This document shows positions 1 through 64,000 of a stretch of 64,000 nt of DNA, in pieces. This DNA comes from Escherichia phage 308Ecol101PP. The notes beneath the pieces are model-generated. The model was not told where the DNA came from, searched no databases, and was given only the letters and a program-made list of their open reading frames with translations. How positions within the stretch are numbered: the stretch's first letter is position 1; every line of letters begins with the position of its first letter. The stretch lies in the sequence record OR062945.1; one strand, written 5' to 3'. The position numbers and the translations under genes were made by a program.

Positions 1-210
1 GATAAAATCCACGGTGAAGAAGAGTTCGTTCCTCCGGCATGGAACGAAATAATGAAAATGGTTGAACGACGTGAAAATGCTGCCAAATCGGCAGCAAAAC
101 ATCCGTGCCCGGAATGTGGAACTATCCAAGTCCAACTGGTTAACTGGACCACTAATAACTTGAAATTGAAATGCCGTAAATGCTTCCACAAATTTGAGAG
201 AACATTATAA
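1..210 (+). CDS. hypothetical protein, C-terminal fragment with zinc-ribbon-like Cys pairs; 5' end lies outside the window
   Basis: Frame 1 is open from the window edge to TAA at 208-210; translation ends ...CPECG...CRKCFHKFERTL. Confidence 0.4.
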   Translation, partial: DKIHGEEEFVPPAWNEIMKMVERRENAAKSAAKHPCPECGTIQVQLVNWTTNNLKLKCRKCFHKFERTL

Positions 211-623
211 TGAGATATAGCCTTCGTTGTTTTATCGCAGCTTTAGTTTTTGCTATTATTCCATTCATTTGGAACAGCCAGAATACTTACATGGAAACTA
301 AAGTAATTCCTGTGGAGGTAGTGGAATTAATCTCAGGCCAATCTACAGGAAAATATTCTAAATTAGAATTTATTGCAGTCTATAAAGATGAGCAAGGACG
401 AGTTTTTGACAGGCGTGTATCGCCATCGTTTTATACGCTTCTGAATAAAGGTGATACGATAGCTATAGAAATTCGTGAGATGGATATCAAACAAACTACT
501 AAAGATAACTTGATTTGGTTCTTTGGTACAGTGTTGTTGGTTTCTATCTGTATCACAGGTTTTATTACATGTATTGTATTTGGCATTGCATATTTAATCG
601 ATGAAAGGAAAAATAATGTTTAA
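210..623 (+). CDS. hypothetical membrane protein
   Basis: 137-aa ORF with hydrophobic N- and C-terminal segments; start overlaps upstream stop (TAATG). Confidence 0.5.
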   Translation: MRYSLRCFIAALVFAIIPFIWNSQNTYMETKVIPVEVVELISGQSTGKYSKLEFIAVYKDEQGRVFDRRVSPSFYTLLNKGDTIAIEIREMDIKQTTKDNLIWFFGTVLLVSICITGFITCIVFGIAYLIDERKNNV

Positions 624-879
624 AGTGTACGGGTATGACTCTACTATTCATAAATGCATTTATTGCGATAATGCGAAACGATTGCTGACTGTTAAGAAAC
701 AACCATTCGAATTCATTAATGTTATGCCAGAAAAAGGTGTGTTCGATGATGAGAAAATTGCTGAGCTTCTGGTTAAGCTTGGTCGTGAATCACAAGTTGG
801 ATTGACTATGCCTCAAGTGTTTGCTCCTGATGGAACTTCGATCGGTGGCTTTGACCAACTACGAGAATATTTTAAATGA
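616..879 (+). CDS. nrdC: NrdC thioredoxin/glutaredoxin
   Basis: 87 aa starting MFKVYGYD with a CIYC redox motif; matches T4 NrdC in length and sequence from memory; start moved from track ATG 601 to ATG 616. Confidence 0.85.
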   Translation: MFKVYGYDSTIHKCIYCDNAKRLLTVKKQPFEFINVMPEKGVFDDEKIAELLVKLGRESQVGLTMPQVFAPDGTSIGGFDQLREYFK

Positions 880-1232
880 CATATTCATTAAATCTTAAAG
901 ATTTCCAAGATGTATACGAAGTTTGTGCCAATGAACTTGGTCCTGATGCTCCAACTATTATTGAAGTTTTAAATGTGCTCCCTTCATCATTAGCTTACGA
1001 AGCCAAATCATGTGGTTGGAACGACACTGTCGTTCGTGATGACCTTTACGTCCTGATGAACGATATGATGGTTAAAAAGGCAGAACCGGTTGCACCAATG
1101 GTTACCATTACCGTTGAAGAATATAATCGCCTGCAAGCCATTGAAGAGCTTCTGTGGAACATTGAATGTGACCTGCCATCCGGACTAGAATCCTGGATTG
1201 ATTATGAAGAGCTCAATAAACTCCGGGGTTAA
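876..1232 (+). CDS. hypothetical protein
   Basis: 118-aa ORF, start overlaps nrdC stop; acidic. Confidence 0.45.
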   Translation: MTYSLNLKDFQDVYEVCANELGPDAPTIIEVLNVLPSSLAYEAKSCGWNDTVVRDDLYVLMNDMMVKKAEPVAPMVTITVEEYNRLQAIEELLWNIECDLPSGLESWIDYEELNKLRG

Positions 1233-1360
1233 ACCGTGGTATTCGGCTCGATGGGAGACAGTCGAGCCAGACGTCGAAACAGTTTACAATGACGAAGAAA
1301 CGTGTTATGATGAACCTTCAATAAATGAATTAATTGATATGGAAATGGGAAGAGATTATT

Positions 1361-1531
1361 ATGCAAGTTAAATTATTGTACCGTTTATTAAAAAATGGCA
1401 AGCATGATTGGTATTTGCTTATTAAAACCGATCCGAATTTTTTCTCTGGACAACCATTTACAGTTCGTCCTACTAAACGTCAGCTTCGCAAAGCTAAACG
1501 TTCCCATCGTAACTTTTATAGAGAATATTGA
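1361..1531 (+). CDS. small basic protein with C-terminal RPTKRQLRKAKR tail
   Basis: Track ORF 1334..1531 begins at TTG; first ATG at 1361; the C-terminal motif recurs in three other small ORFs in the window. Confidence 0.4.
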   Translation: MQVKLLYRLLKNGKHDWYLLIKTDPNFFSGQPFTVRPTKRQLRKAKRSHRNFYREY

Positions 1532-1532
1532 T

Positions 1533-1946
1533 ATGAATATTTCTGAAACTCGCGGTAAATGGTTCAAGATTGTTAAAGAAGACGAAGAACTCCAAGATAA
1601 GTTTCCTGAATTAAAGAAAGATACGATCATCAAGGTAATTGGTACTACTACCGAAGATGGTTATGGCGACCATGGCATTATCGAAGTGATGTTGAACACA
1701 GGTGAGAAACTTTGCATCTATGACCGTGATACTTCTCTTTGGTGCTTCTGGGAATCCCATTCAATAGATGAACTCGAAGAAATTGACCAAGTAGTTTGTG
1801 ATGGTGGACTTGGCGAATTCGAAGGTGAACGTATTTCTTATGCTTTAGCTAAATTAGCCGCCCAAGAAAATAATGACGGTTATGAAGGTAATCTGATGCA
1901 AGCCGCAGCGGAATACATTGAATATTTAGAAAGACGTTTAAGTTAA
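1533..1946 (+). CDS. hypothetical acidic protein
   Basis: Track ORF 1395..1946; internal ATG at 1533 follows the stop of the preceding ORF. Confidence 0.45.
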   Translation: MNISETRGKWFKIVKEDEELQDKFPELKKDTIIKVIGTTTEDGYGDHGIIEVMLNTGEKLCIYDRDTSLWCFWESHSIDELEEIDQVVCDGGLGEFEGERISYALAKLAAQENNDGYEGNLMQAAAEYIEYLERRLS

Positions 1947-1955
1947 GGGCTTATT

Positions 1956-2135
1956 ATGAAAACTGCATTATTTTTTGGCGAAAGAACAAACGGTCAAAAA
2001 TCTTGGAAATTTGTTATAATTGGTGCTCCAAACAATCCGAACATGAGGACTTCAATCATTTCGGTAACACGTCCTACTAAAAGAATGATTCGCCAATACA
2101 AACGTTTCCATCGTGACTTTTATAACATTTATTAA
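1956..2135 (+). CDS. small protein with C-terminal RPTKRMIRQYKRFHRDFY tail (not in ORF track, 59 aa)
   Basis: Hand-translated ATG 1956 to TAA 2133-2135; its 3' end is about 75 percent identical at DNA level to the 3' end of 1361..1531. Confidence 0.4.
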   Translation: MKTALFFGERTNGQKSWKFVIIGAPNNPNMRTSIISVTRPTKRMIRQYKRFHRDFYNIY

Positions 2136-2137
2136 AT

Positions 2138-2145
2138 TATAAATA
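2138..2145 (+). promoter_or_regulatory. T4-type late promoter (TATAAATA) upstream of gene 49
   Basis: Exact TATAAATA about 29 nt upstream of the gene 49 ATG. Confidence 0.5.
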
Positions 2146-2168
2146 CCCTTATCTAATATGGTAAGGGT
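2145..2168 (+). promoter_or_regulatory. inverted repeat that can sequester the gene 49 ribosome-binding site
   Basis: Arms ACCCTTA (2145-2151) and TAAGGGT (2162-2168); the downstream arm contains the Shine-Dalgarno sequence. Confidence 0.45.
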
Positions 2169-2173
2169 TTATT

Positions 2174-2647
2174 ATGTTATTATCTGGCAAATTATACAAA
2201 GAAGAAAAACAAAAATTTTATGATGCACAGAATGGTAAGTGTCCTATTTGCCACCGTGAATTAGACCCTGATGTTCAAGGTAACCATCTTGACCACGACC
2301 ACGAATTAAACGGGCCAAAAGCAGGTAGAGTTCGTGGGTTACTCTGTAATCTGTGCAACGCAGCAGAAGGCCAAATGAAGCATAAGTTCAACCGTTCCGG
2401 TCTTAAAGGACGTGATGTCGACTACCTCGAATGGCTTGAAGCTCTTCTTGCTTATTTGAAACAAGATTATTCTGATAATAATATCCATCCTAATTTTGTT
2501 CCAGACAAAACTAAAGAGTTCTCAAGACTAGGTAAAGAGGAAATGATGGCTGAGATGCTTCAAAGAGGATTTGAATATAATGAATCTGATACCAAAACAC
2601 AATTAATAGCTTCATTCAAAAAGCAGCTTAGAAAGAGTTTAAAATGA
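2174..2647 (+). CDS. 49: endonuclease VII (Holliday junction resolvase)
   Basis: 157 aa, N-terminal CPIC...C...C zinc site and HLDHDHELNG motif; matches T4 gp49 from memory. Confidence 0.9.
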   Translation: MLLSGKLYKEEKQKFYDAQNGKCPICHRELDPDVQGNHLDHDHELNGPKAGRVRGLLCNLCNAAEGQMKHKFNRSGLKGRDVDYLEWLEALLAYLKQDYSDNNIHPNFVPDKTKEFSRLGKEEMMAEMLQRGFEYNESDTKTQLIASFKKQLRKSLK

Positions 2648-4461
2648 AAATTGAAAAAGAAATTGAAGGATTAATTCATAAAACTAATAAAGATCTTTTG
2701 AACGAGAATGCTAATAAAGATTCTCGTGTTTTTCCAACTCAACGGGACCTTATGGCTGGTATTGTGTCTAAGCACATTGCCAAAAATATGGTCCCGTCTT
2801 TTATTATGAAAGCACATGAAAGCGGAATTATCCATTTCCATGATATTGATTATTCCCCTGCTCTTCCATTTACTAATTGCTGTTTAGTAGATTTAAAAGG
2901 AATGCTTGAAAACGGGTTTAAGCTAGGTAATGCTCAAATTGAAACGCCTAAATCGATTGGTGTTGCTACTGCAATTATGGCACAAATTACCGCACAGGTT
3001 GCTTCACATCAGTACGGCGGAACGACTTTTGCTAATGTAGATAAAGTACTTTCTCCTTATGTTAAACGCACCTATGCAAAACATATTGAGGATGCAGAAA
3101 AATGGCAAATCGCTGATGCGTTGAATTATGCCCAATCTAAAACAGAAAAAGACGTATACGATGCATTTCAAGCTTATGAGTATGAAGTAAATACTCTTTT
3201 TAGCTCAAACGGTCAAACGCCTTTTGTAACAATTACATTTGGTACTGGAACTGACTGGACTGAACGAATTATTCAGAAAGCAATTCTTAAAAACCGCATT
3301 AAAGGCCTTGGTCGTGATGGAATAACTCCTATTTTCCCTAAACTTGTTATGTTCATTGAAGAGGGTGTCAATCTTTATAAAGACGACCCGAACTATGATA
3401 TTAAGCAGCTTGCTCTAGAGTGTGCAAGCAAAAGAATGTATCCTGATATTATTTCAGTTAAGAACAATAAAGCTATCACTGGTTCATCTATTCCTGTTTC
3501 TCCAATGGGTTGTCGTAGTTTCTTGAGTGTATGGAAAGATTCGACTGGAAATGAAATTCTTGATGGACGTAATAATCTTGGTGTTGTAACACTGAATCTT
3601 CCTCGTATTGCGTTAGATTCTTATATTGGAACACAATTCAATGAACAGAAATTTGTTGAGCTATTTAATGAACGAATGGATCTGTGTTTTGAAGCCTTGA
3701 TGTGTAGAATTAGTTCTTTAAAGGGTGTTAAAGCAACTGTTGCTCCTATTCTTTACCAAGAAGGTGCATTCGGGGTTCGTCTTAAACCTGATGACGATAT
3801 AATTGAGTTATTTAAAAACGGTAGAAGTTCAGTGTCCTTAGGATACATTGGTATTCACGAATTGAATATTCTTGTCGGTCGTGATATTGGACAAGAAATT
3901 TTAACTAAAATGAATGCTCGTCTTAAGCAGTGGACTGAAAGAACCGGTTTTGCTTTTAGCTTGTATTCTACTCCTGCTGAAAACCTGTGCTATCGCTTCT
4001 GTAAACTTGATACCGAGAAATATGGAAGTGTAAAAGATGTTACTGATAAAGGCTGGTACACTAATAGTTTCCATGTTTCAGTAGAAGAAAATATCACTCC
4101 GTTTGAAAAGATTTCTCGCGAAGCCCCATATCATTTCATTGCGACTGGCGGACATATTTCTTATGTTGAACTTCCTGATATGAAAAATAACCTAAAAGGT
4201 CTTGAGGCTGTATGGGATTATGCTGCACAACATTTAGATTATTTTGGTGTTAATATGCCAGTAGATAAATGTTTTACATGTGGAAGTACTCATGAAATGA
4301 CTCCTACTGAAACCGGATTTGTTTGTTCTATTTGTGGAGAAACTGACCCTAAAAAGATGAACACCATAAGAAGAACATGCGGTTATCTTGGAAATCCTAA
4401 CGAACGCGGATTTAATCTCGGCAAAAATAAAGAAATCATGCATAGGGTTAAACACCAATGA
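2644..4461 (+). CDS. nrdD: anaerobic ribonucleoside-triphosphate reductase
   Basis: 605 aa, C-terminal glycyl-radical region and CxxC zinc site (CFTCGS...CSICGE); uninterrupted ORF. Confidence 0.9.
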   Translation: MKIEKEIEGLIHKTNKDLLNENANKDSRVFPTQRDLMAGIVSKHIAKNMVPSFIMKAHESGIIHFHDIDYSPALPFTNCCLVDLKGMLENGFKLGNAQIETPKSIGVATAIMAQITAQVASHQYGGTTFANVDKVLSPYVKRTYAKHIEDAEKWQIADALNYAQSKTEKDVYDAFQAYEYEVNTLFSSNGQTPFVTITFGTGTDWTERIIQKAILKNRIKGLGRDGITPIFPKLVMFIEEGVNLYKDDPNYDIKQLALECASKRMYPDIISVKNNKAITGSSIPVSPMGCRSFLSVWKDSTGNEILDGRNNLGVVTLNLPRIALDSYIGTQFNEQKFVELFNERMDLCFEALMCRISSLKGVKATVAPILYQEGAFGVRLKPDDDIIELFKNGRSSVSLGYIGIHELNILVGRDIGQEILTKMNARLKQWTERTGFAFSLYSTPAENLCYRFCKLDTEKYGSVKDVTDKGWYTNSFHVSVEENITPFEKISREAPYHFIATGGHISYVELPDMKNNLKGLEAVWDYAAQHLDYFGVNMPVDKCFTCGSTHEMTPTETGFVCSICGETDPKKMNTIRRTCGYLGNPNERGFNLGKNKEIMHRVKHQ

Positions 4462-4928
4462 ATTATGATAGATTTTATCCTTGCGATTTTGTGAATGGCC
4501 CTGGTTGCAGGGTCGTTCTTTTCGTTACAGGTTGTTTGCATAAATGCGAAGGGTGTTATAATAAATCAACATGGAACGCTAGAAATGGTATTCCATTCAC
4601 GGGTGAAACACTAGAGCAATTAATTGAATGTTTGAATAATGATTATATAGAAGGATTAACTATAACTGGAGGAGACCCTCTCTATCCCGATAACAGAGAT
4701 GTTGTTCATTGCATTGCTCAAACAGTAAAAAATCTTTATCCCAATAAAAGCATTTGGTTGTGGACAGGATATAAGTTTGAAGATATTAAACAACTAGAAA
4801 TGCTTAAATATGTTGATGTTATTATTGATGGGAAGTATGAGAAAAATCTTCCGACTAAAAAGATGTGGCGAGGATCAGATAATCAGCGACTTTGGTCAAA
4901 TACCGATGGGGTGTGGAAACATGATTAA
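4458..4928 (+). CDS. nrdG: anaerobic RNR activating protein (radical SAM)
   Basis: 156 aa with Cys cluster CLHKCEGCYN; start overlaps nrdD stop (ATGA). Confidence 0.85.
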   Translation: MNYDRFYPCDFVNGPGCRVVLFVTGCLHKCEGCYNKSTWNARNGIPFTGETLEQLIECLNNDYIEGLTITGGDPLYPDNRDVVHCIAQTVKNLYPNKSIWLWTGYKFEDIKQLEMLKYVDVIIDGKYEKNLPTKKMWRGSDNQRLWSNTDGVWKHD

Positions 4929-5038
4929 ATTGAATTACATTATGGATACTATAAATGATATGATTTTTCGTTTTGGTCCAGAATTTTATTCGCAGTATAG
5001 TTTGGTGTTTATCAATGCTTAGTTAATTAAGGGTAAAT

Positions 5039-5254
5039 ATGTACAAATTTCGTAAAGGTTTAGCTGATTTTCTTACAACTGTAACGTTCTTTTTGTTTAT
5101 GGCAGTTGGAGCTATTTTTCTTATTCCTTTTACTGTTGTATTTTTCTTGATTAGTTTAATTTCTCCGGAAAAGGGTTTATCCTCCAGCGAATTCAATGAA
5201 CGTTTGGACAAAATTACTAATAAACTGAATTCTGTTCTTGATAAAAAGGCTTAA
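5039..5254 (+). CDS. hypothetical membrane protein
   Basis: 71 aa with one long hydrophobic segment. Confidence 0.45.
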   Translation: MYKFRKGLADFLTTVTFFLFMAVGAIFLIPFTVVFFLISLISPEKGLSSSEFNERLDKITNKLNSVLDKKA

Positions 5255-5256
5255 TT

Positions 5257-5574
5257 ATGATTAGTTTTGAGCGGTATGTGGTAGAGAGTTGGAAAGGTTT
5301 TGATATGTTCGGTAATGACTATTATTTTTACGAATGTAATCTAAATCCTAGTTTTTGGGCTGGACGTGAACGAGATCTCGAAGAAATTAATGCTCGTGCC
5401 GAATTGTTAGGTGAACTGCCTACGGTTTATTTTACCTTTGATGAATCTGGATTTGTTATCCAGGTTTATTTTCCTGAAGAAAACTCTGGTGAGGATTCTG
5501 TTAATCCTCCTTATTGGGCTTACCAAGGAATTATTTCTCGTGGAACAAAACTCGAACTTAAAGAACAAGATTGA
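5257..5574 (+). CDS. hypothetical protein
   Basis: 105-aa ORF immediately after previous stop. Confidence 0.45.
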   Translation: MISFERYVVESWKGFDMFGNDYYFYECNLNPSFWAGRERDLEEINARAELLGELPTVYFTFDESGFVIQVYFPEENSGEDSVNPPYWAYQGIISRGTKLELKEQD

Positions 5575-5863
5575 AATTTATGGCATCCCTGAAGAAGTAG
5601 GACGTTGTCCAGGATGTTATACTGTTACAAAACTTTTAAAGGAGCTCAATGCTCCTTATACATTTTATAAAGTCCTCACTAATAATGGTAAGATTGAATA
5701 CGACCGTCCTTTAATCGTATCTCTTGCTAAACGTGCAGGATTCACTTCACTTAATATTCGTTATCCTGTCATATTTTTAAATGATAAGAAACAAAAGAAT
5801 ATTGCAGAGTTTAAAAAGTCCTTGATTTCATTAGGATACGACTCTGATATCATAGAAGATTGA
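5570..5863 (+). CDS. nrdH: glutaredoxin-like protein (NrdH-like), start codon uncertain
   Basis: CPGC redox motif and glutaredoxin-like sequence begin at KIEIYGIPEEVGRCPGCY; no in-frame ATG/GTG/TTG near the homologous N-terminus (in-frame ATT at 5570). Confidence 0.55.
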   Translation: MEIYGIPEEVGRCPGCYTVTKLLKELNAPYTFYKVLTNNGKIEYDRPLIVSLAKRAGFTSLNIRYPVIFLNDKKQKNIAEFKKSLISLGYDSDIIED

Positions 5864-5889
5864 CCAGGTGCCGCCTGGTCTTCTTTATC
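5862..5889 (+). terminator. rho-independent terminator after nrdH
   Basis: Stem GACCAGG/CCTGGTC with loop TGCCG, followed by a T-rich tract. Confidence 0.55.
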
Positions 5890-5971
5890 TCATTTCTAAT
5901 ATAATCCATTGGAATCTTCACTTCACTATCTCCTTGTGCCCCTCTCAAATCGAAAATATTTTCATAAAACA

Positions 5972-6000
5972 GTTTACATCCTCAATAGATGTGTTAAGAT
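5972..6000 (+). promoter_or_regulatory. candidate early promoter (GTTTAC ... TAAGAT)
   Basis: -35-like GTTTAC and -10-like TAAGAT with 17-nt spacing. Confidence 0.35.
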
Positions 6001-6028
6001 TAAACCATCTACTATAGAGGAAAATAAA

Positions 6029-6211
6029 ATGACAATTGAAGATAAAGAAATTAAGGTCGACCAGTACTATTCTGTCAATGGTAATGCAGTACAGATAACC
6101 AGAGTTTCAAGCCTGGATGTTTGGTACCGTTCAATCAAATATCCAGAAATTGGTGAAATGCTTTGTGACCGTGGTATCTTCTGTTCAATTGCAAAGGAAA
6201 TTAAGCCATGA
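6029..6211 (+). CDS. hypothetical protein
   Basis: Track ORF 5909..6211; ATG at 6029 preceded by AGGAAAATAAA. Confidence 0.35.
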   Translation: MTIEDKEIKVDQYYSVNGNAVQITRVSSLDVWYRSIKYPEIGEMLCDRGIFCSIAKEIKP

Positions 6212-6456
6212 TTAGTTTAGATTCAAAGAAAGTTGTTCTAACTCTTAATGTAAACAACGAACGTCTGGTGTTCATTACCATTTCTGATTTGAACGTTGAA
6301 ATTGCTAATGGCGTCCGTACTTATCAAACGTATAAAACACATTGGGACTATATCCCAATGTTGACGCTTACTCAGCGTTTAGAATCAATTGGTCTTAAAG
6401 ACCTTTCAGTAAGTGAAGTGAATTTTATCAAACGCATTGTATCAATCAACCTCTGA
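6208..6456 (+). CDS. hypothetical protein
   Basis: 82-aa ORF, start overlaps previous stop. Confidence 0.4.
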   Translation: MISLDSKKVVLTLNVNNERLVFITISDLNVEIANGVRTYQTYKTHWDYIPMLTLTQRLESIGLKDLSVSEVNFIKRIVSINL

Positions 6457-6463
6457 GGTACTT

Positions 6464-6757
6464 ATGGGTAAAACGTATCGTCGTAAAGATTTGAAAGTTC
6501 GCGATTACGACTATTTTGGTAAGCGTAAAGCTCCTGACGGTGTTAGTCACAAAGACATGGTTGAAAACATTTTCCGCTCAGATAAATGGAAACGTATGAA
6601 AGGCGTTGATTCCGAAGTCAAGAACGAAATGAATCGACAACTCCGCAAAGAAGTTCGTAAGTTGAAAAAAGATGTTTACAGTAAAGAAGATTATGATTAT
6701 AATACTTCTCATACTGAAGCCAAACGTAAAGCTAACGAATGTTATCGTTACAGTTGA
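6464..6757 (+). CDS. hypothetical basic protein
   Basis: Track ORF 6437..6757; ATG 6464 preceded by GAGGTA; Lys/Arg-rich. Confidence 0.4.
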   Translation: MGKTYRRKDLKVRDYDYFGKRKAPDGVSHKDMVENIFRSDKWKRMKGVDSEVKNEMNRQLRKEVRKLKKDVYSKEDYDYNTSHTEAKRKANECYRYS

Positions 6758-6764
6758 GGAAATT

Positions 6765-6899
6765 ATGAATATCAAACGAATGCTTTTTAAGCAGGGATTA
6801 TATACTTTAAATGTTAATCCAAAGGGTGATACAACTAAATGGTCCGTAAATGACTGGATTAAGTTCATCGATGAAAATGGGGCGTGGAACACAAAATGA
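6765..6899 (+). CDS. hypothetical small protein (44 aa)
   Basis: Internal ATG of track ORF 6672..6899 with GAGGA Shine-Dalgarno. Confidence 0.3.
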   Translation: MNIKRMLFKQGLYTLNVNPKGDTTKWSVNDWIKFIDENGAWNTK

Positions 6900-7096
6900 A
6901 TCCTGAAAATATTGTGTCATGGCAACTTCGTGAAGAACGTGCCGAATTCTTTGCCAATATGAAACTCAACGGCGTTGAGGACGAAGACTTTTTACGTTGG
7001 TTCTGGATTTACAAATACAAAGAATGCCAGCACGCTGTACTACTGACTTGTGCAGCTATGTATGAAGGCTGGAAAGGCGCTAAAAAGTTCGGTTAA
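6896..7096 (+). CDS. hypothetical protein
   Basis: ATG 6896 overlaps previous stop (ATGA). Confidence 0.4.
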   Translation: MNPENIVSWQLREERAEFFANMKLNGVEDEDFLRWFWIYKYKECQHAVLLTCAAMYEGWKGAKKFG

Positions 7097-7099
7097 TAA

Positions 7100-7128
7100 T
7101 GTACAACGATAGGAAGACGTGTTATTAT
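7100..7128 (+). promoter_or_regulatory. candidate early promoter (TGTACA ... TATTAT) inside a 10-bp inverted repeat
   Basis: 17-nt spacing; arms GATAGGAAGA (7108-7117) and TCTTCCTATC (7129-7138) flank the -10. Confidence 0.45.
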
Positions 7129-7159
7129 CTTCCTATCGTCTTAAAATGAGGAAAATATC

Positions 7160-7399
7160 ATGGAACAAGAATTAGACGTTATTACATCGAAAAAACGTCT
7201 TGAAGTCGTAGTGAATGGCTCAACTATTAAGTTTGTATATGACACTTTAACTGATGCTATTACCGTTAGTTGTGGTGGAAAGGCTTTTAGTCTAGATTCT
7301 ACTGAAAACAAATACCCGTTCTATAAAGGTATCTTTGATATGGGTGTTGATATCAGTGTTCGTCAAGCAAACTATTTACATTATCTTATCACGGAATAA
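7160..7399 (+). CDS. hypothetical protein
   Basis: 79-aa ORF with GAGGAAAATATC upstream. Confidence 0.45.
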   Translation: MEQELDVITSKKRLEVVVNGSTIKFVYDTLTDAITVSCGGKAFSLDSTENKYPFYKGIFDMGVDISVRQANYLHYLITE

Positions 7400-7428
7400 T
7401 GCACAAACTCTTGAGAGCAGAGTATAAT
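7399..7428 (+). promoter_or_regulatory. candidate promoter (ATGCAC ... TATAAT) with 6-bp inverted repeat; element recurs at 52681
   Basis: TATAAT at 7423-7428 flanked by GAGAGC/GCTCTC; a near-identical 33-nt element lies at 52684-52716. Confidence 0.45.
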
Positions 7429-7467
7429 GCTCTCTCATTGGATAATAAAATAACCGAGGAAAATAAT

Positions 7468-7800
7468 ATGTCTACTAAAATCAAAAACGTAGTTAATTCT
7501 TTCGCTTTCGATAAAGTTGTTGCTCTTCTGGAATCCGGCAATATTGTTACTCCTCAAGTCCTTGACGCGTGGGAATTCCGTCTTTATGAAATCATGCAAA
7601 AACACGACCAGAAAATTGGACGTAATTCTATTCGTGAAATTCTAGTACAATATATTCTTTCTGAATTTGACGTTGCTGCATTTGGTGTTGAATCTAAAGC
7701 TTATCAGAAACATGAAATCTCTGAAAAGACTATCCGTCGTATGAAAAATCAACGTAAGAAAAAATTCGTTGACCTGAAAATTGTTAAGGCGGTAAAATGA
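7468..7800 (+). CDS. hypothetical protein
   Basis: Track ORF 7399..7800 starts inside the promoter element; ATG 7468 has GAGGAAAATAAT upstream. Confidence 0.45.
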   Translation: MSTKIKNVVNSFAFDKVVALLESGNIVTPQVLDAWEFRLYEIMQKHDQKIGRNSIREILVQYILSEFDVAAFGVESKAYQKHEISEKTIRRMKNQRKKKFVDLKIVKAVK

Positions 7801-8024
7801 GCGTATTAACAGAATCTTTGATTAATGACCTGCGTCTAGCTGGTTACGAAGTTGGTACAAATAGCCTAGGTCTTTCTCAGATTGAAGGGCTTGGATTTAT
7901 CCTAGAATATGAATTCAAACAATGGTGGCTATATGCTACGGCTGACGATGCGTTGAATATCGATTTCGTTGACCAATTTGATTCGTTGGATGATGCTCTT
8001 GAAGCAGCAAAGGAACTAGAATGA
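7797..8024 (+). CDS. hypothetical acidic protein
   Basis: 75-aa ORF, ATGA overlap with previous gene. Confidence 0.45.
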   Translation: MSVLTESLINDLRLAGYEVGTNSLGLSQIEGLGFILEYEFKQWWLYATADDALNIDFVDQFDSLDDALEAAKELE

Positions 8025-8290
8025 AATTAACTCGAATCAGTATAACTGAAGAAAAGCTGGGCGAATTTTATGTTGACGAATATATGAAAGTCACGTATTT
8101 TCCATTCGTTAAAGGTGTTGGTTTTTGGGAAACTCATGTATCTCAATTAAACGAAGGCGACTATAACGAAACACATGAGAACTTTTTAGATTTTCTTTAT
8201 AATGCCGGTCTTACTGAGCTTTATATCGATATCCATGAGTTCAAACGTTTAATGGAAAAAGTGTTTCAGGCTTATTGTTTGCTCCGATAG
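8021..8290 (+). CDS. hypothetical protein
   Basis: 89-aa ORF, ATGA overlap with previous gene. Confidence 0.45.
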   Translation: MKLTRISITEEKLGEFYVDEYMKVTYFPFVKGVGFWETHVSQLNEGDYNETHENFLDFLYNAGLTELYIDIHEFKRLMEKVFQAYCLLR

Positions 8291-8297
8291 TATCTCG

Positions 8298-8341
8298 TGC
8301 TTTAAGATAGGTCTCTAAATATTATGATATAATAGACCTAT
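8298..8341 (+). promoter_or_regulatory. promoter region upstream of gene 55 (TGCTTTA box; TATAAT at 8328-8333; inverted repeat ATAGGTCT/AGACCTAT)
   Basis: The -10 hexamer sits in the loop of an 8-bp inverted repeat; the MotA-box-like TGCTTTA is too far from this -10 to be its partner. Confidence 0.4.
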
Positions 8342-8362
8342 GAATTGAGCTAAGAGGTACTT

Positions 8363-8920
8363 ATGACTGAACAAAAACCTAAAAATAACTATGTGAATAA
8401 TAAAGAGCTTCTCGCCGCTATAATCGAGTGGAAAAAGGAGCTCTTAAATAATAAAGACCCAAACAAAATTATTCGTCAGAATGATACCATCGGTTTAGCA
8501 ATTATGCTTATCGCCGAAGGCCTGTCCAAACGTTTCAACTTTTCAGGATATACCCAGTCTTGGAAGCAGGAGATGATTGCAGATGGGATTGAAGCCTCTA
8601 TTAAGGGACTTCATAATTTCGACGAAACTAAGTACAATAACCCACATGCATACATAACTCGAGCTTGTTTTAATGCTTTTGTCCAACGTATCAAAAAAGA
8701 ACGTAAGGAAGTTGCAAAGAAATATAGTTACTTCGTTCATAATGTCTACGACAGTCATGACGATGATATGGTAGCGTTGGTAGATGAAACGTTTATTCAA
8801 GACATCTACGATAAAATGACGCATTATGAAGAATCCGCTTATAAAGCTCCTGGGGCTGAAAAGAAGGAAGTTGTTAGCGATTCGCCTAGTTTGGATTTTT
8901 TATATGAGGATGACAATTGA
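8363..8920 (+). CDS. 55: late-transcription sigma factor gp55
   Basis: 185 aa, same length as T4 gp55; matches T4 gp55 from memory. Confidence 0.9.
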
Positions 8921-9119
8921 CATCTCTAACTACTTAGAAGAACCTTTTGACGAAGCAATCCCTTATTTGGTAAAACTGTTGGGTCGTGAATTTAAGATTA
9001 ATTTTGACATCGACCCTTTGAACCCACATGACGTGTCATTTTCGATAAATGGGACTCCGGTTGAGTATGAGTTCTGTATTGAAGAGGATGGACGTTTTTA
9101 TTTTAATTTAATGAGATAA
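8910..9119 (+). CDS. hypothetical protein (start uncertain)
   Basis: Track ORF 8826..9119 overlaps gene 55; internal ATGs at 8904 and 8910. Confidence 0.35.
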
Positions 9120-9120
9120 T

Positions 9121-9444
9121 ATGACTACCGAGATTATTGAAAATAAAGAAGCAGAAGATGCAGTAGCTAAAATGCTACAAGAAATCCAAAAGAAAAATGA
9201 AGCTGAAGCACGTAAAAAATCCGAAAAGATTCTTAAAAAGAATCGTTTTGAACTAAACCGTCTTTATGCTCATGCTCAAGAAGCAGCAATTCAAAACAAC
9301 TTCGAAGCTTACGAATATGCTATTAAGAAATCTCGGGATATTCTACGACAACCATATAATGACAAGTTAATTAAAATCCAGTGGGTTACTACTCGTCAGG
9401 CTATTGAGGACATCATTAACGGCGCTAGTTCAAACAAAGTTTAA
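9121..9444 (+). CDS. hypothetical coiled-coil protein
   Basis: 107 aa, Lys/Glu-rich. Confidence 0.45.
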   Translation: MTTEIIENKEAEDAVAKMLQEIQKKNEAEARKKSEKILKKNRFELNRLYAHAQEAAIQNNFEAYEYAIKKSRDILRQPYNDKLIKIQWVTTRQAIEDIINGASSNKV

Positions 9445-9664
9445 ACGTCTGAAGCTGAACGCAGGGTTCACTCTTAAATTGGGAGGTCCTCTTTGTGTTA
9501 AAATCTCTGAAAAGGAATATCACGACGGTTCTATTACAGAAATTTGTCCGCCTATTGTAAAGGCAGACCCAAAACAACTCGTGTGGGTCGATTCATTTCA
9601 AGTTAAGAAATGGTGGAAACGATGAGAGAAATCGATTTAGGTATTTTCTGAGAGGTGATTATGC

Positions 9665-9838
9665 ATGACGAACGACCTGACCTCTGAAAATTTCGATAAA
9701 ATCCGTAAAGGCAAAGCAGAAAGAATGAGACGTTTTAAAGAGTCTTATGATAAAGCTAAAGCCGAAGGAACTATTACATACAAGCCCATTCGATTTAAAA
9801 GTTCAAATGAGCCTCTGTACGGTGTACTATGTGGATAG
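9665..9838 (+). CDS. hypothetical small basic protein (57 aa, not in ORF track)
   Basis: Hand-translated ATG 9665 to TAG 9836-9838 with GAGGTGA upstream; lies at the locus where T4 carries agt. Confidence 0.3.
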   Translation: MTNDLTSENFDKIRKGKAERMRRFKESYDKAKAEGTITYKPIRFKSSNEPLYGVLCG

Positions 9839-9862
9839 GAACTCTTCGGAGTTCCTTTTTTG
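9838..9862 (+). terminator. rho-independent terminator (UUCG tetraloop)
   Basis: GGAACTC-TTCG-GAGTTCC followed by TTTTTTG. Confidence 0.6.
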
Positions 9863-9907
9863 CTTTATAAACGGATGATAGAATGAATTAACTAATGAGG
9901 AAATAAT

Positions 9908-10927
9908 ATGAAAATTTTGCACTTAGGCGACTTCCATATCGGAGTCAAACAAGATGACCCATGGGTTCAAGATATTCAACGTGATGGTATTCGTCAAGCA
10001 ATTGAATACTCTAAGAAACACGGGATTAAAACTTGGATTCAGTACGGTGATTGGTTTGACGTCCGTAAAGCAATAACACATCGTACAATGGAATTCAATC
10101 GTGAAATCGTTGATATGATTTCTAAAGCAGGCATTCACGTTCATGTCACGATAGGAAACCACGACATGGCGTTTAAGAATACAATAACACCTAACACTGT
10201 TTCTGAATTGTTAACTCAATTTGAAAACTTTACTATTTATGAGCATCCAACTACTGTAGATTTTGACGGATGTCTGATTGATATCGTTCCATGGATGTGT
10301 GAAGAAAATACGGGTGAAATCTTAGAGCACATCAAGACTTCTTCTGCTGCGTATTGTGTTGGGCACTGGGAACTGAATGGCTTTTATTTCTATAAAGGAA
10401 TGAAGTCTCATGGGCTTGAACCTGATTTCTTAAAGACCTATAAACAAGTCTGGTCCGGCCACTTCCACACAATCTCTGAAGCTGCTAACGTCAAATATAT
10501 TGGGACACCATGGACCCTTACTGCAGGTGATGAGAACGACCCGCGCGGATTCTGGGTATTTGACACTGATGTTGAACGTATGGAATTTATTCCTAATGAA
10601 ACAACATGGCATCGACGAATCACTTATCCATTTAAAGGCAAAATCAATTATTCTGATTATACTAATCTAGCCGTACGTGTTATAGTATCAGAAATTGATT
10701 CAGAGTTGACTAAGTTTGAATCTGAACTTGAAAAAGTAGTTCACTCTCTTCGTATGGTTTCTAAAGTTGATAACAGTGTTGAATCTGATGACGACCAGGA
10801 AATCGAGATTAAATCACTTCAAGATATCATTAAAGAATATATTGACGCGATTCCAGATATCTCAGACGAAGACAGAGAAGCGCTGGTCAAATATTCCAAC
10901 GAACTTTATATTGAGGCAACACAATGA
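9908..10927 (+). CDS. 47: recombination nuclease subunit gp47 (Mre11-like)
   Basis: 339 aa, phosphoesterase motifs (DFHIG, GNHD, GHWE); matches T4 gp47 from memory. Confidence 0.9.
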   Translation: MKILHLGDFHIGVKQDDPWVQDIQRDGIRQAIEYSKKHGIKTWIQYGDWFDVRKAITHRTMEFNREIVDMISKAGIHVHVTIGNHDMAFKNTITPNTVSELLTQFENFTIYEHPTTVDFDGCLIDIVPWMCEENTGEILEHIKTSSAAYCVGHWELNGFYFYKGMKSHGLEPDFLKTYKQVWSGHFHTISEAANVKYIGTPWTLTAGDENDPRGFWVFDTDVERMEFIPNETTWHRRITYPFKGKINYSDYTNLAVRVIVSEIDSELTKFESELEKVVHSLRMVSKVDNSVESDDDQEIEIKSLQDIIKEYIDAIPDISDEDREALVKYSNELYIEATQ

Positions 10928-11181
10928 CTTTAGATGAATTTAACAATGCTGGACTCGGGCTTGAAGTTGAAATAGACGTTAAAGATGATGATGGATTCGA
11001 GAACACTATCAAGTATTGGATTGAGCCATTACGCGTTGAAGGCAATGAAGTTAAAGCAGTTCATGTCTGCACAGACTGGGCTATTGAATTTAGCTTTAAT
11101 ATAATGGACAACGATACTCCTGGCTCTATTCTTAAAATGGCTGAAGCGTGTATTGAGGACGCGTATAATGACGAAGACTGA
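10924..11181 (+). CDS. hypothetical protein (46.x locus)
   Basis: 85-aa acidic ORF between 47 and 46. Confidence 0.45.
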   Translation: MTLDEFNNAGLGLEVEIDVKDDDGFENTIKYWIEPLRVEGNEVKAVHVCTDWAIEFSFNIMDNDTPGSILKMAEACIEDAYNDED

Positions 11182-11407
11182 TTATGAAATCCATCGTCAT
11201 GAATTTAGTATTGGTGACGGTTATATTGGTGTCGTTGAATGGACTGAGAATTACGAGGAATCAACTCCTCGTTTCTTTGGAACAATGTATGTTACCTGTG
11301 AGTACGCGCCAGGTGTTGTTATTTATGCAGAACTAGATGAATATTTTGCTGATAGAGATGACATGTTAAAATATGTAGAGGACTTCATTCGAAGAGAATA
11401 CATATGA
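11168..11407 (+). CDS. hypothetical protein (46.x locus)
   Basis: Track ORF 11153..11407; ATG 11168 chosen to limit overlap. Confidence 0.4.
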   Translation: MTKTDYEIHRHEFSIGDGYIGVVEWTENYEESTPRFFGTMYVTCEYAPGVVIYAELDEYFADRDDMLKYVEDFIRREYI

Positions 11408-13092
11408 AATCATTTAAATTAAATCGTGTTCGTTATCAAAACATCATGTCGGTAGGTGGGAATCCTATTGACATCCAATTAGATAAAGTCCAAAAGACAT
11501 TAATCACTGGTAAAAATGGCGGTGGTAAATCTACGATGTTAGAAGCCATTACTTTCGGACTTTTCGGTAAACCATTTCGTGATGTTAAGAAAGGGCAAAT
11601 CATTAATAGCACGAACAAGAAAGAGCTCTTAGTTGAGCTTTGGATGGAATTCGATGGTAAAAAATACTTCATTAAACGTGGCCAAAAGCCCAATATTTTC
11701 GAAATCTCCGTTGACGGTGTTCGTCTCGATGAATCTGCCAGCAGTCGTGACTTCCAAGAAGAATTTGAACGTAGCATCGGAATGTCATACGCGTCTTTTA
11801 AACAAATCGTTGTGCTTGGGACGGCAGGGTATACCCCTTTCATGGCTCTTAGCACCCCTGCTCGTAGAAAACTTGTCGAAGACCTTTTAGAAGTCGGCAC
11901 ACTCGCCGAAATGGATAAAATCAATAAGTCTCAAGTTCGAGAACTTAATTCTCAGGGACAAGTTCTTGATGCCAAGAAAGATGGTATTATCCAACAAATT
12001 AAGATTTATAATGAGAATATCGAACGTCAAAAGAAATTATCTGGTGATAATGTAGCGCGTCTACAGAATATGTATGACGACCTAGCCAAAGAAGCTCGTT
12101 CATTAAAAGCAGAAATCGAAGAAGCTAATGAGCGACTACTTAATATCGTTCTTGATGAAGACCCTACTGAGGCATTCAACAAGATCGGACAAGAAGCATT
12201 CTTGATTAAATCTAAAATCGACTCATATAACAAAGTTATTAAGATGTATCATGACGGTGGTACATGTCCTACTTGTGCATCGCAGTTGCACCAGGGTGAT
12301 CCTATTGTCTCTAAGATTACCGATAAGCTTCACGAATGTAATCACTCATTCGAGCAACTTACATGTCACAGAGATAATCTGAGTGTCCTAGTGGACGAAT
12401 ATAGAGCTAATGTTAAGACTAAACAGGACCTTGCATCTGATATTCGTACCAAGAAACAAGCAATGATTGCCACTATTGATAAAGCTAAGAAAGTTAAAGC
12501 TGCAATAGAGCAAGCCTCAGCAGAATTTATCGACCATGCCGATGAGATAGCTTTGCTTCAAAAAGAACTTGATAAAATCATTAAAACAAAATCAGATATC
12601 GTTCTTGAAAAATACCATCGTGGTATTATCACAGATATGTTAAAAGATTCTGGTATTAAAGGTGCTATCATTAAAAAATATGTGCCTCTGTTCAACAAGC
12701 AGATTAACCATTATCTTAAAATCATGGAAGCTGATTACGTGTTTTCTATTGATGAAGAATTCAATGAATCTATAAAATCACGTGGCCGTGAAGAGTTCAG
12801 TTATGCTTCATTTAGTCAAGGCGAAAAAGCGCGTATCGATATCGCATTGTTGTTTACATGGCGAGATATTGCTGAAAAGGTCTCTGGTGTTAGAATCAAT
12901 ACATTAATTATGGACGAAGTCATGGATTCCGCGACTGATTCTGAAGGTATTAAAGCTATTTCAACAATTCTTAACTCTCTAACCGATGCAAACGTGTTTA
13001 TAATTAGTCACAGAGACCATGACCCACAAGCTTATGGACAACATCTTCAAATGAGCAAAGTTGGACGATTTACTGTAATGACTGTTTCATAA
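11404..13092 (+). CDS. 46: recombination nuclease subunit gp46 (Rad50/SbcC-like ATPase)
   Basis: 562 aa, Walker A GKNGGGKST, coiled-coil middle with CPTC zinc hook, C-terminal signature/Walker B. Confidence 0.9.
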   Translation: MKSFKLNRVRYQNIMSVGGNPIDIQLDKVQKTLITGKNGGGKSTMLEAITFGLFGKPFRDVKKGQIINSTNKKELLVELWMEFDGKKYFIKRGQKPNIFEISVDGVRLDESASSRDFQEEFERSIGMSYASFKQIVVLGTAGYTPFMALSTPARRKLVEDLLEVGTLAEMDKINKSQVRELNSQGQVLDAKKDGIIQQIKIYNENIERQKKLSGDNVARLQNMYDDLAKEARSLKAEIEEANERLLNIVLDEDPTEAFNKIGQEAFLIKSKIDSYNKVIKMYHDGGTCPTCASQLHQGDPIVSKITDKLHECNHSFEQLTCHRDNLSVLVDEYRANVKTKQDLASDIRTKKQAMIATIDKAKKVKAAIEQASAEFIDHADEIALLQKELDKIIKTKSDIVLEKYHRGIITDMLKDSGIKGAIIKKYVPLFNKQINHYLKIMEADYVFSIDEEFNESIKSRGREEFSYASFSQGEKARIDIALLFTWRDIAEKVSGVRINTLIMDEVMDSATDSEGIKAISTILNSLTDANVFIISHRDHDPQAYGQHLQMSKVGRFTVMTVS

Positions 13093-13118
13093 ACGCTTTA
13101 ACACGATGTGGTTATAAT
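13092..13118 (+). promoter_or_regulatory. candidate MotA-dependent middle promoter
   Basis: AACGCTTTA box, then 12 nt, then TATAAT (13113-13118). Confidence 0.4.
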
Positions 13119-13146
13119 GACCACATCAAATTAAATGGAGAACAAC

Positions 13147-13335
13147 ATGGAGTATTCAACTGGCCAACATCTTCTCGTTGTCCCTGAAATTAAAAAATAT
13201 GTTTTGACCAATACGTTTTCAGGTGAAGAACATATTGTTACTGAACAAATGCTCAAATCTGCTTTTAAAGATGAGTATAATAAAATAATGTCTAATCGCA
13301 ATTCCGCATGGACAGTTACCGACTTCTACGAATAA
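13147..13335 (+). CDS. hypothetical protein (45.2 locus)
   Basis: Track ORF 13135..13335; second ATG has GGAGA upstream. Confidence 0.4.
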   Translation: MEYSTGQHLLVVPEIKKYVLTNTFSGEEHIVTEQMLKSAFKDEYNKIMSNRNSAWTVTDFYE

Positions 13336-13347
13336 GAGAGAAATAAT

Positions 13348-13764
13348 ATGTTTACTACTGCTAAAGGTTTCACTGCTGCTGATCTGAAAGTTACTTCTAT
13401 CCGTACTGACGCTAACCCACATAACCATAATCGTGTTCGTAAAGCATGGGTCCTGCATTGTGATGACGCAAGTGCTAAAAAACTCCAATCTTTGCCACAA
13501 GAAACTCGTTTTATGATTTATGGTTTTATTGATAACGATGTATCTGATATGTGGATTCATCTGATGCGTAAGCACTATAAAGATTCTATTGAAGCCGGCG
13601 GAAAAATCGTTCTTGATAAAGATGGTTCTGAGCGTCTGGAAGATCTCTACTGTGTTGATGCCGACGAACAACTAATTGCAGCTGGTGAAATTGTTGCTTC
13701 TAAAATTCCAGAATATATTGAATCACTGCCTGAAGCTATTAAAAAGCAGATGGTTGCTGCATAA
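13348..13764 (+). CDS. rpbA: RNA polymerase binding protein RpbA (by position)
   Basis: 138 aa, directly upstream of gene 45 as in T4; no recognisable motif. Confidence 0.5.
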   Translation: MFTTAKGFTAADLKVTSIRTDANPHNHNRVRKAWVLHCDDASAKKLQSLPQETRFMIYGFIDNDVSDMWIHLMRKHYKDSIEAGGKIVLDKDGSERLEDLYCVDADEQLIAAGEIVASKIPEYIESLPEAIKKQMVAA

Positions 13765-13806
13765 TAAATTTGTTATAAACTTTGAATTGTCTTGAAAGGA
13801 AATAAA

Positions 13807-14493
13807 ATGAAACTGTCTAAAGATACTATCGCTATTCTGAAAAACTTTGCCTCTATTAACTCCGGCATTCTGCTGAGTCAAGGTAAATTTATTATGACTC
13901 GTGCAGTTAATGGCACCACTTATGCGGAAGCAAATATCTCTGATGAAATTGATTTTGACGTAGCACTTTATGATTTGAATAGCTTCTTAAGCATTTTGAG
14001 TCTAGTGTCTGATGATGCTGAAATTTCGATGCACACCGATGGCAATATTAAAATTGCAGATACACGTTCCACGGTTTATTGGCCTGCCGCTGACAAGAGC
14101 ACCATTGTTTTTCCTAATAAGCCAATTCAATTCCCAGTGGCTTCTGTGATTACTGAAATTAAAGCCGAAGACCTTCAACAATTGCTTCGAGTTTCACGTG
14201 GTCTTCAGATTGATACAATTGCTATTACAAATAAAGATGGTAAAATTGTTATCAACGGCTATAATAAAGTTGAAGATTCTGGACTAACTCGTCCTAAGTA
14301 TTCTTTGACTCTTACCGATTATGATGGTTCTAACAATTTTAACTTCGTAATCAATATGGCTAATATGAAAATCCAGCCAGGTAACTATAAAGTAATGTTG
14401 TGGGGAGCTGGTGATAAAGTTGCAGCCAAGTTTGAAAGCTCTCAAGTAAGTTATGTTATTGCGATGGAAGCCGATTCTACTCACGACTTCTAA
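13807..14493 (+). CDS. 45: sliding clamp gp45
   Basis: 228 aa starting MKLSKDT; matches T4 gp45 in length and sequence from memory; track start 13792 is TTG. Confidence 0.9.
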   Translation: MKLSKDTIAILKNFASINSGILLSQGKFIMTRAVNGTTYAEANISDEIDFDVALYDLNSFLSILSLVSDDAEISMHTDGNIKIADTRSTVYWPAADKSTIVFPNKPIQFPVASVITEIKAEDLQQLLRVSRGLQIDTIAITNKDGKIVINGYNKVEDSGLTRPKYSLTLTDYDGSNNFNFVINMANMKIQPGNYKVMLWGAGDKVAAKFESSQVSYVIAMEADSTHDF

Positions 14494-14496
14494 GTC

Positions 14497-14523
14497 AAAG
14501 CTTTACGTTTATTGTGATACGAT
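14497..14523 (+). promoter_or_regulatory. candidate MotA-dependent middle promoter upstream of gene 44
   Basis: AAAGCTTTA box, then 12 nt, then TACGAT. Confidence 0.4.
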
Positions 14524-14526
14524 TAT

Positions 14527-14542
14527 GGAGGAGAAATCCTCC
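14527..14542 (+). promoter_or_regulatory. 5' UTR hairpin upstream of gene 44
   Basis: GGAGG-AGAAAT-CCTCC inverted repeat 27 nt upstream of the start. Confidence 0.35.
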
Positions 14543-14568
14543 GGTTTAATGATAATGAGGAAAATTAC

Positions 14569-15531
14569 ATGATTACTATCAATTCCAAAGAACACATTCT
14601 AGAACAGAAATATCGTCCTTCTTCCATTGACGAATGTATTCTGCCTGCGTATGACCATGAAACATTCAAGTCTTTAGTATCTAAAGGAAAACTTCCTCAT
14701 ATTATTTTGCACTCTCCTTCTCCTGGTACAGGTAAAACAACCGTAGCAAAAGCATTATGTAATGATATCAATGCCGAAATGATGTTCGTCAACGGTTCTG
14801 ATTGTAAGATTGATTTTGTACGGGGACCGTTAACCGCATTCGCTCGTTCAGTCTCAATGGAAGGCAAGCCTAAAGTTATTGTTATTGATGAATTTGACCG
14901 TAGTGGCCTCGCCGAATCACAACGTCACCTTCGTACGTTTATGGAAGAATTCTCTAGTAACTGCTCTATTATTATTACTGCTAACAACATCGATGGAATT
15001 ATTGAACCATTACGTAGTCGTTGTCGAGTTATCGAATTCGGACGTCCAACCGAAGAAGATAAAATCTCGATGATGAAGAAAATGATTCATCGTATGGTTG
15101 AAATCTGTAAGAACGAAAATATCGAAATCGCTGATATGAAAGTTGTTGCAGCTCTGGTTAAAAAGAACTTCCCAGACTTTCGTCGAACAATTGGCCAATT
15201 AGACCAGTACTCGTCTAAAGGTGTTCTTGATGCGGGTATTTTGTCTATCGTAACTAATGACCGTGGCACAGTCTCTGATGTTATCGAAGCAATGAAGAAC
15301 AAAGATATCAAACAGCTTCGTGCATTAGCTCCAAAATATGCCGCAGATTATTCATGGTTCATCGATAAATTAGTTTCAGAATGTTATGACCAAGTTGCAC
15401 CTGGTAAAAGTATTATTTCGCTTTATGAAATTGCAGGCGAAAACAATAAGTTTCATGGATTAGCAAGTAATATTGAATTACATGTTATGTATATGCTTCT
15501 TCAACTGACCTGCGAACTGACTTGGAAATAA
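14569..15531 (+). CDS. 44: clamp loader large subunit gp44 (AAA+)
   Basis: 320 aa, Walker [11 protein letters not shown], Walker B VIVIDEFD. Confidence 0.9.
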
Positions 15532-15532
15532 T

Positions 15533-16096
15533 ATGAACTTATTCGATGATGACGTCCAGCTTAACGAGCACCAAATTGCATGGAAGTCTAATGACGCTGA
15601 TGCGATTCAAAAATGTGCTGATATGTTTAAAGAAAAACCTGAGAATGAATTCTTTAAAATCATTAATGCTATTAATGAAAAGAAATCTATGTCAATTGCT
15701 CAGGTCGACTACTCAAAATTTATGGTTGAGAACTCATTATCCCAGTTCCCAGAATGTATGCCAGCTGTTTACATGATGAACTTAGTCGGTTCTGAATTAA
15801 GTGATGAAGCGCACTTCAACTATATGATGGCGGCAATTCCGCGTGGTCGTCGATTCTCTAAATGGGCTAAACTAGTCGAAGACACTTCAGAGTTACTAGT
15901 TATCAAACTGTTGATGAAACATTACACAATCAACATGAATGATGCTACTGAGTATAAGCGGCTCCTTGAAAAAAATAACAAGTTGCCAATAGTCCTTAAA
16001 GAACTGAAGGCCATGGTCACTGATGAGTTTCTCAAAGAAGTTACAAAAAATGTGAAAGAACAAAAACAATTTAAAAAATTAGCATTGGAATGGTAA
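15533..16096 (+). CDS. 62: clamp loader small subunit gp62
   Basis: 187 aa, same length as T4 gp62, immediately after gene 44. Confidence 0.85.
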
Positions 16097-16098
16097 AA

Positions 16099-16467
16099 AT
16101 GATTGAAATTAAATTGAAGAACCCTGAAGATTTTCTGAAAGTCAAAGAGACTTTGACCCGTATGGGCATCGCTAATAACAAGGATAAAGTCCTTTACCAG
16201 TCTTGTCATATCCTCCAAAAGCAAGGTAAGTACTATATCGTCCACTTTAAAGAAATGCTGCGTATGGACGGACGTCAGGTTGATATTGACGGTGAAGACT
16301 ATCAGCGACGTGATTCGATTGCTCAGTTGCTTGAAGACTGGGGATTGATTGTTATTGAAGACTCTGCTCGTGAAGATCTGTTTGGCCTGACTAATAACTT
16401 CCGTGTTATCTCTTTTAAACAGAAAGATGACTGGACTTTGAAAGCAAAATATACAATTGGTAATTAA
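16099..16467 (+). CDS. regA: translational repressor RegA
   Basis: 122 aa starting MIEIKLKNPEDFLKVKETLTRMGIANNKDKVLYQSCHILQK; matches T4 RegA from memory. Confidence 0.85.
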   Translation: MIEIKLKNPEDFLKVKETLTRMGIANNKDKVLYQSCHILQKQGKYYIVHFKEMLRMDGRQVDIDGEDYQRRDSIAQLLEDWGLIVIEDSAREDLFGLTNNFRVISFKQKDDWTLKAKYTIGN

Positions 16468-16472
16468 AGCAA

Positions 16473-16491
16473 TGGGACTTCGGTCCCATTT
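16473..16491 (+). terminator. hairpin with UUCG tetraloop after regA (short U tract)
   Basis: TGGGAC-TTCG-GTCCCA followed by TTT, then TATAAT at 16496. Confidence 0.4.
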
Positions 16492-16548
16492 GGAGTATAA
16501 TAAGTTCATCAACAAACAAAAGACAATAACTCGTCTAAAGGAAATTAA

Positions 16549-19260
16549 ATGAAAGAATTTTACTTAACGGTTGAACAGATTGGTGATTCAATTTTTGAAC
16601 GTTACATCGATTCTAACGGCCGTGAACGTACTCGTGAAGTAGAATATAAACCATCACTGTTTGCTCATTGTCCAGAAAGTCAGGCTACGAAATATTTCGA
16701 TATCTACGGTAAGCCGTGTACTCGTAAGTTGTTCGCCAATATGCGTGATGCCTCCCAATGGATTAAACGCATGGAAGATATCGGACTTGAAGCACTTGGC
16801 ATGGATGATTTCAAATTGGCGTATTTGTCTGACACTTATAACTATGAAATCAAATACGACCATACAAAAATTCGTGTGGCTAACTTCGACATCGAAGTAA
16901 CATCTCCGGACGGGTTCCCTGAGCCGTCACAAGCAAAACATCCGATTGATGCTATCACTCATTATGACTCAATTGATGACAGGTTTTATGTATTTGACCT
17001 TTTGAATTCTCCATATGGTAATGTAGAAGAATGGTCTATTGAAATCGCTGCTAAGCTTCAAGAACAAGGCGGTGATGAAGTTCCATCTGAAATTATCGAT
17101 AAAATCATTTATATGCCGTTCGATAACGAAAAAGAATTGTTGATGGAATATCTCAACTTCTGGCAACAGAAAACTCCTGTCATTTTGACTGGATGGAACG
17201 TTGAGTCATTTGATATTCCATATGTGTATAACCGAATCAAGAATATTTTTGGCGAATCTACTGCGAAACGTTTATCACCACATCGTAAAACTCGTGTTAA
17301 AGTTATCGAAAACATGTATGGTTCTCGTGAAATCATTACATTGTTCGGTATCTCTGTTCTTGATTACATTGACCTTTACAAAAAATTCTCTTTTACCAAT
17401 CAACCATCATATTCTCTGGATTACATTTCAGAATTTGAATTGAACGTTGGTAAACTGAAATATGACGGCCCTATTTCTAAGCTTCGTGAAAGCAATCACC
17501 AACGATATATTTCTTATAACATTATCGACGTGTATCGTGTATTGCAAATTGATGCTAAACGTCAGTTCATCAACTTGAGTTTGGACATGGGTTATTATGC
17601 TAAGATACAGATTCAATCTGTGTTTAGCCCAATTAAAACATGGGATGCTATTATTTTTAATAGCCTTAAAGAGCAGAACAAGGTGATTCCACAAGGTCGT
17701 TCTCACCCGGTTCAACCTTATCCCGGCGCTTTTGTTAAGGAACCTATTCCAAATCGATACAAATATGTAATGAGTTTCGACCTTACATCTCTGTATCCAA
17801 GTATTATTCGCCAAGTGAATATTAGCCCAGAAACAATAGCAGGAACGTTTAAAGTAGCTCCACTACATGATTATATTAACGCAATCGCTGAACGTCCTTC
17901 TGATGTGTACAGTTGTTCTCCTAACGGCATGATGTATTATAAAGACCGTGACGGTGTTGTTCCAACTGAAATCACTAAAGTCTTTAATCAACGTAAAGAA
18001 CATAAAGGTTACATGCTTGCAGCTCAACGTAATGGCGAAATAATTAAAGAGGCATTGCATAATCCTAATCTTTCTGTTGACGAACCATTAGATGTTGATT
18101 ATCGTTTCGACTTCAGTGATGAGATTAAAGAAAAGATTAAAAAGTTGTCTGCTAAATCTCTTAATGAAATGTTGTTTAGAGCTCAACGTACTGAAGTTGC
18201 AGGTATGACTGCCCAAATTAACCGTAAATTGCTTATCAACTCACTTTATGGTGCACTTGGCAACGTTTGGTTCCGTTATTATGATTTGCGTAATGCTACT
18301 GCAATCACAACATTCGGGCAAATGGCTTTACAGTGGATTGAACGTAAAGTTAATGAATATCTGAATGAAGTTTGTGGCACAGAAGGTGAAGCTTTCGTTC
18401 TTTATGGTGATACAGACTCTATTTACGTATCTGCTGATAAAATTATCGATAAGGTTGGTGAATCTAAATTCCGTGATACCAACCATTGGGTAGACTTCTT
18501 AGATAAGTTTGCACGTGAACGTATGGAACCAGCTATTGATAGAGGTTTCCGTGAAATGTGTGAATACATGAACAATAAACAACACTTAATGTTCATGGAC
18601 CGAGAAGCTATCGCTGGGCCTCCACTCGGTTCTAAAGGTATTGGTGGATTCTGGACTGGTAAGAAACGTTATGCATTAAACGTGTGGGATATGGAAGGAA
18701 CCAGATACGCTGAGCCTAAACTCAAAATCATGGGTCTAGAGACTCAGAAATCTTCGACTCCTAAAGCAGTACAGAAAGCTCTTAAAGAATGTATTCGTCG
18801 TATGCTTCAAGAAGGTGAAGAATCATTACAAGAATATTTTAAAGAGTTTGAAAAAGAATTCCGTCAATTGAATTATATTAGCATCGCGTCGGTATCTTCT
18901 GCGAATAACATTGCTAAATATGATGTAGGTGGATTCCCTGGTCCTAAATGCCCGTTCCATATTCGTGGAATTCTGACGTATAACCGGGCTATCAAAGGTA
19001 ATATCGATGCACCGCAAGTTGTAGAAGGTGAAAAAGTATATGTTCTGCCTTTACGTGAAGGAAACCCATTCGGTGATAAATGTATCGCATGGCCTTCTGG
19101 TACTGAAATCACAGATTTAATTAAAGACGATGTACTTCATTGGATGGACTACACTGTTCTCCTTGAGAAGACATTTATTAAACCACTTGAAGGATTCACA
19201 TCAGCAGCGAAACTCGATTACGAGAAGAAAGCATCTCTGTTCGATATGTTCGATTTTTGA
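16549..19260 (+). CDS. 43: DNA polymerase gp43 (family B, with 3'-5' exonuclease)
   Basis: 903 aa; exonuclease motif FDIEV, polymerase motifs DLTSLYPSI, KLLINSLYG and YGDTDS; N-terminus matches my memory of RB69 gp43. Confidence 0.95.
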   Translation: MKEFYLTVEQIGDSIFERYIDSNGRERTREVEYKPSLFAHCPESQATKYFDIYGKPCTRKLFANMRDASQWIKRMEDIGLEALGMDDFKLAYLSDTYNYEIKYDHTKIRVANFDIEVTSPDGFPEPSQAKHPIDAITHYDSIDDRFYVFDLLNSPYGNVEEWSIEIAAKLQEQGGDEVPSEIIDKIIYMPFDNEKELLMEYLNFWQQKTPVILTGWNVESFDIPYVYNRIKNIFGESTAKRLSPHRKTRVKVIENMYGSREIITLFGISVLDYIDLYKKFSFTNQPSYSLDYISEFELNVGKLKYDGPISKLRESNHQRYISYNIIDVYRVLQIDAKRQFINLSLDMGYYAKIQIQSVFSPIKTWDAIIFNSLKEQNKVIPQGRSHPVQPYPGAFVKEPIPNRYKYVMSFDLTSLYPSIIRQVNISPETIAGTFKVAPLHDYINAIAERPSDVYSCSPNGMMYYKDRDGVVPTEITKVFNQRKEHKGYMLAAQRNGEIIKEALHNPNLSVDEPLDVDYRFDFSDEIKEKIKKLSAKSLNEMLFRAQRTEVAGMTAQINRKLLINSLYGALGNVWFRYYDLRNATAITTFGQMALQWIERKVNEYLNEVCGTEGEAFVLYGDTDSIYVSADKIIDKVGESKFRDTNHWVDFLDKFARERMEPAIDRGFREMCEYMNNKQHLMFMDREAIAGPPLGSKGIGGFWTGKKRYALNVWDMEGTRYAEPKLKIMGLETQKSSTPKAVQKALKECIRRMLQEGEESLQEYFKEFEKEFRQLNYISIASVSSANNIAKYDVGGFPGPKCPFHIRGILTYNRAIKGNIDAPQVVEGEKVYVLPLREGNPFGDKCIAWPSGTEITDLIKDDVLHWMDYTVLLEKTFIKPLEGFTSAAKLDYEKKASLFDMFDF

Positions 19261-19300
19261 TATAATGACATGGACGGTAAACTAATTAAATGAGAGAAAT

Positions 19301-19936
19301 ATGAAAACTACTCCTATTACTATCGCTATTGACGCAATCATAAAACAAGCTTCTTCTTTGGCCGCTATGGCCAAAGTAATTAGTCAAAACCCTGCTCGTT
19401 ATAATGCTATTCTAGAAACTCTTCGACGCCCAGGACTTAGTAATTATGAAAGCCGAGTAATTATTACAGGTGTTGGTAAGAATGCTAATATTGCAACTAA
19501 AGCTTCTGAGACATTTGCTTCACTTGGTATCCCGAGTATGTACTTGAACACTGGGCATTATTCTCACGGTGATGCAGGATTCATTGCGCCTAATGATGTG
19601 TTGATTCATATTAGTCGTTCTGGTAAAACTGAAGAAATGATAGGCGTGGCTAAGCATCTTAAAATGATTCGTCCGAACGTCAAACAGATTCTGTTGCATT
19701 GTAACCCGGACATTCCACAAGAATACGAAGCTCTTTTTGATTATACGTTCTGTACAGGCATCGCAGTAGAGGTTGATGAGAATTCTCTGGCTCCGACCAT
19801 GTCCACTACATTGTTGTTAGCGCTTATCGATACGTTTGCTATCAACCTTTCGTCTGAACGTGGATTTACCTCTAATGACTTCCTTAAGTTCCACCCTGGT
19901 GGTGCACTAGGTGCCATGTTACGAGGCGAACAATGA
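19301..19936 (+). CDS. SIS-domain sugar-phosphate isomerase (KdsD/GutQ-like or GmhA-like, no CBS domains)
   Basis: 211 aa; SIS-like pattern GVGKNANIA...SRSGKTEE and C-terminal HPGGALG, characteristic of arabinose-5-phosphate isomerase SIS domains. Confidence 0.7.
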   Translation: MKTTPITIAIDAIIKQASSLAAMAKVISQNPARYNAILETLRRPGLSNYESRVIITGVGKNANIATKASETFASLGIPSMYLNTGHYSHGDAGFIAPNDVLIHISRSGKTEEMIGVAKHLKMIRPNVKQILLHCNPDIPQEYEALFDYTFCTGIAVEVDENSLAPTMSTTLLLALIDTFAINLSSERGFTSNDFLKFHPGGALGAMLRGEQ

Positions 19937-20076
19937 AAGCAATAACAATAGGACTTTTACTATTGATGCTTGTCATGACTATCTACTGGAGCTTAACGGC
20001 TCCAGTAATGATTCCGACTCTTATAATCGGATGGATTATGATTGGACTACAAGCAAAGTATGAATGCTTTAACTAG
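19933..20076 (+). CDS. hypothetical small membrane protein (47 aa, not in ORF track)
   Basis: Hand-translated ATG 19933 (ATGA overlap) to TAG 20074-20076; almost entirely hydrophobic. Confidence 0.35.
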   Translation: MKAITIGLLLLMLVMTIYWSLTAPVMIPTLIIGWIMIGLQAKYECFN

Positions 20077-20117
20077 AATAGTGTACAATACTCCTACTTA
20101 CCAATGAGGACCACAAC

Positions 20118-21803
20118 ATGAAAAAAGCTGTTATTCTTGGTGCTGGACTGGCAACTCGTTTGTATCCAATAACGCATCATATTCCTAAGGTGCTTGTTAA
20201 CTATAAACAAGACACTATTCTGAGCAATTTGTATACAATTTATTCTGACCTTGGCGCAGATGAAATTATTGTAGTAGTTCATTCAAAATTTGCTGAAACT
20301 GTTCGAGCTTATTGTGAGCAAGAAGGGTTCAATGTGACTATTCGTACAGTTGATGAAGCGTATGGTTCTGCTTATGCTCTTGCTAAATTGCACAAAGATT
20401 TAGACGGCCATAATGTAATTGTTAACTGGTGTGATATTATTCCTGATTTTGGTTCGTGGTCTTGGAATGTTAACGCAATCTATGTTAAGGGTGACGAATG
20501 TCGATATAATTTCGACGGTGAAAATATCACTAATGTAGGTTCAACAGGTGGTAATGTTGTAGGAATTTATCAGTTCAAAGACTGGGAATTCTATATGGGT
20601 TCTACTGATGAGGAAATTCATGAATACTGCAAAGGACGTGATTTCGTAGAATTCCTTTACGGCAGCGCATTCAATAAATCAGAGCTTATGAATCTAATTG
20701 ATTTAGGTGATATGCCTAAACTTGAAAAAGCTCATGAAGTTCGTGAACTTAATCGTAGTTTTAATGCAGTTGAAATTGGTGAAGAAACTGTAACTAAATT
20801 CGCATTAACCGAACAGGGCCGAGCTCTTCAGAAAGATGAGATTTCATGGTATCTTAAAGTGAAATCAGATTCAGTTCCTCAGTTAGTTTCTGTTAATGAA
20901 AATAACTTTGAAATGGAACGCATTAAAGGTAAGCCGGCATTTGAATATATTAAATCCAAATCAAGTCTTGCTCGTCCACAAATTGTTGATGCAATTTTAG
21001 ATGCACTGAAATTCAGCACAGACACTTATTTTGTAAGTCCTGAAACTGTTCGTCGTGATTTCACTAAAGAATTCTATACTAAAGTTATTGATCGTTGTGA
21101 AAGTATTCAACCATTGATTGATTCATTTGGTAAAATCACACATGTGAACTACACTAAGATTGGGCGTCTGAAGCCAATGTTGAAACAAGCTTTAGAACAC
21201 CTTATTCGTTATCATAACCGTTCTCAGGGACAGTACTCTGTTATTCATGGTGACCCGAACTTCAGTAATACTATGATTACTGATAATGGTGAAGTCAAGT
21301 TTATCGACCCTCGTGGATATTTTGGTGAAACCAAGATTTATGGGCCAAAATTGTATGATGAAGCTAAAGTGCTTTACGCTGTTTCAGGTTATGATGAATT
21401 CAACGCTAATCCGACTTGGGGACAGTTTACTATTGATGAAACAACTTGTAATGTGACTATTAACATCAATCCGTTAGTTTACAAATATGGAAAGATGAGT
21501 TCGTTTAACGAGTATCATCATTTGGCAGTGGCAATTATCTGGATTGCATTAGGTGGTTATTTCAAGAATAATCCACTTAAAGCGGTAGCCGCATATTATA
21601 AAGGTATGGAACTTCTGACTAAGCAATTACGTAATATGGGCCGTGTACTTCAGGACGGCACTATTAGTTATGATGTAGCAGAACCTGTAACGGCTACTCT
21701 GATTACAAAAAATCCTGGTAAATGGGTACTAACTGATAAAGAAACTGGTGTTTCTTATCGTCCAATCGGTGGCGATATCACTCATCAATGGGAACGAATC
21801 TAA
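20118..21803 (+). CDS. bifunctional sugar-1-phosphate nucleotidyltransferase / kinase-fold protein
   Basis: N-terminus ILGAGLATRLYPIT resembles the G-x-G-T-R motif of sugar nucleotidyltransferases; C-terminal HGDPNFSNTMI...KFIDPRG resembles the catalytic loop of APH/choline-kinase-fold kinases. Confidence 0.7.
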   Translation: MKKAVILGAGLATRLYPITHHIPKVLVNYKQDTILSNLYTIYSDLGADEIIVVVHSKFAETVRAYCEQEGFNVTIRTVDEAYGSAYALAKLHKDLDGHNVIVNWCDIIPDFGSWSWNVNAIYVKGDECRYNFDGENITNVGSTGGNVVGIYQFKDWEFYMGSTDEEIHEYCKGRDFVEFLYGSAFNKSELMNLIDLGDMPKLEKAHEVRELNRSFNAVEIGEETVTKFALTEQGRALQKDEISWYLKVKSDSVPQLVSVNENNFEMERIKGKPAFEYIKSKSSLARPQIVDAILDALKFSTDTYFVSPETVRRDFTKEFYTKVIDRCESIQPLIDSFGKITHVNYTKIGRLKPMLKQALEHLIRYHNRSQGQYSVIHGDPNFSNTMITDNGEVKFIDPRGYFGETKIYGPKLYDEAKVLYAVSGYDEFNANPTWGQFTIDETTCNVTININPLVYKYGKMSSFNEYHHLAVAIIWIALGGYFKNNPLKAVAAYYKGMELLTKQLRNMGRVLQDGTISYDVAEPVTATLITKNPGKWVLTDKETGVSYRPIGGDITHQWERI

Positions 21804-22189
21804 TGCACCGTGTAAAAAACATGCTTAATCTTTGTTTTGATGTCGATGATTGTATAACAGAGTGGAATAACAATCGTGATTACGTGAACTTCAAACCAGA
21901 CGTCGAAATGGTGTCTGCCATTAATGCCCTGTATGATGCAGGGCATACCATAACGCTTTACACTGCTCGCGGTATGAAGTCAGTAGGTCCTGGTCGTATA
22001 GCAATTGACATTCTCCCAAGTCTGATTCAGAACTTGGCAAACATTGGATTGAAGTACCATAATTTGCTAACACATAAACCAGTATATGATTGGATTATCG
22101 ACGACAAAGCTATGCGTCCTGACGAATTCAAAGCTCTTATGAATAAAGGCGAATTCGAAACATTTAAATCATATAAACCGAATCTATAA
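21803..22189 (+). CDS. HAD-superfamily phosphatase
   Basis: 128 aa with HAD motif I (FDVDDCIT); TAATG overlap with upstream gene; track start 21788. Confidence 0.6.
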   Translation: MHRVKNMLNLCFDVDDCITEWNNNRDYVNFKPDVEMVSAINALYDAGHTITLYTARGMKSVGPGRIAIDILPSLIQNLANIGLKYHNLLTHKPVYDWIIDDKAMRPDEFKALMNKGEFETFKSYKPNL

Positions 22190-22235
22190 TAATTTAAGTA
22201 AGACCTGCAAAAACCATCGCATCAATTAACGTGGG

Positions 22236-23411
22236 ATGCAAAAAAAAAAAATGAATACTTTTAAAATCGGAACGAATTTTGATTTAGCTCTTCTTGATAA
22301 AATCGTAGAGCTCAATAAAACTTATCCTAATAGCTTGATAAACGAAGTATACGGCTCTACAAGAGAAATGGCTTTTGTAGCAGCCAGACCTGATTTTAGG
22401 CTTCCTGACGTTGACAAAAAGATGTTAGAAGATTACGTTAAACGTTGTAACGAATTAGGTATTTGCTTTAACTATACACTCAACACGATAAATCCTGGTT
22501 CAAAAAGAGAACTAGTTGAGTGGAAGAAGAAAGCTATTCAGGATTATGTTCAGTATCTTTGGTCAATAGGCGTATGGCGTATTACTATCGCTAACCCTGT
22601 TGTTATGGAAATTGTTCGTGAAGTCAATAAAGACATTGAGATTGAAGTTTCAACAATTCTACATGTCGATGCTGTAACTCAAATCAAATACTTGCATGAC
22701 CAATATAATATCAAAAAGGTCTGCTGTGGAATTCATAAGAACCGTTCAGTTTCTTTCCTGAAACGTGCAGCAGAGTTTTGTAATAAGAACAATATAATAT
22801 TTGAAGTTCTTGTAAATGAGTTCTGTTCTAATGCTGGTAAAGGGTACACAACACATTGTAGCTATCGTGACTCTTGCTATATTTTCCATAGCACCGATGT
22901 TACAGTAGATGATGCCAAATCCTTAAATGGATATCCAATGCAACACTGTATTAAAGCTCGTGATACAGATCCATTTAACTGGTTGAGAACTCGTTTTGTT
23001 CGTCCTCAAGATTTGAAACTTTATAATGATATTGGTATCACTCAATTTAAAGTTTCAGGACGTACAGGTAGCACCGACTACATTTTAAAAGTTCTTGAAG
23101 CTTACGCTTCTGAAAAGTTTGAAGGTAATTTGTTGGAATTGTGGAAGCCTTTAGAGACCATTTTCACTCTTGAAAATGAGACTGAGTTTTCACATACGGT
23201 AAATATTGAAACCTCTTTGTTAGACGGCTTTTTAGAAAAAAGGTGGTTCAAACATCCAGATTTCGATTGTGCTAATGAAATCTGCGGGACGACGTGTACA
23301 TATTGTGAAAGATATTATAAACGTCAGTTATCTAAAAATGGGTTATCAGAAAACTCTATATCTATTATTGATATAACTAACTCTGATGACGCTTTGAGGT
23401 ACCCAGAATGA
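22236..23411 (+). CDS. hypothetical Cys-rich protein (start at ATG 22236 or 22251)
   Basis: 391 aa with many Cys (CCGIH, EFCSNAG, HCSYRDSC, CANEICGTTCTYCE); an A12 tract lies between the two candidate ATGs. Confidence 0.5.
   Translation: MQKKKMNTFKIGTNFDLALLDKIVELNKTYPNSLINEVYGSTREMAFVAARPDFRLPDVDKKMLEDYVKRCNELGICFNYTLNTINPGSKRELVEWKKKAIQDYVQYLWSIGVWRITIANPVVMEIVREVNKDIEIEVSTILHVDAVTQIKYLHDQYNIKKVCCGIHKNRSVSFLKRAAEFCNKNNIIFEVLVNEFCSNAGKGYTTHCSYRDSCYIFHSTDVTVDDAKSLNGYPMQHCIKARDTDPFNWLRTRFVRPQDLKLYNDIGITQFKVSGRTGSTDYILKVLEAYASEKFEGNLLELWKPLETIFTLENETEFSHTVNIETSLLDGFLEKRWFKHPDFDCANEICGTTCTYCERYYKRQLSKNGLSENSISIIDITNSDDALRYPE
22240..22251 (+). repeat. homopolymeric A12 tract at the 5' end of the Cys-rich gene
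   Basis: ATGCAAAAAAAAAAAATG read directly from the sequence. Confidence 0.8.
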
Positions 23412-23493
23412 TTTCTAGAAAAACTTTTAACCACCAACTTAACGAAGAGATTTTGACTATTAAAATTAACAGCAACGAACAAATTCTTAAAAA

Positions 23494-23513
23494 GGCCCTT
23501 ATGGGCCTGTTTG
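23494..23513 (+). terminator. candidate weak terminator hairpin
   Basis: GGCCC-TTAT-GGGCC followed by TGTTTG. Confidence 0.3.
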
Positions 23514-23645
23514 AAACTAAAGCGGCTAAAGTGATTAAAGAAACCTGTTCAACTAGAATACTACGCTGATGCATTTCTTCATAGTGTTCTTGGAAATATC
23601 GATGCTGAAGCTTTACGTTATATCAACATCGCTAAGAAATTCAAA

Positions 23646-23671
23646 TAAGCTTTATGAATTGAGTATATAAT
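23646..23671 (+). promoter_or_regulatory. candidate MotA-dependent middle promoter upstream of gene 42
   Basis: AAGCTTTA box, then 11 nt, then TATAAT (23666-23671). Confidence 0.4.
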
Positions 23672-23689
23672 AACTGTATTGAGGTAAAC

Positions 23690-24406
23690 ATGGGAAAACA
23701 TAACACAATGAAATATATTAAAGCCGCAGATTTTCAATCCGCATTTAAAGCTGTCAATCGTGAAATTTTAGAAAATCCACAGTTCGTTACTGATTCTCGT
23801 ATTGGACGTTGTAATGAAATTGGGTCTATGACAGTAGTTGTTGATACCCCTTCATCATTCAAAATGACCGACCCACGTATTAATCGCATCTCTTATGAAT
23901 ATGCTGAAGATTTCTGGAAATTTATGATTTCTGGTGGTACTGATGCAAAAGAAGCATTTAAGGCATATCCTAACGTTGCTAAATTTATTTCTAAACCTAA
24001 ATCAGACGCTTTGCCTGCAAACTTCAACACTTTCTATGGTCCACGAATTGCGGCCCAGTTACCAGCTCTTCTCAAAGAACTTAAAGAGAAACCTAATTCA
24101 CGAAGAGTTGTGTTTCAAATTCTTGAAAGTTCAGATCAGGCTTTGCTTGATTCGGATGAAACGCTTGAATATCCATGTACTGACTCAGTGACTTATTATA
24201 TTCGTGATGGTAAGCTTTATACCCACTGTCATATGCGTTCTCAGAACTGTGCTGTTGTTATGCAGTTGGATTTTTATCTCCAAGGAAAATTACTTCATTA
24301 TATCGCTAACGAATGTGGTGTAGAAGTTGGTGATTATACTCATACCATGGTAAGTGCCCATGTGTTTGAACGTGATTTTGATTATGTTAAAGGATTCCTT
24401 GACTAA
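23690..24406 (+). CDS. 42: dCMP hydroxymethylase (thymidylate-synthase fold)
   Basis: 238 aa; TS-family pattern SRRVVFQIL ... YPCTDS (catalytic Cys) ... QLDFY (Asp 31 residues after the Cys, as in cytosine-specific members). Confidence 0.7.
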   Translation: MGKHNTMKYIKAADFQSAFKAVNREILENPQFVTDSRIGRCNEIGSMTVVVDTPSSFKMTDPRINRISYEYAEDFWKFMISGGTDAKEAFKAYPNVAKFISKPKSDALPANFNTFYGPRIAAQLPALLKELKEKPNSRRVVFQILESSDQALLDSDETLEYPCTDSVTYYIRDGKLYTHCHMRSQNCAVVMQLDFYLQGKLLHYIANECGVEVGDYTHTMVSAHVFERDFDYVKGFLD

Positions 24407-25305
24407 TGGCTATTTTCCGCGTACCTATCTTGAGTATGCGGTCTTATGAAACTGGACAGTATGCTATCCTTAAGGATGGCAACTTCCAACTTCATTTGCA
24501 CCGTGCTAATCCGGGTGATGTGATTACATATCCACGTAATGCATCTGATATTAAAGAATGCGAACGTCTTTTTCCAGAATTTAAGTTTGTTCCATTATGG
24601 TATAAAGATAACGCGTATAACACTCGTAAATATTTCTGGTCTGAAAATGAATTTGTGGTTGATTCATTAATTGCTTATTATGATTGTGATTTTCTAATCA
24701 CAGATATCACTGGATATGACGGCGCTTTTGATGTGGAATTCAATTTCAATATCACTGCAGACCCTAATAAACCACGTTTTTATATTGACGAATTCTTAAA
24801 AACCGACATGTTGTCGGTTAATCGTTCACTTCAAACTACTGTGTTGAATGAACGTCAAAAAGAAGTGCTGGTTAACGCAGGTGCAGATGGTAATAAGATT
24901 ATCGTAACCCAGAAAGTTATACGTCCTTCCATCATGCAGCGTCTTGTAGGTGATTTGGCTCCTATTCATCTAGATGGTATTTTTCATCCATTTCGAATTA
25001 GTGACCCGTGCTATCGTTTTGAACAAGTGGTTGAATGTGCAATTCAATTAGGTCAACCGCTTTATATAACTGATCCAAATAATAGTTTCGACAGAAATAA
25101 GTATCCTGAAGAAGCGCTGATTCGAATTTTTAATCCAACTAAAACTGAGTACTATCAAATTCTTAAAGGACGTCCGAAGATTCAATATTTCGAAAATCCT
25201 GAAGAAGTATTCCATCCAGGTCTTGGTGAGTTCATCTACTTTAATGCTTTAATTTCTTCGCCGTATAATATACCTAAATACGAAGATGTCGTAATCGAGG
25301 AATAA
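24406..25305 (+). CDS. hypothetical protein at the locus where T4 encodes beta-glucosyltransferase
   Basis: 299 aa, TAATG overlap with gene 42; no resemblance to T4 beta-GT that I can see. Confidence 0.5.
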   Translation: MAIFRVPILSMRSYETGQYAILKDGNFQLHLHRANPGDVITYPRNASDIKECERLFPEFKFVPLWYKDNAYNTRKYFWSENEFVVDSLIAYYDCDFLITDITGYDGAFDVEFNFNITADPNKPRFYIDEFLKTDMLSVNRSLQTTVLNERQKEVLVNAGADGNKIIVTQKVIRPSIMQRLVGDLAPIHLDGIFHPFRISDPCYRFEQVVECAIQLGQPLYITDPNNSFDRNKYPEEALIRIFNPTKTEYYQILKGRPKIQYFENPEEVFHPGLGEFIYFNALISSPYNIPKYEDVVIEE

Positions 25306-25306
25306 A

Positions 25307-25855
25307 ATGGTTAAAATTATTTTAGTAGATGGCCCGGATAATGCCGGTAAAACAACTTTCATTAATGACATAATGGAAATTAGTGAAAGATATGTAAAGA
25401 TTGATTTCCCTAAACGAACAGTTGATGGACGTTTCGATGTTAAGTCTCGAAATGAAGTTGGCTGTTTCGAAACGATGTTGAATTATTTAGACCCTACTAA
25501 GATTTATCTGTTAGACCGTGGATATATTAGTAACTGGGTTTATGGACGTATTCGACAAGATGCGGACTCGGTTCTTGACGTTTATGAACAGGATTATGTT
25601 CGTCTTTGCCAAAACCATGATGTGTTCACAATTATTTTAACACGTAACGAAATGACTGAAAGTTTTGAAGACGACCTTATTACTTTGTCTTCATTCGGTT
25701 TTAATACAGTCATTTCATATTTTGAAGAGTTTGCAATTCATAACAAAATCCAAACGTATCAATTACTTAATCATGACGGTGCTAACAAAGTTATAGGATT
25801 TAATGCAAGCGAACGTAATTATTTGATTACAGAAATTATCAAATGGGCTCGTTAA
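25307..25855 (+). CDS. P-loop nucleotide kinase, thymidylate-kinase-like
   Basis: 182 aa; Walker A VDGPDNAGKTT and DRGY motif as in the Tmk family. Confidence 0.55.
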   Translation: MVKIILVDGPDNAGKTTFINDIMEISERYVKIDFPKRTVDGRFDVKSRNEVGCFETMLNYLDPTKIYLLDRGYISNWVYGRIRQDADSVLDVYEQDYVRLCQNHDVFTIILTRNEMTESFEDDLITLSSFGFNTVISYFEEFAIHNKIQTYQLLNHDGANKVIGFNASERNYLITEIIKWAR

Positions 25856-25873
25856 GAGCCTGTTTAAAGTTTT

Positions 25874-25901
25874 AAATGCTGTATAACCCTTAGTATATAA
25901 T
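25874..25901 (+). promoter_or_regulatory. candidate middle promoter upstream of uvsX
   Basis: AAATGCTGTA box-like element, then 12 nt, then TATAAT (25896-25901). Confidence 0.35.
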
Positions 25902-25954
25902 CGTCTTATCTTTTAAACATGAGTAAAATATAATGATGCCTATGGAAAAATACA

Positions 25955-27127
25955 ATGTCTGATTTAAAATCTCGTCTGATTAAAGCTTCTACTTCTAAAA
26001 TGACTGCAGACTTGACTAAGTCTAAGCTGTTTAATAATCGTGATGAAGTCCCTACTCGTATTCCGATGTTGAATATTGCATTAGGTGGTGCACTGAATGC
26101 CGGGTTGCAATCAGGCTTAACTATTTTTGCTGCTCCTTCTAAACACTTTAAAACGTTGTTTGGGCTGACCATGGTTGCAGCATATATGAAGAAATATAAA
26201 GATGCAATTTGTTTGTTCTATGATTCAGAATTTGGTGCTTCAGAATCTTATTTTCGTTCAATGGGTGTTGATTTAGACCGTGTAGTTCATACTCCTATTC
26301 AATCTGTCGAACAACTTAAAGTTGATATGACTAATCAGCTTGACGCGATTGAACGTGGTGATAAAGTTATTATCTTTATCGATTCAATCGGTAATACTGC
26401 ATCTAAGAAAGAAACCGAAGATGCGTTGAACGAGAAAGTCGTAGGTGATATGTCTCGTGCTAAGGCACTTAAATCTCTTTTCCGTATTGTGACCCCGTAT
26501 CTGACTATTAAAGATATTCCGTGTGTTGCAATTAACCATACAGCAATGGAAATCGGCGGATTGTATCCTAAAGAGATTATGGGCGGTGGTACAGGTATTC
26601 TTTATTCTGCCAACACGGTATTTTTTATCTCTAAACGTCAGGTTAAAGAAGGCACAGAATTGACCGGTTATGACTTCACGTTGAAAGCAGAAAAATCTCG
26701 AACCGTTAAAGAAAAATCTACTTTCCCAATCACGGTTAATTTTGATGGTGGTATCGACCCATTCAGTGGCTTGTTAGAAATGGCAACTGAAATTGGTTTT
26801 GTAGTTAAGCCTAAAGCCGGGTGGTATGCTCGAGAATTCCTTGACGAAGAAACAGGCGAAATGATTCGTGAAGAAAAATCATGGCGTGCTAAAGCTACTG
26901 ATTGTGTAGAATTCTGGGGACCGTTGTTTAAACACAAACCTTTCCGAGACGCAATTGAAACTAAATATAAACTAGGTGCTATCTCTTCTATTAAAGAAGT
27001 TGATGACGCTGTTAATGACCTTATTAATTGCAAAGCAACAACTAAAGTTCCGGTTAAAACTTCTGATGCACCGTCTGCAGCAGATATAGAAAACGACCTT
27101 GACGAAATGGAAGATTTCGATGAATAA
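25955..27127 (+). CDS. uvsX: RecA-like recombinase UvsX
   Basis: 390 aa; N-terminus and RecA-fold core match T4 UvsX from memory. Confidence 0.9.
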   Translation: MSDLKSRLIKASTSKMTADLTKSKLFNNRDEVPTRIPMLNIALGGALNAGLQSGLTIFAAPSKHFKTLFGLTMVAAYMKKYKDAICLFYDSEFGASESYFRSMGVDLDRVVHTPIQSVEQLKVDMTNQLDAIERGDKVIIFIDSIGNTASKKETEDALNEKVVGDMSRAKALKSLFRIVTPYLTIKDIPCVAINHTAMEIGGLYPKEIMGGGTGILYSANTVFFISKRQVKEGTELTGYDFTLKAEKSRTVKEKSTFPITVNFDGGIDPFSGLLEMATEIGFVVKPKAGWYAREFLDEETGEMIREEKSWRAKATDCVEFWGPLFKHKPFRDAIETKYKLGAISSIKEVDDAVNDLINCKATTKVPVKTSDAPSAADIENDLDEMEDFDE

Positions 27128-27461
27128 TCTCGATGATTTAAATCTAGAAATCGTTGATGAATCCCCTTCTTCGGAAGGGGAAGACATTCGCAAAGAACGA
27201 GTGTTTAATGAATCTCTTAAAATTATCCGTTCAGCAATGGAAAATGTCATTCAAGAGATTCTGATTACACTTGAAGACGGTTCTCATCATATAGTCTATA
27301 TTACAAAACTAGACTGGGTTGATGGTAAAATCGTAATGGACTTTGCAGTTCTTGACCAGGATAGAAAAGCAGAACTTGCACCACATGTTGAAAAATGTGT
27401 TACAATGCAAGTACAACAAGCTTTTAATGAACGGACCAAGAAAAAATTTAAATTCTTTTAA
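27120..27461 (+). CDS. 40: gp40 head vertex assembly chaperone (by position)
   Basis: 113 aa between uvsX and 41; track ORF begins at TTG 27099, first ATG at 27120. Confidence 0.5.
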   Translation: MNNLDDLNLEIVDESPSSEGEDIRKERVFNESLKIIRSAMENVIQEILITLEDGSHHIVYITKLDWVDGKIVMDFAVLDQDRKAELAPHVEKCVTMQVQQAFNERTKKKFKFF

Positions 27462-27470
27462 GGAGTTATC

Positions 27471-28913
27471 GTGGTAGAAATTATTTTGTCTCATCTAGTA
27501 TATGACCAGGCTTATTTTTCTAAGGTCTGGCCTTATATGGATTCTGAGTATTTTGAGCGTGGACCGGCAAAAAATGTCTTTAAAATTATAAAGAGCCACG
27601 TTAACGAATATAATGCAATGCCATCTATCAATGCGTTAAAGGTGGCTTTAGATAACAGTTCTTTAACTGAAGCCGAATATAAAGGAACTTCAGACCTAAT
27701 TGAAAAATTGGCTGATACTCCTGAAGACCATGAATGGTTGGTTAAAGAAACTGAGAAATATGTCCAGCAAAAAGCGATGTATAATGCTACGTCCAAAATC
27801 ATTGAGATTCAGTCTAATGCTGAATTACCTCCAGAACAACGTAACAAGAAAATGCCTGATGTAGGAGCTATTCCTGATATTATGCGTCAAGCACTTTCAA
27901 TTTCGTTTGATAGTTATGTTGGGCATGACTGGATGGAAGACTATGAAGCACGCTGGCTTTCTTATCTAAACAAAGCACGTAAGGTCCCGTTCAAATTAAA
28001 CATTCTGAATAAAATCACTAAAGGTGGTGCTGAAACCGGTACACTGAATGTTTTAATGGCTGGTGTTAACGTTGGTAAATCTTTAGGCCTTTGTTCACTT
28101 GCTGCAGATTATCTTCAAACAGGTCATAACGTTCTTTATATTTCTATGGAAATGGCTGAAGAAGTTTGCGCTAAGCGTATAGATGCAAACATGCTTGACG
28201 TATCACTTGATGATATTGATGATGGTAACGTATCTTATGCTGAATATAAAGCCAAGATGGAAAAATGGCGTTCAAAATCCACATTAGGACGTTTAGTAGT
28301 TAAACAGTATCCTACTGGCGGAGCTAATGCTAATACATTCCGTGCATTGCTTAATGAATTGAAACTCAAGAAGAACTTTGTGCCATCTGTAATCATGGTT
28401 GATTACTTAGGTATTTGTGGGTCTTGTCGTATCAGAGTTTACACTGAAAATAGTTACACATTAGTTAAAGCTATCGCAGAAGAACTTCGTGCATTAGCAG
28501 TAGAATCTGAAACAGTTCTATGGACTGCAGCTCAAGTAGGACGTGCAGCATGGGATGCTTCGGATATGAACATGAGCGATATTGCAGAATCAGCAGGTTT
28601 ACCAGCAACGGCAGATTTCATGTTGGCCGTAATTGAAACCGAAGAACTTGCACAAGCCGAACAACAACTTATCAAACAAATCAAATCACGATACGGCGAT
28701 AAGAATAAGTGGAATAAATTCCTGATGGGTGTACGTAAAGGCAACCAGAAATGGATTGAGATTGAGCAAGAAGGCATGAACACATCTAACACAGTAAATG
28801 AAAACGCAGGTGCTCAGATGCGTCAGGCAGAGGTGAATCGTACGGAACGCGTAGGTAAAGCCAAAGCAACACGTGCTGACCTAGATAGCTTAGCCAATGA
28901 GTTAAAATTTTAA
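27471..28913 (+). CDS. 41: replicative DNA helicase gp41 (DnaB-like)
   Basis: 480 aa, GTG start with AGGAG upstream, Walker A GVNVGKS; matches T4 gp41 from memory. Confidence 0.9.
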   Translation: MVEIILSHLVYDQAYFSKVWPYMDSEYFERGPAKNVFKIIKSHVNEYNAMPSINALKVALDNSSLTEAEYKGTSDLIEKLADTPEDHEWLVKETEKYVQQKAMYNATSKIIEIQSNAELPPEQRNKKMPDVGAIPDIMRQALSISFDSYVGHDWMEDYEARWLSYLNKARKVPFKLNILNKITKGGAETGTLNVLMAGVNVGKSLGLCSLAADYLQTGHNVLYISMEMAEEVCAKRIDANMLDVSLDDIDDGNVSYAEYKAKMEKWRSKSTLGRLVVKQYPTGGANANTFRALLNELKLKKNFVPSVIMVDYLGICGSCRIRVYTENSYTLVKAIAEELRALAVESETVLWTAAQVGRAAWDASDMNMSDIAESAGLPATADFMLAVIETEELAQAEQQLIKQIKSRYGDKNKWNKFLMGVRKGNQKWIEIEQEGMNTSNTVNENAGAQMRQAEVNRTERVGKAKATRADLDSLANELKF

Positions 28914-28919
28914 TAAAAA

Positions 28920-28938
28920 GGAGACTTCGGTCTCCTTT
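28920..28938 (+). terminator. hairpin with UUCG tetraloop after gene 41
   Basis: GGAGAC-TTCG-GTCTCC followed by TTTCGGGG. Confidence 0.45.
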
Positions 28939-28942
28939 CGGG

Positions 28943-28972
28943 GTTTACATCTTCCTCTAGGCATGATACGAT
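28943..28972 (+). promoter_or_regulatory. candidate early promoter (GTTTAC ... TACGAT)
   Basis: 18-nt spacing. Confidence 0.4.
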
Positions 28973-29001
28973 GTACTTACACCAACCAAGAGGAAAACAT
29001 T

Positions 29002-29376
29002 ATGAATATGTCTCAAGCAATTTTTACTGCAATCACCGAAAACACAACTGTTGAAGTAGTTTCTCCACTGGCAACCTACGTTATTCTTGCTCCTAAAACT
29101 ATTGTATCTCGTATGGAAAACATGGGCAAACGTATCGTACAAATTGTTGGAGCCGGAAATCAAAAACTTGATTATCTGCGAACCATCAAAGCTTATGAAC
29201 ATTTCCAACTCGAAAAAGGTTCTCCTATCCAGGTAGAACTCGTAAATGGTGATATCGTTCGAGCAATGTTCCATCATTTCTATGCATTGAATGACCCATC
29301 TAAAGCAGTTCGTTTAATTGCATACGACGCAAACCAAACCGAAATCAACGCAGATGTATCTAAATTACGTTTTTAA
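29002..29376 (+). CDS. hypothetical protein
   Basis: Track ORF 28963..29376 starts in the promoter; ATG 29002 has AGAGGAAAA upstream. Confidence 0.45.
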   Translation: MNMSQAIFTAITENTTVEVVSPLATYVILAPKTIVSRMENMGKRIVQIVGAGNQKLDYLRTIKAYEHFQLEKGSPIQVELVNGDIVRAMFHHFYALNDPSKAVRLIAYDANQTEINADVSKLRF

Positions 29377-29405
29377 GTTTACTTCTCCAGTAGTTGTGTT
29401 ATTAT
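29377..29405 (+). promoter_or_regulatory. early promoter (GTTTAC, 17 nt, TATTAT) inside a 12-bp inverted repeat
   Basis: Arms CTCCAGTAGTTG (29385-29396) and CAACTACTGGAG (29414-29425); the downstream arm contains the Shine-Dalgarno sequence of the next gene. Confidence 0.5.
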
Positions 29406-29431
29406 AGACCTATCAACTACTGGAGAACAAA

Positions 29432-29749
29432 ATGAAAACCATCGATTGTAAAGCAGAATTTAAGATTTTTTATCACGGTTCAAGTAGTTCAGCTAACATC
29501 GAAAACATGCTTTGTCCTCCTGAGGAAACAGGAGTTCTGTCTGAAACCGGACGTAAGAAAAACTTGGATCGTGTATTCTTTACTGAAGATATCGGTTTAG
29601 CAAAGATTTATGCAGGACGAGCAGCACGCTCTTATGGAGGTGAACCACGTCTCTATCGAGTAATTTCTCCGGTAGACGTAGTTCAAATGAATGATACTAA
29701 AGGTGCTACAGTTTATCACGCTGAATGGGCATTTTGTGAGGAAATATGA
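29432..29749 (+). CDS. hypothetical protein
   Basis: 105-aa ORF. Confidence 0.45.
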   Translation: MKTIDCKAEFKIFYHGSSSSANIENMLCPPEETGVLSETGRKKNLDRVFFTEDIGLAKIYAGRAARSYGGEPRLYRVISPVDVVQMNDTKGATVYHAEWAFCEEI

Positions 29750-29937
29750 GCAAATTAACTAAAGTTACTTTTATAGGTTGGTTTAAAAGCGGTGAGATGT
29801 TCACTAAAGATATCATGTTATCAGGTGATCGCGAAGAAATCGAGTGGGTTACGGTACAACTTGCTGAAGTGAACAACGCATTAGTTAAAGCATTTGTTAA
29901 TGACGAGAAAGTTTTTGAAGCTGATTTCAGAGGATAA
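29746..29937 (+). CDS. dmd: Dmd-like antitoxin (inhibitor of host RnlA/LsoA RNase toxins)
   Basis: 63 aa with pattern FIGWFKSGEMFTK...LAEVNNALVKAF, which resembles T4 Dmd as I remember it; sits between 41 and 61. Confidence 0.65.
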   Translation: MSKLTKVTFIGWFKSGEMFTKDIMLSGDREEIEWVTVQLAEVNNALVKAFVNDEKVFEADFRG

Positions 29938-29938
29938 T

Positions 29939-30151
29939 ATGTATTCAACTGTGTTTAAACCATCAACATACGAATTTGCATCAACTACACAATGGAAAGC
30001 TCTTATTCTGGAAGGATGGGAACTAATGATGGACTGTGAAGCATCTGAAAAGTTTCCGCACGGCAAAGTGGACTTCGTTAAATTTGCTGTACGTCCGACT
30101 AAACGACAGATTCGTCAAGAAAAACGCAAATTTCGCAAAAGTTTAAAATAA
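29939..30151 (+). CDS. small protein with C-terminal RPTKRQIRQEKRKFRK tail
   Basis: Track ORF 29894..30151; ATG 29939 follows the dmd stop; third member of the RPTKRQ-tail family. Confidence 0.4.
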   Translation: MYSTVFKPSTYEFASTTQWKALILEGWELMMDCEASEKFPHGKVDFVKFAVRPTKRQIRQEKRKFRKSLK

Positions 30152-30153
30152 CT

Positions 30154-30183
30154 GTTTACAAGCACCACATACTGTGTTACTAT
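30154..30183 (+). promoter_or_regulatory. candidate early promoter (GTTTAC ... TACTAT)
   Basis: 18-nt spacing. Confidence 0.4.
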
Positions 30184-30211
30184 CTTTTTATCAACTACAG
30201 AGGAAATTAAA

Positions 30212-30580
30212 ATGAAAAAATTAATCGCTTTAGCAATGGTATTTGGATTAACCGGATGTGGTGCCCATGGCTTTATCCCTAATAACGTTGGCCAATTGAT
30301 TTACAATCCGAATGTTAAACAATATGAACAACCTAAAGTTGAAGTGGAAGACCCGGTTACTGTAGGTAATCGAATGATTCAAGCTGATGCCCATGCTCAA
30401 CGTTATCGTGACTCTGATACTGTAGCTGTGTCAAAGGAACAGCGCGTTAAAGAACATTGCTTACAGGCTACTGAAATCGCATTCATTCGCTATGTTGAAA
30501 CAACCGGTAAAGAGCCTACCCAGAAACAAATCGCGAATAACTACGTCCAGTGTATTGAACGTTTAAACAAATTTAATTAA
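30212..30580 (+). CDS. putative lipoprotein
   Basis: Signal peptide with lipobox LTGC (MKKLIALAMVFGLTGC). Confidence 0.55.
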   Translation: MKKLIALAMVFGLTGCGAHGFIPNNVGQLIYNPNVKQYEQPKVEVEDPVTVGNRMIQADAHAQRYRDSDTVAVSKEQRVKEHCLQATEIAFIRYVETTGKEPTQKQIANNYVQCIERLNKFN

Positions 30581-30641
30581 TTGGTTTACGCCAAAGTTAA
30601 AACAAGATGCTATAAACATAACAAATCAAGAGGAAATTAAC

Positions 30642-30890
30642 ATGGAATTATTCGTGGCTAGTTCAGTAGCAGTTTTAATCGCAGGTATTGGTTCAATCAT
30701 CATTTACATGTTGCCTTGGGTAATCGCACTTATTCGTGGCACAAAAAGCACAACAGCAATCTTCTTTGTATCTTTACTCTTTAACTGGACGATGATTGGT
30801 TGGATTGGAACTTTAATTTGGTCTATTGTTGCCGAAAAGAAATCTGCTCAGCAGCCTCAACAAGTAATTATTATTCGCGAAAAAGAATAA
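30642..30890 (+). CDS. hypothetical inner-membrane protein
   Basis: 82 aa with two hydrophobic helices. Confidence 0.5.
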   Translation: MELFVASSVAVLIAGIGSIIIYMLPWVIALIRGTKSTTAIFFVSLLFNWTMIGWIGTLIWSIVAEKKSAQQPQQVIIIREKE

Positions 30891-30894
30891 ACTT

Positions 30895-30924
30895 GTTTAC
30901 ATTATAGATGGACTATAGTATAGT
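30895..30924 (+). promoter_or_regulatory. candidate early promoter (GTTTAC ... TATAGT) with palindromic -10 region
   Basis: 18-nt spacing; GGACTATAGTATAGTAGTCC. Confidence 0.4.
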
Positions 30925-30953
30925 AGTCCTATCAAATCAACTAAGGAGTTAAA

Positions 30954-31247
30954 ATGAAAAAGTTATCATTGGCAGCAATCTTACTCGCAGTATCATGTGC
31001 ACCAGCTCCAGTTACGGCAGGTTATGATAAAGACCTCTGTGAGTGGTCAATGACTGCAAATCAAGAAGATGTTGAACAACAAATCTTCTCTGATATCATG
31101 AACATCACTAAACGAGACCGTCCTAATATGGTTAATAAAGTTGTTGAACAACTTAAGTCCGGTGGTATCATGCAGTACAATTATGTTTTGTATTGTGACC
31201 CTAATTTCGATAACAAAGATATCGTAACCGAAATCACAGGTGAATAA
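30954..31247 (+). CDS. sp: Spackle-like periplasmic protein (superinfection exclusion)
   Basis: 97 aa with signal peptide MKKLSLAAILLAVSCAPAP; T4 Sp is also 97 aa and encoded near dmd and 61. Confidence 0.6.
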   Translation: MKKLSLAAILLAVSCAPAPVTAGYDKDLCEWSMTANQEDVEQQIFSDIMNITKRDRPNMVNKVVEQLKSGGIMQYNYVLYCDPNFDNKDIVTEITGE

Positions 31248-31248
31248 T

Positions 31249-31899
31249 ATGATTTATTACATGCACAAAAACGCGCCATTTAAATATGGTAAATTTCCTA
31301 ATGCACAATGTTATAATATAACGCCGAATGAAAATAATAACGGTTATCATATTGGTGTAATTTTTGTAATTGTTAAAGATAACGAAATCGTTGCCTGGGC
31401 TGATTTTAAAGGTACAACGTATGATGTTAATCCGGTGCCTTTCACATATTACAATATAATGGATTTGGCATATGATTATAATTGGTTTAATCATGACGCG
31501 TTGGCTCATATTGAAGGTGTAGGATTTGACATCTCTTATTCTAGCTATTCATTATGTCCTATGAGCCGAGCTCACGGTAAAGATGCATCATATCTTTCAT
31601 TTCGGAAACGTGTAAACTTCAAACGTAGTACAGAGTATGTCGGTGGACTCTTTGTTAAAGATAATAAAATAACCCGTATTAGTTATCCTTTAAGTGTAGG
31701 TCAAAAAGATGTTGATGTTGATTTAGACTTAACTGAAAATAACATTAATCATATTGCTTCTGTATATTTTGATATCGATGAAAAAATTGTAGTGTGTGGA
31801 TACGAATTACCACCTGAAGAAAAGGCTGAAGCAATTGAAGTCGAATTAGAAATTTCTGTTGATGACCAAATATTTAATGCATTTATGAATCGAGGTTAA
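31249..31899 (+). CDS. hypothetical protein
   Basis: 216 aa; noticeably AT-rich codon usage. Confidence 0.45.
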   Translation: MIYYMHKNAPFKYGKFPNAQCYNITPNENNNGYHIGVIFVIVKDNEIVAWADFKGTTYDVNPVPFTYYNIMDLAYDYNWFNHDALAHIEGVGFDISYSSYSLCPMSRAHGKDASYLSFRKRVNFKRSTEYVGGLFVKDNKITRISYPLSVGQKDVDVDLDLTENNINHIASVYFDIDEKIVVCGYELPPEEKAEAIEVELEISVDDQIFNAFMNRG

Positions 31900-31900
31900 A

Positions 31901-32098
31901 ATGACTACTGCAATTTGCACTGGTTCTAAAATTAGTGTTTTTACAAGTTTTGAAGATTATGAAGTTGTTTCAAAACACCAATACCATATTAGCGTAAAAG
32001 CTAATGATGGTGTAATTTGGAATATTCCACAGTATGAAGGCACTACATATGAAGTCACAGATATAAATGGTGACAAAGCAATCTTTGTAATTGATTAA
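31901..32098 (+). CDS. hypothetical protein
   Basis: 65-aa ORF. Confidence 0.4.
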   Translation: MTTAICTGSKISVFTSFEDYEVVSKHQYHISVKANDGVIWNIPQYEGTTYEVTDINGDKAIFVID

Positions 32099-32117
32099 AT
32101 ATACTCAGGAGGTACCT

Positions 32118-32585
32118 ATGGGTATTATTAACACTGCAATAGATTCTGTTTACGCATATAAGTTTATTCGACTAATGCAAAAACCTTTTACCGAATGGAA
32201 AGCATACGAAGCCAAAATCATCGATGAACGTGGAAGTGTTCTTAAACGTCCTTCTACTCCCGAAGAGAAAGCGGCGTATACACCTTTTCATGCTTCAGTT
32301 CGTTCAATGAAGCGAATGATGAGCACTGTTCCAGGTCTTAATGGAATGGCCTCAATGATGTCTGCCTGGAGTGCTGTAGCTTCACGCTATAACATTACGG
32401 AAGAACAGCAGAAAGAAATATTTAAAGAACTCCCTTTATTTGAGGATATGGTTGCTGGTGATTCAGGTGGCAGCCCTCAAGCTATTGCATCAGGAACAAC
32501 TACAGGTGCAGTCGTAAATAAAGGTCCAGAACAAATTCCTTCCAAGAAAAGAAAGCGAATTAAAGTAAATATTAATAAGTTGTGA
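32118..32585 (+). CDS. hypothetical protein
   Basis: Track ORF 32091..32585; ATG 32118 has AGGAGGTACCT upstream. Confidence 0.45.
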   Translation: MGIINTAIDSVYAYKFIRLMQKPFTEWKAYEAKIIDERGSVLKRPSTPEEKAAYTPFHASVRSMKRMMSTVPGLNGMASMMSAWSAVASRYNITEEQQKEIFKELPLFEDMVAGDSGGSPQAIASGTTTGAVVNKGPEQIPSKKRKRIKVNINKL

Positions 32586-32624
32586 TATGATGGCCTTATT
32601 AATTTAAGGCCTCTGGAGAATACT

Positions 32625-33647
32625 ATGGCTGAATGGATAGATAATGAATTTGCTTATCGTGCGTTTTCTCACCTACCTCGTTTTAGACAAATCAATAATT
32701 CAAGCACATTTAAATTAACATTTCGTTGTCCAGTTTGTGGCGACTCCCAGACAGATGCAATGAAAGCTCGTGGATGGTATTATGGCGGTACTCCTGGTAA
32801 TGTACATTGCTATAATTGTCAATACCACAATACAATTTCCGGATACTTAAAAGAATATGACGAAGAGCTTTATCGCGAATATCTAATGGAAGTTCGTAAA
32901 GAAAAAGCTAGAATGGAACCAAAGATTGAAAAGGTTCCTGAAGCTAAGCCGGAGCCAGAGAAAAAGACTATAAATTCTTTACCGTCTTGTTCTCGTCTGG
33001 ACAAGCTGCCTGAAGAGCATCCTATTGTGAAATATGTTAAGTCTCGATGCATTCCTAAAGAATCATGGAACAGATTATGGTTCACATTAGAATGGCCTAA
33101 ATTGGTCAACAAGATTCAACCTGGTACGTATAAGAAAGAGATTCCCGAACCACGTTTAGTGATTCCTATTTTTAATAAAGATGGGAAGGCCGAGTCATTC
33201 CAAGGGCGTGCACTTCGTAAAGATGCTCCTCAGAAATATATCACTATTAAAGCGTTTGAGTCTGCAACAAAAATTTATGGTGTTGAACGTGTTAAGGAAG
33301 GAGACGTCTGGGTAATGGAAGGCCCTATTGATAGTTTATTCATACCCAATGCAATCGCTATTACAGGCGGCTCAATAGATTTAGATGTGGTACCATTTAA
33401 AGAACGTCGGGTATGGGTAATGGATAATGAACCTAGGCATCCGGATACTATAGCTCGCATGAAGCGATTAGTTGATGCAGGCGAACGTGTCATGTTCTGG
33501 GACCGAGCTCCATGGAGATCAAAGGATGTGAATGATATGGTAATGAAAGAAAATGCAACACCACAAGAAATTTTAGAATATATGAAACAGAATATTTCAA
33601 GTGGGTTGCATGCTAAAATGAGATTATCTCGTTATTCGAAGATTTAA
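32625..33647 (+). CDS. 61: DNA primase gp61
   Basis: 340 aa, N-terminal zinc ribbon CPVCGDS...CYNC, TOPRIM core; matches T4 gp61 from memory. Confidence 0.9.
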   Translation: MAEWIDNEFAYRAFSHLPRFRQINNSSTFKLTFRCPVCGDSQTDAMKARGWYYGGTPGNVHCYNCQYHNTISGYLKEYDEELYREYLMEVRKEKARMEPKIEKVPEAKPEPEKKTINSLPSCSRLDKLPEEHPIVKYVKSRCIPKESWNRLWFTLEWPKLVNKIQPGTYKKEIPEPRLVIPIFNKDGKAESFQGRALRKDAPQKYITIKAFESATKIYGVERVKEGDVWVMEGPIDSLFIPNAIAITGGSIDLDVVPFKERRVWVMDNEPRHPDTIARMKRLVDAGERVMFWDRAPWRSKDVNDMVMKENATPQEILEYMKQNISSGLHAKMRLSRYSKI

Positions 33648-33841
33648 ACAAGCCCTATAATAGCAAAGGCCAAATCAACTACAGTATCCAATGGAACAGA
33701 AGGAACTATAATACCATTAGCAACTAACAATGGTGCAATCCCGAAGTTCCATGAAATAATGCCACCTACAACTATTGCGGCGATAGCAGTTTTCTTTTTA
33801 TTGCCTTTAATAGCGTTTATTAACGATGGAAGTTTAAACAT
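33644..33841 (-). CDS. hypothetical small membrane protein encoded antisense to the surrounding early genes
   Basis: 65 aa, hydrophobic; AGGAGATATT Shine-Dalgarno on the minus strand; near-consensus late-promoter-like AATAAATAA upstream. Confidence 0.4.
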   Translation of the reverse strand: MFKLPSLINAIKGNKKKTAIAAIVVGGIISWNFGIAPLLVANGIIVPSVPLDTVVDLAFAIIGLV

Positions 33842-33929
33842 AATATCTCCTTAGTTACCTATTATTTATTACGCTTTATAAAATTAATGTTAGAATTAAC
33901 TCTCTTATACTGAATTGAAAGGAAAAATA

Positions 33930-34451
33930 ATGGCACACTTTAACGAATGTTCACAACTTATTTCTGGTGTTGATAAAGCAGAAGAAGCTTATTTTAATGC
34001 TCTGATTCACGAAGATAAAGACCCACTTCAGGTAATGCTTGATATGCAGAAATCTTTACAGGTTCGTTTGGCAAATGACAAGCCTGAACATAACAAACAT
34101 CCTGATGAATTGGCCACTGCAGGCGACGTTGTTGATTGGCTGCGTAATCAGAAAGATTATATTGATGATGAATTCCGTGAACTGCTGACTTCACTTGGTG
34201 GTATGAGCAATGGTGAAAAAGCCGCCAGCAGTGTATGGAAGCCGTGGAAAGCACAACATGCTGAATATCGTAATCGTCGTATCGATGAACTGTCTCCTGA
34301 AGACCAGCTTGAAATTAAATTTGAGATGATTGATATTCTGCACTTCGTTCTGAACATGTTCCAAGGTCTGGGTCTTTCTGCTGAAGAAATCTTTAAACTG
34401 TATTATCTGAAGAATGCTGAAAACTTTGCTCGTCAAGACCGAGGTTATTAA
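33930..34451 (+). CDS. 56: dCTP/dUTP pyrophosphatase gp56 (MazG-like)
   Basis: 173 aa starting MAHFNE with acidic MazG-type helices; track start 33915 is TTG. Confidence 0.75.
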   Translation: MAHFNECSQLISGVDKAEEAYFNALIHEDKDPLQVMLDMQKSLQVRLANDKPEHNKHPDELATAGDVVDWLRNQKDYIDDEFRELLTSLGGMSNGEKAASSVWKPWKAQHAEYRNRRIDELSPEDQLEIKFEMIDILHFVLNMFQGLGLSAEEIFKLYYLKNAENFARQDRGY

Positions 34452-34624
34452 TGGCTCGTTTAAATAAACGTCAGCTTAAGAAAGCTCATAAGAAACGTAT
34501 TGACCAACTATTTAAAAATGATAACAGTGAGCTTATTTGTAAGCTCCTGTCTAATCAGCTTCAGCATGTTAGTCAATTATCAGACCATCTACATATGGTT
34601 GATTGGGTTGCAAATGAAACTTGA
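34451..34624 (+). CDS. hypothetical small basic protein (57 aa, not in ORF track)
   Basis: Hand-translated; N-terminus MARLNKRQLKKAHKKR resembles the RPTKRQ tail motif. Confidence 0.3.
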   Translation: MARLNKRQLKKAHKKRIDQLFKNDNSELICKLLSNQLQHVSQLSDHLHMVDWVANET

Positions 34625-34838
34625 TTTTTATGCATGGCAAAAAGCCGGGAGACCGGCTAATAAAGCATTCGGCTCTGATGGATATAATACTAGACTCCAC
34701 TGGAAATTTAATACTCCAGATGATTATTCTCCGGTAATAATTAACGGTGATGTTGTTATATTAGCTAAATTCGGATATTTTATTGTCCCGAAGAAATTCA
34801 TTATAAATACACCTGTAATTAAACAACAAAGGAGTTAA
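34614..34838 (+). CDS. hypothetical protein
   Basis: Internal ATG of track ORF 34500..34838. Confidence 0.3.
   Translation: MKLDFYAWQKAGRPANKAFGSDGYNTRLHWKFNTPDDYSPVIINGDVVILAKFGYFIVPKKFIINTPVIKQQRS
34802..34809 (+). promoter_or_regulatory. T4-type late promoter (TATAAATA) upstream of soc
   Basis: Exact TATAAATA about 31 nt upstream of the soc ATG. Confidence 0.55.
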
Positions 34839-34840
34839 TT

Positions 34841-35077
34841 ATGGGTGGTTATGTAAACATCAAAACCTTTACGCATCCTGCTGGTGAAGGTAAAGAAGTT
34901 AAAGGTATGGAAGTTTCTGTGCCGTTTGAGATTTATTCAAACGAACATCGGATTGCAGATTCTCATTACCAAATCTTTCCATCAGAAAAGGCAGCTTATT
35001 CTACTGTAGTTTCTGATGCAGCTGACTGGAAAACTAAGAACGCTGCAATGTTTACCCCTACACCAGTAAGTGGTTAA
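34841..35077 (+). CDS. soc: small outer capsid protein Soc
   Basis: 78 aa with GYVNIKTF...YQIFPSEKAAYSTV, matching T4 Soc from memory; has its own late promoter. Confidence 0.7.
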   Translation: MGGYVNIKTFTHPAGEGKEVKGMEVSVPFEIYSNEHRIADSHYQIFPSEKAAYSTVVSDAADWKTKNAAMFTPTPVSG

Positions 35078-35086
35078 ATAATTTAA

Positions 35087-35113
35087 GGAATCCTTCGGGG
35101 TTCCTTTTTTTTT
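35087..35113 (+). terminator. rho-independent terminator (UUCG tetraloop) after soc
   Basis: GGAATCC-TTCG-GGGTTCC followed by T9. Confidence 0.7.
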
Positions 35114-35122
35114 GTTTCTACA

Positions 35123-35152
35123 GTTTACAAACACTAAAAACTGTGTTAAGAT
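35123..35152 (+). promoter_or_regulatory. candidate early promoter (GTTTAC ... TAAGAT)
   Basis: 18-nt spacing. Confidence 0.4.
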
Positions 35153-35180
35153 ATTCTTACTTACTCAAGAGGAGAATAAT

Positions 35181-35408
35181 ATGTTAAATCGTTGGATTAA
35201 ACCTAATAACACATTAGGTGCTTTGATTGCTCAAGAAGTTTCGTTGAAATACGGTCTTGGATATTACGATGATGTAGTCGTACACTCATTCATGATGGAT
35301 GGTGAAGACGTCAAATTTAATGCCGAAATCCGTTGGGATGATGGTGGTGTTCGTTTTGTTCGAGGAACAATTAATGCTTACGATACTGAAGAAGTTGTTT
35401 GCTGTTAA
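35181..35408 (+). CDS. hypothetical protein
   Basis: Track ORF 35112..35408; ATG 35181 has GAGGAGAATAAT upstream. Confidence 0.4.
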   Translation: MLNRWIKPNNTLGALIAQEVSLKYGLGYYDDVVVHSFMMDGEDVKFNAEIRWDDGGVRFVRGTINAYDTEEVVCC

Positions 35409-35421
35409 ACCAGGCGAAGGT

Positions 35422-35610
35422 ATGATGCCTATTCCTGATACACACGAAAAAAGTTGGGAATACATTGGTGACGGCATGATGGAAGAAGTTATTCGTCCTA
35501 AGTCTGCTTCAAACTCTTCAAGTTATAATCATTCATACGTATCGTCTTGGCCCGGTGATTCTGGGTCAAGTTATTCTGATTGTGGTTCAAGCTCAGGGAG
35601 CTGCGAATGA
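35422..35610 (+). CDS. hypothetical Ser-rich protein
   Basis: Internal ATG of track ORF 35299..35610 after the previous stop. Confidence 0.35.
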   Translation: MMPIPDTHEKSWEYIGDGMMEEVIRPKSASNSSSYNHSYVSSWPGDSGSSYSDCGSSSGSCE

Positions 35611-35786
35611 ACAAGATAGTTAAATGGTTTAAAAGCTGGGACGATGGTGTCGGTCCAGAAGATTGGCTGGATGTTCTTGAAGAGAATATGGCTAAAGAAT
35701 TCCAGAAACATGAAGAAAAGCTCGTCGAAGATGAAGGCGAACGTATTGTAAAACTTTATATGGGTGAACCATCGAGGAAATTATAA
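35607..35786 (+). CDS. hypothetical protein
   Basis: ATGA overlap; track ORF 35580..35786. Confidence 0.4.
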   Translation: MNKIVKWFKSWDDGVGPEDWLDVLEENMAKEFQKHEEKLVEDEGERIVKLYMGEPSRKL

Positions 35787-36250
35787 TGGATGCTATGCTA
35801 TTTAAAATGTATTTGCTTGAAGCCAAGTCATTTAAACATATACCAGTGGAAGATAAGACTCCACTAGAAATAGCTATTCTAATTAACAAAAGTCTAAATA
35901 ATCCGCAATATATCGTAGAAGAATTCTGCAAATTGCAGATTCCTAAAGGTTACAAAATTCGTGTAGAGCGAGTTGGAGCTATTACTCGTTCTAAAAATTC
36001 TCCGTTTAGTCTTGAAGAAGGCATAAAGGACTTAGGTTATGAATCTACGGAAAATGCCGTTTATGTGAATCCTGAAAAGCGTTTAGACCTGTTTGAAAAG
36101 CGAGACCATAAGTATTTTGCCAAAAAATACTTTATTACATCATTAGCAGATTTAATCCATTTGCAACGAGCTATTTGGAAATTTTTTAAGACAAAAGGTG
36201 TAGCACTAGAAACATTCTCTGAACCGGCTAGTTTTTATCTAGGTGAATAA
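35786..36250 (+). CDS. hypothetical protein
   Basis: 154-aa ORF. Confidence 0.5.
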   Translation: MDAMLFKMYLLEAKSFKHIPVEDKTPLEIAILINKSLNNPQYIVEEFCKLQIPKGYKIRVERVGAITRSKNSPFSLEEGIKDLGYESTENAVYVNPEKRLDLFEKRDHKYFAKKYFITSLADLIHLQRAIWKFFKTKGVALETFSEPASFYLGE

Positions 36251-36431
36251 TATGGACCTTATGAGTATGTTTGACGAGCCTGAAGTTGAGGCTCCTAAAG
36301 TGCATCGTAGTGAACTTATTGATGAACTAGATAGTATTATACAACGACACGGCTTTAGTTTACCTGTTGAAGCCCTGAAAGACCTTGCATCTTATTATGA
36401 CGACCCTCCACCATGGAGTCCTTGGAAATGA
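36243..36431 (+). CDS. hypothetical acidic protein
   Basis: 62-aa ORF. Confidence 0.4.
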   Translation: MNNMDLMSMFDEPEVEAPKVHRSELIDELDSIIQRHGFSLPVEALKDLASYYDDPPPWSPWK

Positions 36432-36592
36432 AAGAGAAATTGAAAGAGAAATTCTTACTAGAAATCAAGGAAAAAGACTTTGAGACATGGTATCGAATGG
36501 TGAAAGGGCTGACATTGCTTTTTAAAGCATCGTTATTCATGTTAGAACAACCTGGTCCTGATGGGCCTTTAGTAGGAAAGCTTAAAAAGTAG
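36428..36592 (+). CDS. hypothetical protein (54 aa, not in ORF track)
   Basis: Hand-translated ATG 36428 (ATGA overlap) to TAG 36590-36592. Confidence 0.3.
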   Translation: MKEKLKEKFLLEIKEKDFETWYRMVKGLTLLFKASLFMLEQPGPDGPLVGKLKK

Positions 36593-36620
36593 TTTACATT
36601 CCCTCCTCTCGTGTTATGAT
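36592..36620 (+). promoter_or_regulatory. early promoter (GTTTAC, 17 nt, TATGAT) upstream of modA
   Basis: Hexamers read directly. Confidence 0.45.
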
Positions 36621-36647
36621 AGGCTTATCTTTAAATGGAGGTCTATC

Positions 36648-37229
36648 ATGACATGTCAATCTGAACTTCAAGAACGTGAATACCTAACAAATCTGATTGA
36701 TAGCAAATTCACCCGCCAAGAACAAAACATTCTCTGGGCTTGCACCGATTCTAAGGAAGACCCAGATTTCCACTATGAATTAGACCATCTTGTTCGTAAG
36801 CATATGACTTCTACAGTACCAGTAGAACTCTACCGTGGTGTAACTCCAGAAGAAGTAGAACGTCTTTCCCTTCTTTCTGTGGGATGCCATTGGTCTCCTG
36901 GACGAGTAACATCGTTCACAACTGATTTCAGTACAGCTCGTCAATTCTCCGGGAGATGGGAATATCAGACGTACACTATTCTTAGTCTCAGGAATGCTCC
37001 GTTCATTTTTGATTACTACCAAAACATGGTTAACATTGTACTCGCCGGAAAGAACCCTAAGCATGTTATGGAAGAAACTCGTATCGATGTCCTAGATATG
37101 ATTGAATCTGAGCAAGAGTACATGGTCTCAGGTATCTCTAGATTTGAGATTGTGGAAATTGAAGACTTAGAATATGACCCTTTATCTCGGTTATACAAAA
37201 TCATTCATTTGAAAATGTTGAATTTTTAG
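36648..37229 (+). CDS. modA: ADP-ribosyltransferase ModA-like
   Basis: 193 aa with ART R-S-ExE pattern (LYRGV ... SFTTDFSTA ... ESEQEYM); T4 modA and modB are adjacent as here. Confidence 0.7.
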   Translation: MTCQSELQEREYLTNLIDSKFTRQEQNILWACTDSKEDPDFHYELDHLVRKHMTSTVPVELYRGVTPEEVERLSLLSVGCHWSPGRVTSFTTDFSTARQFSGRWEYQTYTILSLRNAPFIFDYYQNMVNIVLAGKNPKHVMEETRIDVLDMIESEQEYMVSGISRFEIVEIEDLEYDPLSRLYKIIHLKMLNF

Positions 37230-37258
37230 TGTACAAACTCTTCCGATGATGATACTAT
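37229..37258 (+). promoter_or_regulatory. candidate early promoter (GTGTAC ... TACTAT)
   Basis: 18-nt spacing. Confidence 0.4.
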
Positions 37259-37286
37259 ACCTTTATCAACCATAGGAGAAACCTAA

Positions 37287-37895
37287 ATGTTTATGCCGTA
37301 TAACGAGTGTGAAATTGAAGAAATGGTTCGTCGTGCTCAAAACCCCGAATATCAAGATGTATTGCAGTACGAAATTGATAGTCAATTCAGCGATAATGAA
37401 CAAAGCGTCCTTTGGCAGTGTATGGAAAACAAGCCAGACTGTATTCAACAGGAGTTAAGTTCAATCGTTCGTAGAAATTGGACGTCTTCTGTTCCTGAGA
37501 CAATGTATCGTGGAATCTCTAAGAAAACTATGGCCACACTCGATGATAAAGGCATTGGTAGTATTATTAAATTTGACAGAGTAATGAGCTTCAGCCCAGT
37601 GTTCGGTGTAGCGCGTAACTTTGCTTCGTATAATTTTTACGGAACATTTAATATGTTCTGCATCAAAGATGCACCATTTGCTTTCAACTTCCGTGAACAT
37701 ATGCTTAATATGATTCTGGCTGCACCATCTTGTGAGTTCAATGGAGCTTTCCCTGAAGCGACAAGACGGTCTAATGCTAGACTTATATCTGACGAATGTG
37801 AATTTATGCTCCCTATAGGGACTACACTGCGTGTAGATTCTATTATTCAAGATGGACGTTATACAATCTGGAATCTGTCTATTGTCAGTTACTGA
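37287..37895 (+). CDS. modB: ADP-ribosyltransferase ModB-like
   Basis: 202 aa with ART pattern (MYRGIS ... SFSPVFGVA ... SDECEFM); paralogous to the upstream gene. Confidence 0.7.
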   Translation: MFMPYNECEIEEMVRRAQNPEYQDVLQYEIDSQFSDNEQSVLWQCMENKPDCIQQELSSIVRRNWTSSVPETMYRGISKKTMATLDDKGIGSIIKFDRVMSFSPVFGVARNFASYNFYGTFNMFCIKDAPFAFNFREHMLNMILAAPSCEFNGAFPEATRRSNARLISDECEFMLPIGTTLRVDSIIQDGRYTIWNLSIVSY

Positions 37896-37969
37896 CTGAA
37901 TTGGAATAACCGGATGGAACTCAGAACCATTATAACACATAAAAAATTAAAGCATTTTATGAAAAAAGA

Positions 37970-37998
37970 GTGTACACTACCTGAGGGCATGATATTAT
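37970..37998 (+). promoter_or_regulatory. candidate early promoter (GTGTAC, 17 nt, TATTAT)
   Basis: Hexamers read directly. Confidence 0.4.
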
Positions 37999-38048
37999 AA
38001 GCTTATCAGCTAAACGACCTTAACGTCCGTAAGACAGAGGAAAATATT

Positions 38049-38795
38049 ATGTTATCAAATAATAAAATTAACAAAATTAATCGTCGTCTTGACCACACCA
38101 GAGCTTCTGCGAAGAGACGCTCTAAGGATTTTAACTTAGACTTTAATTACCTTAAAAACATTCTTGATCAAAAGGTCTGTGCTTACTCAGGTGAATCTTT
38201 TAATAACTCTGTTGAAGGTGAGAAATTATCCTTAGAACGTTTTAATAATGATATAGGCTACATTAAAGGTAATGTTATCCCGGTTAAGAAAAAATATAAC
38301 ACGGCTCGTTCTGATTTAACATTAGAAGAACTTATTGAGAAACGCGATGCCATTGCAAGACGTATCGCTAATCCTTCGGCCCGTAAAGTAGAGAAACTTA
38401 ATCTCGACGAGAAGAAATGGGCCCAAATTAAAAAGGTTTATGGTACTATTTTAAAAATCCGAGCAAAACGTGAAAATCGTGTTAAGCATATGGCGAACAT
38501 GATGAAAAATCAACCTTTATCTAACGAATCTAAACTTAGAATTGTTGCTTTGAAAGCACGCATTAATGGCTCACATCAAGCAGAAGGCCATGAACTTACT
38601 AAACTCAACGTTCTTCTTAAAGGCTCTGACTGGAAAACTAAAACTAAATTAACTGACGCTGAATCGCTTTTCGATACATATGATAAAGTTATCCAAGGTC
38701 TGCAACGTTTTGAAAAGATTGGTTTCATTGGTAAATTAAAATTGAAACGTGGCTTACCACTTAGCGCATCATTATTCCAACTGATTAAAGGTTAA
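38049..38795 (+). CDS. srd: Srd-like protein (by position between modB and dda)
   Basis: 248 aa basic protein; assignment rests on synteny only. Confidence 0.4.
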   Translation: MLSNNKINKINRRLDHTRASAKRRSKDFNLDFNYLKNILDQKVCAYSGESFNNSVEGEKLSLERFNNDIGYIKGNVIPVKKKYNTARSDLTLEELIEKRDAIARRIANPSARKVEKLNLDEKKWAQIKKVYGTILKIRAKRENRVKHMANMMKNQPLSNESKLRIVALKARINGSHQAEGHELTKLNVLLKGSDWKTKTKLTDAESLFDTYDKVIQGLQRFEKIGFIGKLKLKRGLPLSASLFQLIKG

Positions 38796-38797
38796 TT

Positions 38798-39109
38798 ATG
38801 GTTTATGTATATGCAATAGTTTATCGAGATATGGAAGGATTTACTGTCCCGGTTCCACTTGATGAGCATCGTCCTGCAGTATTTTTTAGAAAGGATATTG
38901 CAGATAAAGTTTTCGATACTTTGAAAACACAGTATAAAACAGATTTAAAAATGGGAGTTCTAAGAATGGTTGAAACTCCGCGTAAGTTCTGGTTTAATAA
39001 GCTTGAAATGAAACACGTTAAACTAGATGCGGAGACGCAAAGATTGTATCAACGAATCCTGGACACAGGCCGTATTGTTAGTATTCCAATTGCAGGGACT
39101 TTACGATGA
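38798..39109 (+). CDS. hypothetical protein (dda.1 locus)
   Basis: 103-aa ORF. Confidence 0.45.
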   Translation: MVYVYAIVYRDMEGFTVPVPLDEHRPAVFFRKDIADKVFDTLKTQYKTDLKMGVLRMVETPRKFWFNKLEMKHVKLDAETQRLYQRILDTGRIVSIPIAGTLR

Positions 39110-40419
39110 CATTTGATGATTTGACTGAAGGCCAGAAAAACGCCTTCAACGTTGTTATGGAAGCTATTAAAGAAAAGAAACATCATGTAACTATTAATGG
39201 ACCTGCTGGTACAGGTAAAACAACCCTTACTAGATTCATCGTTGAAGCCCTTATTTCTTCTGGAGAATCAGGTATTATTTTAGCAGCCCCTACACATGCT
39301 GCTAAAAAGGTTCTAAGCAAACTTGCTGGTCAAGAAGCATCGACTATTCATAGCATTCTTAAAATCAACCCAACTACATACGAAGAAAACGTATTGTTTG
39401 AACAGAAAAAGGTTCCAGACTTAGCCTTGTGTCGTGTACTGTTATTTGATGAAGCGTCAATGTGCGACCGTTCTCTGTTTAAAATAATGTTAGCTAGTAT
39501 CCCTAAATGGTGTACAGTAATTGGAATCGGCGACCGATGCCAGATTCGTCCGGTAGACCCAGGCGAATCAACTGCGTATCTAAGTCCTTTCTTCACTCAC
39601 AAAGACTTCGTGCAATGCAACCTTACAGAAGTTAAACGTAGCAATGCACCAATTATTGATGTTGCGACTGATATTCGTAATGGCAAATGGATTTACGATA
39701 AAGTAGTTGATGGGCACGGCGTTCATGGATATACAGACCTTAAATCGTATATGATGAACTATTTTAACGTCGTTAAAACTCCTGAAGACCTTTTCGAAAA
39801 TCGAATGATGGCATTCACAAATAAGTCGGTGGACAAGTTAAATTCAATTATTCGCCGAAAACTTCTTGAAACAGAAAAACCATTTATTAAAGACGAAGTC
39901 ATTGTTCTACAAGAGCCATTTACTAAGACATATAAGCTAGACGGTAAAAATATGACCGAAATGCTTTTCAATAATGGGCAATTCGTTCGTATTCGAGATG
40001 CTGTAGAAACGTCTACATTCGTTAAAGCACGTGGTGTTTCAGGCGAATATATGATACGATACTGGAATCTTACAGTAGAAACATATGGTGATGATGAAGA
40101 ATACGTCCGAGAGGATATAAAGGTTATTTCTTCTGAAGAAGAGCTTTATAAATTCAATTTGTTTTTGGCTAAGACCGCAGAAACATACAAATTCTGGAAT
40201 AAAGGTGGTAAAGCTCCATGGAGCGAATTCTGGGATGCTAAACGTATGTTCACTAAGGTGAAGGCACTACCAGTATCAACCTTCCATAAGGCCCAGGGTA
40301 TGTCTGTTGACACAGCCTTTGTTTATACACCGTGTATCCATTATGCCGATTCAGAATTAGCTAAACAGTTATTGTATGTCGGCACAACTCGTGGTCGGTT
40401 TGACGTCCATTTTATTTGA
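39106..40419 (+). CDS. dda: DNA helicase Dda (SF1)
   Basis: 437 aa, Walker A GPAGTGKTT, Walker B LLFDEASM. Confidence 0.85.
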   Translation: MTFDDLTEGQKNAFNVVMEAIKEKKHHVTINGPAGTGKTTLTRFIVEALISSGESGIILAAPTHAAKKVLSKLAGQEASTIHSILKINPTTYEENVLFEQKKVPDLALCRVLLFDEASMCDRSLFKIMLASIPKWCTVIGIGDRCQIRPVDPGESTAYLSPFFTHKDFVQCNLTEVKRSNAPIIDVATDIRNGKWIYDKVVDGHGVHGYTDLKSYMMNYFNVVKTPEDLFENRMMAFTNKSVDKLNSIIRRKLLETEKPFIKDEVIVLQEPFTKTYKLDGKNMTEMLFNNGQFVRIRDAVETSTFVKARGVSGEYMIRYWNLTVETYGDDEEYVREDIKVISSEEELYKFNLFLAKTAETYKFWNKGGKAPWSEFWDAKRMFTKVKALPVSTFHKAQGMSVDTAFVYTPCIHYADSELAKQLLYVGTTRGRFDVHFI

Positions 40420-40428
40420 GAGAAAATT

Positions 40429-41106
40429 ATGAGCACTGACGTTATTATAGATTTTGAAACATTCGGCAATACATCAAAAGCGGCTGTTATTGACCTTGCG
40501 GTTATTGCATATAATTCCGACCCTGAAGTTGTTGAATCATTTGAAGAACTTGTTCAACGAGGTAAGCGAATTAAATTTAATTTAGCTTCTCAGAAAGGGA
40601 AGCGAGTTTTCGCTAAATCCACTATGAAATGGTGGAAAGAACAATCGGCTGAAGCACGTAAAAACTTGGCTCCGTCTGAAGACGATGTCACTACGCTTGA
40701 AGGCATCAAAATCTTTTTAGATTATTGCCGAGCTAATAAAGTTGACCAATGGAAATCACAGATGTGGTGCCGTGGTATGAGCTTTGACTTCCCGATCTTG
40801 GTCGATTTGATTCGTGACCTCTATCGTGATGAAGGTGTTCTTGAACCAGATATTGATACTGATAAATTAGAACCGGTTAAATTCTGGGCTCAACGCGATA
40901 TTCGTACGGCAATCGAAGCTTACTCGTTGACACGAGGATTAAGTATGTGTCCATTACCGATGGGTACGCTAAAAGGATTCGTTGCCCATGATAGTGTTCA
41001 TGATTGTGCTAAAGATATTTTGATGTTAAAATATGCTCAGCGTTATGCGCTTGGTCTTGAAGATGTCCCTGAGAATCCTGACCCGTTAAGTGTAAAACAG
41101 CGATAA
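40429..41106 (+). CDS. dexA: exonuclease A (DnaQ-like 3'-5' exonuclease)
   Basis: 225 aa with exo motif IIDFETFG; T4 DexA is 227 aa. Confidence 0.8.
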   Translation: MSTDVIIDFETFGNTSKAAVIDLAVIAYNSDPEVVESFEELVQRGKRIKFNLASQKGKRVFAKSTMKWWKEQSAEARKNLAPSEDDVTTLEGIKIFLDYCRANKVDQWKSQMWCRGMSFDFPILVDLIRDLYRDEGVLEPDIDTDKLEPVKFWAQRDIRTAIEAYSLTRGLSMCPLPMGTLKGFVAHDSVHDCAKDILMLKYAQRYALGLEDVPENPDPLSVKQR

Positions 41107-41111
41107 AATCA

Positions 41112-41141
41112 GTTTACAACCAAGGACGGTTGGAGTATAAT
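41112..41141 (+). promoter_or_regulatory. early promoter (GTTTAC, 18 nt, TATAAT)
   Basis: Hexamers read directly. Confidence 0.5.
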
Positions 41142-41171
41142 CTTTCTATCTTAACCAAACGGGAAACAATT

Positions 41172-41666
41172 ATGAATATCAATACTACGTCTACTTACAT
41201 CCTGAAAGACGAAAAACAAATCAACTGGTACGGTGCTTCAGTGCGAGCTTATGAAAAGTTTTGTGAAATTTTAGGTGCCACTCAAGGTAATAGTTTCACT
41301 ATTGTTAACTTCATCAAACAAGTTGAAGGCCCTTGGTTATTCTTAGAAATTAAAAATTCATACGGTACAATTTCTACTACTGCCCTTCCGAGCACCGACT
41401 TTGAACTCTTGATTGAAGAAGCACCTGTTAAAGATGGTCTCCACTTTGATATGGATATCGTTTGTATGTACGGTACTCTGATTAAGCCTATTGAGCCTAC
41501 TGATTTATTGTGTAAATATGTTTCAATTCGACGCCCATTCGATGGTCCAGTAAATGGATGGGTAACTGACCAGTGGATTGAAGATGGGGTTGAACTTCTG
41601 AACGTTGTTCATGCCGGTGATTTTAGTGTGGTTCCGCGTAGTGCTGTGGTTAATATCCTTAATTAA
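41172..41666 (+). CDS. dexA.1-family paralog A
   Basis: Track ORF starts at TTG inside the promoter; ATG at 41172; C-terminal module GWVTDQWIEDGVELLNVVHAGDFSVVP shared with the next two genes. Confidence 0.5.
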   Translation: MNINTTSTYILKDEKQINWYGASVRAYEKFCEILGATQGNSFTIVNFIKQVEGPWLFLEIKNSYGTISTTALPSTDFELLIEEAPVKDGLHFDMDIVCMYGTLIKPIEPTDLLCKYVSIRRPFDGPVNGWVTDQWIEDGVELLNVVHAGDFSVVPRSAVVNILN

Positions 41667-41668
41667 TG

Positions 41669-41698
41669 TTGTACATCCAAGGATGGATGGAGTATAGT
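41669..41698 (+). promoter_or_regulatory. candidate early promoter (TTGTAC ... TATAGT)
   Basis: 18-nt spacing. Confidence 0.4.
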
Positions 41699-41726
41699 GA
41701 ATTCAATTTAAACAAAGAGAGAAATT

Positions 41727-42257
41727 ATGATTACTATTGGTGAAATCCTTCGTGTATCTCCTGCTTCTCGTTCTAAAGCTGCAGGTCGTCTGGTTGAAGT
41801 AGCAGGACTTCGTACTAACGGCATGGGACGTGTTAAAGAAGTTAAAGTTCGAATCATCCCCAGTTTTGGCGGACAAGACGCCCAGTATGCTTACGTAAGT
41901 CCTAAATTCCTGGAAAAACATATACGAGTCCAATTTGCTTCAAGCGAAGAAGTTGCACCTGCACACTTTGCTTCTGTTGAAGAAGTTGAATCACGTGATG
42001 GATACGTATGTGAATCCACTGAGCCTAATGTACAGTTCAAATGGGCCCTTTGCAAAGGCGTTGAATTTATAACCGATAAAGAATTTGATTACATCGACGA
42101 ATACGGTTATCCAAGCAAAACTGATATTATGTGTGGCTTCATTAGTGACCAATGGGTTGAAGATGGTGAAAAGTTATACAATATCGTATTCTTAGGTGAC
42201 TTCCGAGTTGTTAAAGAATCTGAAATCACTCGCTATGTGTCTCCTCGTAAAGCTTAA
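41727..42257 (+). CDS. dexA.1-family paralog B
   Basis: 176 aa; N-terminal ASRSKAAGRLVEV and C-terminal GFISDQWVEDGEKLYNIVFLGDFRVV shared with paralog C. Confidence 0.5.
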   Translation: MITIGEILRVSPASRSKAAGRLVEVAGLRTNGMGRVKEVKVRIIPSFGGQDAQYAYVSPKFLEKHIRVQFASSEEVAPAHFASVEEVESRDGYVCESTEPNVQFKWALCKGVEFITDKEFDYIDEYGYPSKTDIMCGFISDQWVEDGEKLYNIVFLGDFRVVKESEITRYVSPRKA

Positions 42258-42266
42258 GGAATTATT

Positions 42267-42686
42267 ATGAATATTGTAAATCTCTCTACAGGTGATTACG
42301 TATATGTATCTGTTGCTTCTCGCTCTAAAGTTGCCGGGAAGTTGGTTGAAGTTCTTTCTGTGAGTGATCCGGTTTTTGGTCGTAACCAAGTTAAAGTTCG
42401 TGACGCTGATGGCAACATTGGTTACGTTAAAAGCCAATTCATTGAACCGGAAGAAAAAGCGTTCAAATGGAAACTGTGCAGGTCTGTTTTAGTTGTAAAA
42501 GACCATGAATTTACTATTGCTGCTGCAACTGACGGGTCTCCATGGTCAACGAATCAAGTTGCTGGTTTTATTTCGGACCAATGGGTAGAAGATGGTGTTA
42601 AGCTTTATAACATCGTTTTCGCTGGACAGTTCATGGTAGTTCCTGAGTTCCAAATCAAAAAATATTGTCCAGCATCTTTTGCATAA
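42267..42686 (+). CDS. dexA.1-family paralog C
   Basis: 139 aa; ASRSKVAGKLVEV ... GFISDQWVEDGVKLYNIVFAGQFMVV. Confidence 0.5.
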   Translation: MNIVNLSTGDYVYVSVASRSKVAGKLVEVLSVSDPVFGRNQVKVRDADGNIGYVKSQFIEPEEKAFKWKLCRSVLVVKDHEFTIAAATDGSPWSTNQVAGFISDQWVEDGVKLYNIVFAGQFMVVPEFQIKKYCPASFA

Positions 42687-42690
42687 AGTT

Positions 42691-42719
42691 GTTTACTTCT
42701 CCTCTGGATTTGGTATTAT
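42691..42719 (+). promoter_or_regulatory. early promoter (GTTTAC, 17 nt, TATTAT) inside a 10-bp inverted repeat
   Basis: Arms TCTCCTCTGG (42698-42707) and CCAGAGGAGA (42731-42740); the downstream arm contains the Shine-Dalgarno sequence. Confidence 0.5.
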
Positions 42720-42745
42720 ATCCATATCAACCAGAGGAGAATAAT

Positions 42746-43270
42746 ATGTTAGTTTACCGCGTAGAACGTAGTTTTTGTACTCAACGTGAATCATTACCAG
42801 GAATTGCTATCGAAGATGGTAAAGCCGTCAGAATTTGGGAAACCTCTTGGAATAAAGAACCTCGCTCGCCATACGGCTGGTCGGGCACCGACAACTCTGA
42901 AGAAACATGGGAGTTCCTTGATAAGCATGGAATACTCTCAGGTAACTTCTACCATCATGGCGACAACTATAATGTCCCTAATCGTCCTACAGTAAATGAA
43001 GACAAACTCCTTGAACAAAATATCTTAAGATACTATAGAATTGATCACACATTTGAATTGAGTGAAGATTGGGCTCAAGGGTTCTATTTTGGATTTGAAA
43101 GTGTTGACGCGGTTTATGCATGGTTTGATGACCAGGTGGATGTTGAACTCTTGAAAGCTAAAGGATACTACATCGCGGTCTATGAAGCACCTGATTTCAT
43201 CCTCGGAAGTTGTCAATTAATGTTTAGACGTTCATTGGCAGAACAAGTTGATTTTATTTTGCTAAAATGA
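42746..43270 (+). CDS. hypothetical protein
   Basis: Track ORF 42665..43270 starts upstream of the promoter; ATG 42746 follows the Shine-Dalgarno sequence. Confidence 0.45.
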   Translation: MLVYRVERSFCTQRESLPGIAIEDGKAVRIWETSWNKEPRSPYGWSGTDNSEETWEFLDKHGILSGNFYHHGDNYNVPNRPTVNEDKLLEQNILRYYRIDHTFELSEDWAQGFYFGFESVDAVYAWFDDQVDVELLKAKGYYIAVYEAPDFILGSCQLMFRRSLAEQVDFILLK

Positions 43271-43299
43271 TGTACAACAACTATGGCCTATGATACTAT
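43271..43299 (+). promoter_or_regulatory. candidate early promoter (TGTACA, 17 nt, TACTAT)
   Basis: Followed by the TAGACCTATCAA motif. Confidence 0.4.
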
Positions 43300-43327
43300 A
43301 GACCTATCAAAACAAGAGGAGAATATT

Positions 43328-43555
43328 ATGAAACGTCAAATCATTAAAAACGTAACTACTGATTCAAACATCGATGAGTTTGAAGATGTTCTGTTTAATC
43401 CTGATTTAGTTGTTGTACAGAAAAACTGGACCGAATTTTTATGCTACACCGAAGTGGTTTACGTTTACGAAAAACTCGGTGATGAAATGCCTATCTATGG
43501 TATCTTCCGTGAAATCACTGAAAACGGTACAACTTATTGGAAGGAAACTTATTAA
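43328..43555 (+). CDS. hypothetical protein
   Basis: Track ORF 43283 starts inside the promoter; ATG 43328 has AGAGGAGAATATT upstream. Confidence 0.4.
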
Positions 43556-43965
43556 TGGCTAATAAATTCCGCGTTAACTCATGGTACCAATTTATAGATA
43601 AACGTACCCAAAAAGAGTTTATTAAAAACCACACTGATAATGGGATTTATGCACGACGTCTTGGCATGGAACCATTTAAAGTATTAGATGTTGACCATCT
43701 TGGCCGTCCTACTAAAATTGTGACATCTACTGGCACGGTTGGATACGCAACAGGCGGTGATATTCTTGATGAAAACTTTATCTGGCTCTCTACTAGTGAA
43801 GCAGAGTTTTTTGATGAAGTGGGAAATCCATATCAAGCGTCCGAAGAGCAAGATTCTGGTGAACTTGACGAATTGACTGAATTTCCTGTGACGACGATTA
43901 CTATCGAAAATAACGACCAGGCATGGTCTTTGTATCAAATGTTGAAAGCACATTTTAAGGAATAA
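43555..43965 (+). CDS. hypothetical protein
   Basis: TAATG overlap; 136 aa. Confidence 0.45.
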
Positions 43966-43967
43966 TA

Positions 43968-44147
43968 ATGCCGTTATACGACTATAAATGTCAATCTGAA
44001 GATTGTGGCCATGAATATGAAAAAATTAAAAGGATTTCTGAACGAGAAAACGATGTTTGTCCTGAATGTCATCGTCTGTCTACTCGTCGGGTTTCTGCTC
44101 CTAAACATGTGAACGGTGGTTTTTACGACTTACTTAAGAAGGGTTAA
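43968..44147 (+). CDS. small zinc-ribbon protein (59 aa, not in ORF track)
   Basis: Hand-translated MPLYDYKCQSEDCGHEYE...CPECH; two CxxC pairs, FmdB-like zinc-ribbon pattern. Confidence 0.5.
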   Translation: MPLYDYKCQSEDCGHEYEKIKRISERENDVCPECHRLSTRRVSAPKHVNGGFYDLLKKG

Positions 44148-44149
44148 TT

Positions 44150-44572
44150 ATGGCTTTTAAAGGTTTTGAAGTTGGTAAGAAATATCGTATTATCAAAGGA
44201 CAGGAAGATAATTTCTTGAGAATTCTTAATACGACTGGTAAACGTCTTAACACTACTCTGCATACAGTTTTATTATCAAGAGATTTTATCGTAGAAGAGA
44301 TGATTGGTTACGGTGTTTCAATGATTGCCGCTGAAACCGATGGACCTGGACGTACAATCATTAGTATGCAAGGTGATATTCTGATTTATGGTGCAGAATT
44401 TAAATTCTTTGAAGAAGTTCCGGAACCAGATACAACTGTCGATTTCAAAAAAGGCTCTATAGAATTTGTTGATGGTTCGGTGATCGTATCAGGCGATGTG
44501 GTCATTACAGTTAAAAGTGAACAAGGGCGTTTGGCTGCAATTGATGCACTTCAGAAAATTAAATTTAAATAA
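44150..44572 (+). CDS. hypothetical protein
   Basis: 140-aa ORF followed by a strong terminator. Confidence 0.5.
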   Translation: MAFKGFEVGKKYRIIKGQEDNFLRILNTTGKRLNTTLHTVLLSRDFIVEEMIGYGVSMIAAETDGPGRTIISMQGDILIYGAEFKFFEEVPEPDTTVDFKKGSIEFVDGSVIVSGDVVITVKSEQGRLAAIDALQKIKFK

Positions 44573-44590
44573 GGGCTTCGGCCCTTTTTG
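44573..44590 (+). terminator. rho-independent terminator (UUCG tetraloop)
   Basis: GGGC-TTCG-GCCC followed by T5. Confidence 0.6.
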
Positions 44591-44635
44591 CTTTAGATTT
44601 CGGATGATAGAATACCTTCATAACGAGGAGACAAC

Positions 44636-46453
44636 ATGATTAAAAATGAAATTAAGGTATTGTCAGATGTAGAACATATTAAGAAACGTAGTGGCATGTA
44701 TATTGGTTCTTCGGCCAAAGAAGCCCACGAGCGTTTTTTGTTTGGTAAATATCAACAAGTTGAATATGTTCCTGGTCTGGTTAAATTAATCGATGAGATT
44801 ATTGACAACTCGGTTGATGAAGCTATTCGTACATCATTTAAGTTTGCAAATAAAATCGATGTGCAAATTAAAAATAATCAAGTTTCGGTGGAAGATAACG
44901 GACGTGGTATTCCTCAAGGTTTAGTTACCGACCAAACAGGTGAACAAATTCCTGGGCCTGTAGCAGCCTGGACTATTCCAAAGGCTGGTGGTAACTTTGG
45001 TGATGACTCTGAACGCAAGACTGGCGGTATGAACGGCGTCGGGAGTAGTTTAACTAATATCTTCTCTACGTTGTTTACAGGCATAACGTCAGATGGCGAA
45101 AATGAAATCACTGTTAACTGTTCAAACGGAATGGAAAACAAATCGTGGTCTTCTAAGAAATCTAAAGGTAAAGGCACTAAAGTAATCTTCACTCCTGATT
45201 TCTCTTCGTTTGAAGAACATAATTTATCTCAAATTTATTTAGATATTACTTTAGACCGACTTCAAACATTGGCAGTCGTTTATCCTGATATCAAGTTCAC
45301 ATTTAATGGTAAAAAGGTTGATGGTAATTTTAAACGATTTGCTAAACAATTTGGCGAAGATAACATCATTCAAGAAAATGATAAAGTCTCTATAGCATTC
45401 ACAACATCACCAGATGGCTTCCGTCATTTAACTTATGTGAATAACATCCATACTAAAAATGGTGGTCATCATGTTGAATGTGTAATGGATGATATCTGCG
45501 AACATCTTTTGCCGGGTATTAAAAAGAAATATAAGGGTATTGAAGTCACTAAAGCTCGTGTTAAAGAATGTCTCACAATGTTGATGTTTATTAGAGACAT
45601 GAGCAACATGCGTTTTGATTCTCAGACTAAAGAACGTTTAACGTCAACGTATGGTGATATTCGTAATCATATCCAATTGGATGCTAAGAAAATTGCTCAG
45701 GCACTTCTTAAAAACGAAGCCTTGATTATGCCTATTGTTGAAGCAGCATTAGCTCGTAAATTGGCAGCAGAAAAGGCTGCAGAAACTAAAGCAGCTAAAA
45801 AGGCAACTAAAGCTAAGGTTCATAAGCATATTAAAGCTAACCAATGTGGTAAAGATGCAGATACGACATTGTTCTTAACAGAAGGTGATTCGGCAATTGG
45901 TTATCTCATTGATGTTCGTGACCGTGAACTACACGGCGGATTCCCATTACGTGGTAAGGTGATGAATAGCTGGGGTATGTCATATGCTGATATGATGAAG
46001 AACAAAGAGCTCTTTGATATCTGTGCTATCACAGGTCTTATTCTTGGTGAAAAGGCAGAGAACACGAACTATCGTAATATTGCAATTATGACCGATGCCG
46101 ATCATGACGGTCTTGGAAGTATTTATCCGGCTTTGCTTGCTTTCTTTAGTAATTGGCCTGAATTGTTTGAACAAGGACGTATTCGCTTTGTTAAAACGCC
46201 TGTAATTATTGCACAAATTGGCAAAACTCAAAAATGGTTTTATACTGTAGCTGAGTATGAAGAAGCTAAAGATACACTTCCTAAGCATAGTATTCGATAC
46301 ATCAAGGGATTAGGCTCCCTTGAAAAGTCAGAATATCGTGAAATGATTCAGAACCCTGTGTACGACGTAGTTAAACTTCCTGAAAATTGGAAAGAACTCT
46401 TTGAAATGTTGTTGGGTGATGATTCAGAACTTCGTAAAGAATGGATGTCCTAA
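44636..46453 (+). CDS. 39: DNA topoisomerase II large subunit, GyrB-like, unsplit (covers T4 gp39 plus gp60)
   Basis: 605 aa; N-terminal GHKL ATPase and C-terminal TOPRIM (IAIMTDADHDGLGSIYP), the part T4 encodes separately as gene 60. Confidence 0.85.
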   Translation: MIKNEIKVLSDVEHIKKRSGMYIGSSAKEAHERFLFGKYQQVEYVPGLVKLIDEIIDNSVDEAIRTSFKFANKIDVQIKNNQVSVEDNGRGIPQGLVTDQTGEQIPGPVAAWTIPKAGGNFGDDSERKTGGMNGVGSSLTNIFSTLFTGITSDGENEITVNCSNGMENKSWSSKKSKGKGTKVIFTPDFSSFEEHNLSQIYLDITLDRLQTLAVVYPDIKFTFNGKKVDGNFKRFAKQFGEDNIIQENDKVSIAFTTSPDGFRHLTYVNNIHTKNGGHHVECVMDDICEHLLPGIKKKYKGIEVTKARVKECLTMLMFIRDMSNMRFDSQTKERLTSTYGDIRNHIQLDAKKIAQALLKNEALIMPIVEAALARKLAAEKAAETKAAKKATKAKVHKHIKANQCGKDADTTLFLTEGDSAIGYLIDVRDRELHGGFPLRGKVMNSWGMSYADMMKNKELFDICAITGLILGEKAENTNYRNIAIMTDADHDGLGSIYPALLAFFSNWPELFEQGRIRFVKTPVIIAQIGKTQKWFYTVAEYEEAKDTLPKHSIRYIKGLGSLEKSEYREMIQNPVYDVVKLPENWKELFEMLLGDDSELRKEWMS

Positions 46454-46495
46454 GCTCCTTCTGGAGCTTCATTTTAATTTTAATAAGGCTTAATT

Positions 46496-47596
46496 ATGAA
46501 AGTTATGTTTATCCCATCTCGCGCAGTCCCATTTAATCCTGACCGTGTACAAGGTGGTCTTGAAGCAGTACATTTAAATGTGTTGAAATATCTTGTGTCC
46601 ATCGGTGCTGATATTGATTATATCGGCTTTGATAATGACACGTTTGGTGACTGGAAAGTTACACACCATCCTGTTGGTCATCTGACTAAATTTAGTCTAG
46701 GTATGAGTTATACTATGGCTCGTAAGATTGTTGAACTAGCCGGCATCCATGAATACGATTTTGTTGTTACTATGGAACCGACTAAACTAACCGTTCAGGC
46801 AATTAAAGACGCAGGTCTCTCTAAAGTTCATAAGAATTTTATGGCAACACCATTTGAACCGGTATCTCGTGGCATTGTTCAAATTTGGGACCAGACTATT
46901 CAAATTCATAAGAATGGTGGTAAGAGTTATGCTCCTACTAAAGCCTTCCGTGAATTTGAACGCAAATATTGTTATATGACTTCAGGTCTGACTGACAAAA
47001 TTGATTATGATTATTGGCGAGCAAATCCGTTGTTTGAAGCCGAAGATTATCCGGTTATTTGTTTGAATGAGAAACCTGAAGTTCTTCCGGCGACTGATCT
47101 GATTATTAGTGCACAACGTTATGACACTAAAATGCGTCGTACTGATGTTGCTCTTGAAGCGATTAAAGCACTAGGCGAAAATGGTGTAGGATACTGTCCA
47201 AGCAAATGGGCACCACCAGCTAAATATCCTGTTATTATTGATGCTCCACACAGTGAAATCATGGAACGTCTTAAAACAGCTAAAGCGCTTATTAATACGT
47301 GTCCTGACACAGGTACGGTAGAGAATAGTTCTATTGAAGCCATCTCTAAAGGTGTCCCTGTAATCCAGTTAGTTTTTAAGGATTATCCTCATGCGACATT
47401 CGAATACGACCCAGATACTGTGCGTGTAGAAATTGATTCCTCTACTCCTAAGAAAGAAGTAGTTGCGCTTTACACAAAAGCTGTATTAGAATTCACTGAC
47501 ACATACGAAGCTCGAGTTAAACGTGCTGAAGCAGTATGGAAGAAGTATAACCGAGATGCAGTTGTTGCGATGTGGGATAAAATCTTCACAGCGTAA
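46496..47596 (+). CDS. GT-B fold glycosyltransferase (GT4-like), candidate DNA glycosyltransferase
   Basis: 366 aa; C-terminal E-x7-E-type motif VENSSIEAISKGVPVIQ typical of GT4 retaining glycosyltransferases; N-terminus MKVMFIPSRAVPFNPDRVQGG. Confidence 0.6.
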   Translation: MKVMFIPSRAVPFNPDRVQGGLEAVHLNVLKYLVSIGADIDYIGFDNDTFGDWKVTHHPVGHLTKFSLGMSYTMARKIVELAGIHEYDFVVTMEPTKLTVQAIKDAGLSKVHKNFMATPFEPVSRGIVQIWDQTIQIHKNGGKSYAPTKAFREFERKYCYMTSGLTDKIDYDYWRANPLFEAEDYPVICLNEKPEVLPATDLIISAQRYDTKMRRTDVALEAIKALGENGVGYCPSKWAPPAKYPVIIDAPHSEIMERLKTAKALINTCPDTGTVENSSIEAISKGVPVIQLVFKDYPHATFEYDPDTVRVEIDSSTPKKEVVALYTKAVLEFTDTYEARVKRAEAVWKKYNRDAVVAMWDKIFTA

Positions 47597-47612
47597 ATCC
47601 TGAATCGCCTGA

Positions 47613-47663
47613 GGCACTATTACACATAAGATGATAAATTATATGGTCTTTAGTAATAGTGCC
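47613..47663 (+). repeat. 11-bp inverted repeat with 29-nt loop between the glycosyltransferase gene and rIIA.1
   Basis: GGCACTATTAC (47613-47623) and GTAATAGTGCC (47653-47663). Confidence 0.5.
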
Positions 47664-47688
47664 CTAGGAATCTACTGAAGAGAATATT

Positions 47689-47889
47689 ATGAGAACATAT
47701 AACGTGGACTTGGAACTTTTTGATAAAGCAGTGCTCCGGGAATTCCGGCTTATCCAAAGATTTTTTGATATCGAGTCAGCAGAGTCCTTTAAAGAACGCT
47801 TTAAAGAAATTCGATATAAAATACAAACCGATACAGCTACTAAAGAAGAACTTCTTGAAGTAGCAGAAATTTTTAAACGTAACTTGTGA
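47689..47889 (+). CDS. hypothetical protein (rIIA.1 locus)
   Basis: 66-aa ORF immediately upstream of rIIA. Confidence 0.45.
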   Translation: MRTYNVDLELFDKAVLREFRLIQRFFDIESAESFKERFKEIRYKIQTDTATKEELLEVAEIFKRNL

Positions 47890-47901
47890 TGAGAGAAAAA
47901 T

Positions 47902-50115
47902 ATGATTATTGAAACGGCTAAAGAAACGATTATTGGTTCAGGCGGTAAGAGCACAGCATTTACTATTCAAGGCAATAGCAAAGTTTATAAGATTTTGTCT
48001 AATGACCTTTATACAAACAAAGAATTGGCTTGTGTACGTGAATTAATCACAAACTGTATTGATGGGCAAATTCTTAATGGTTGCACTGATAAGTTTATTG
48101 TTCAGGCTCCAGGTCGTTTAGACCCACGTTTTGTAGTTCGTGATTTTGGACCTGGTATGAGTGATTTCACTATTCGTGGTAATGACGAAGAGCCAGGAAT
48201 TTATAACTCATATTTTGCTTCAACTAAAACATCGAGTAACGATTTCATTGGTGGATTCGGACTCGGCTCTAAAGCTCCATTAGCATATACTGATACGTTT
48301 AACCTTACGTCTTATCATAATGGTGAAGTTCGTGGTTACGTAATCTACCAAGATGACACAGGTCCACAGATTAAGCCGACCTTTGTAGATAAGATGGGTC
48401 CTGATGACCGTACGGGTGTAGAAGTAGTTGTACCGGTTAACCCGGAAGATTTTGAAAAGTTTGCATCCGAAATTGCATATGTTATGCGTCCTCTAGGTGA
48501 TATTGCAGAAGTTCGTGGTGTTAAAGATATTAAATACTTCCCAGAATTTGATGATGTATATTTGGCCAAGGAAGCTCCATGGGGTGAACGTGGTAATATC
48601 ATGGCTGTTTATGGCGGTATTGTATATCCAATCGGAAGTGTTATTAAAGAACAAACATGGATGATGACACGATGCACTACAGCTTATATTAAATTCCCAA
48701 TGGGTGAACTAGATGTTGCTCCGTCTCGCGAAGCATTGTCATTTGATAAACGTACAGTAGCAAATATCCATAAACGCGTTGCAGAAATCGATGCTAAATT
48801 GTTCGCTGAAGATTCTAAGAAATGGATTGATTGTAAATACCCACGACATGTGTTCCGCGAAATTGATTCTCTTGGCTATACCGCTCGTAAATACATGGAA
48901 AAGGCCGGGTCTAATATTGAATCACTGAAATACTCTAAAGAACAACTAACTTATTCTGAGTTGTACAAACGTTTTAAAATGGGACCTGAGTGGTGTAATC
49001 TTGGTGTCGTATACGATATCGTTGAATCCCCTCGTCTTCGTCGTATTCGTGAAAGTGGTAGCTCATCATCAACCATTTCAATTAACAGCCTGATTGGCAT
49101 TAACATTAAAAACGTTGAAATTGTTATTGACGATGTTAAGGGACGCGTTCCATTAATGCGAGCTCTTAATTCAATTGAAATGTCTAAAGACGAGGTTAAA
49201 TTATCCGGTAAAGTTCCACGCGGTTTTGGTAAAAGCGTACTATTCGTTGACCCTACAGACGAAGATGCAATGAAACTTCTGGAACGCCTTAAAGTTATCT
49301 TTGATGGCGACAACATTAACATGTACAAGACTTCAGAGCTTTTACAAATCGTTAAGCCATGGATTGAAGTCAGGAAACGGACTAATGAGCCTCGTCCTAA
49401 ATCCCCGAGTGCTCATCGATTCTTTAAGAATGAAAACGATGTTTGGGTATCAGAAGACCTCTTTATTCCGGCAAGTGAAGCAGATGAAATCCAAGGTTAT
49501 GCTATAGTTCGTAATCGTTCTAATGCTGAATGTCTTGACGCAGATAAAGGTTGGTTGAACTATGACTCCAATTTCTTGACCCGTATTGCTGATTTGTCAG
49601 GTATTAAAGAGTTCACTGTAGTTCGTCCACAGATTGCTAAGAAAGTTCGTAAACTTGGTGAAGTAGAATGCTTGTTCGAAAAATCAATTAATGACTATAT
49701 TACGCTAATTGATAAAGTGGATTATGATGAGTATGTATCACCAAGTCGTAGAGCACAGCCTTATTTGAATCATATTACTCGTAACGAAGAGCTTAACTTC
49801 CTTAGTAAGTATTTTAGCTCTAAGAACAAAGAAATCAGTAAAGACTTTGCAAAACTCTCAACAGTAAATAATCGTTGGGGATGGAATCGATTCGCAGGTG
49901 CTACTAATACAGACCTGAATAAGAAGTTAGAATTGTGTGCTAAAATTTTCGATAAGCTTAAAGATAATGCTTACGATAATGATGATAAAATGGTTATTGA
50001 ATTCGAAACCAATTATCATATTGTGTCAGAATACATGGGACGACGTGGTACTCTTTCCAAAGAACAGGTCGCTCAAATCGTTAAATTCATGAAGGCCGTG
50101 GAAGCGGCCAAATAA
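47902..50115 (+). CDS. rIIA: rIIA protein
   Basis: 737 aa (T4 rIIA about 725 aa), N-terminal ATPase-like region, position upstream of rIIB. Confidence 0.8.
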   Translation: MIIETAKETIIGSGGKSTAFTIQGNSKVYKILSNDLYTNKELACVRELITNCIDGQILNGCTDKFIVQAPGRLDPRFVVRDFGPGMSDFTIRGNDEEPGIYNSYFASTKTSSNDFIGGFGLGSKAPLAYTDTFNLTSYHNGEVRGYVIYQDDTGPQIKPTFVDKMGPDDRTGVEVVVPVNPEDFEKFASEIAYVMRPLGDIAEVRGVKDIKYFPEFDDVYLAKEAPWGERGNIMAVYGGIVYPIGSVIKEQTWMMTRCTTAYIKFPMGELDVAPSREALSFDKRTVANIHKRVAEIDAKLFAEDSKKWIDCKYPRHVFREIDSLGYTARKYMEKAGSNIESLKYSKEQLTYSELYKRFKMGPEWCNLGVVYDIVESPRLRRIRESGSSSSTISINSLIGINIKNVEIVIDDVKGRVPLMRALNSIEMSKDEVKLSGKVPRGFGKSVLFVDPTDEDAMKLLERLKVIFDGDNINMYKTSELLQIVKPWIEVRKRTNEPRPKSPSAHRFFKNENDVWVSEDLFIPASEADEIQGYAIVRNRSNAECLDADKGWLNYDSNFLTRIADLSGIKEFTVVRPQIAKKVRKLGEVECLFEKSINDYITLIDKVDYDEYVSPSRRAQPYLNHITRNEELNFLSKYFSSKNKEISKDFAKLSTVNNRWGWNRFAGATNTDLNKKLELCAKIFDKLKDNAYDNDDKMVIEFETNYHIVSEYMGRRGTLSKEQVAQIVKFMKAVEAAK

Positions 50116-50124
50116 GGAAACATT

Positions 50125-51072
50125 ATGTACAATATTAAATGCTTGTCCCAAGAAGAACAGTTAGAAGCTTACGGCCTGGTTGAATCAGGCAAATGGACTC
50201 GTAAAGAAATTGCCGATTACTTCGACATTTCAACAGATACTCTTCGTAAGATTGTTAAGAATTTTAAAGCAGAAGGCGTTGTCCCTGAAGCAAACGATGC
50301 CTCTTATGTAATCGAAGAAGTTCCAGAAAATGATGAACCTATTATCGGCGGACATCGTCCTGAAATCGTATGGAACGCGTCATCTAAATTTATTTCAATT
50401 ATTGAAGGACGCGTAGCATACAATGCGACTCCATCAAGTCATGCAAATTTTGAAGAAATTAAAGCTAATCTGGTCGCAGGAAACCTTAGTAAAGCTGTCG
50501 AACTTATTAACATCAAGAAAGCTATTAGTAAGTTTGTTGACGGTAATGTTGTTATTGAAGGTGGTAGTTTATTTTATCAAGGTATAGAGATTCGTTCTGG
50601 CCTGGTTAATCGTATTATTGATTCTATGGAAAAAGGCGAAGACTTTAAATTCTATCTACCGTTCCTTGAAAACCTGTTAGAAAACCCAAGCGAAAAAGCT
50701 GTACAACGTTTATTCGACTTCTTGGTTGCAAATGATATTGAAATCACTGAAGATGGGCATTTCTACGCGTGGAAAGTAGTTCGTAAAGATTATTTAGATT
50801 GCTATAGCGGTACATTTGATAACTCACCAGGTAAAGTTGTTTCAATGCCTCGTACTCGTGTTAACGATGATGATACACAAACCTGCTCCCGTGGTCTACA
50901 TGTTTGCGCTAAATCGTATATTCGTTACTTTGGTTCTAGCTCAGATAAAGTTGTTAAGGTTAAAGTTCATCCACGTGATGTTGTGTCCATCCCAGTTGAC
51001 TATGGCGATGCTAAGATGCGTACTTGTCGTTATGAAGTAATTTCAGACGTTACTGAATTATTTGCAGAATAA
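50125..51072 (+). CDS. rIIB: rIIB protein
   Basis: 315 aa (T4 rIIB 312 aa), by position after rIIA. Confidence 0.75.
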   Translation: MYNIKCLSQEEQLEAYGLVESGKWTRKEIADYFDISTDTLRKIVKNFKAEGVVPEANDASYVIEEVPENDEPIIGGHRPEIVWNASSKFISIIEGRVAYNATPSSHANFEEIKANLVAGNLSKAVELINIKKAISKFVDGNVVIEGGSLFYQGIEIRSGLVNRIIDSMEKGEDFKFYLPFLENLLENPSEKAVQRLFDFLVANDIEITEDGHFYAWKVVRKDYLDCYSGTFDNSPGKVVSMPRTRVNDDDTQTCSRGLHVCAKSYIRYFGSSSDKVVKVKVHPRDVVSIPVDYGDAKMRTCRYEVISDVTELFAE

Positions 51073-51077
51073 TAATT

Positions 51078-51100
51078 GGGGACTTCGGTCCCCTTTTTTT
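51078..51100 (+). terminator. rho-independent terminator (UUCG tetraloop) after rIIB
   Basis: GGGGAC-TTCG-GTCCCC followed by T7. Confidence 0.7.
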
Positions 51101-51114
51101 CTTTAGGGGTAATT

Positions 51115-51402
51115 ATGATTCATCCATTTGACGTATCAGAATCCAAAATTGCTAATCTTCGTGGTCATCATAAGTGTAAATCAGTTTATTGTGCTAAATT
51201 GGTAAAACATCCTGGCGATGCACACTATGGTTGGTTAGAATGCGACGAAGTTGTTATTGAAATCCCACCGGTAGATGCAGAATATCTTGAAGAAGGTGAC
51301 CGCATTTATTTTGGCGAACTACACATCAGAGGTATCTATGGTAAAGACGAACTTGGGACTGTTGAGACTGAAGAATCTTCCGACATTTATCCTGTCGAAT
51401 GA
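51115..51402 (+). CDS. hypothetical protein
   Basis: Track ORF 51076 begins inside the terminator; ATG 51115 has TAGGGGTAATT upstream. Confidence 0.4.
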   Translation: MIHPFDVSESKIANLRGHHKCKSVYCAKLVKHPGDAHYGWLECDEVVIEIPPVDAEYLEEGDRIYFGELHIRGIYGKDELGTVETEESSDIYPVE

Positions 51403-51418
51403 GTTTTTGACTAGTGAA

Positions 51419-51895
51419 ATGAAGGTGAAGATTGCTGACACTGCTCGGTATTCCCTGAGCCAAAATCCTGACCAAAACAAAGAAGATGTAGTTCGACGTT
51501 GTAAGGTTGCGGTCTTTGCAGAGTATGTAGTAGCAAATTGGCTAGACGGATATGTTAATAAAGGTATTGAAGACGTAGAAGACCCGTACACGTATGCATG
51601 GGACGTGTTAGCCCATCCCAAGTATTGTGGAATTCGTGTAGAAGTCAAGACACACCAGATAGATTCTAAATGGATTTCTGTTACCACAGGATACAGTGGT
51701 GATTATCCAGGTGGCAACGGAATCAACATAGGGCCCTTCTTGAACCATCGAGTCGCAGATTGCATTATTATATTAGATGTCAAAGAAACCTCACCTGACG
51801 TCTTCTCTTATTCTATAAAGTTCGTGGGAGACCATGAAGACCTAAAGAAAATCGTCCGCAAGAGCAACTACAACGGGTGGTATCTTCAACTTTAA
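51419..51895 (+). CDS. hypothetical protein at the T4 denB position (start uncertain)
   Basis: Internal ATG of track ORF 51275..51895 after the previous stop. Confidence 0.4.
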   Translation: MKVKIADTARYSLSQNPDQNKEDVVRRCKVAVFAEYVVANWLDGYVNKGIEDVEDPYTYAWDVLAHPKYCGIRVEVKTHQIDSKWISVTTGYSGDYPGGNGINIGPFLNHRVADCIIILDVKETSPDVFSYSIKFVGDHEDLKKIVRKSNYNGWYLQL

Positions 51896-51907
51896 TTTCA
51901 TAAAAGT

Positions 51908-51937
51908 GTTTACAACTAAGTAGGACTATGATATAGT
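51908..51937 (+). promoter_or_regulatory. candidate early promoter (GTTTAC ... TATAGT) with palindromic -10 region
   Basis: 18-nt spacing; TAGGACTATGATATAGTAGTCCTA. Confidence 0.45.
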
Positions 51938-51963
51938 AGTCCTATCTAAAAGAGGATAACATC

Positions 51964-52227
51964 ATGAAATTTAAATTTTTCTACGCAAAACATAAAGTAA
52001 CAGGCGAATTTGTTTCAATGTACAACACTGCAGATGACGAAGGGATGATTTATACCCATTTGGGTCTATCTCATTGGGACTCAGACGTGCCTTATATGTC
52101 ATCTGAAGCCGAAATAACTCGTCTGGTTAATGGACATATGAACTACCATTTTAGTGTTATTCTTTCTAAAGACCTTAAAGAGGTTATCAACAAAGGATAT
52201 ATGGAACTCGCGGAAGTTGAGATATGA
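51964..52227 (+). CDS. hypothetical protein
   Basis: 87-aa ORF with AGAGGATAACATC upstream. Confidence 0.45.
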   Translation: MKFKFFYAKHKVTGEFVSMYNTADDEGMIYTHLGLSHWDSDVPYMSSEAEITRLVNGHMNYHFSVILSKDLKEVINKGYMELAEVEI

Positions 52228-52419
52228 GCTCTAAAATGTGGATCGGAATATGGTTGCTTAGTATCCCTATGATTTGTATAGTATTTTCAATTGTATTGAG
52301 GTACTTATGAAAAATGCACTTATTATTGTACTAAGAACAATTTGTGATACGGGTTTTTACATCGCATGTTCGTTCACTGGATCATGGTTGGCTTTAACAT
52401 ATTTTAATGTAATTTAATT

Positions 52420-52449
52420 GTTTACAACAAGGTAGGATTATGGTATAGT
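52420..52449 (+). promoter_or_regulatory. candidate early promoter (GTTTAC ... TATAGT)
   Basis: 18-nt spacing; GTAGGA/TCCTAC palindrome. Confidence 0.45.
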
Positions 52450-52477
52450 AGTCCTACTGAAACATGAGGAACACAAA

Positions 52478-52678
52478 ATGGCTAAGCTTTTTAAAGATGT
52501 TGAAATTGGTGAAAAATTTGTTCTGAATAATGGTCAGCAGCTTATTCGTGTAGCTTCTATCGCCGGACAAACTCATAACTGTATCGCCACAACGTGTTGG
52601 ACTCGATTCTTTATTGAAGATGACACTGAATGTTTAACTATTGAAGAGCTTTTTGAACGTTCTGATATAGCCGAATAA
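52478..52678 (+). CDS. hypothetical protein
   Basis: 66-aa ORF with GAGGAACACAAA upstream. Confidence 0.45.
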   Translation: MAKLFKDVEIGEKFVLNNGQQLIRVASIAGQTHNCIATTCWTRFFIEDDTECLTIEELFERSDIAE

Positions 52679-52680
52679 AA

Positions 52681-52716
52681 TTGTACAAACTCTTGAGAGC
52701 AGAGTATAATGCTCTC
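52681..52716 (+). promoter_or_regulatory. candidate promoter (TTGTAC, 18 nt, TATAAT) with GAGAGC/GCTCTC inverted repeat; copy of the 7399 element
   Basis: 33 nt near-identical to 7402-7434. Confidence 0.45.
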
Positions 52717-52754
52717 ATGGATTACAAAAACATTAATCAATTGAGGAAATTAGC

Positions 52755-53201
52755 ATGTCCAAATATTTAACTCGTAAAGACCTTCTGGCAGTTGGCGGTG
52801 AAGTTGTTGCAGTAGTTCGTAATGGCGAATACGGTTCTGAAGTTTCTAAAGAGTTTCGTTCTCGTGAAGGTTTTTACTTCTTTGTTAAAGGTTCATCTGA
52901 CTGGCGTCAAGTTGCAGCACGATTCTTTGTAGGACGTCAACGTTCTAAACAAGGGTTGGATGCAATTCTTTCTCACATTCGTCAAGGCCGTTCGCAACTA
53001 GCCCGTACTATGGGCACTAACAATATTGAATATGATGTAATCTTTGTTGCAGCTAAGAACATGAAACCCCTGACTACTGGTTATGGTAAAGGACAATTGG
53101 CTCTGGCATTCACTCGCAATCATACATCAGAATATCAAACACTCACTGAAATGAACCGTCTTCTGGCAGATAATTTCAAATTCGTTCTGCAGAGTTACTA
53201 A
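52755..53201 (+). CDS. ndd: nucleoid disruption protein Ndd
   Basis: 148 aa with [13 protein letters not shown]...[14 protein letters not shown]...[13 protein letters not shown]...[12 protein letters not shown]; matches T4 Ndd from memory. Confidence 0.75.
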
Positions 53202-53209
53202 TTTATACG

Positions 53210-53240
53210 GGCCTATTAAGTTAGGCCTTTAATTTATTTT
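53210..53240 (+). terminator. rho-independent terminator after ndd
   Basis: GGCCTA-TTAAGT-TAGGCC followed by a T-rich tract. Confidence 0.5.
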
Positions 53241-53253
53241 TGAGGTAATTAAA

Positions 53254-53403
53254 ATGGTAGCATGGATTATTGCATTGCTGTGTTGGTCGTTTTTATTCGT
53301 TAACACTTTAGTTACAGGCGAAACAACAGTATTTCAACAGGCTGTGTCACAAGGTACCTTAGCGGTCTTAGCTCTTCTTAACGTATTAAAAGGCGAGCAA
53401 TGA
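53254..53403 (+). CDS. hypothetical small membrane protein (49 aa, not in ORF track)
   Basis: Hand-translated, hydrophobic; GAGGTAATT upstream. Confidence 0.35.
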   Translation: MVAWIIALLCWSFLFVNTLVTGETTVFQQAVSQGTLAVLALLNVLKGEQ

Positions 53404-53540
53404 TTAAGAAAATCTTAGCAGGAGCCTTCGGGCTCTTGTTTTTGCTTACGGTTCTGTACTACGGTGTGATGTTTGGGCTAATCCAAGTAGTGCTTTTCAT
53501 TTCAGATGTTATAATGGTTATTCGTTCATTAATATGGTGA
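53400..53540 (+). CDS. hypothetical small membrane protein (46 aa, not in ORF track)
   Basis: Hand-translated, hydrophobic; ATGA overlap with previous. Confidence 0.35.
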   Translation: MIKKILAGAFGLLFLLTVLYYGVMFGLIQVVLFISDVIMVIRSLIW

Positions 53541-53544
53541 AAAT

Positions 53545-54870
53545 ATGCAATTGAATTCTCGTAATCTAAAAAGTATTATTGATAACGAAGCCTTAGCATA
53601 TGCGATGTACACCGTTGAAAACCGTGCAATCCCAAACATGATTGATGGATTTAAGCCGGTTCAACGTTTTGTGGTTCATCGTGCGTTAGATTTGGCTCGT
53701 GGTAATAAAGAAAAATTTCATAAACTTGCGTCAATTGCAGGCGGTGTTGCAGATTTAGGTTATCACCATGGTGAATCTTCTGCACAAGATGCAGGTGCAT
53801 TGATGGCTAACACATGGAACAACAACTATCCGTTGTTAGATGGCCAAGGCAACTTTGGTTCTAGAACAGTCCAAAAAGCTGCAGCATCTCGTTATATTTT
53901 TGCTCGTGTAAGTAAAAATTTCTATAACGTATATAAAGATACTGAATATGCTCCAGCTCATGAAGATAAAGAACACATTCCACCAAAATTCTATCTTCCT
54001 ATTATTCCGACAGTTCTTTTGAATGGTGTCTCTGGTATTGCAACCGGTTACGCAACAAATATTCTGCCTCATAGTTTTAAATCAGTCAAAAAGGCTGTAT
54101 TACAAGCTCTTCAAGGTAAAAATGTCACTAAGCCAAAAGTTGAATTCCCGGAATTCCGTGGTGAAGTACATGAAGTTGATGGGCGTTATGAGATTCACGG
54201 AACATATAAGTTCACATCTCGCACTCAAATGCAGATAACTGAAATCCCGTATAAATTCGACCGTGAAACGTATGTGAGTAAGGTTCTTGACCCGTTGGAA
54301 GACAAAGGTCTAATCTCATGGGAAGATGATTGCGGTGAACACGGCTTTGGATTTAAGGTGAAGTTCCGTAAAGAGTACTCGCTTCCTGATGATGAAGAGC
54401 TACGTCATGAAAAAATCATGAAAGATTTTAGTCTCATCGAACGTCGTTCACAAAACATCACAGTGATTAATGAAAAGGGTAAATTAGCGGTCTATGATAA
54501 CGTAGTAGACTTAATCAAAGATTTTGTTGAAGTCCGTAAGACTTACGTTCAGAAACGTATTGACAACAAAATCCTTGAATCTGAAAAAGCATTTAAACTT
54601 GCTTTTGCTAAGGCGCACTTCATCAAAAAAGTTATCAACGGTGAAATTGTGATTCAAGGCAAGACTCGTAAAGCTTTGACTGAAGAGCTAGCACAAATCG
54701 AAATGTATAAAGAACATGTCGATAAACTGGTAGGTCTTAACATCTTCCATATCACTTCCGATGAAGCACGTAAATTAGCAGAAGAAGCTAAAGCTAAGAA
54801 AGAAGAAAATGAGTATTGGAAGTCTACTGATGTTGTGACAGAGTACACTAAAGACTTGGAGGCACTTTGA
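53545..54870 (+). CDS. 52: DNA topoisomerase II medium subunit gp52 (GyrA-like)
   Basis: 441 aa (T4 gp52 about 442 aa), GyrA-like N-terminal region. Confidence 0.85.
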   Translation: MQLNSRNLKSIIDNEALAYAMYTVENRAIPNMIDGFKPVQRFVVHRALDLARGNKEKFHKLASIAGGVADLGYHHGESSAQDAGALMANTWNNNYPLLDGQGNFGSRTVQKAAASRYIFARVSKNFYNVYKDTEYAPAHEDKEHIPPKFYLPIIPTVLLNGVSGIATGYATNILPHSFKSVKKAVLQALQGKNVTKPKVEFPEFRGEVHEVDGRYEIHGTYKFTSRTQMQITEIPYKFDRETYVSKVLDPLEDKGLISWEDDCGEHGFGFKVKFRKEYSLPDDEELRHEKIMKDFSLIERRSQNITVINEKGKLAVYDNVVDLIKDFVEVRKTYVQKRIDNKILESEKAFKLAFAKAHFIKKVINGEIVIQGKTRKALTEELAQIEMYKEHVDKLVGLNIFHITSDEARKLAEEAKAKKEENEYWKSTDVVTEYTKDLEAL

Positions 54871-54946
54871 GTGCCCTAGCCTTAGGATTTCTCAGTGCAA
54901 TAGCTGCACTAGTGATTTGGCTGTATTGGTTGGACAAACATGATTA

Positions 54947-54967
54947 GGGAGCTTCGGCTCCCTTTTG
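54947..54967 (+). terminator. rho-independent terminator (UUCG tetraloop) after gene 52
   Basis: GGGAGC-TTCG-GCTCCC followed by TTTTG. Confidence 0.6.
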
Positions 54968-54989
54968 TGCATTTTTTTTTCACAAAACA

Positions 54990-55018
54990 GTTTACATGTG
55001 CTTCAAACATGATATTAT
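54990..55018 (+). promoter_or_regulatory. early promoter (GTTTAC, 17 nt, TATTAT) upstream of motA
   Basis: Followed by the TAGACCTATCAA motif. Confidence 0.5.
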
Positions 55019-55057
55019 AGACCTATCAAATCAAAACAACCAAATTGGAGAAATAAA

Positions 55058-55690
55058 ATGTCTAAAGTTACTTACATCATCAAAGCTTCTGAAAACGCTC
55101 TGAATGAAAAAACTGCTGCAATAATGGTTTATATCATTAAGAACAACTTCACCACTGCTGCCAATGTCCGTGAAGCTCTGGAAGCAGAATACAATGCATC
55201 GGTTGTTAACTCTAACATTGGTGTATTGATTAAGAAAGGTTTAGTCGAAAAATCTGGTGATGGACTTGTAGCAACAGGCGAAGCAATGGATATTATCCAA
55301 AAAGCTGCAGACCTCTTTGCCCAAGAAAATGCTCCAGAACTTCTTCAGAAACGTAACACTAGAAAAGCACGTGGAGTTACTCCTGAAATGCATGAATTAG
55401 CAAACTTTGTTTTTGAAAATATTAAAGATAAAGTTGAAGTTAAAGAAATTGGTGAAAACCGTAGTAACTTGGAAGTTCGATTCGCTAAACGAGTTCTAGG
55501 CATTCGCCAAATTGAAATTCGACGAGATGGCGCTCTTAGAATCTTTGCATACAACATGTCAGAAACTGAATCAAAGCTGTTTACTTCTCTTGAAAATGAT
55601 GTTAAGATTAAGATCGGTGGTAAATATACTTACATTGACTTCCCTAATGTGTCCAAAGAAATCATTACCCTTGTAACTAACGTACTGTGA
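55058..55690 (+). CDS. motA: middle-transcription activator MotA
   Basis: 210 aa starting MSKVTYIIKAS with SNIGVLIKKGLVEKSGDGL; matches T4 MotA from memory. Confidence 0.85.
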   Translation: MSKVTYIIKASENALNEKTAAIMVYIIKNNFTTAANVREALEAEYNASVVNSNIGVLIKKGLVEKSGDGLVATGEAMDIIQKAADLFAQENAPELLQKRNTRKARGVTPEMHELANFVFENIKDKVEVKEIGENRSNLEVRFAKRVLGIRQIEIRRDGALRIFAYNMSETESKLFTSLENDVKIKIGGKYTYIDFPNVSKEIITLVTNVL

Positions 55691-55700
55691 GGAATACATA

Positions 55701-56030
55701 ATGAATAAGCTGAATATTATTAACGAACTTCGTAAATGTGCAGAACCTACTCAGGAAGGATGGGATATTTGGTACCACGGGGCTTATTTAGGGACAATTG
55801 TAAAGATTAAAGCAGGCCAATATACGGTTATTCGTGAAAATAATGACGCGCCATTTGGCCTTCGTAAAAACTACATGGCAGCGATCAGTTCATTTGTTGA
55901 TGCAGCTTACGAAATCTATAAAGAAGATTATAAAGAATATCAACAGTCACAACCGGTTATTCGTTCGATTGGTGTAAATAAACAAGCACAAAAATCTATT
56001 TGGCAACGTATTAAGGAATGGTTTAAATGA
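55701..56030 (+). CDS. hypothetical protein
   Basis: 109-aa ORF. Confidence 0.45.
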
Positions 56031-56488
56031 AAACTTTTAAAGAACGTTTAGCTCTGTTAGATAAAGCTTTGTCGCGTGAGACTCCGGAAAGTCTAGCTGC
56101 TAAATTAGCTTCTTACGGTGGTGAATATACAGAACAAAATGTTTTAGATGAAGTTCCTGAAATCTGTTGGCAGACTCTGTATTGGGATGAAAACCAAAAG
56201 TATCAACGACGAATTGTCTGCGCAGCCAACCGTTTTAAATTAAAAGATGGACGAACTCTTATTATTCCAGGTGCTCGTCATTACTCTAAAGATATGGCTG
56301 AAGTACTTGATATAGTTGGTCCTCAATTAGTCTCGCAACAAGTTTGTGGCGACGACCAAGGCTTTATCGACCAATACTCTAATTACTGGACGCGTGAAGA
56401 AGCAATGATTATTGCAACGTATGCTGGACAGGTACGTATTGAACGTGGCGGAAGTGAGAAAGAACTTTATTCAGAGGACCTTTATTAA
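56027..56488 (+). CDS. hypothetical protein
   Basis: 153-aa ORF. Confidence 0.45.
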
Positions 56489-56769
56489 TGAATATTAAAC
56501 AACTCCAGATTGATGCTATTGAAGCCCACATTAATCATATCAAACGCCTGAATGCTATGATGGAAGAAAATTATGGTATGTATGCTAATCAGCCTGGTTG
56601 GGATGCTTTAGACCATCCTTATTTGGTTAATTTATGTAAAGGTGACACGTTAGCAATTATTCGTGATGGGTTAAAACCTTTCTTGCGTGACATGTATATT
56701 AAAATGAACGAAGAAATTATTAGCTCGTTGCAATATCAATTAAGGAAATTAGACGATGAGAATAATTGA
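56488..56769 (+). CDS. hypothetical protein
   Basis: 93-aa ORF. Confidence 0.45.
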   Translation: MNIKQLQIDAIEAHINHIKRLNAMMEENYGMYANQPGWDALDHPYLVNLCKGDTLAIIRDGLKPFLRDMYIKMNEEIISSLQYQLRKLDDENN

Positions 56770-56980
56770 TTCTAAAGTAGATTATTTTAATTCCGTTAAT
56801 GATAAGAATAAAGCTTTAATTCGCCACTTTATTACTGAGATGGGTTATACCGACTCTAAAGATTTGAAAGAGCACATTATCGAATGTTCTGTGGCTAAAA
56901 AGTTTTCTTTCACAGACAAATGTTTAAACGAGGTTATAAAGCATTATGAACAATCTTGTAGCAAAACACGATTTCAATAA
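56756..56980 (+). CDS. hypothetical protein
   Basis: 74-aa ORF. Confidence 0.4.
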   Translation: MRIIDSKVDYFNSVNDKNKALIRHFITEMGYTDSKDLKEHIIECSVAKKFSFTDKCLNEVIKHYEQSCSKTRFQ

Positions 56981-57054
56981 GGCTTCCGTCCATAAGGACA
57001 AAAAGAAATCAGAACTTCAATCTAAACGTAAACAAAAACATAAGGGTAAAGACT

Positions 57055-57354
57055 ATGCTTACTAAAATCAAAGAAAATCCTGCCACTGAACTTGTTATTC
57101 GATGTGAAGAACTTGCAGAGCTTTATCAGGTTAACCGAGAAGTGTGTCGTAGTGTTATCGTAGATATGGAAGATGAAGTCTGTTCTCGAATTGAGTTTAG
57201 TGTTGATTTCAGTCATTCTAAACCCGGTGAAATCACTATCGTATTTGGTTCTGACTACACTGAAGAACAGGCTCTTAATGTCTTAGAATATGAAATGTCA
57301 TTCTTTGACATACAGGACTACATTGATAGTTATAAGGAACAATATGAGTCATAA
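57055..57354 (+). CDS. hypothetical strongly acidic protein (possible DNA mimic)
   Basis: 99 aa, Asp/Glu-rich throughout; lies between motA and asiA where T4 carries arn. Confidence 0.4.
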   Translation: MLTKIKENPATELVIRCEELAELYQVNREVCRSVIVDMEDEVCSRIEFSVDFSHSKPGEITIVFGSDYTEEQALNVLEYEMSFFDIQDYIDSYKEQYES

Positions 57355-57505
57355 TCTTCAGAACGTAGTAGAGGCCGAACGTGAGCGTGAGGCTTTAGTC
57401 TATAATGAACTATTAGTTCAGTTCTTGGCCTTACACTCGTACGAACAGGAAGACTATACCAATTACGTTAAAAGCGTAGAAAAAGCTGTTTACAATCAAC
57501 ACTGA
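57344..57505 (+). CDS. hypothetical protein (53 aa)
   Basis: Internal ATG of track ORF 57290..57505. Confidence 0.3.
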   Translation: MSHNLQNVVEAEREREALVYNELLVQFLALHSYEQEDYTNYVKSVEKAVYNQH

Positions 57506-57551
57506 TAATGGTACTATATCCATATCAACTAAGTGGAATGAATAAAACGTT

Positions 57552-57824
57552 ATGAATAAAGACATTGAAATCGTACGTGAAATTATTACTATTGCTTCTA
57601 TTTTGATTAAATTCTCTAGGGAAGATATTGTTGAAGACCGAGCAAGTTTCATCGGATTCTTGAATGAGATTGGAATTAAAAAAGATGGTCGGCAGCTAAA
57701 TCAGAATTCTTTTAGAAAACTAATTACAAATTTAACTGCCGAAGAAAAGAAAACACTGATTAGTGAATTCAATGAAGGTTTTGAAAATATTTATCGTCAT
57801 TTAGCGATGTATTCTAACAACTAA
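57552..57824 (+). CDS. asiA: anti-sigma70 factor AsiA
   Basis: 90 aa, MNKDIEIVREIITIASILIKFSREDIVE...; matches T4 AsiA from memory. Confidence 0.85.
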   Translation: MNKDIEIVREIITIASILIKFSREDIVEDRASFIGFLNEIGIKKDGRQLNQNSFRKLITNLTAEEKKTLISEFNEGFENIYRHLAMYSNN

Positions 57825-58484
57825 TTATTTAGCCCTTCCTAGTATTCGGATCGCTTGGTTGCATATAGCCGCTAAGCGATCTTCCTCAAGTATATTACTC
57901 CCCTTATACCAATACATCGTCACAGTTCCGGCATAGATGTTATCCAAATTAAAGTATGGACAACTATACATATAAGAAAGTTCGGCAGTCTTAGATTTTG
58001 TAGGCAAAAATGCAAATTCTGATTTAGATGAGAAATGACGGCCACTTAAATGAATTATATATTCATTGGCCGTTTTATCCACCGGGAATCCGCCAAGGGA
58101 CTTTTCAGAAATTGTGCTAGGTAGTTTGCCTTCATAAGCTATAAGGTCGACAAAATAATTTAAGTTTTTAGGTCTGAAAGAATACACAGCACTAAAATCT
58201 GCACCAGATGAGATATGAACTATTTGCAGTTGTTCTAGAGCCGCAGATTCAAAACGTAAAGCTCGTTCTTTTTGGATTATTTCAGTATAAGTATCATACT
58301 TAGCTCTTACATAATAATCCAGCAAAATACTTCCTTTGTACCATATTAGTGCCATTAGGAACAAAAGAATAATTACCGCTACTCGGGACATTAAAACCTT
58401 TCCGGTAGCGTTATCTTTGAAAATACGATCTAGCAACCCAAATAGAATATCACTAAGCGAAAATGATACTTTTGGTGTTGCCAT
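57825..58484 (-). CDS. t: holin T
   Basis: 219 aa with a single N-terminal transmembrane helix and large C-terminal domain; T4 T is 218 aa. Confidence 0.85.
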   Translation of the reverse strand: MATPKVSFSLSDILFGLLDRIFKDNATGKVLMSRVAVIILLFLMALIWYKGSILLDYYVRAKYDTYTEIIQKERALRFESAALEQLQIVHISSGADFSAVYSFRPKNLNYFVDLIAYEGKLPSTISEKSLGGFPVDKTANEYIIHLSGRHFSSKSEFAFLPTKSKTAELSYMYSCPYFNLDNIYAGTVTMYWYKGSNILEEDRLAAICNQAIRILGRAK

Positions 58485-58493
58485 AATACCTCC

Positions 58494-59045
58494 TTACTTA
58501 AAGATATTTATAATCGCTTTGATAATAGATTTGTTTTCAAGGTCAGGGAATTTAGGGAATTCGCCGCCAAGATGTTCATGTTTTTCTAAAAGGGCAAAGA
58601 ATTTTTTGAGCTCTTTAAATTTTCGTTTTTCTTCTCTATTAGCAACCTCTGCGTCAATAAGAGAACTTAAAACACTGAATAATTTATAGAGTTCATGAAT
58701 TTTCTTATCACGTTGAACTACGCGTTTATATGCTTCATCTTCCTTCCACCCGTCGTCGGTCCAAATGTCAAATTCACCGGGTTCTTCTGTAGTAACATTT
58801 TGAAGAGCACCTGGAGTGTCAATAACAATTTTTTGCTTATCATAAGTCCATACTGTTTTTCCACGATGGTCTTCAACATATACCCATTCTTGTTCGCGTT
58901 CATCAAATACAACAGCATAGCCTTCTTTAGGGTCTAAAGGTTTTTTTGGTGTCGAATGAGCCGGAAATCCTACGCCTTTTAATGGTTTATAATTTTCTTC
59001 TTTGTAAAATTCTTTAGTGTCAAAATAATAGTGATAGAGTTTCAT
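58494..59045 (-). CDS. 38: gp38 tail fibre assembly chaperone (T4 type)
   Basis: 183 aa, MKLYHYYFDTKEFYKEENYKP...; same length as T4 gp38. Confidence 0.8.
   Translation of the reverse strand: MKLYHYYFDTKEFYKEENYKPLKGVGFPAHSTPKKPLDPKEGYAVVFDEREQEWVYVEDHRGKTVWTYDKQKIVIDTPGALQNVTTEEPGEFDIWTDDGWKEDEAYKRVVQRDKKIHELYKLFSVLSSLIDAEVANREEKRKFKELKKFFALLEKHEHLGGEFPKFPDLENKSIIKAIINIFK
58505..58512 (-). promoter_or_regulatory. T4-type late promoter (TATAAATA on minus strand) for t, inside the 3' end of gene 38
   Basis: Plus-strand TATTTATA 21 nt upstream of the t start. Confidence 0.5.
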
Positions 59046-59077
59046 ATTATAAAAAAGGGACAGAAGTCCCTTCTCCT
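59046..59077 (-). promoter_or_regulatory. structured translation-initiation region of gene 38 (hairpin between Shine-Dalgarno and AUG)
   Basis: Minus strand reads AAGGAGAA-GGGAC-TTCT-GTCCC-TTTTTTATAAT-ATG; the hairpin sits between the Shine-Dalgarno sequence and the start codon. Confidence 0.5.
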
Positions 59078-62000
59078 TATGCTAAACGAACGATATAGTT
59101 AAAAGCAACGTTTTTAACTGTGTTTTCTGTATTTCCTGTGGCATTTACAGTTATTGTATGACCATGAGAACCAATCGCTACCGAATGAGAGTGGGCACCA
59201 ATACCTACAGTATGTGTATGGGCACCAATACCAACGGTGTGGGCATGGTTACCTGTGGTACTTGTAGTTCCTGACCAACTATGAGTGTGGGCACCATCTG
59301 AAGAAGTTTTGGCCATATTCGACGCTGCAGTAGCACCGCTCACGGATCCAGTGATTTTAGCGTTGCCGTTTGGTCCCGCACTATTGTATCCATCATAGAA
59401 TATGCTAGTGGGTACGCCGCCTTGTATCTGAGGGCCTGAACGCGCGTGTTGGTGCGCACCAGCGGAACCAGTATTACCACTCACTGTATGGTTATGATTA
59501 CCAGTGGTATTGCTGGTCTTAGTACCATAGTCGAAGCTACTTGTCGTCTTAGTACCATAATCAAAACTTGACGTGGTCTTAGTACCCAAATCTGTGCTTG
59601 ATGCACTTGCACTATGGCTATGTGACTTAACACCGTCTGCTTCTGTACTTAGTACAGCACGCCCGGATGGTTTACCCTTGATAGTTTGACCACGCATATC
59701 AGGCAGAGCGCCGGAAGGATACACCGCAGCTAACTTAGGATACAAGCCAGCATCAAATGTTTGACCTTCCATTATGGCATAACCTTCAGGAGGTGTATCA
59801 GTAGGCCAAGGAATCGGAGCACCAATTGGATAACTTGAGACAATATCTGTCTTAAGGTTATTTATTGTGGTATTCAAGTTAGCAAAATTACCAGAACCAC
59901 CAGTAATATTACCATCAGTACCGAATTGAGCATTACCAACTTTTAATGGTTTAGTAATATCGACAGAATCAGAGTTTAATGCAATACCATGTGAATATGT
60001 GTAGCTGTGCATACGAACGACGTTGCCGCCATCGCCAATACCTAAATACCATTTCGGAACATCTGCTTTACGTCCTTGAATGAAGTTAGAAGACTCTTGT
60101 GTTGGAGCATTTATTCTAATAGCATCTGATGCCATATTTACTGTTATGCGTTGACCAGCCGTAGTACCAGTTGTATCTACTTTAAATCTACCACCGCCGA
60201 TATCTACTACATGGTCCATAGAAACTTGGCCATCGCCTAAATTGATATAAAACGGGCGAAGATTACTTATTCCACCACTTTCACCGGCATCTTTAGGAGT
60301 CGGAATAATGTACAGACTTGTTTCTGAACGTCGGAAAATAGCGCCGTATTCAGCGTTCCAAATTCTTAATGCGTCGGCTGTTCCACCGAATTTAGCTTGG
60401 CCGTTTACAGATAATCCATTATTTGCAACTAAACTTGATTCGCTAACAATAGAACCGGCCGATATAATACCACCACCCACACGTAAAGCGCCGGAAATTC
60501 TGAATTGAAGAGCACCGACAGTTTCAGAACCCGTCGGTGCTAAACGTTGAGAATAAAAATGATAGCCCTGGCCATCATACAATTCAAATACGGTTTCACG
60601 ATTACCGGCGGTGGAGTCGAATGCATTACCCCAGGCTTTCATAGTCAGATAACTTTTATTTTGTCCTGAACGGGTCCCGGCGTTCCACTGGATAGTTCTC
60701 GAGCCATCAACTTTGCTAGGGGCGCCAAATTTAAGGCCTTCGGTATTATTAGAACTATTTAAAAATAATTCGTTGTCTAATTTAACAGGTTGGATAGAAG
60801 AAATAGTGCCGTCAGCATAAAACTGTACATTATTAGAGCCAGTTACCAATTTCAAAATACCCGGATTAACTTCCATGCCTTCTTGAGTATTAATATTAGT
60901 TTTGCCTTTACCACGGAAATAGTGGTTCATTTTTCCGCCAGAATTATATCCAATATGGGTTTGACCATCTCCAGCAGAGTTTTCATCAGCCTGAGTTTGG
61001 ACTGATAAAAGAGCGGCGTTGGTTCCAGGCATAATCCATGTGGTTCCTTGGTCTTCTGAACGTCCAAATAAACCTTTGCGAGTACTACGGAAACTGTCAG
61101 GAGTAATAGAAGCAACAGAATTCCCTGAACCAACTAAATCATAAACACCGGTTTTTTTGTATGATAGCCCCGTCCCGTTATCGCCTAGAGCTAAATAAAC
61201 ACCGAATCCTAAAGCGGCACCATTACCATAGTCGCTTGACGGGTATCCTGCAGTCACAGTACCGATGGCCAGGCTATTGCGGATAATCATTCTGCCGTCA
61301 TTACGAATACCATATAATTTAAATGATGGTGTATTACCAGACCACCAAGAAACTTCATCAGCCTGGCCTGTTTGTGCAGTAACAATTTCATGATACATTG
61401 TACTACCGGATTTAGCTCGCACTTTACGAAGATAGTTTACACCATTCGTTTCGCCGGTGCCTGGATATACATAATTAACTAATGAATCTGTATCATATAC
61501 ACCAAAGGCTTTGCCACCGTGGATAACTGTATCAGCTGCAATGCGTTTAGTTACTAACGAATCTGATGCTAAAATACGGTTGGCTTGAAATTCACCGCCG
61601 TTTATAGAACGGAAATAGAATTCGCTATTAACGGTGCTTCCTGTTCCTTGTCTAACTCTAAGACGTATTTCACCATCAGTTGTAGTTTGAGGACGAGCAT
61701 ATATAACGCCTCGTTCAGTGCCATCAGCATTTTCAAACCATAAATGGGCATTTGATGTTTCACCAGGTGAAGCTCTTGTATAAAACGAACCTTGCAATGC
61801 TCTAAAAGTTTGAGCTGAAATACTAGTACCAGCGGTAATCTGGCCACTTGTGGAAAAATTTCCAAAATTGTTTATTGGCCCATTAACACGTAAAGTTCCA
61901 TTAATAGTAACGTTGCCGTCAACCTGGCCACCTTTAGCAAAGCCTAGGCTAATAATATTACCGAGGTCATCTTTAGTAAAAAGAGTTCGATCTTTTAAGT

Positions 62001-62094
62001 TTATCGCTAATTCGCCTTCGGCTAATTGTGCTGCAGTAGGATTAACTCCTGCCACTTTGCTTCTTTTAAATTGTATCTGTTTTAATGTAGCCAT
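59077..62094 (-). CDS. 37: long tail fibre distal subunit gp37 (receptor-binding)
   Basis: 1005 aa; C-terminal His-x-His repeats ([24 protein letters not shown]) and Gly/Ser/Thr-rich repeats. Confidence 0.85.
59150..59245 (-). repeat. tandem DNA repeats encoding the HxH motifs of the gp37 tip
   Basis: Repeated GGGCACCAATACC...GTGTG units readable in the plus-strand sequence. Confidence 0.5.
59515..59605 (-). repeat. three imperfect 30-33-nt tandem repeats inside gene 37
   Basis: GTCTTAGTACCATA... repeated three times, encoding [11 protein letters not shown] three times. Confidence 0.6.
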
Positions 62095-62102
62095 AAGTCC
62101 TC

Positions 62103-62765
62103 TTAATAATAGCCGAAATCTTGAACAGAATCTTTAATTACAATCTGGTCGAAACGAGGAACATGATTAGCCTCAGACGCCGGATTCTGTGAGAAAAAGT
62201 TTGGTGCTGTTAAAGTACCAATCATGGTATCGCCAGAACGCAATACACGGGAATTTGTGTTATCCGTAACAATATTTATTCGTCCATCAACATAATCTTT
62301 TCGTGTGAGATCATTTGCTGCAACCGGAGCAGTAGCGTTAGAACGGACAGGACCAATTGCATAAAAACCGCCCTTAGTGCTGATATCACCGGTACGAGCG
62401 TTAATAACAACAGTTCGGTCTGCTGAACCTTGTGATGACTTAAAACCAATACCATTCCACGAAACGATGTCAATATTTGCCATATCAAAAGTAGCTGCAT
62501 CACCGTTACCTGGATAAACACCACACTGTTGACTACTACCTACAGTAGGAACATGTACGCCTCCATTAAATCGAACAGTTGCAGCGTAAGTACCACCATT
62601 AGCTTTAGAAACGAAATCGTTATCAGCAGCTTGTGGTTTATTATATTCTGAATAGAGTTTAAACGTTTTATACAGGACGTCATCACCTGCTGGCATTAAA
62701 GGGAAATTACCTTGATGCCATATAACGGCACCGCCAGTTGTACTACCAGCTTTTAAATCGGCCAT
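62103..62765 (-). CDS. 36: long tail fibre distal connector gp36
   Basis: 220 aa (T4 gp36 221 aa), directly upstream of gene 37. Confidence 0.8.
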
Positions 62766-62789
62766 AGTTGTCTCCTTATATGTATACCA

Positions 62790-62797
62790 TATTTATA
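62790..62797 (-). promoter_or_regulatory. T4-type late promoter (TATAAATA on minus strand) upstream of gene 36
   Basis: Plus-strand TATTTATA about 25 nt upstream of the gene 36 start. Confidence 0.5.
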
Positions 62798-62822
62798 CAA
62801 AAATGGGAGACCGAAGTCTCCC
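62798..62822 (-). terminator. rho-independent terminator (UUCG tetraloop, minus strand) after gene 35
   Basis: Minus strand reads GGGAGAC-TTCG-GTCTCCC followed by ATTTTTG. Confidence 0.55.
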
Positions 62823-62827
62823 TAAAT

Positions 62828-63955
62828 TTATTCTGATGCTTCTTTAAATTCTTGTCCAAATACCTTACCAGTATCAGTTGAAGATTGAGTAGGTAATGTC
62901 ATTATGTCTGGAGCACTTAAAGATTCTGAAACATAATTTACACGAATACCATTTACACCAAACTCAGCAGGTTTTGAAACACTTCCATTACATGATACTT
63001 CAGTGAATATAACGTTTCTTAATCCACCTTGCCCGACTGGAGCTGTACGATAACAATAAATCGTGTACCCATCAGCTCCAGCAGGAATTTCTATATAGTC
63101 TTCATATATCTTCCATTCACCTGCGCCCCCATCAAAGTTTATATCCTTAAATGAAATAGGTGAAGTAGAAGGAGATTTAAAGAACCGAATAGAAAGTCGT
63201 GTCGTCCCTTGTGCTAACAAATCAGCATCAGCCATTAGTTGGAATTTCATATAAAGGAAATCTCCAGGCTTCAATTTATACCCAGCGAGAGGTGTAATAA
63301 GGGACGTTGTAGGCATCCTTTTAATTTCATTATTAGTACCTCCAACAGCAGATAAAAATGTGTCTGTCGATTCGTACGTACGACTAGGGAAGCCGGTAGC
63401 ACCAATATCATCGATCGTGTCGTACACAACATCAAGTGGTGTACTATAGTCGGTTGAAGTTTTCTTATTACTATACTTAATATGTTCTAGTGCTATAGCA
63501 TTCTTACCAGAAATATAAAATGCTGAATAAGAAATGTCCACTATATTTAAAACTTGTTGAGCTAATGGAATAACAGAACTCCCAGCTTTAGTAAACCATG
63601 CGAGAACTTCGGGTGGAAAGTTTGTTTTAGCATTAGTAACAAGAGCAAATATAAAATTTGAAGCGTATGTGTCCATGTAAGTAACGAATGCGCTTGACGT
63701 GGCGTCGTTTTCAGTAGAGAAATTATATGTCTTAGATTCAACTACTGCACCTGTTGTAGGATTTATTACACGAACGTTTAATCCAACAGAAAAAACCTGG
63801 GACCCAAGTGGATTATCTTGGAACTTAATATAAGCAGGAGATGTTGATAGCGGGCAAGAGCCCGCTATGCTTAATTTAAATCGTACTGAATTGCTTTCCG
63901 ATAAAAATGGCGTTTGGACGTATCCTTGTCCAAACTTAGCCATAAATTTTTCCAT
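62828..63955 (-). CDS. 35: long tail fibre proximal connector gp35
   Basis: 375 aa (T4 gp35 372 aa), by position upstream of 36. Confidence 0.8.
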   Translation of the reverse strand: MEKFMAKFGQGYVQTPFLSESNSVRFKLSIAGSCPLSTSPAYIKFQDNPLGSQVFSVGLNVRVINPTTGAVVESKTYNFSTENDATSSAFVTYMDTYASNFIFALVTNAKTNFPPEVLAWFTKAGSSVIPLAQQVLNIVDISYSAFYISGKNAIALEHIKYSNKKTSTDYSTPLDVVYDTIDDIGATGFPSRTYESTDTFLSAVGGTNNEIKRMPTTSLITPLAGYKLKPGDFLYMKFQLMADADLLAQGTTRLSIRFFKSPSTSPISFKDINFDGGAGEWKIYEDYIEIPAGADGYTIYCYRTAPVGQGGLRNVIFTEVSCNGSVSKPAEFGVNGIRVNYVSESLSAPDIMTLPTQSSTDTGKVFGQEFKEASE

Positions 63956-63964
63956 AATACCTCT

Positions 63965-64000
63965 TATTCAATCCACTCAAATTTAACAGTTTTATTCACA
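63965..64000 (-). CDS. 34: gp34 long tail fibre proximal subunit, C-terminal fragment
   Basis: Open minus-strand frame ending ...EWIE-stop at 63965-63967; assignment by synteny only. Confidence 0.3.

Follow-up and report, generated by a model that had tools for sequence, protein, structure and literature searches.

The closest described systems are the split translation initiation regions of bacteriophage T4. In T4 gene 38, the intervening RNA structure reduces the spacing between the Shine-Dalgarno (SD) sequence and the AUG from 22 nt to 5 nt, and in T4 gene 25 an intervening structure reduces it from 27 nt to 11 nt (review PMC3014915, which refers to Nivinskas et al. 1999 and to Malys and Nivinskas 2009 for split regions). 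Mutations that destabilise the structure lower initiation in the T4 38/25 class; the sentence of the review may concern mainly gene 25 (PMC3014915).

We inspected the junction of genes 37 and 38 in a stretch of 64,000 nt from Escherichia phage 308Ecol101PP (OR062945.1), hereafter the window. As the junction is the same 37/38 locus as in T4, and the T4 case is described in PMC3014915, the window element is an orthologous allele of an element that was already described. It is real and conserved, and it is not new.

The gene 37/38 junction and its T4 counterpart

The minus-strand gene order 36-37-38-t, obtained from the ORF list and Pfam matches, is that of the T-even tail-fibre cluster. Gene 36 (62765-62103, Pfam Phage_T4_gp36) is followed by gene 37 (59077..62094), the orthologue of T4 gene 37, which encodes the long tail fibre distal subunit of 1005 aa with the Pfam domains Collar, gp37_trimer and Gp34_trimer. 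Gene 38 (58494..59045) encodes a T4-type tail fibre assembly chaperone of 183 aa, and the holin gene t (58484-57825, Pfam Phage_holin_T) comes next. Gene t and a convergent asiA-like ORF on the plus strand (57552-57824) abut at 57824/57825 with no spacer and no terminator-like element, as in T4.

Over its full length, the protein encoded by gene 38 shares 68% identity with T4 gp38. Since this identity begins at residue 1 and the protein matches Pfam Caudo_TAP, the AUG at 59045-59043 is the correct start codon. An upstream in-frame start in the window was rejected, because the codon in the hairpin loop is CUG (59063-59061) and not AUG.

On the minus strand, the junction reads GCA-TAA-GGAGAA-GGGAC-TTCT-GTCCC-TTTTTT-ATAAT-ATG. 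The gene 37 stop codon TAA (59079-59077) overlaps the SD sequence UAAGGAG (59073..59079), of which GGAG occupies 59076-59073. Downstream of it lies the core hairpin GGGAC-UUCU-GUCCC (59057..59070), a 5-bp stem with a tetraloop that was assigned from its fold energy, its covariation and the RNAalifold consensus. Together with an A-U and an R-U closing pair, the core makes up a 7-bp helix that is conserved in the alignment (59055..59072) and places 18 looped-out nucleotides between the SD and the spacer. The U6 tract (59051..59056) forms a terminator-like tail and could also supply the 3' strand of a lower stem, pairing with GGAGAA (59076-59071) in the predicted minimum free energy (MFE) structure. 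The A/U spacer AUAAU (59046..59050) abuts the start codon on its 5' side. The earlier note on this DNA had located the element correctly to within one base (59046-59077 spans AGGAGAA...ATAAT, and its string begins at 59078). The long SD-AUG gap that it described is present as well, although the distance from GGAG to AUG (59076-59073 to 59045-59043) is 27 nt and not about 30 nt.

In T4, the same junction reads TAAGGAGA-GGGGC-TTCG-GCCC(C)-TTCTAAAT-ATG. Both phages share the gene 37 stop, the TAAGGAG that overlaps it, a 5-bp GC stem with a tetraloop, and the AUG of a T4-type gp38. They differ in the spacing, which is 22 nt in T4 (23 nt in resequenced T4) and 27 nt in the window phage, in stem pair 4 (G-C in T4, a compensated A-U in the window), and in the loop (UUCG versus UUCU). 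The tail is UUCUAAAU in T4, whereas the U6-AUAAU of the window phage is terminator-like and permits an 11-bp stem that buries the SD. The effective spacing of 9-13 nt in the window is likewise longer than that of T4. T4 gene 25 shares with gene 38 of the window a hairpin between SD and AUG and the linear distance of 27 nt, but it is a different, non-homologous gene with a different sequence and is absent from the window.

The T4 RefSeq record NC_000866.4 (3130-3143 of the extracted locus) reads GGGGCTTCGGCCC, in which the 3' arm is one C short compared with OL964735 and X55191 (resequenced T4, TuIb) and with all other relatives (GGGGCTTCGGCCCC). The missing C may be a compression error at the CUUCGG hairpin. 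When it is restored to the 3' arm, the classic T4 spacing of 22 nt becomes 23 nt.

A distant Shine-Dalgarno sequence without alternatives

The SD sequence of gene 38 is strong, as UAAGGAG forms a duplex of 7 bp with the anti-SD at the 3' end of 16S rRNA at -7.8 kcal/mol, or -9.0 kcal/mol for UAAGGAGAA. No complementarity to the anti-SD was found in the 22 nt preceding the gene 38 AUG. Among the 94 crude ORFs in the window, 74 have within 22 nt an SD whose duplex reaches -4 kcal/mol or better (modal spacing, 5 nt), and the SD sequences of the neighbouring genes t, 36, 37 and 35 lie 2-5 nt from the start. The 20 window ORFs that lack a canonical SD did not include another convincing split initiation region. 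The gene 38 SD thus lies more than 15 nt upstream of its AUG with none at canonical spacing, which is characteristic of a split region of the T4 gene 38 type. TAAGGAG is invariant in 13/13 alleles of the junction, and the gene 37 stop forms part of the SD in all of them.

Gene 38 probably possesses a split translation initiation region orthologous to that of T4, in which the SD lies far upstream and the hairpin shortens the effective distance to the AUG. A different explanation would be initiation that does not depend on the SD at all, through the A/U-rich leader UUUUUUAUAAU and ribosomal protein S1, the distant GGAG being irrelevant. The leader adjoining the AUG is indeed purely A/U. However, GGAG never changes although it lies in non-coding sequence, whereas the A/U tail differs between alleles in both length and sequence, and we consider SD-independent initiation highly improbable.

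Conservation of the hairpin in T-even phages

The 1-kb region around the junction matches more than 200 deposited T-even genomes of Mosigvirus, Tequatrovirus, Gaprivervirus and Dhakavirus. Junction alleles were taken from 25 records of the phage collection and from 14 loci on metagenomic or viral contigs, which yielded 12-13 distinct alleles. Across 13 alleles, the 5-bp core pairs in every cell (100%), compared with 32-75% when the 3' partner was slid by 1-3 columns. Core pair 4 covaries, being G-C in six alleles, A-U in five, C-G in one (LF82-41) and G.U in one (Mizar). The RNAalifold consensus helix has 9 bp, and the closing pairs 5-22 and 6-21 (alignment A2) can form in 12/12 alleles. Judged by the full core pairing against the slid controls and by the covarying pair, the hairpin fold is selected and not a product of chance. 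A stable hairpin conserved with compensatory changes in the SD-AUG interval is a further mark of the T4 gene 38 type, and it is present here.

Outside the stem, the alleles are more diverse. The loop is UUCG in most of them, UUCU in the window phage and many Mosigvirus records, and UUAU or UUAG elsewhere. The tails range from UUCUAAAU in T4 up to UUUUUUAUAAU in the window phage, with a T-run of 4-6 among close relatives, where T4 has UUCU. The exact 55-nt junction with the UUCU loop and U6 had no 100% match in the phage collection, and it is one base off common alleles. Searches of IMG/VR by protein and by a degenerate pattern of the gene 37 3' end, and of metagenomes by a degenerate pattern of the gene 38 5' end (2, 6 and 4 loci, respectively), provided no extra stem variants. 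An Rfam scan of 58900-59250 gave only chance-level matches far below gathering scores, and no curated family covers the element.

Several relatives show unusual junctions. The junction of slur14 (LN881736.1; 371-410 of the extracted locus) is a mosaic of a T4-type 5' side and stem (GGAGA-GGGGC..GCCCC) and a window-type tail and gene 38 start (TTTTTATAAT-ATGAAACTC), and the hairpin may serve as a recombination boundary between the gene 37 and gene 38 modules. The Salmonella phage Lv5cm (MZ150757.1; 90-205 of the extracted locus) has about 76 nt of its 37/38 junction duplicated in tandem. A normal SD-hairpin-ATG arrangement is followed by 17 gene 38 codons and TAG, and then by a second hairpin copy, TAGGGCTTCGGCCCC-TTCTAAAT-ATG, which has no GGAG and stands before the full-length gene 38, just past the stop of the 18-codon remnant. 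The duplication represents either a naturally occurring variant that lacks the SD or an artefact of assembly. In four IMG/VR contigs, a different gene lies downstream of a gp37-like protein with the same C-terminal NYIVRLA. About 30 nt past the gp37-like stop, these contigs contain TAACAGAAAGGAGAGGATTGCATGAGAACGTTAATCCTCTC, which includes a perfect 9-bp inverted repeat (GAGAGGATT/AATCCTCTC) whose stem holds the SD and whose loop holds the ATG.

Predicted fold and accessibility of the SD

The stable hairpin that the earlier note had placed between SD and AUG is borne out by the calculated folds as well as by the conserved pairing. The predicted folding energy is -7.7 kcal/mol for the core hairpin by itself and -14.9 kcal/mol for the 38-nt segment, the latter with z = -3.96 and with only 1 of 200 shuffles equally stable. 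In the predicted MFE structure, the stem is lengthened to 11 bp by pairing of GGAGAA with UUUUUU, and the predicted unpaired probabilities of the four GGAG bases are 0.27, 0.06, 0.03 and 0.01. As the predicted MFE buries GGAG, the hairpin cannot be said to lie neatly between SD and AUG. This predicted sequestration of GGAG, with probabilities of being unpaired of 0.01-0.27, is a point against the split region, as is an effective spacing longer than that of T4.

Holding the SD open is predicted to cost 4.0 kcal/mol, against -7.8 to -9.0 kcal/mol gained in the SD:anti-SD duplex, and the 7-bp hairpin persists when the SD is open. The effective spacing is 9 nt after subtraction of the conserved 7-bp helix and 13 nt after subtraction of the core alone, by the simple subtraction that is the convention of the T4 literature and that ignores helix geometry. 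The proposal that the hairpin restores normal spacing therefore stands in so far as the distance is shortened, to 9 or 13 nt, and has to be qualified in so far as the MFE buries the SD. The lower stem between the SD and the U-tract shows no compensatory or double changes, and its outer pairs are restricted to window-type alleles. In the covariation test of this lower stem, purine-U pairs can always form, and the slid control at -1 was about equal (0.237 versus 0.230). Because any purine pairs with U, selection on the lower stem is unproven.

A probable course of initiation can be drawn from these features. Gene 38 would be read from a polycistronic late mRNA starting at the gene 36 late promoter. 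Its sole ribosome-binding sequence is UAAGGAG, located 27 nt from the AUG and in overlap with the stop codon of gene 37. The 30S subunit would pair with this strong SD and displace the weak G.U/A-U lower stem, an opening that we infer. The GC-rich tetraloop hairpin would stay folded and loop out 14-18 nt. This would bring the AUG to about 9-13 nt-equivalents from the SD, a distance that a ribosome can use.

Gene 38 might instead be translated mainly by termination-reinitiation, in which ribosomes that finish gene 37 at the UAA would open the lower stem, be retained by the SD, and begin again at the AUG, 31 nt further on. The location of the stop codon within UAAGGAG in 13/13 alleles would fit such a mechanism, as would an SD that is predicted to be paired unless opened. 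Lv5cm also provides a case in which the full-length gene 38 follows a stop and a hairpin without GGAG, and this copy hints that the SD may be dispensable if an upstream ORF terminates nearby, provided that the sequence is correct. However, the Lv5cm duplication is possibly an assembly artefact, the T4 literature describes direct bridging of SD and AUG (PMC3014915), and sequence alone cannot separate reinitiation from de novo initiation. We regard reinitiation as the main route to be unlikely. The split initiation region is supported by orthology, by covariation and by the literature on T4, and the hairpin is probably needed for translation in this phage.

Relation to the intercistronic hairpins of T-even phages

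Short hairpins of the C(UUCG)G type occur in the intercistronic regions of T-even phages, as reportedly described by Tuerk et al. in 1988. The window element shares with them the short GC stem, the UUCG-type tetraloop and the location in an intercistronic gap, and most relatives have UUCG at 37/38. The window allele has UUCU, hence lacks the special UUCG loop, and its SD lies upstream and not downstream of the hairpin.

The phage T2 allows a direct comparison. Its 37/38 junction (AP018813.1; 4050-4086 of the extracted locus) reads TAA-AAGAGGGC-TTCG-GCCCTCT-AAGGA-TTTTTA-ATG. A CUUCGG hairpin directly follows the gene 37 stop, as in the window phage. In T2, however, the hairpin precedes the SD (AAGGA, then 6 nt, then AUG), so that the spacing is conventional, and the T2 gene 38 is of the adhesin type and unrelated. 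As T2 has the hairpin after the gene 37 stop despite an unrelated gene 38, the hairpin may have a function that belongs to the end of gene 37, such as mRNA stability or termination, and the start of the T4-type gene 38 may have been adapted to it with an SD on the far side.

The hairpin may be thought of as a generic C(UUCG)G-type intercistronic hairpin, a barrier to 3'-exonucleases or mRNA stabiliser at the gene 37 end, whose position between SD and AUG is only tolerated. Apart from T2 with its downstream SD, this explanation draws on the abundance of such hairpins: the window contains 11 perfect 5-bp GC-rich tetraloop hairpins, compared with 1.27 +/- 1.08 in Markov simulations, and the identical GGGAC-TTCG-GTCCC (GGGACTTCGGTCCC) occurs at 16474 and 51079. 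It leaves unexplained the absence of a normally spaced SD and the invariant upstream GGAG, and the structure enhances initiation according to PMC3014915. We think it improbable that the hairpin is nothing but a generic element. Among the GC-rich hairpins examined in the window and at T2 37/38, the SD was 3' of the hairpin wherever a downstream start could be identified, with gene 38 as the exception. This exceptional placement suggests a specific solution and not a generic layout. Examples of GC-rich hairpins on the plus strand of the window are 16474-16487, 44572-44585, 51079-51092, 53422-53435 and 54948-54961; they have mostly UUCG loops, and several have U-rich tails.

Resemblance to a transcription terminator

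With Rho-independent terminators, the window element shares a GC-rich stem-loop, a U-run that follows directly, and upstream purines with which this U-run can pair. It differs from them in that it lies inside a transcription unit, has a short stem, and has a U-run that is not conserved at orthologous junctions. GGGAC-UUCU-GUCCC followed by UUUUUU is a GC-rich stem-loop with a U-run of at least 5. The window terminator consensus scan did not list the element, presumably as the scan extends the stem into the U-run. A rough score of the d'Aubenton-Carafa type was +20.6 for the window allele versus -9.3 for the T4 type, by a 1990 formula that is uncalibrated to these energies. The score was positive in the U5-U6 alleles and negative in the T4-type alleles and T2. 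At orthologous sites, the terminator-like form is not conserved, since T4, VR7, C6 and SP18 have the tails UUCUAAAU, UUCUGAAU or UUUUAAAU and negative rough scores. A search of the literature for transcript-end or terminator data at T4 37/38 or for this phage returned nothing usable.

Promoters were located by a motif scan of the window. The exact late promoter consensus TATAAATA occurs on the minus strand only at 62797-62790 and 58512-58505. The first site (62790..62797) is upstream of gene 36 and is the nearest upstream consensus late promoter for the gene 38 mRNA, and the second (58505..58512) lies inside the 3' end of gene 38 and serves the holin gene t, not gene 38. No exact TATAAATA specific to gene 38 was found within gene 37 or from 62790 to 59045, and one-mismatch matches were at or below chance. 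By this motif test, the element is not at the end of a transcription unit that is followed by a promoter. As gene 38 lacks a consensus late promoter that would serve it alone and needs read-through, any termination at 37/38 would be partial. The 35/36 junction (62822-62740, minus strand) is a terminator-like hairpin followed by a promoter: a 7-bp GGGAGAC-TTCG-GTCTCCC with ATTTTTG is followed by TATAAATA (62797-62790), AAGGAG, 6 nt and the ATG at 62765.

Of the resemblance to a terminator for gene 37 transcripts, which the earlier note had also pointed out, the GC stem and U6 hold for the window allele. The U-tail is absent from T4, the role is not conserved, and such a terminator could not be efficient. 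It is conceivable, and somewhat less probable than not in our estimate, that the hairpin and U6 act also as a partial intrinsic terminator or attenuator of the 36-37 late transcript, which would be compatible with the split region. Some transcripts would then end past gene 37, plausibly yielding less of the chaperone gp38 than of the structural gp37. Such attenuation would be in line with the GC stem directly followed by UUUUUUAU, with the difference in rough score between the window allele and the T4 type, with the U4-U6 tail in about 100 deposited phages, and with the records of NBG1, G53, WFbE185, G2469 and MM02, whose annotations of the homologous site as a terminator are predictions. On the other side, the stem core has just five G-C/A-U pairs, and the U-tract is not conserved while stem and SD are. 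With no consensus late promoter for gene 38 between 62790 and 59045, the attenuator would have to be inefficient, and the similar, longer hairpin at 35/36 has a new late promoter right behind it, whereas that at 37/38 has none. The gene 37 stop moreover lies 6 nt upstream of the stem, and a ribosome standing there would be expected to cover the 5' arm.

These considerations can be combined for this phage and about 100 relatives with U5-U6. One hairpin capable of 11 bp could be at once an attenuating terminator, an SD-sequestering stem and a spacing adaptor, with the ribosome at the gene 37 stop blocking termination and unmasking the SD. We offer this as a speculation that is probably wrong. 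If it were true, production of the chaperone gp38 would be linked mechanically to the ongoing translation of gp37, its client.

Implications for T-even genomes

The principle of a hairpin that splits SD and AUG is already textbook T4 biology, and the main import of the gene 38 split region is for annotation. Gene callers that need a normally spaced SD can misplace the gene 38 start. In E. coli O157 typing phage 3 (KP869101.1; 371-410 of the extracted locus), the loop is TTAT, which creates an in-frame ATG in the hairpin loop 9 nt from GGAG. The GenBank gp38 CDS of KP869101.1 begins at this loop ATG and is 6 residues longer; the loop AUG is confined to the O157 typing phages. In Mizar (PV714129.1; 389-391 of the extracted locus), a 3-nt ribosome_binding_site is annotated inside the 3' arm of the hairpin, which illustrates how automatic annotation mishandles the start of gene 38. 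Terminator predictors, in turn, mark the site as the end of an operon although gene 38 relies on read-through.

The natural allele series at this junction is a possible ready mutant panel for the study of how ribosomes accommodate hairpins between SD and AUG. It comprises G-C, A-U, C-G and G.U at the covarying pair, the loops UUCG, UUCU, UUAU and UUAG, and a range of tails between UUCU and U6.

Follow-up and report, generated by a model that had tools for sequence, protein, structure and literature searches.

The gene for the distal tail fiber of Escherichia phage 308Ecol101PP (sequence record OR062945.1) ends in short tandem repeats and reiterated HxH motifs. The locus raises the question of whether such repeats serve to vary the fiber by recombination, to contact the receptor themselves or to hold out a separate receptor-binding part. 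The window analyzed here is a stretch of 64,000 nucleotides of this phage, and all coordinates refer to it. The original prediction described 59150–59605 as the repeat-rich receptor-binding tip of a gp37 tail fiber and saw in the tandem repeats a ready mechanism for variation of length and specificity. Our analysis favors a T4-type gp37 tip in which the repeats form a needle one rung longer than that of T4 and specificity lies in the head. To this explanation as a whole we assign a probability of roughly 0.85.

A T4-type fiber gene and its tip

An open reading frame (ORF) of 1005 amino acids occupies 59077–62094 on the minus strand, stop codon included. BLASTP aligned its product end to end with T4 gp37 at 62% identity, and Pfam detected the Collar, gp37_trimer and Gp34_trimer families in it. 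The last 257 residues matched the T4 gp37 tip of known structure (2xgf_A; PDB 2XGF) with a phmmer E-value of 1.1e-75, query residues 1–135 and 153–257 being aligned. Judged by sequence, the ORF clearly encodes a homologue of T4 gp37, the distal subunit of the long tail fiber, and the gp37 identity that had been proposed is borne out both by the full-length identity and by the match at the tip. On the opposite strand the ORF list contains no frame of at least 60 amino acids across 59150–59605.

Gene order around the gene 37 homologue is that of T4. A gp36-like ORF (62103–62765; Pfam Phage_T4_gp36, E = 1e-33) and a gp35-like ORF (62828–63955) lie upstream. Downstream are a gene 38 homologue (58494–59045, minus strand), whose 183-residue product is 68% identical to T4 gp38, the fiber assembly chaperone, and holin t (57825–58484; Pfam Phage_holin_T, E = 1e-90). 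The window belongs to a T4-like coliphage; over 24 kb it shares ∼95–96% identity with several Tequatrovirus genomes on deposit, none of which it matches exactly.

Distal fibers of the T2/T6/S16 type share the genomic position and the host-recognition role of the fiber in the window. In that type, gp37 has a self-cleaving C-terminal chaperone, and gp38 is a separate adhesin of about 260 residues with glycine-rich motifs and hypervariable loops, whereas the window has neither. Its gp38 is 183 residues long and of the TAP chaperone type (Pfam Caudo_TAP), and its gp37 ends in a collar/needle/head module, on which grounds a T2/T6/S16-type tip was rejected. Pfam detected no S74-peptidase-type or other additional C-terminal domain in gp37 and no glycine-rich gp38 adhesin. 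The sequence match to 2XGF, the collar, the HxH arms on either side of a head and the adjoining T4-type gp38 together identify the tip, at the level of sequence, as a T4-type gp37 receptor-binding tip with the 2XGF fold.

The repeat-rich region comprises the final 180 codons of the ORF. Within it, 59150–59605 extends from window position 59604 (aa 831), in the first 10-residue repeat, to window position 59152 (aa 981), in the last His box, which confirms both the existence of the repeats and their location on the minus-strand ORF. Preceding them is the collar domain (aa 758–805; 59680–59823, minus strand), identified as PF07484 Collar with an E-value of 4.3e-11 and a score of 43 bits against a curated cut-off of 24, and aligned with the collar of 2XGF. 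The features that follow lie on the same strand. At the top of the outgoing arm is HxH motif 1 (H825-S-H827; 59614–59622), which aligns with His-883 and His-885 of T4. The His-free stretch of this arm consists of three tandem 10-residue units (aa 831–860; 59515–59604), delimited by Tandem Repeats Finder (TRF) at period 30, by codon comparison and by a gap in the T4 sequence. HxH motifs 2 and 3, spaced 14 residues apart (aa 867–883; 59446–59496), make up the inner rung of the outgoing arm.

The head domain is a non-repetitive segment of 52 residues (aa 884–935; 59290–59445) whose bounds were set at HxH motifs 3 and 4; it is the putative receptor-contacting tip, at the point of chain reversal. 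The returning arm (59152–59289) starts with HxH 4 (aa 936) and continues, after a 14-residue spacer, with four His boxes at 9-residue spacing (aa 946–981), defined by TRF at period 27 and by a second gap in T4. A conserved C-terminal tail (aa 982–1005; 59080–59151), near-invariant in 78 aligned tips, returns to the collar. The motif scan found eight HxH motifs in all (aa 825, 867, 881, 936, 950, 959, 968 and 977), in agreement with the reiteration that had been noted. Three of these precede the head and five follow it. The spacing is 14 residues between HxH 4 and 5 (aa 936 and 950) and 9 residues from HxH 5 to HxH 8 (aa 950–977), and the 9-residue boxes of the returning arm have the consensus GIGAHxHxV.

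Repeat units in protein and DNA

TRF reported a period-30 array at 59514–59586 (2.4 copies, 79% matches, score 90) and two overlapping period-27 arrays at 59170–59248 (scores 77 and 79). These are the three highest scores in the 64-kb window at periods of at least 9, and an exact-seed repeat finder recovered the same repeat families. The best score among 30 shuffled windows was 69. Because no shuffled window reached a score of 77, the tip repeats are beyond what chance produces.

At the protein level, the tandem repeat of the outgoing arm is real, although its unit is 10 residues long rather than the 11 first proposed, and the three copies are two exact ones (aa 841–850 and 851–860) and a degenerate one (aa 831–840) with 7 of 10 residues identical. 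The DNA period is accordingly 30 nt by TRF and not the 30–33 nt originally given. The units are rich in Ser, Thr, Asp, Tyr and Lys, a composition compatible with a surface position. They are conserved in hundreds of homologues and are near-invariant across tips that have unrelated heads and come from phages of different hosts.

The DNA copies are much less alike than the description of the HxH repeats as near-identical had implied. The 30-nt units have 20–22 of 30 bases in common, and the two with the same translation show 8 differences in 30 bases, all of them synonymous. Among the 27-nt His-box units, 22 of 27 bases agree in the best pair and 7–20 in the remaining pairs. Identity between repeat copies overall is 63–81%, and the longest exact DNA repeat in the tip is 14 nt.

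One reading of these arrays would make them either a product of chance and low complexity or the mark of a system for targeted diversification, for example an invertible cassette or a diversity-generating retroelement. We give it next to no credence. Apart from the presence of repeats nothing speaks for it; the shuffled windows scored below the observed arrays, and the units are kept in hundreds of homologues, both of which argue against a chance origin. A chance or low-complexity artifact was rejected on the shuffles (0 of 30 at the observed TRF scores). In blastn and tblastn searches of the 64-kb window, neither the DNA nor the protein of the tip matched anything but the tip itself. A retroelement or cassette was likewise rejected, the window containing neither a template repeat nor an alternative C terminus.

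Coupled copy numbers in the two arms

The T4 tip in 2XGF has the same domain order as the window tip, with a collar, an HxH-lined needle, a conserved C-terminal tail and a gp38 chaperone encoded downstream. In the BLASTP alignment the two needles differ in length at only two places, a 10-residue gap and a 9-residue gap in T4. The outgoing arm thus has three 10-residue units in the window and two in T4, the returning arm has four 9-residue-spaced His boxes against three, and the tip has eight HxH motifs against seven. The heads are unrelated in sequence and differ in length, with 52 residues in the window and 34 in T4.

This arrangement was followed through the homologues. The tips compared were those of 80 IMG/VR loci, of T4, of 116 database proteins with a parsable tip and of five named phages; the census covers 120 proteins and 80 loci among the matches listed, out of roughly 2,000 homologues. 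The database proteins are mostly truncated prophage fiber fragments of at most 450 residues and were used for motif counts, not for whole-fiber comparison. In T4 and the 80 IMG/VR loci listed, HxH 1 and HxH 2 are always 32, 42 or 52 residues apart, corresponding to 2, 3 or 4 units. The number of 9-residue-spaced His boxes equals the number of 10-residue units plus one in 132 of 133 distinct tips among the matches listed, a count that includes phylogenetically non-independent tips. The classes are two units with three boxes (2/3; n = 46), three with four (3/4; n = 75) and four with five (4/5; n = 11). A 14-residue HxH-HxH rung flanks the head on both sides in 58 tips and is missing from both in 71; four further tips have the two-sided rung with a spacing of 15 rather than 14 residues on the returning side.

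The one exception, a metagenome contig (L003), has three units and three boxes. It resembles a 27-nt, one-His-box deletion of a window-type tip or of tip L002. Such a tip may mean that a one-sided change in copy number is tolerated, or else that the contig is defective.

All six named phages, T4 among them, obey the relation. Phages of E. coli K-12 (Bas44), Yersinia pestis (phiD1), Shigella sonnei (SHBML-50-1) and Citrobacter rodentium (phiNP) have the 3/4 architecture, and T4 and Salmonella phage GRNsp7 have the 2/3 architecture. Repeat copy number therefore varies among relatives and does not track the host. The original prediction had named invariance of repeat number across phages of different host range as evidence against itself; no such invariance was seen, since two, three or four units were found.

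The closest relatives of the window tip are the Tequatrovirus gp37 proteins of vB_EcoM_NBG1, AdolfPortmann (Bas44) and Yersinia phage phiD1, which share its layout of three units, four boxes and eight HxH motifs as well as its head family. They differ from it by point substitutions only (97% tip identity for NBG1, 89% for Bas44 and 92% in tip DNA for phiD1). More distant are the side tail fiber tips of lambdoid and P2-like prophages, of Citrobacter phage phiNP and of Felixounavirus fibers (Bas63). These have a collar/needle/head module containing HxH motifs, and their units and boxes are coupled as in the window, but they are attached to fiber shafts unrelated to that of the window. Many of the prophage, phiNP and Felixounavirus tips are without the inner 14-residue rung, and their heads are shorter (30–39 residues).

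The coupling is not due to shared ancestry alone, because one head family spans several architectures and near-identical flanks hold more than one. Needles of the 2/3 and the 3/4 class both carry the head family of the window, a second head family is shared by 3/4 and 4/5 needles, and more than one architecture was seen within each of three backgrounds whose flanks are at least 90% identical. A conservative count over closely related backgrounds gives a minimum of five changes, of which about four are coupled and one is uncoupled. Part of the coupling could still reflect a few ancestral needles that were inherited while heads were swapped onto them. To the literature examined, in which it is not stated, the explicit rule that boxes equal units plus one is a small addition.

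These data bear on the proposal that the repeats are mainly a recombination device, in which unequal crossing-over at the 30-nt and 27-nt units changes tip length and with it host range. The end-points of duplications in T4 gene 37 are said to lie in His-box motifs. Copy numbers of two, three and four among relatives fit such a device, as does L003, which next to the window and L002 looks as if it had simply lost one box. An extension of host range to Yersinia has moreover been reported for T4 gene 37 duplications (Tetart 1996, cited in a passage of PMC7002106). Against the proposal stand the exact identity of at most 14 nt between DNA copies and the synonymous differences between the units of identical peptide, which show that these did not arise by recent duplication. 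Copy number is also unrelated to the host, and one-sided change was seen in 1 of 133 tips, which indicates strong structural constraint.

The descent of the individual units points the same way. Units 2 and 3 of the window match the same units of Bas44 at 29 and 27 of 30 bases, respectively, compared with 22 of 30 for the other unit. Because each unit matches the same Bas44 unit better than the neighboring one, the array appears to have been inherited stably; this same-copy signal, clear with Bas44 and mixed with L002 and phiD1, weakly suggests inheritance of the array. We therefore regard recombination as the main function of the repeats as rather doubtful. Copy number does vary and T4 duplications have been reported, so the ready mechanism first envisaged retains some substance; the low DNA identity and the near absence of one-sided changes do not fit it. 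Given the short exact matches, the synonymous divergence, the same-copy match to Bas44 and the rarity of one-sided variants, recombination at the motifs is better described as occasional variation filtered by strict structural constraint than as a ready switch.

Needle, metal sites and receptor specificity

In the T4 needle, seven iron ions are each held by histidines of three chains (PMC6957217; iron coordination by HxH is also described in PMC12609058), in support of the metal-binding role that had been named for these motifs in the T4 fiber tip. The fold is defined as a homotrimer in which six histidines per site coordinate the metal ion octahedrally. Each chain leaves the collar, runs down the needle and turns back at the head, so that three chains build a needle of six strands, and the number of HxH motifs may scale with needle length (PMC12609058). 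Domain D10 of T4 gp37 includes residues 1010–1026 (PMC6957217). The fold, iron binding by HxH, the role of the head and the requirement for a chaperone are thus already established for T4.

By homology with T4, three chains in the window tip would each leave the collar, descend a thin six-stranded needle, form a small head and return to the collar. With all three chains contributing, each HxH motif would hold a single metal ion, iron in the case of T4, in the core of the needle. From eight motifs eight ions are predicted, compared with seven in T4, and the eighth site is a testable prediction. The His-free 10-residue units of the outgoing arm probably adjoin the 9-residue GIGAHxHxV boxes of the returning arm to form the rungs of the needle. 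We infer this side-by-side placement from the hairpin topology and the coupling of copy numbers and not from coordinates. With the units set against the boxes and the register kept, the two arms would have to lengthen or shorten together. One rung more than in T4 would make the needle a few nanometers longer, taking the usual rise per residue in a β-strand.

The main role of the repeats would accordingly be structural, as spacers and metal clamps that make the tip stiff and stable. Short DNA homologies at the His boxes and the 10-residue units may allow occasional unequal recombination, and selection for register would leave only those changes that keep both arms aligned. Structure prediction, which had been suggested as a check on the tip, was run as an AlphaFold2 monomer from a 78-sequence alignment; it gave a mean pLDDT of 50.5, a pTM of 0.19 and almost no secondary structure, and the model is unusable. 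A poor monomer model is expected where the protein is an obligate, intertwined trimer dependent on metal and chaperones.

If the repeats are the shaft, specificity should be sought elsewhere. Tips of the T4 type are characterized by a head that binds an outer-membrane porin (OmpC in T4), the LPS core or both. The heads of the homologous tips fall into 33 clusters, making the head the variable segment. In T4, residues 929–958 of the tip subdomain are critical for binding of OmpC and LPS (PMC6957217), and the BASEL paper associates gp37 tips of the C-terminal-extension type with OmpC in a general statement. Because the head varies among head families and corresponds to these T4 residues, the non-repetitive segment aa 884–935 (59290–59445) most likely carries the receptor specificity of the phage. 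The repeats would then be needle shaft and not the receptor-contacting part. What had been called a repeat-rich receptor-binding tip does belong to the receptor-binding tip; the receptor-contacting portion is nevertheless most likely its non-repetitive head. Because the HxH count and the number of arm units differ and the head is longer and unrelated in sequence, receptor specificity probably differs from that of T4 in detail.

A role of the 10-residue units in receptor binding is improbable by comparison. Under that proposal the Ser/Thr-rich units would bind the receptor, for instance LPS sugars along the side of the needle, and their number would tune avidity or specificity. Their surface-compatible composition would permit such contacts, and T4 gp37 does bind LPS as well as OmpC (PMC6957217). 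The units are, however, near-invariant across unrelated heads and differing hosts, the opposite of what a specificity determinant would show, and the critical receptor residues of T4 map to the tip subdomain.

Still less probable, and in our estimate very much so, is a “Trojan horse” function, in which an iron-loaded needle baits siderophore receptors and more HxH motifs mean more iron on display. The idea has been discussed for HxH-bearing fibers (PMC11705849), and the window tip does have eight such motifs. As we read the fold, however, the ions lie enclosed within the needle. OmpC and LPS are the receptors known for T4-type gp37 tips (PMC6957217; BASEL paper), and nothing in the window bears on siderophore receptors.

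The tip architecture and head family described here are already present in deposited phages, so the feature itself is known, and with near-identical tip alleles on record at up to 97% identity its value as a discovery is small. Its value for annotation is that the specificity segment of this phage is placed at aa 884–935 and not in the repeats. The coupled change of the two repeat families also supplies a simple constraint for shortening, lengthening or swapping tips.

A further reading goes beyond the observed homology, motif counts and coupled copy numbers, and we put it forward tentatively, as a whole rather unlikely to hold. It treats needle length as a quantized trait that evolves apart from the head and is built from paired rungs, each consisting of one 10-residue unit and one 9-residue box, with the paired 14-residue rung as an optional addition. 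Length would then change only by matched events on both arms and might be tuned to the depth of the receptor beneath surface glycans, whichever head the needle bears. Were this true, the relation of boxes to units would amount to a design rule for fiber tips of chosen length.

The gap between gp37 and gp38

The minus-strand gap between the stop codon of gp37 (59077-59079), the distal subunit of the long tail fibre, and the ATG (59043-59045) of gp38, a homologue of the T4-type fibre assembly chaperone, contains a strong RNA hairpin, GGAGAAGGGAC-UUCU-GUCCCUUUUUU (59051-59076). The folding energy of this hairpin, -15 kcal/mol (z = -3.5), was equalled by no shuffle. The sole Shine-Dalgarno-like GGAG lies approximately 30 nt from the gp38 start codon, within the 5' side of the hairpin stem. 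T4 gene 38 has a 'split' ribosome-binding site that is bridged by a hairpin, and the combination of an upstream hairpin with a distant GGAG at gp38 resembles that arrangement. The hairpin was absent from the output of the terminator scan. One related GenBank record has a terminator annotated beneath the matching stretch.

The gp37 shaft and tip

Residues 640-715 of gp37 (window positions ~59950-60180), directly N-terminal to the collar, show no relation to T4 and form a stretch that is ~58 residues shorter, with high similarity to T4 on both sides. The segment is a typical case of mosaic replacement within the shaft of the fibre.

The rule that the 9-aa-spaced His boxes of the tip outnumber its 10-aa units by one was broken by a single tip of 133, that of metagenome contig L003 (IMGVR_UViG_3300030021_000020; locus positions 3001-3744), which has three units and three boxes. 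The L003 tip reads as if a window-type gene had lost one 27-nt box. Such a loss could be tolerated by the phage, could mark the phage as defective, or could stem from misassembly of the contig. Within the window, the tandem array ranking next after those of the tip (51028-51068; two copies with a period of 20-21) has a score of 52, which falls inside the shuffle range.

A tip 65% identical to that of the window gp37 was found in a 'side tail fiber protein' of MW057783.1, a 48-kb record named Campylobacter phage CJLB-4. Such a host assignment is odd for an enterobacterial gp37 tip module. In five database proteins (P0028, P0030, P0084, P0111 and P0112) the collar/tip module is joined to unrelated Pfam domains, for example terminase GpA or an Ail/Lom outer-membrane protein. 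Errors of gene calling or of assembly in prophage regions probably produced these fusions.

The gp35-like ORF and its junction with gp36

A second hairpin, GGGAGAC-TTCG-GTCTCCC (62805-62822), with a perfect 7-bp GC-rich stem, lies between the gp35-like and gp36-like ORFs, within the late tail-fibre gene cluster. On the minus strand a run of T residues comes directly after it, and the terminator scan found both strands to be terminator-like. The sole Pfam match of the gp35-like ORF (62828-63955, minus strand) is to PF15711 ILEI, an interleukin-like EMT inducer/FAM3-type domain (residues 58-128; E = 1.2e-6; 29.4 bits versus a cut-off of 27), which is an unexpected family for a tail-fibre hinge protein.
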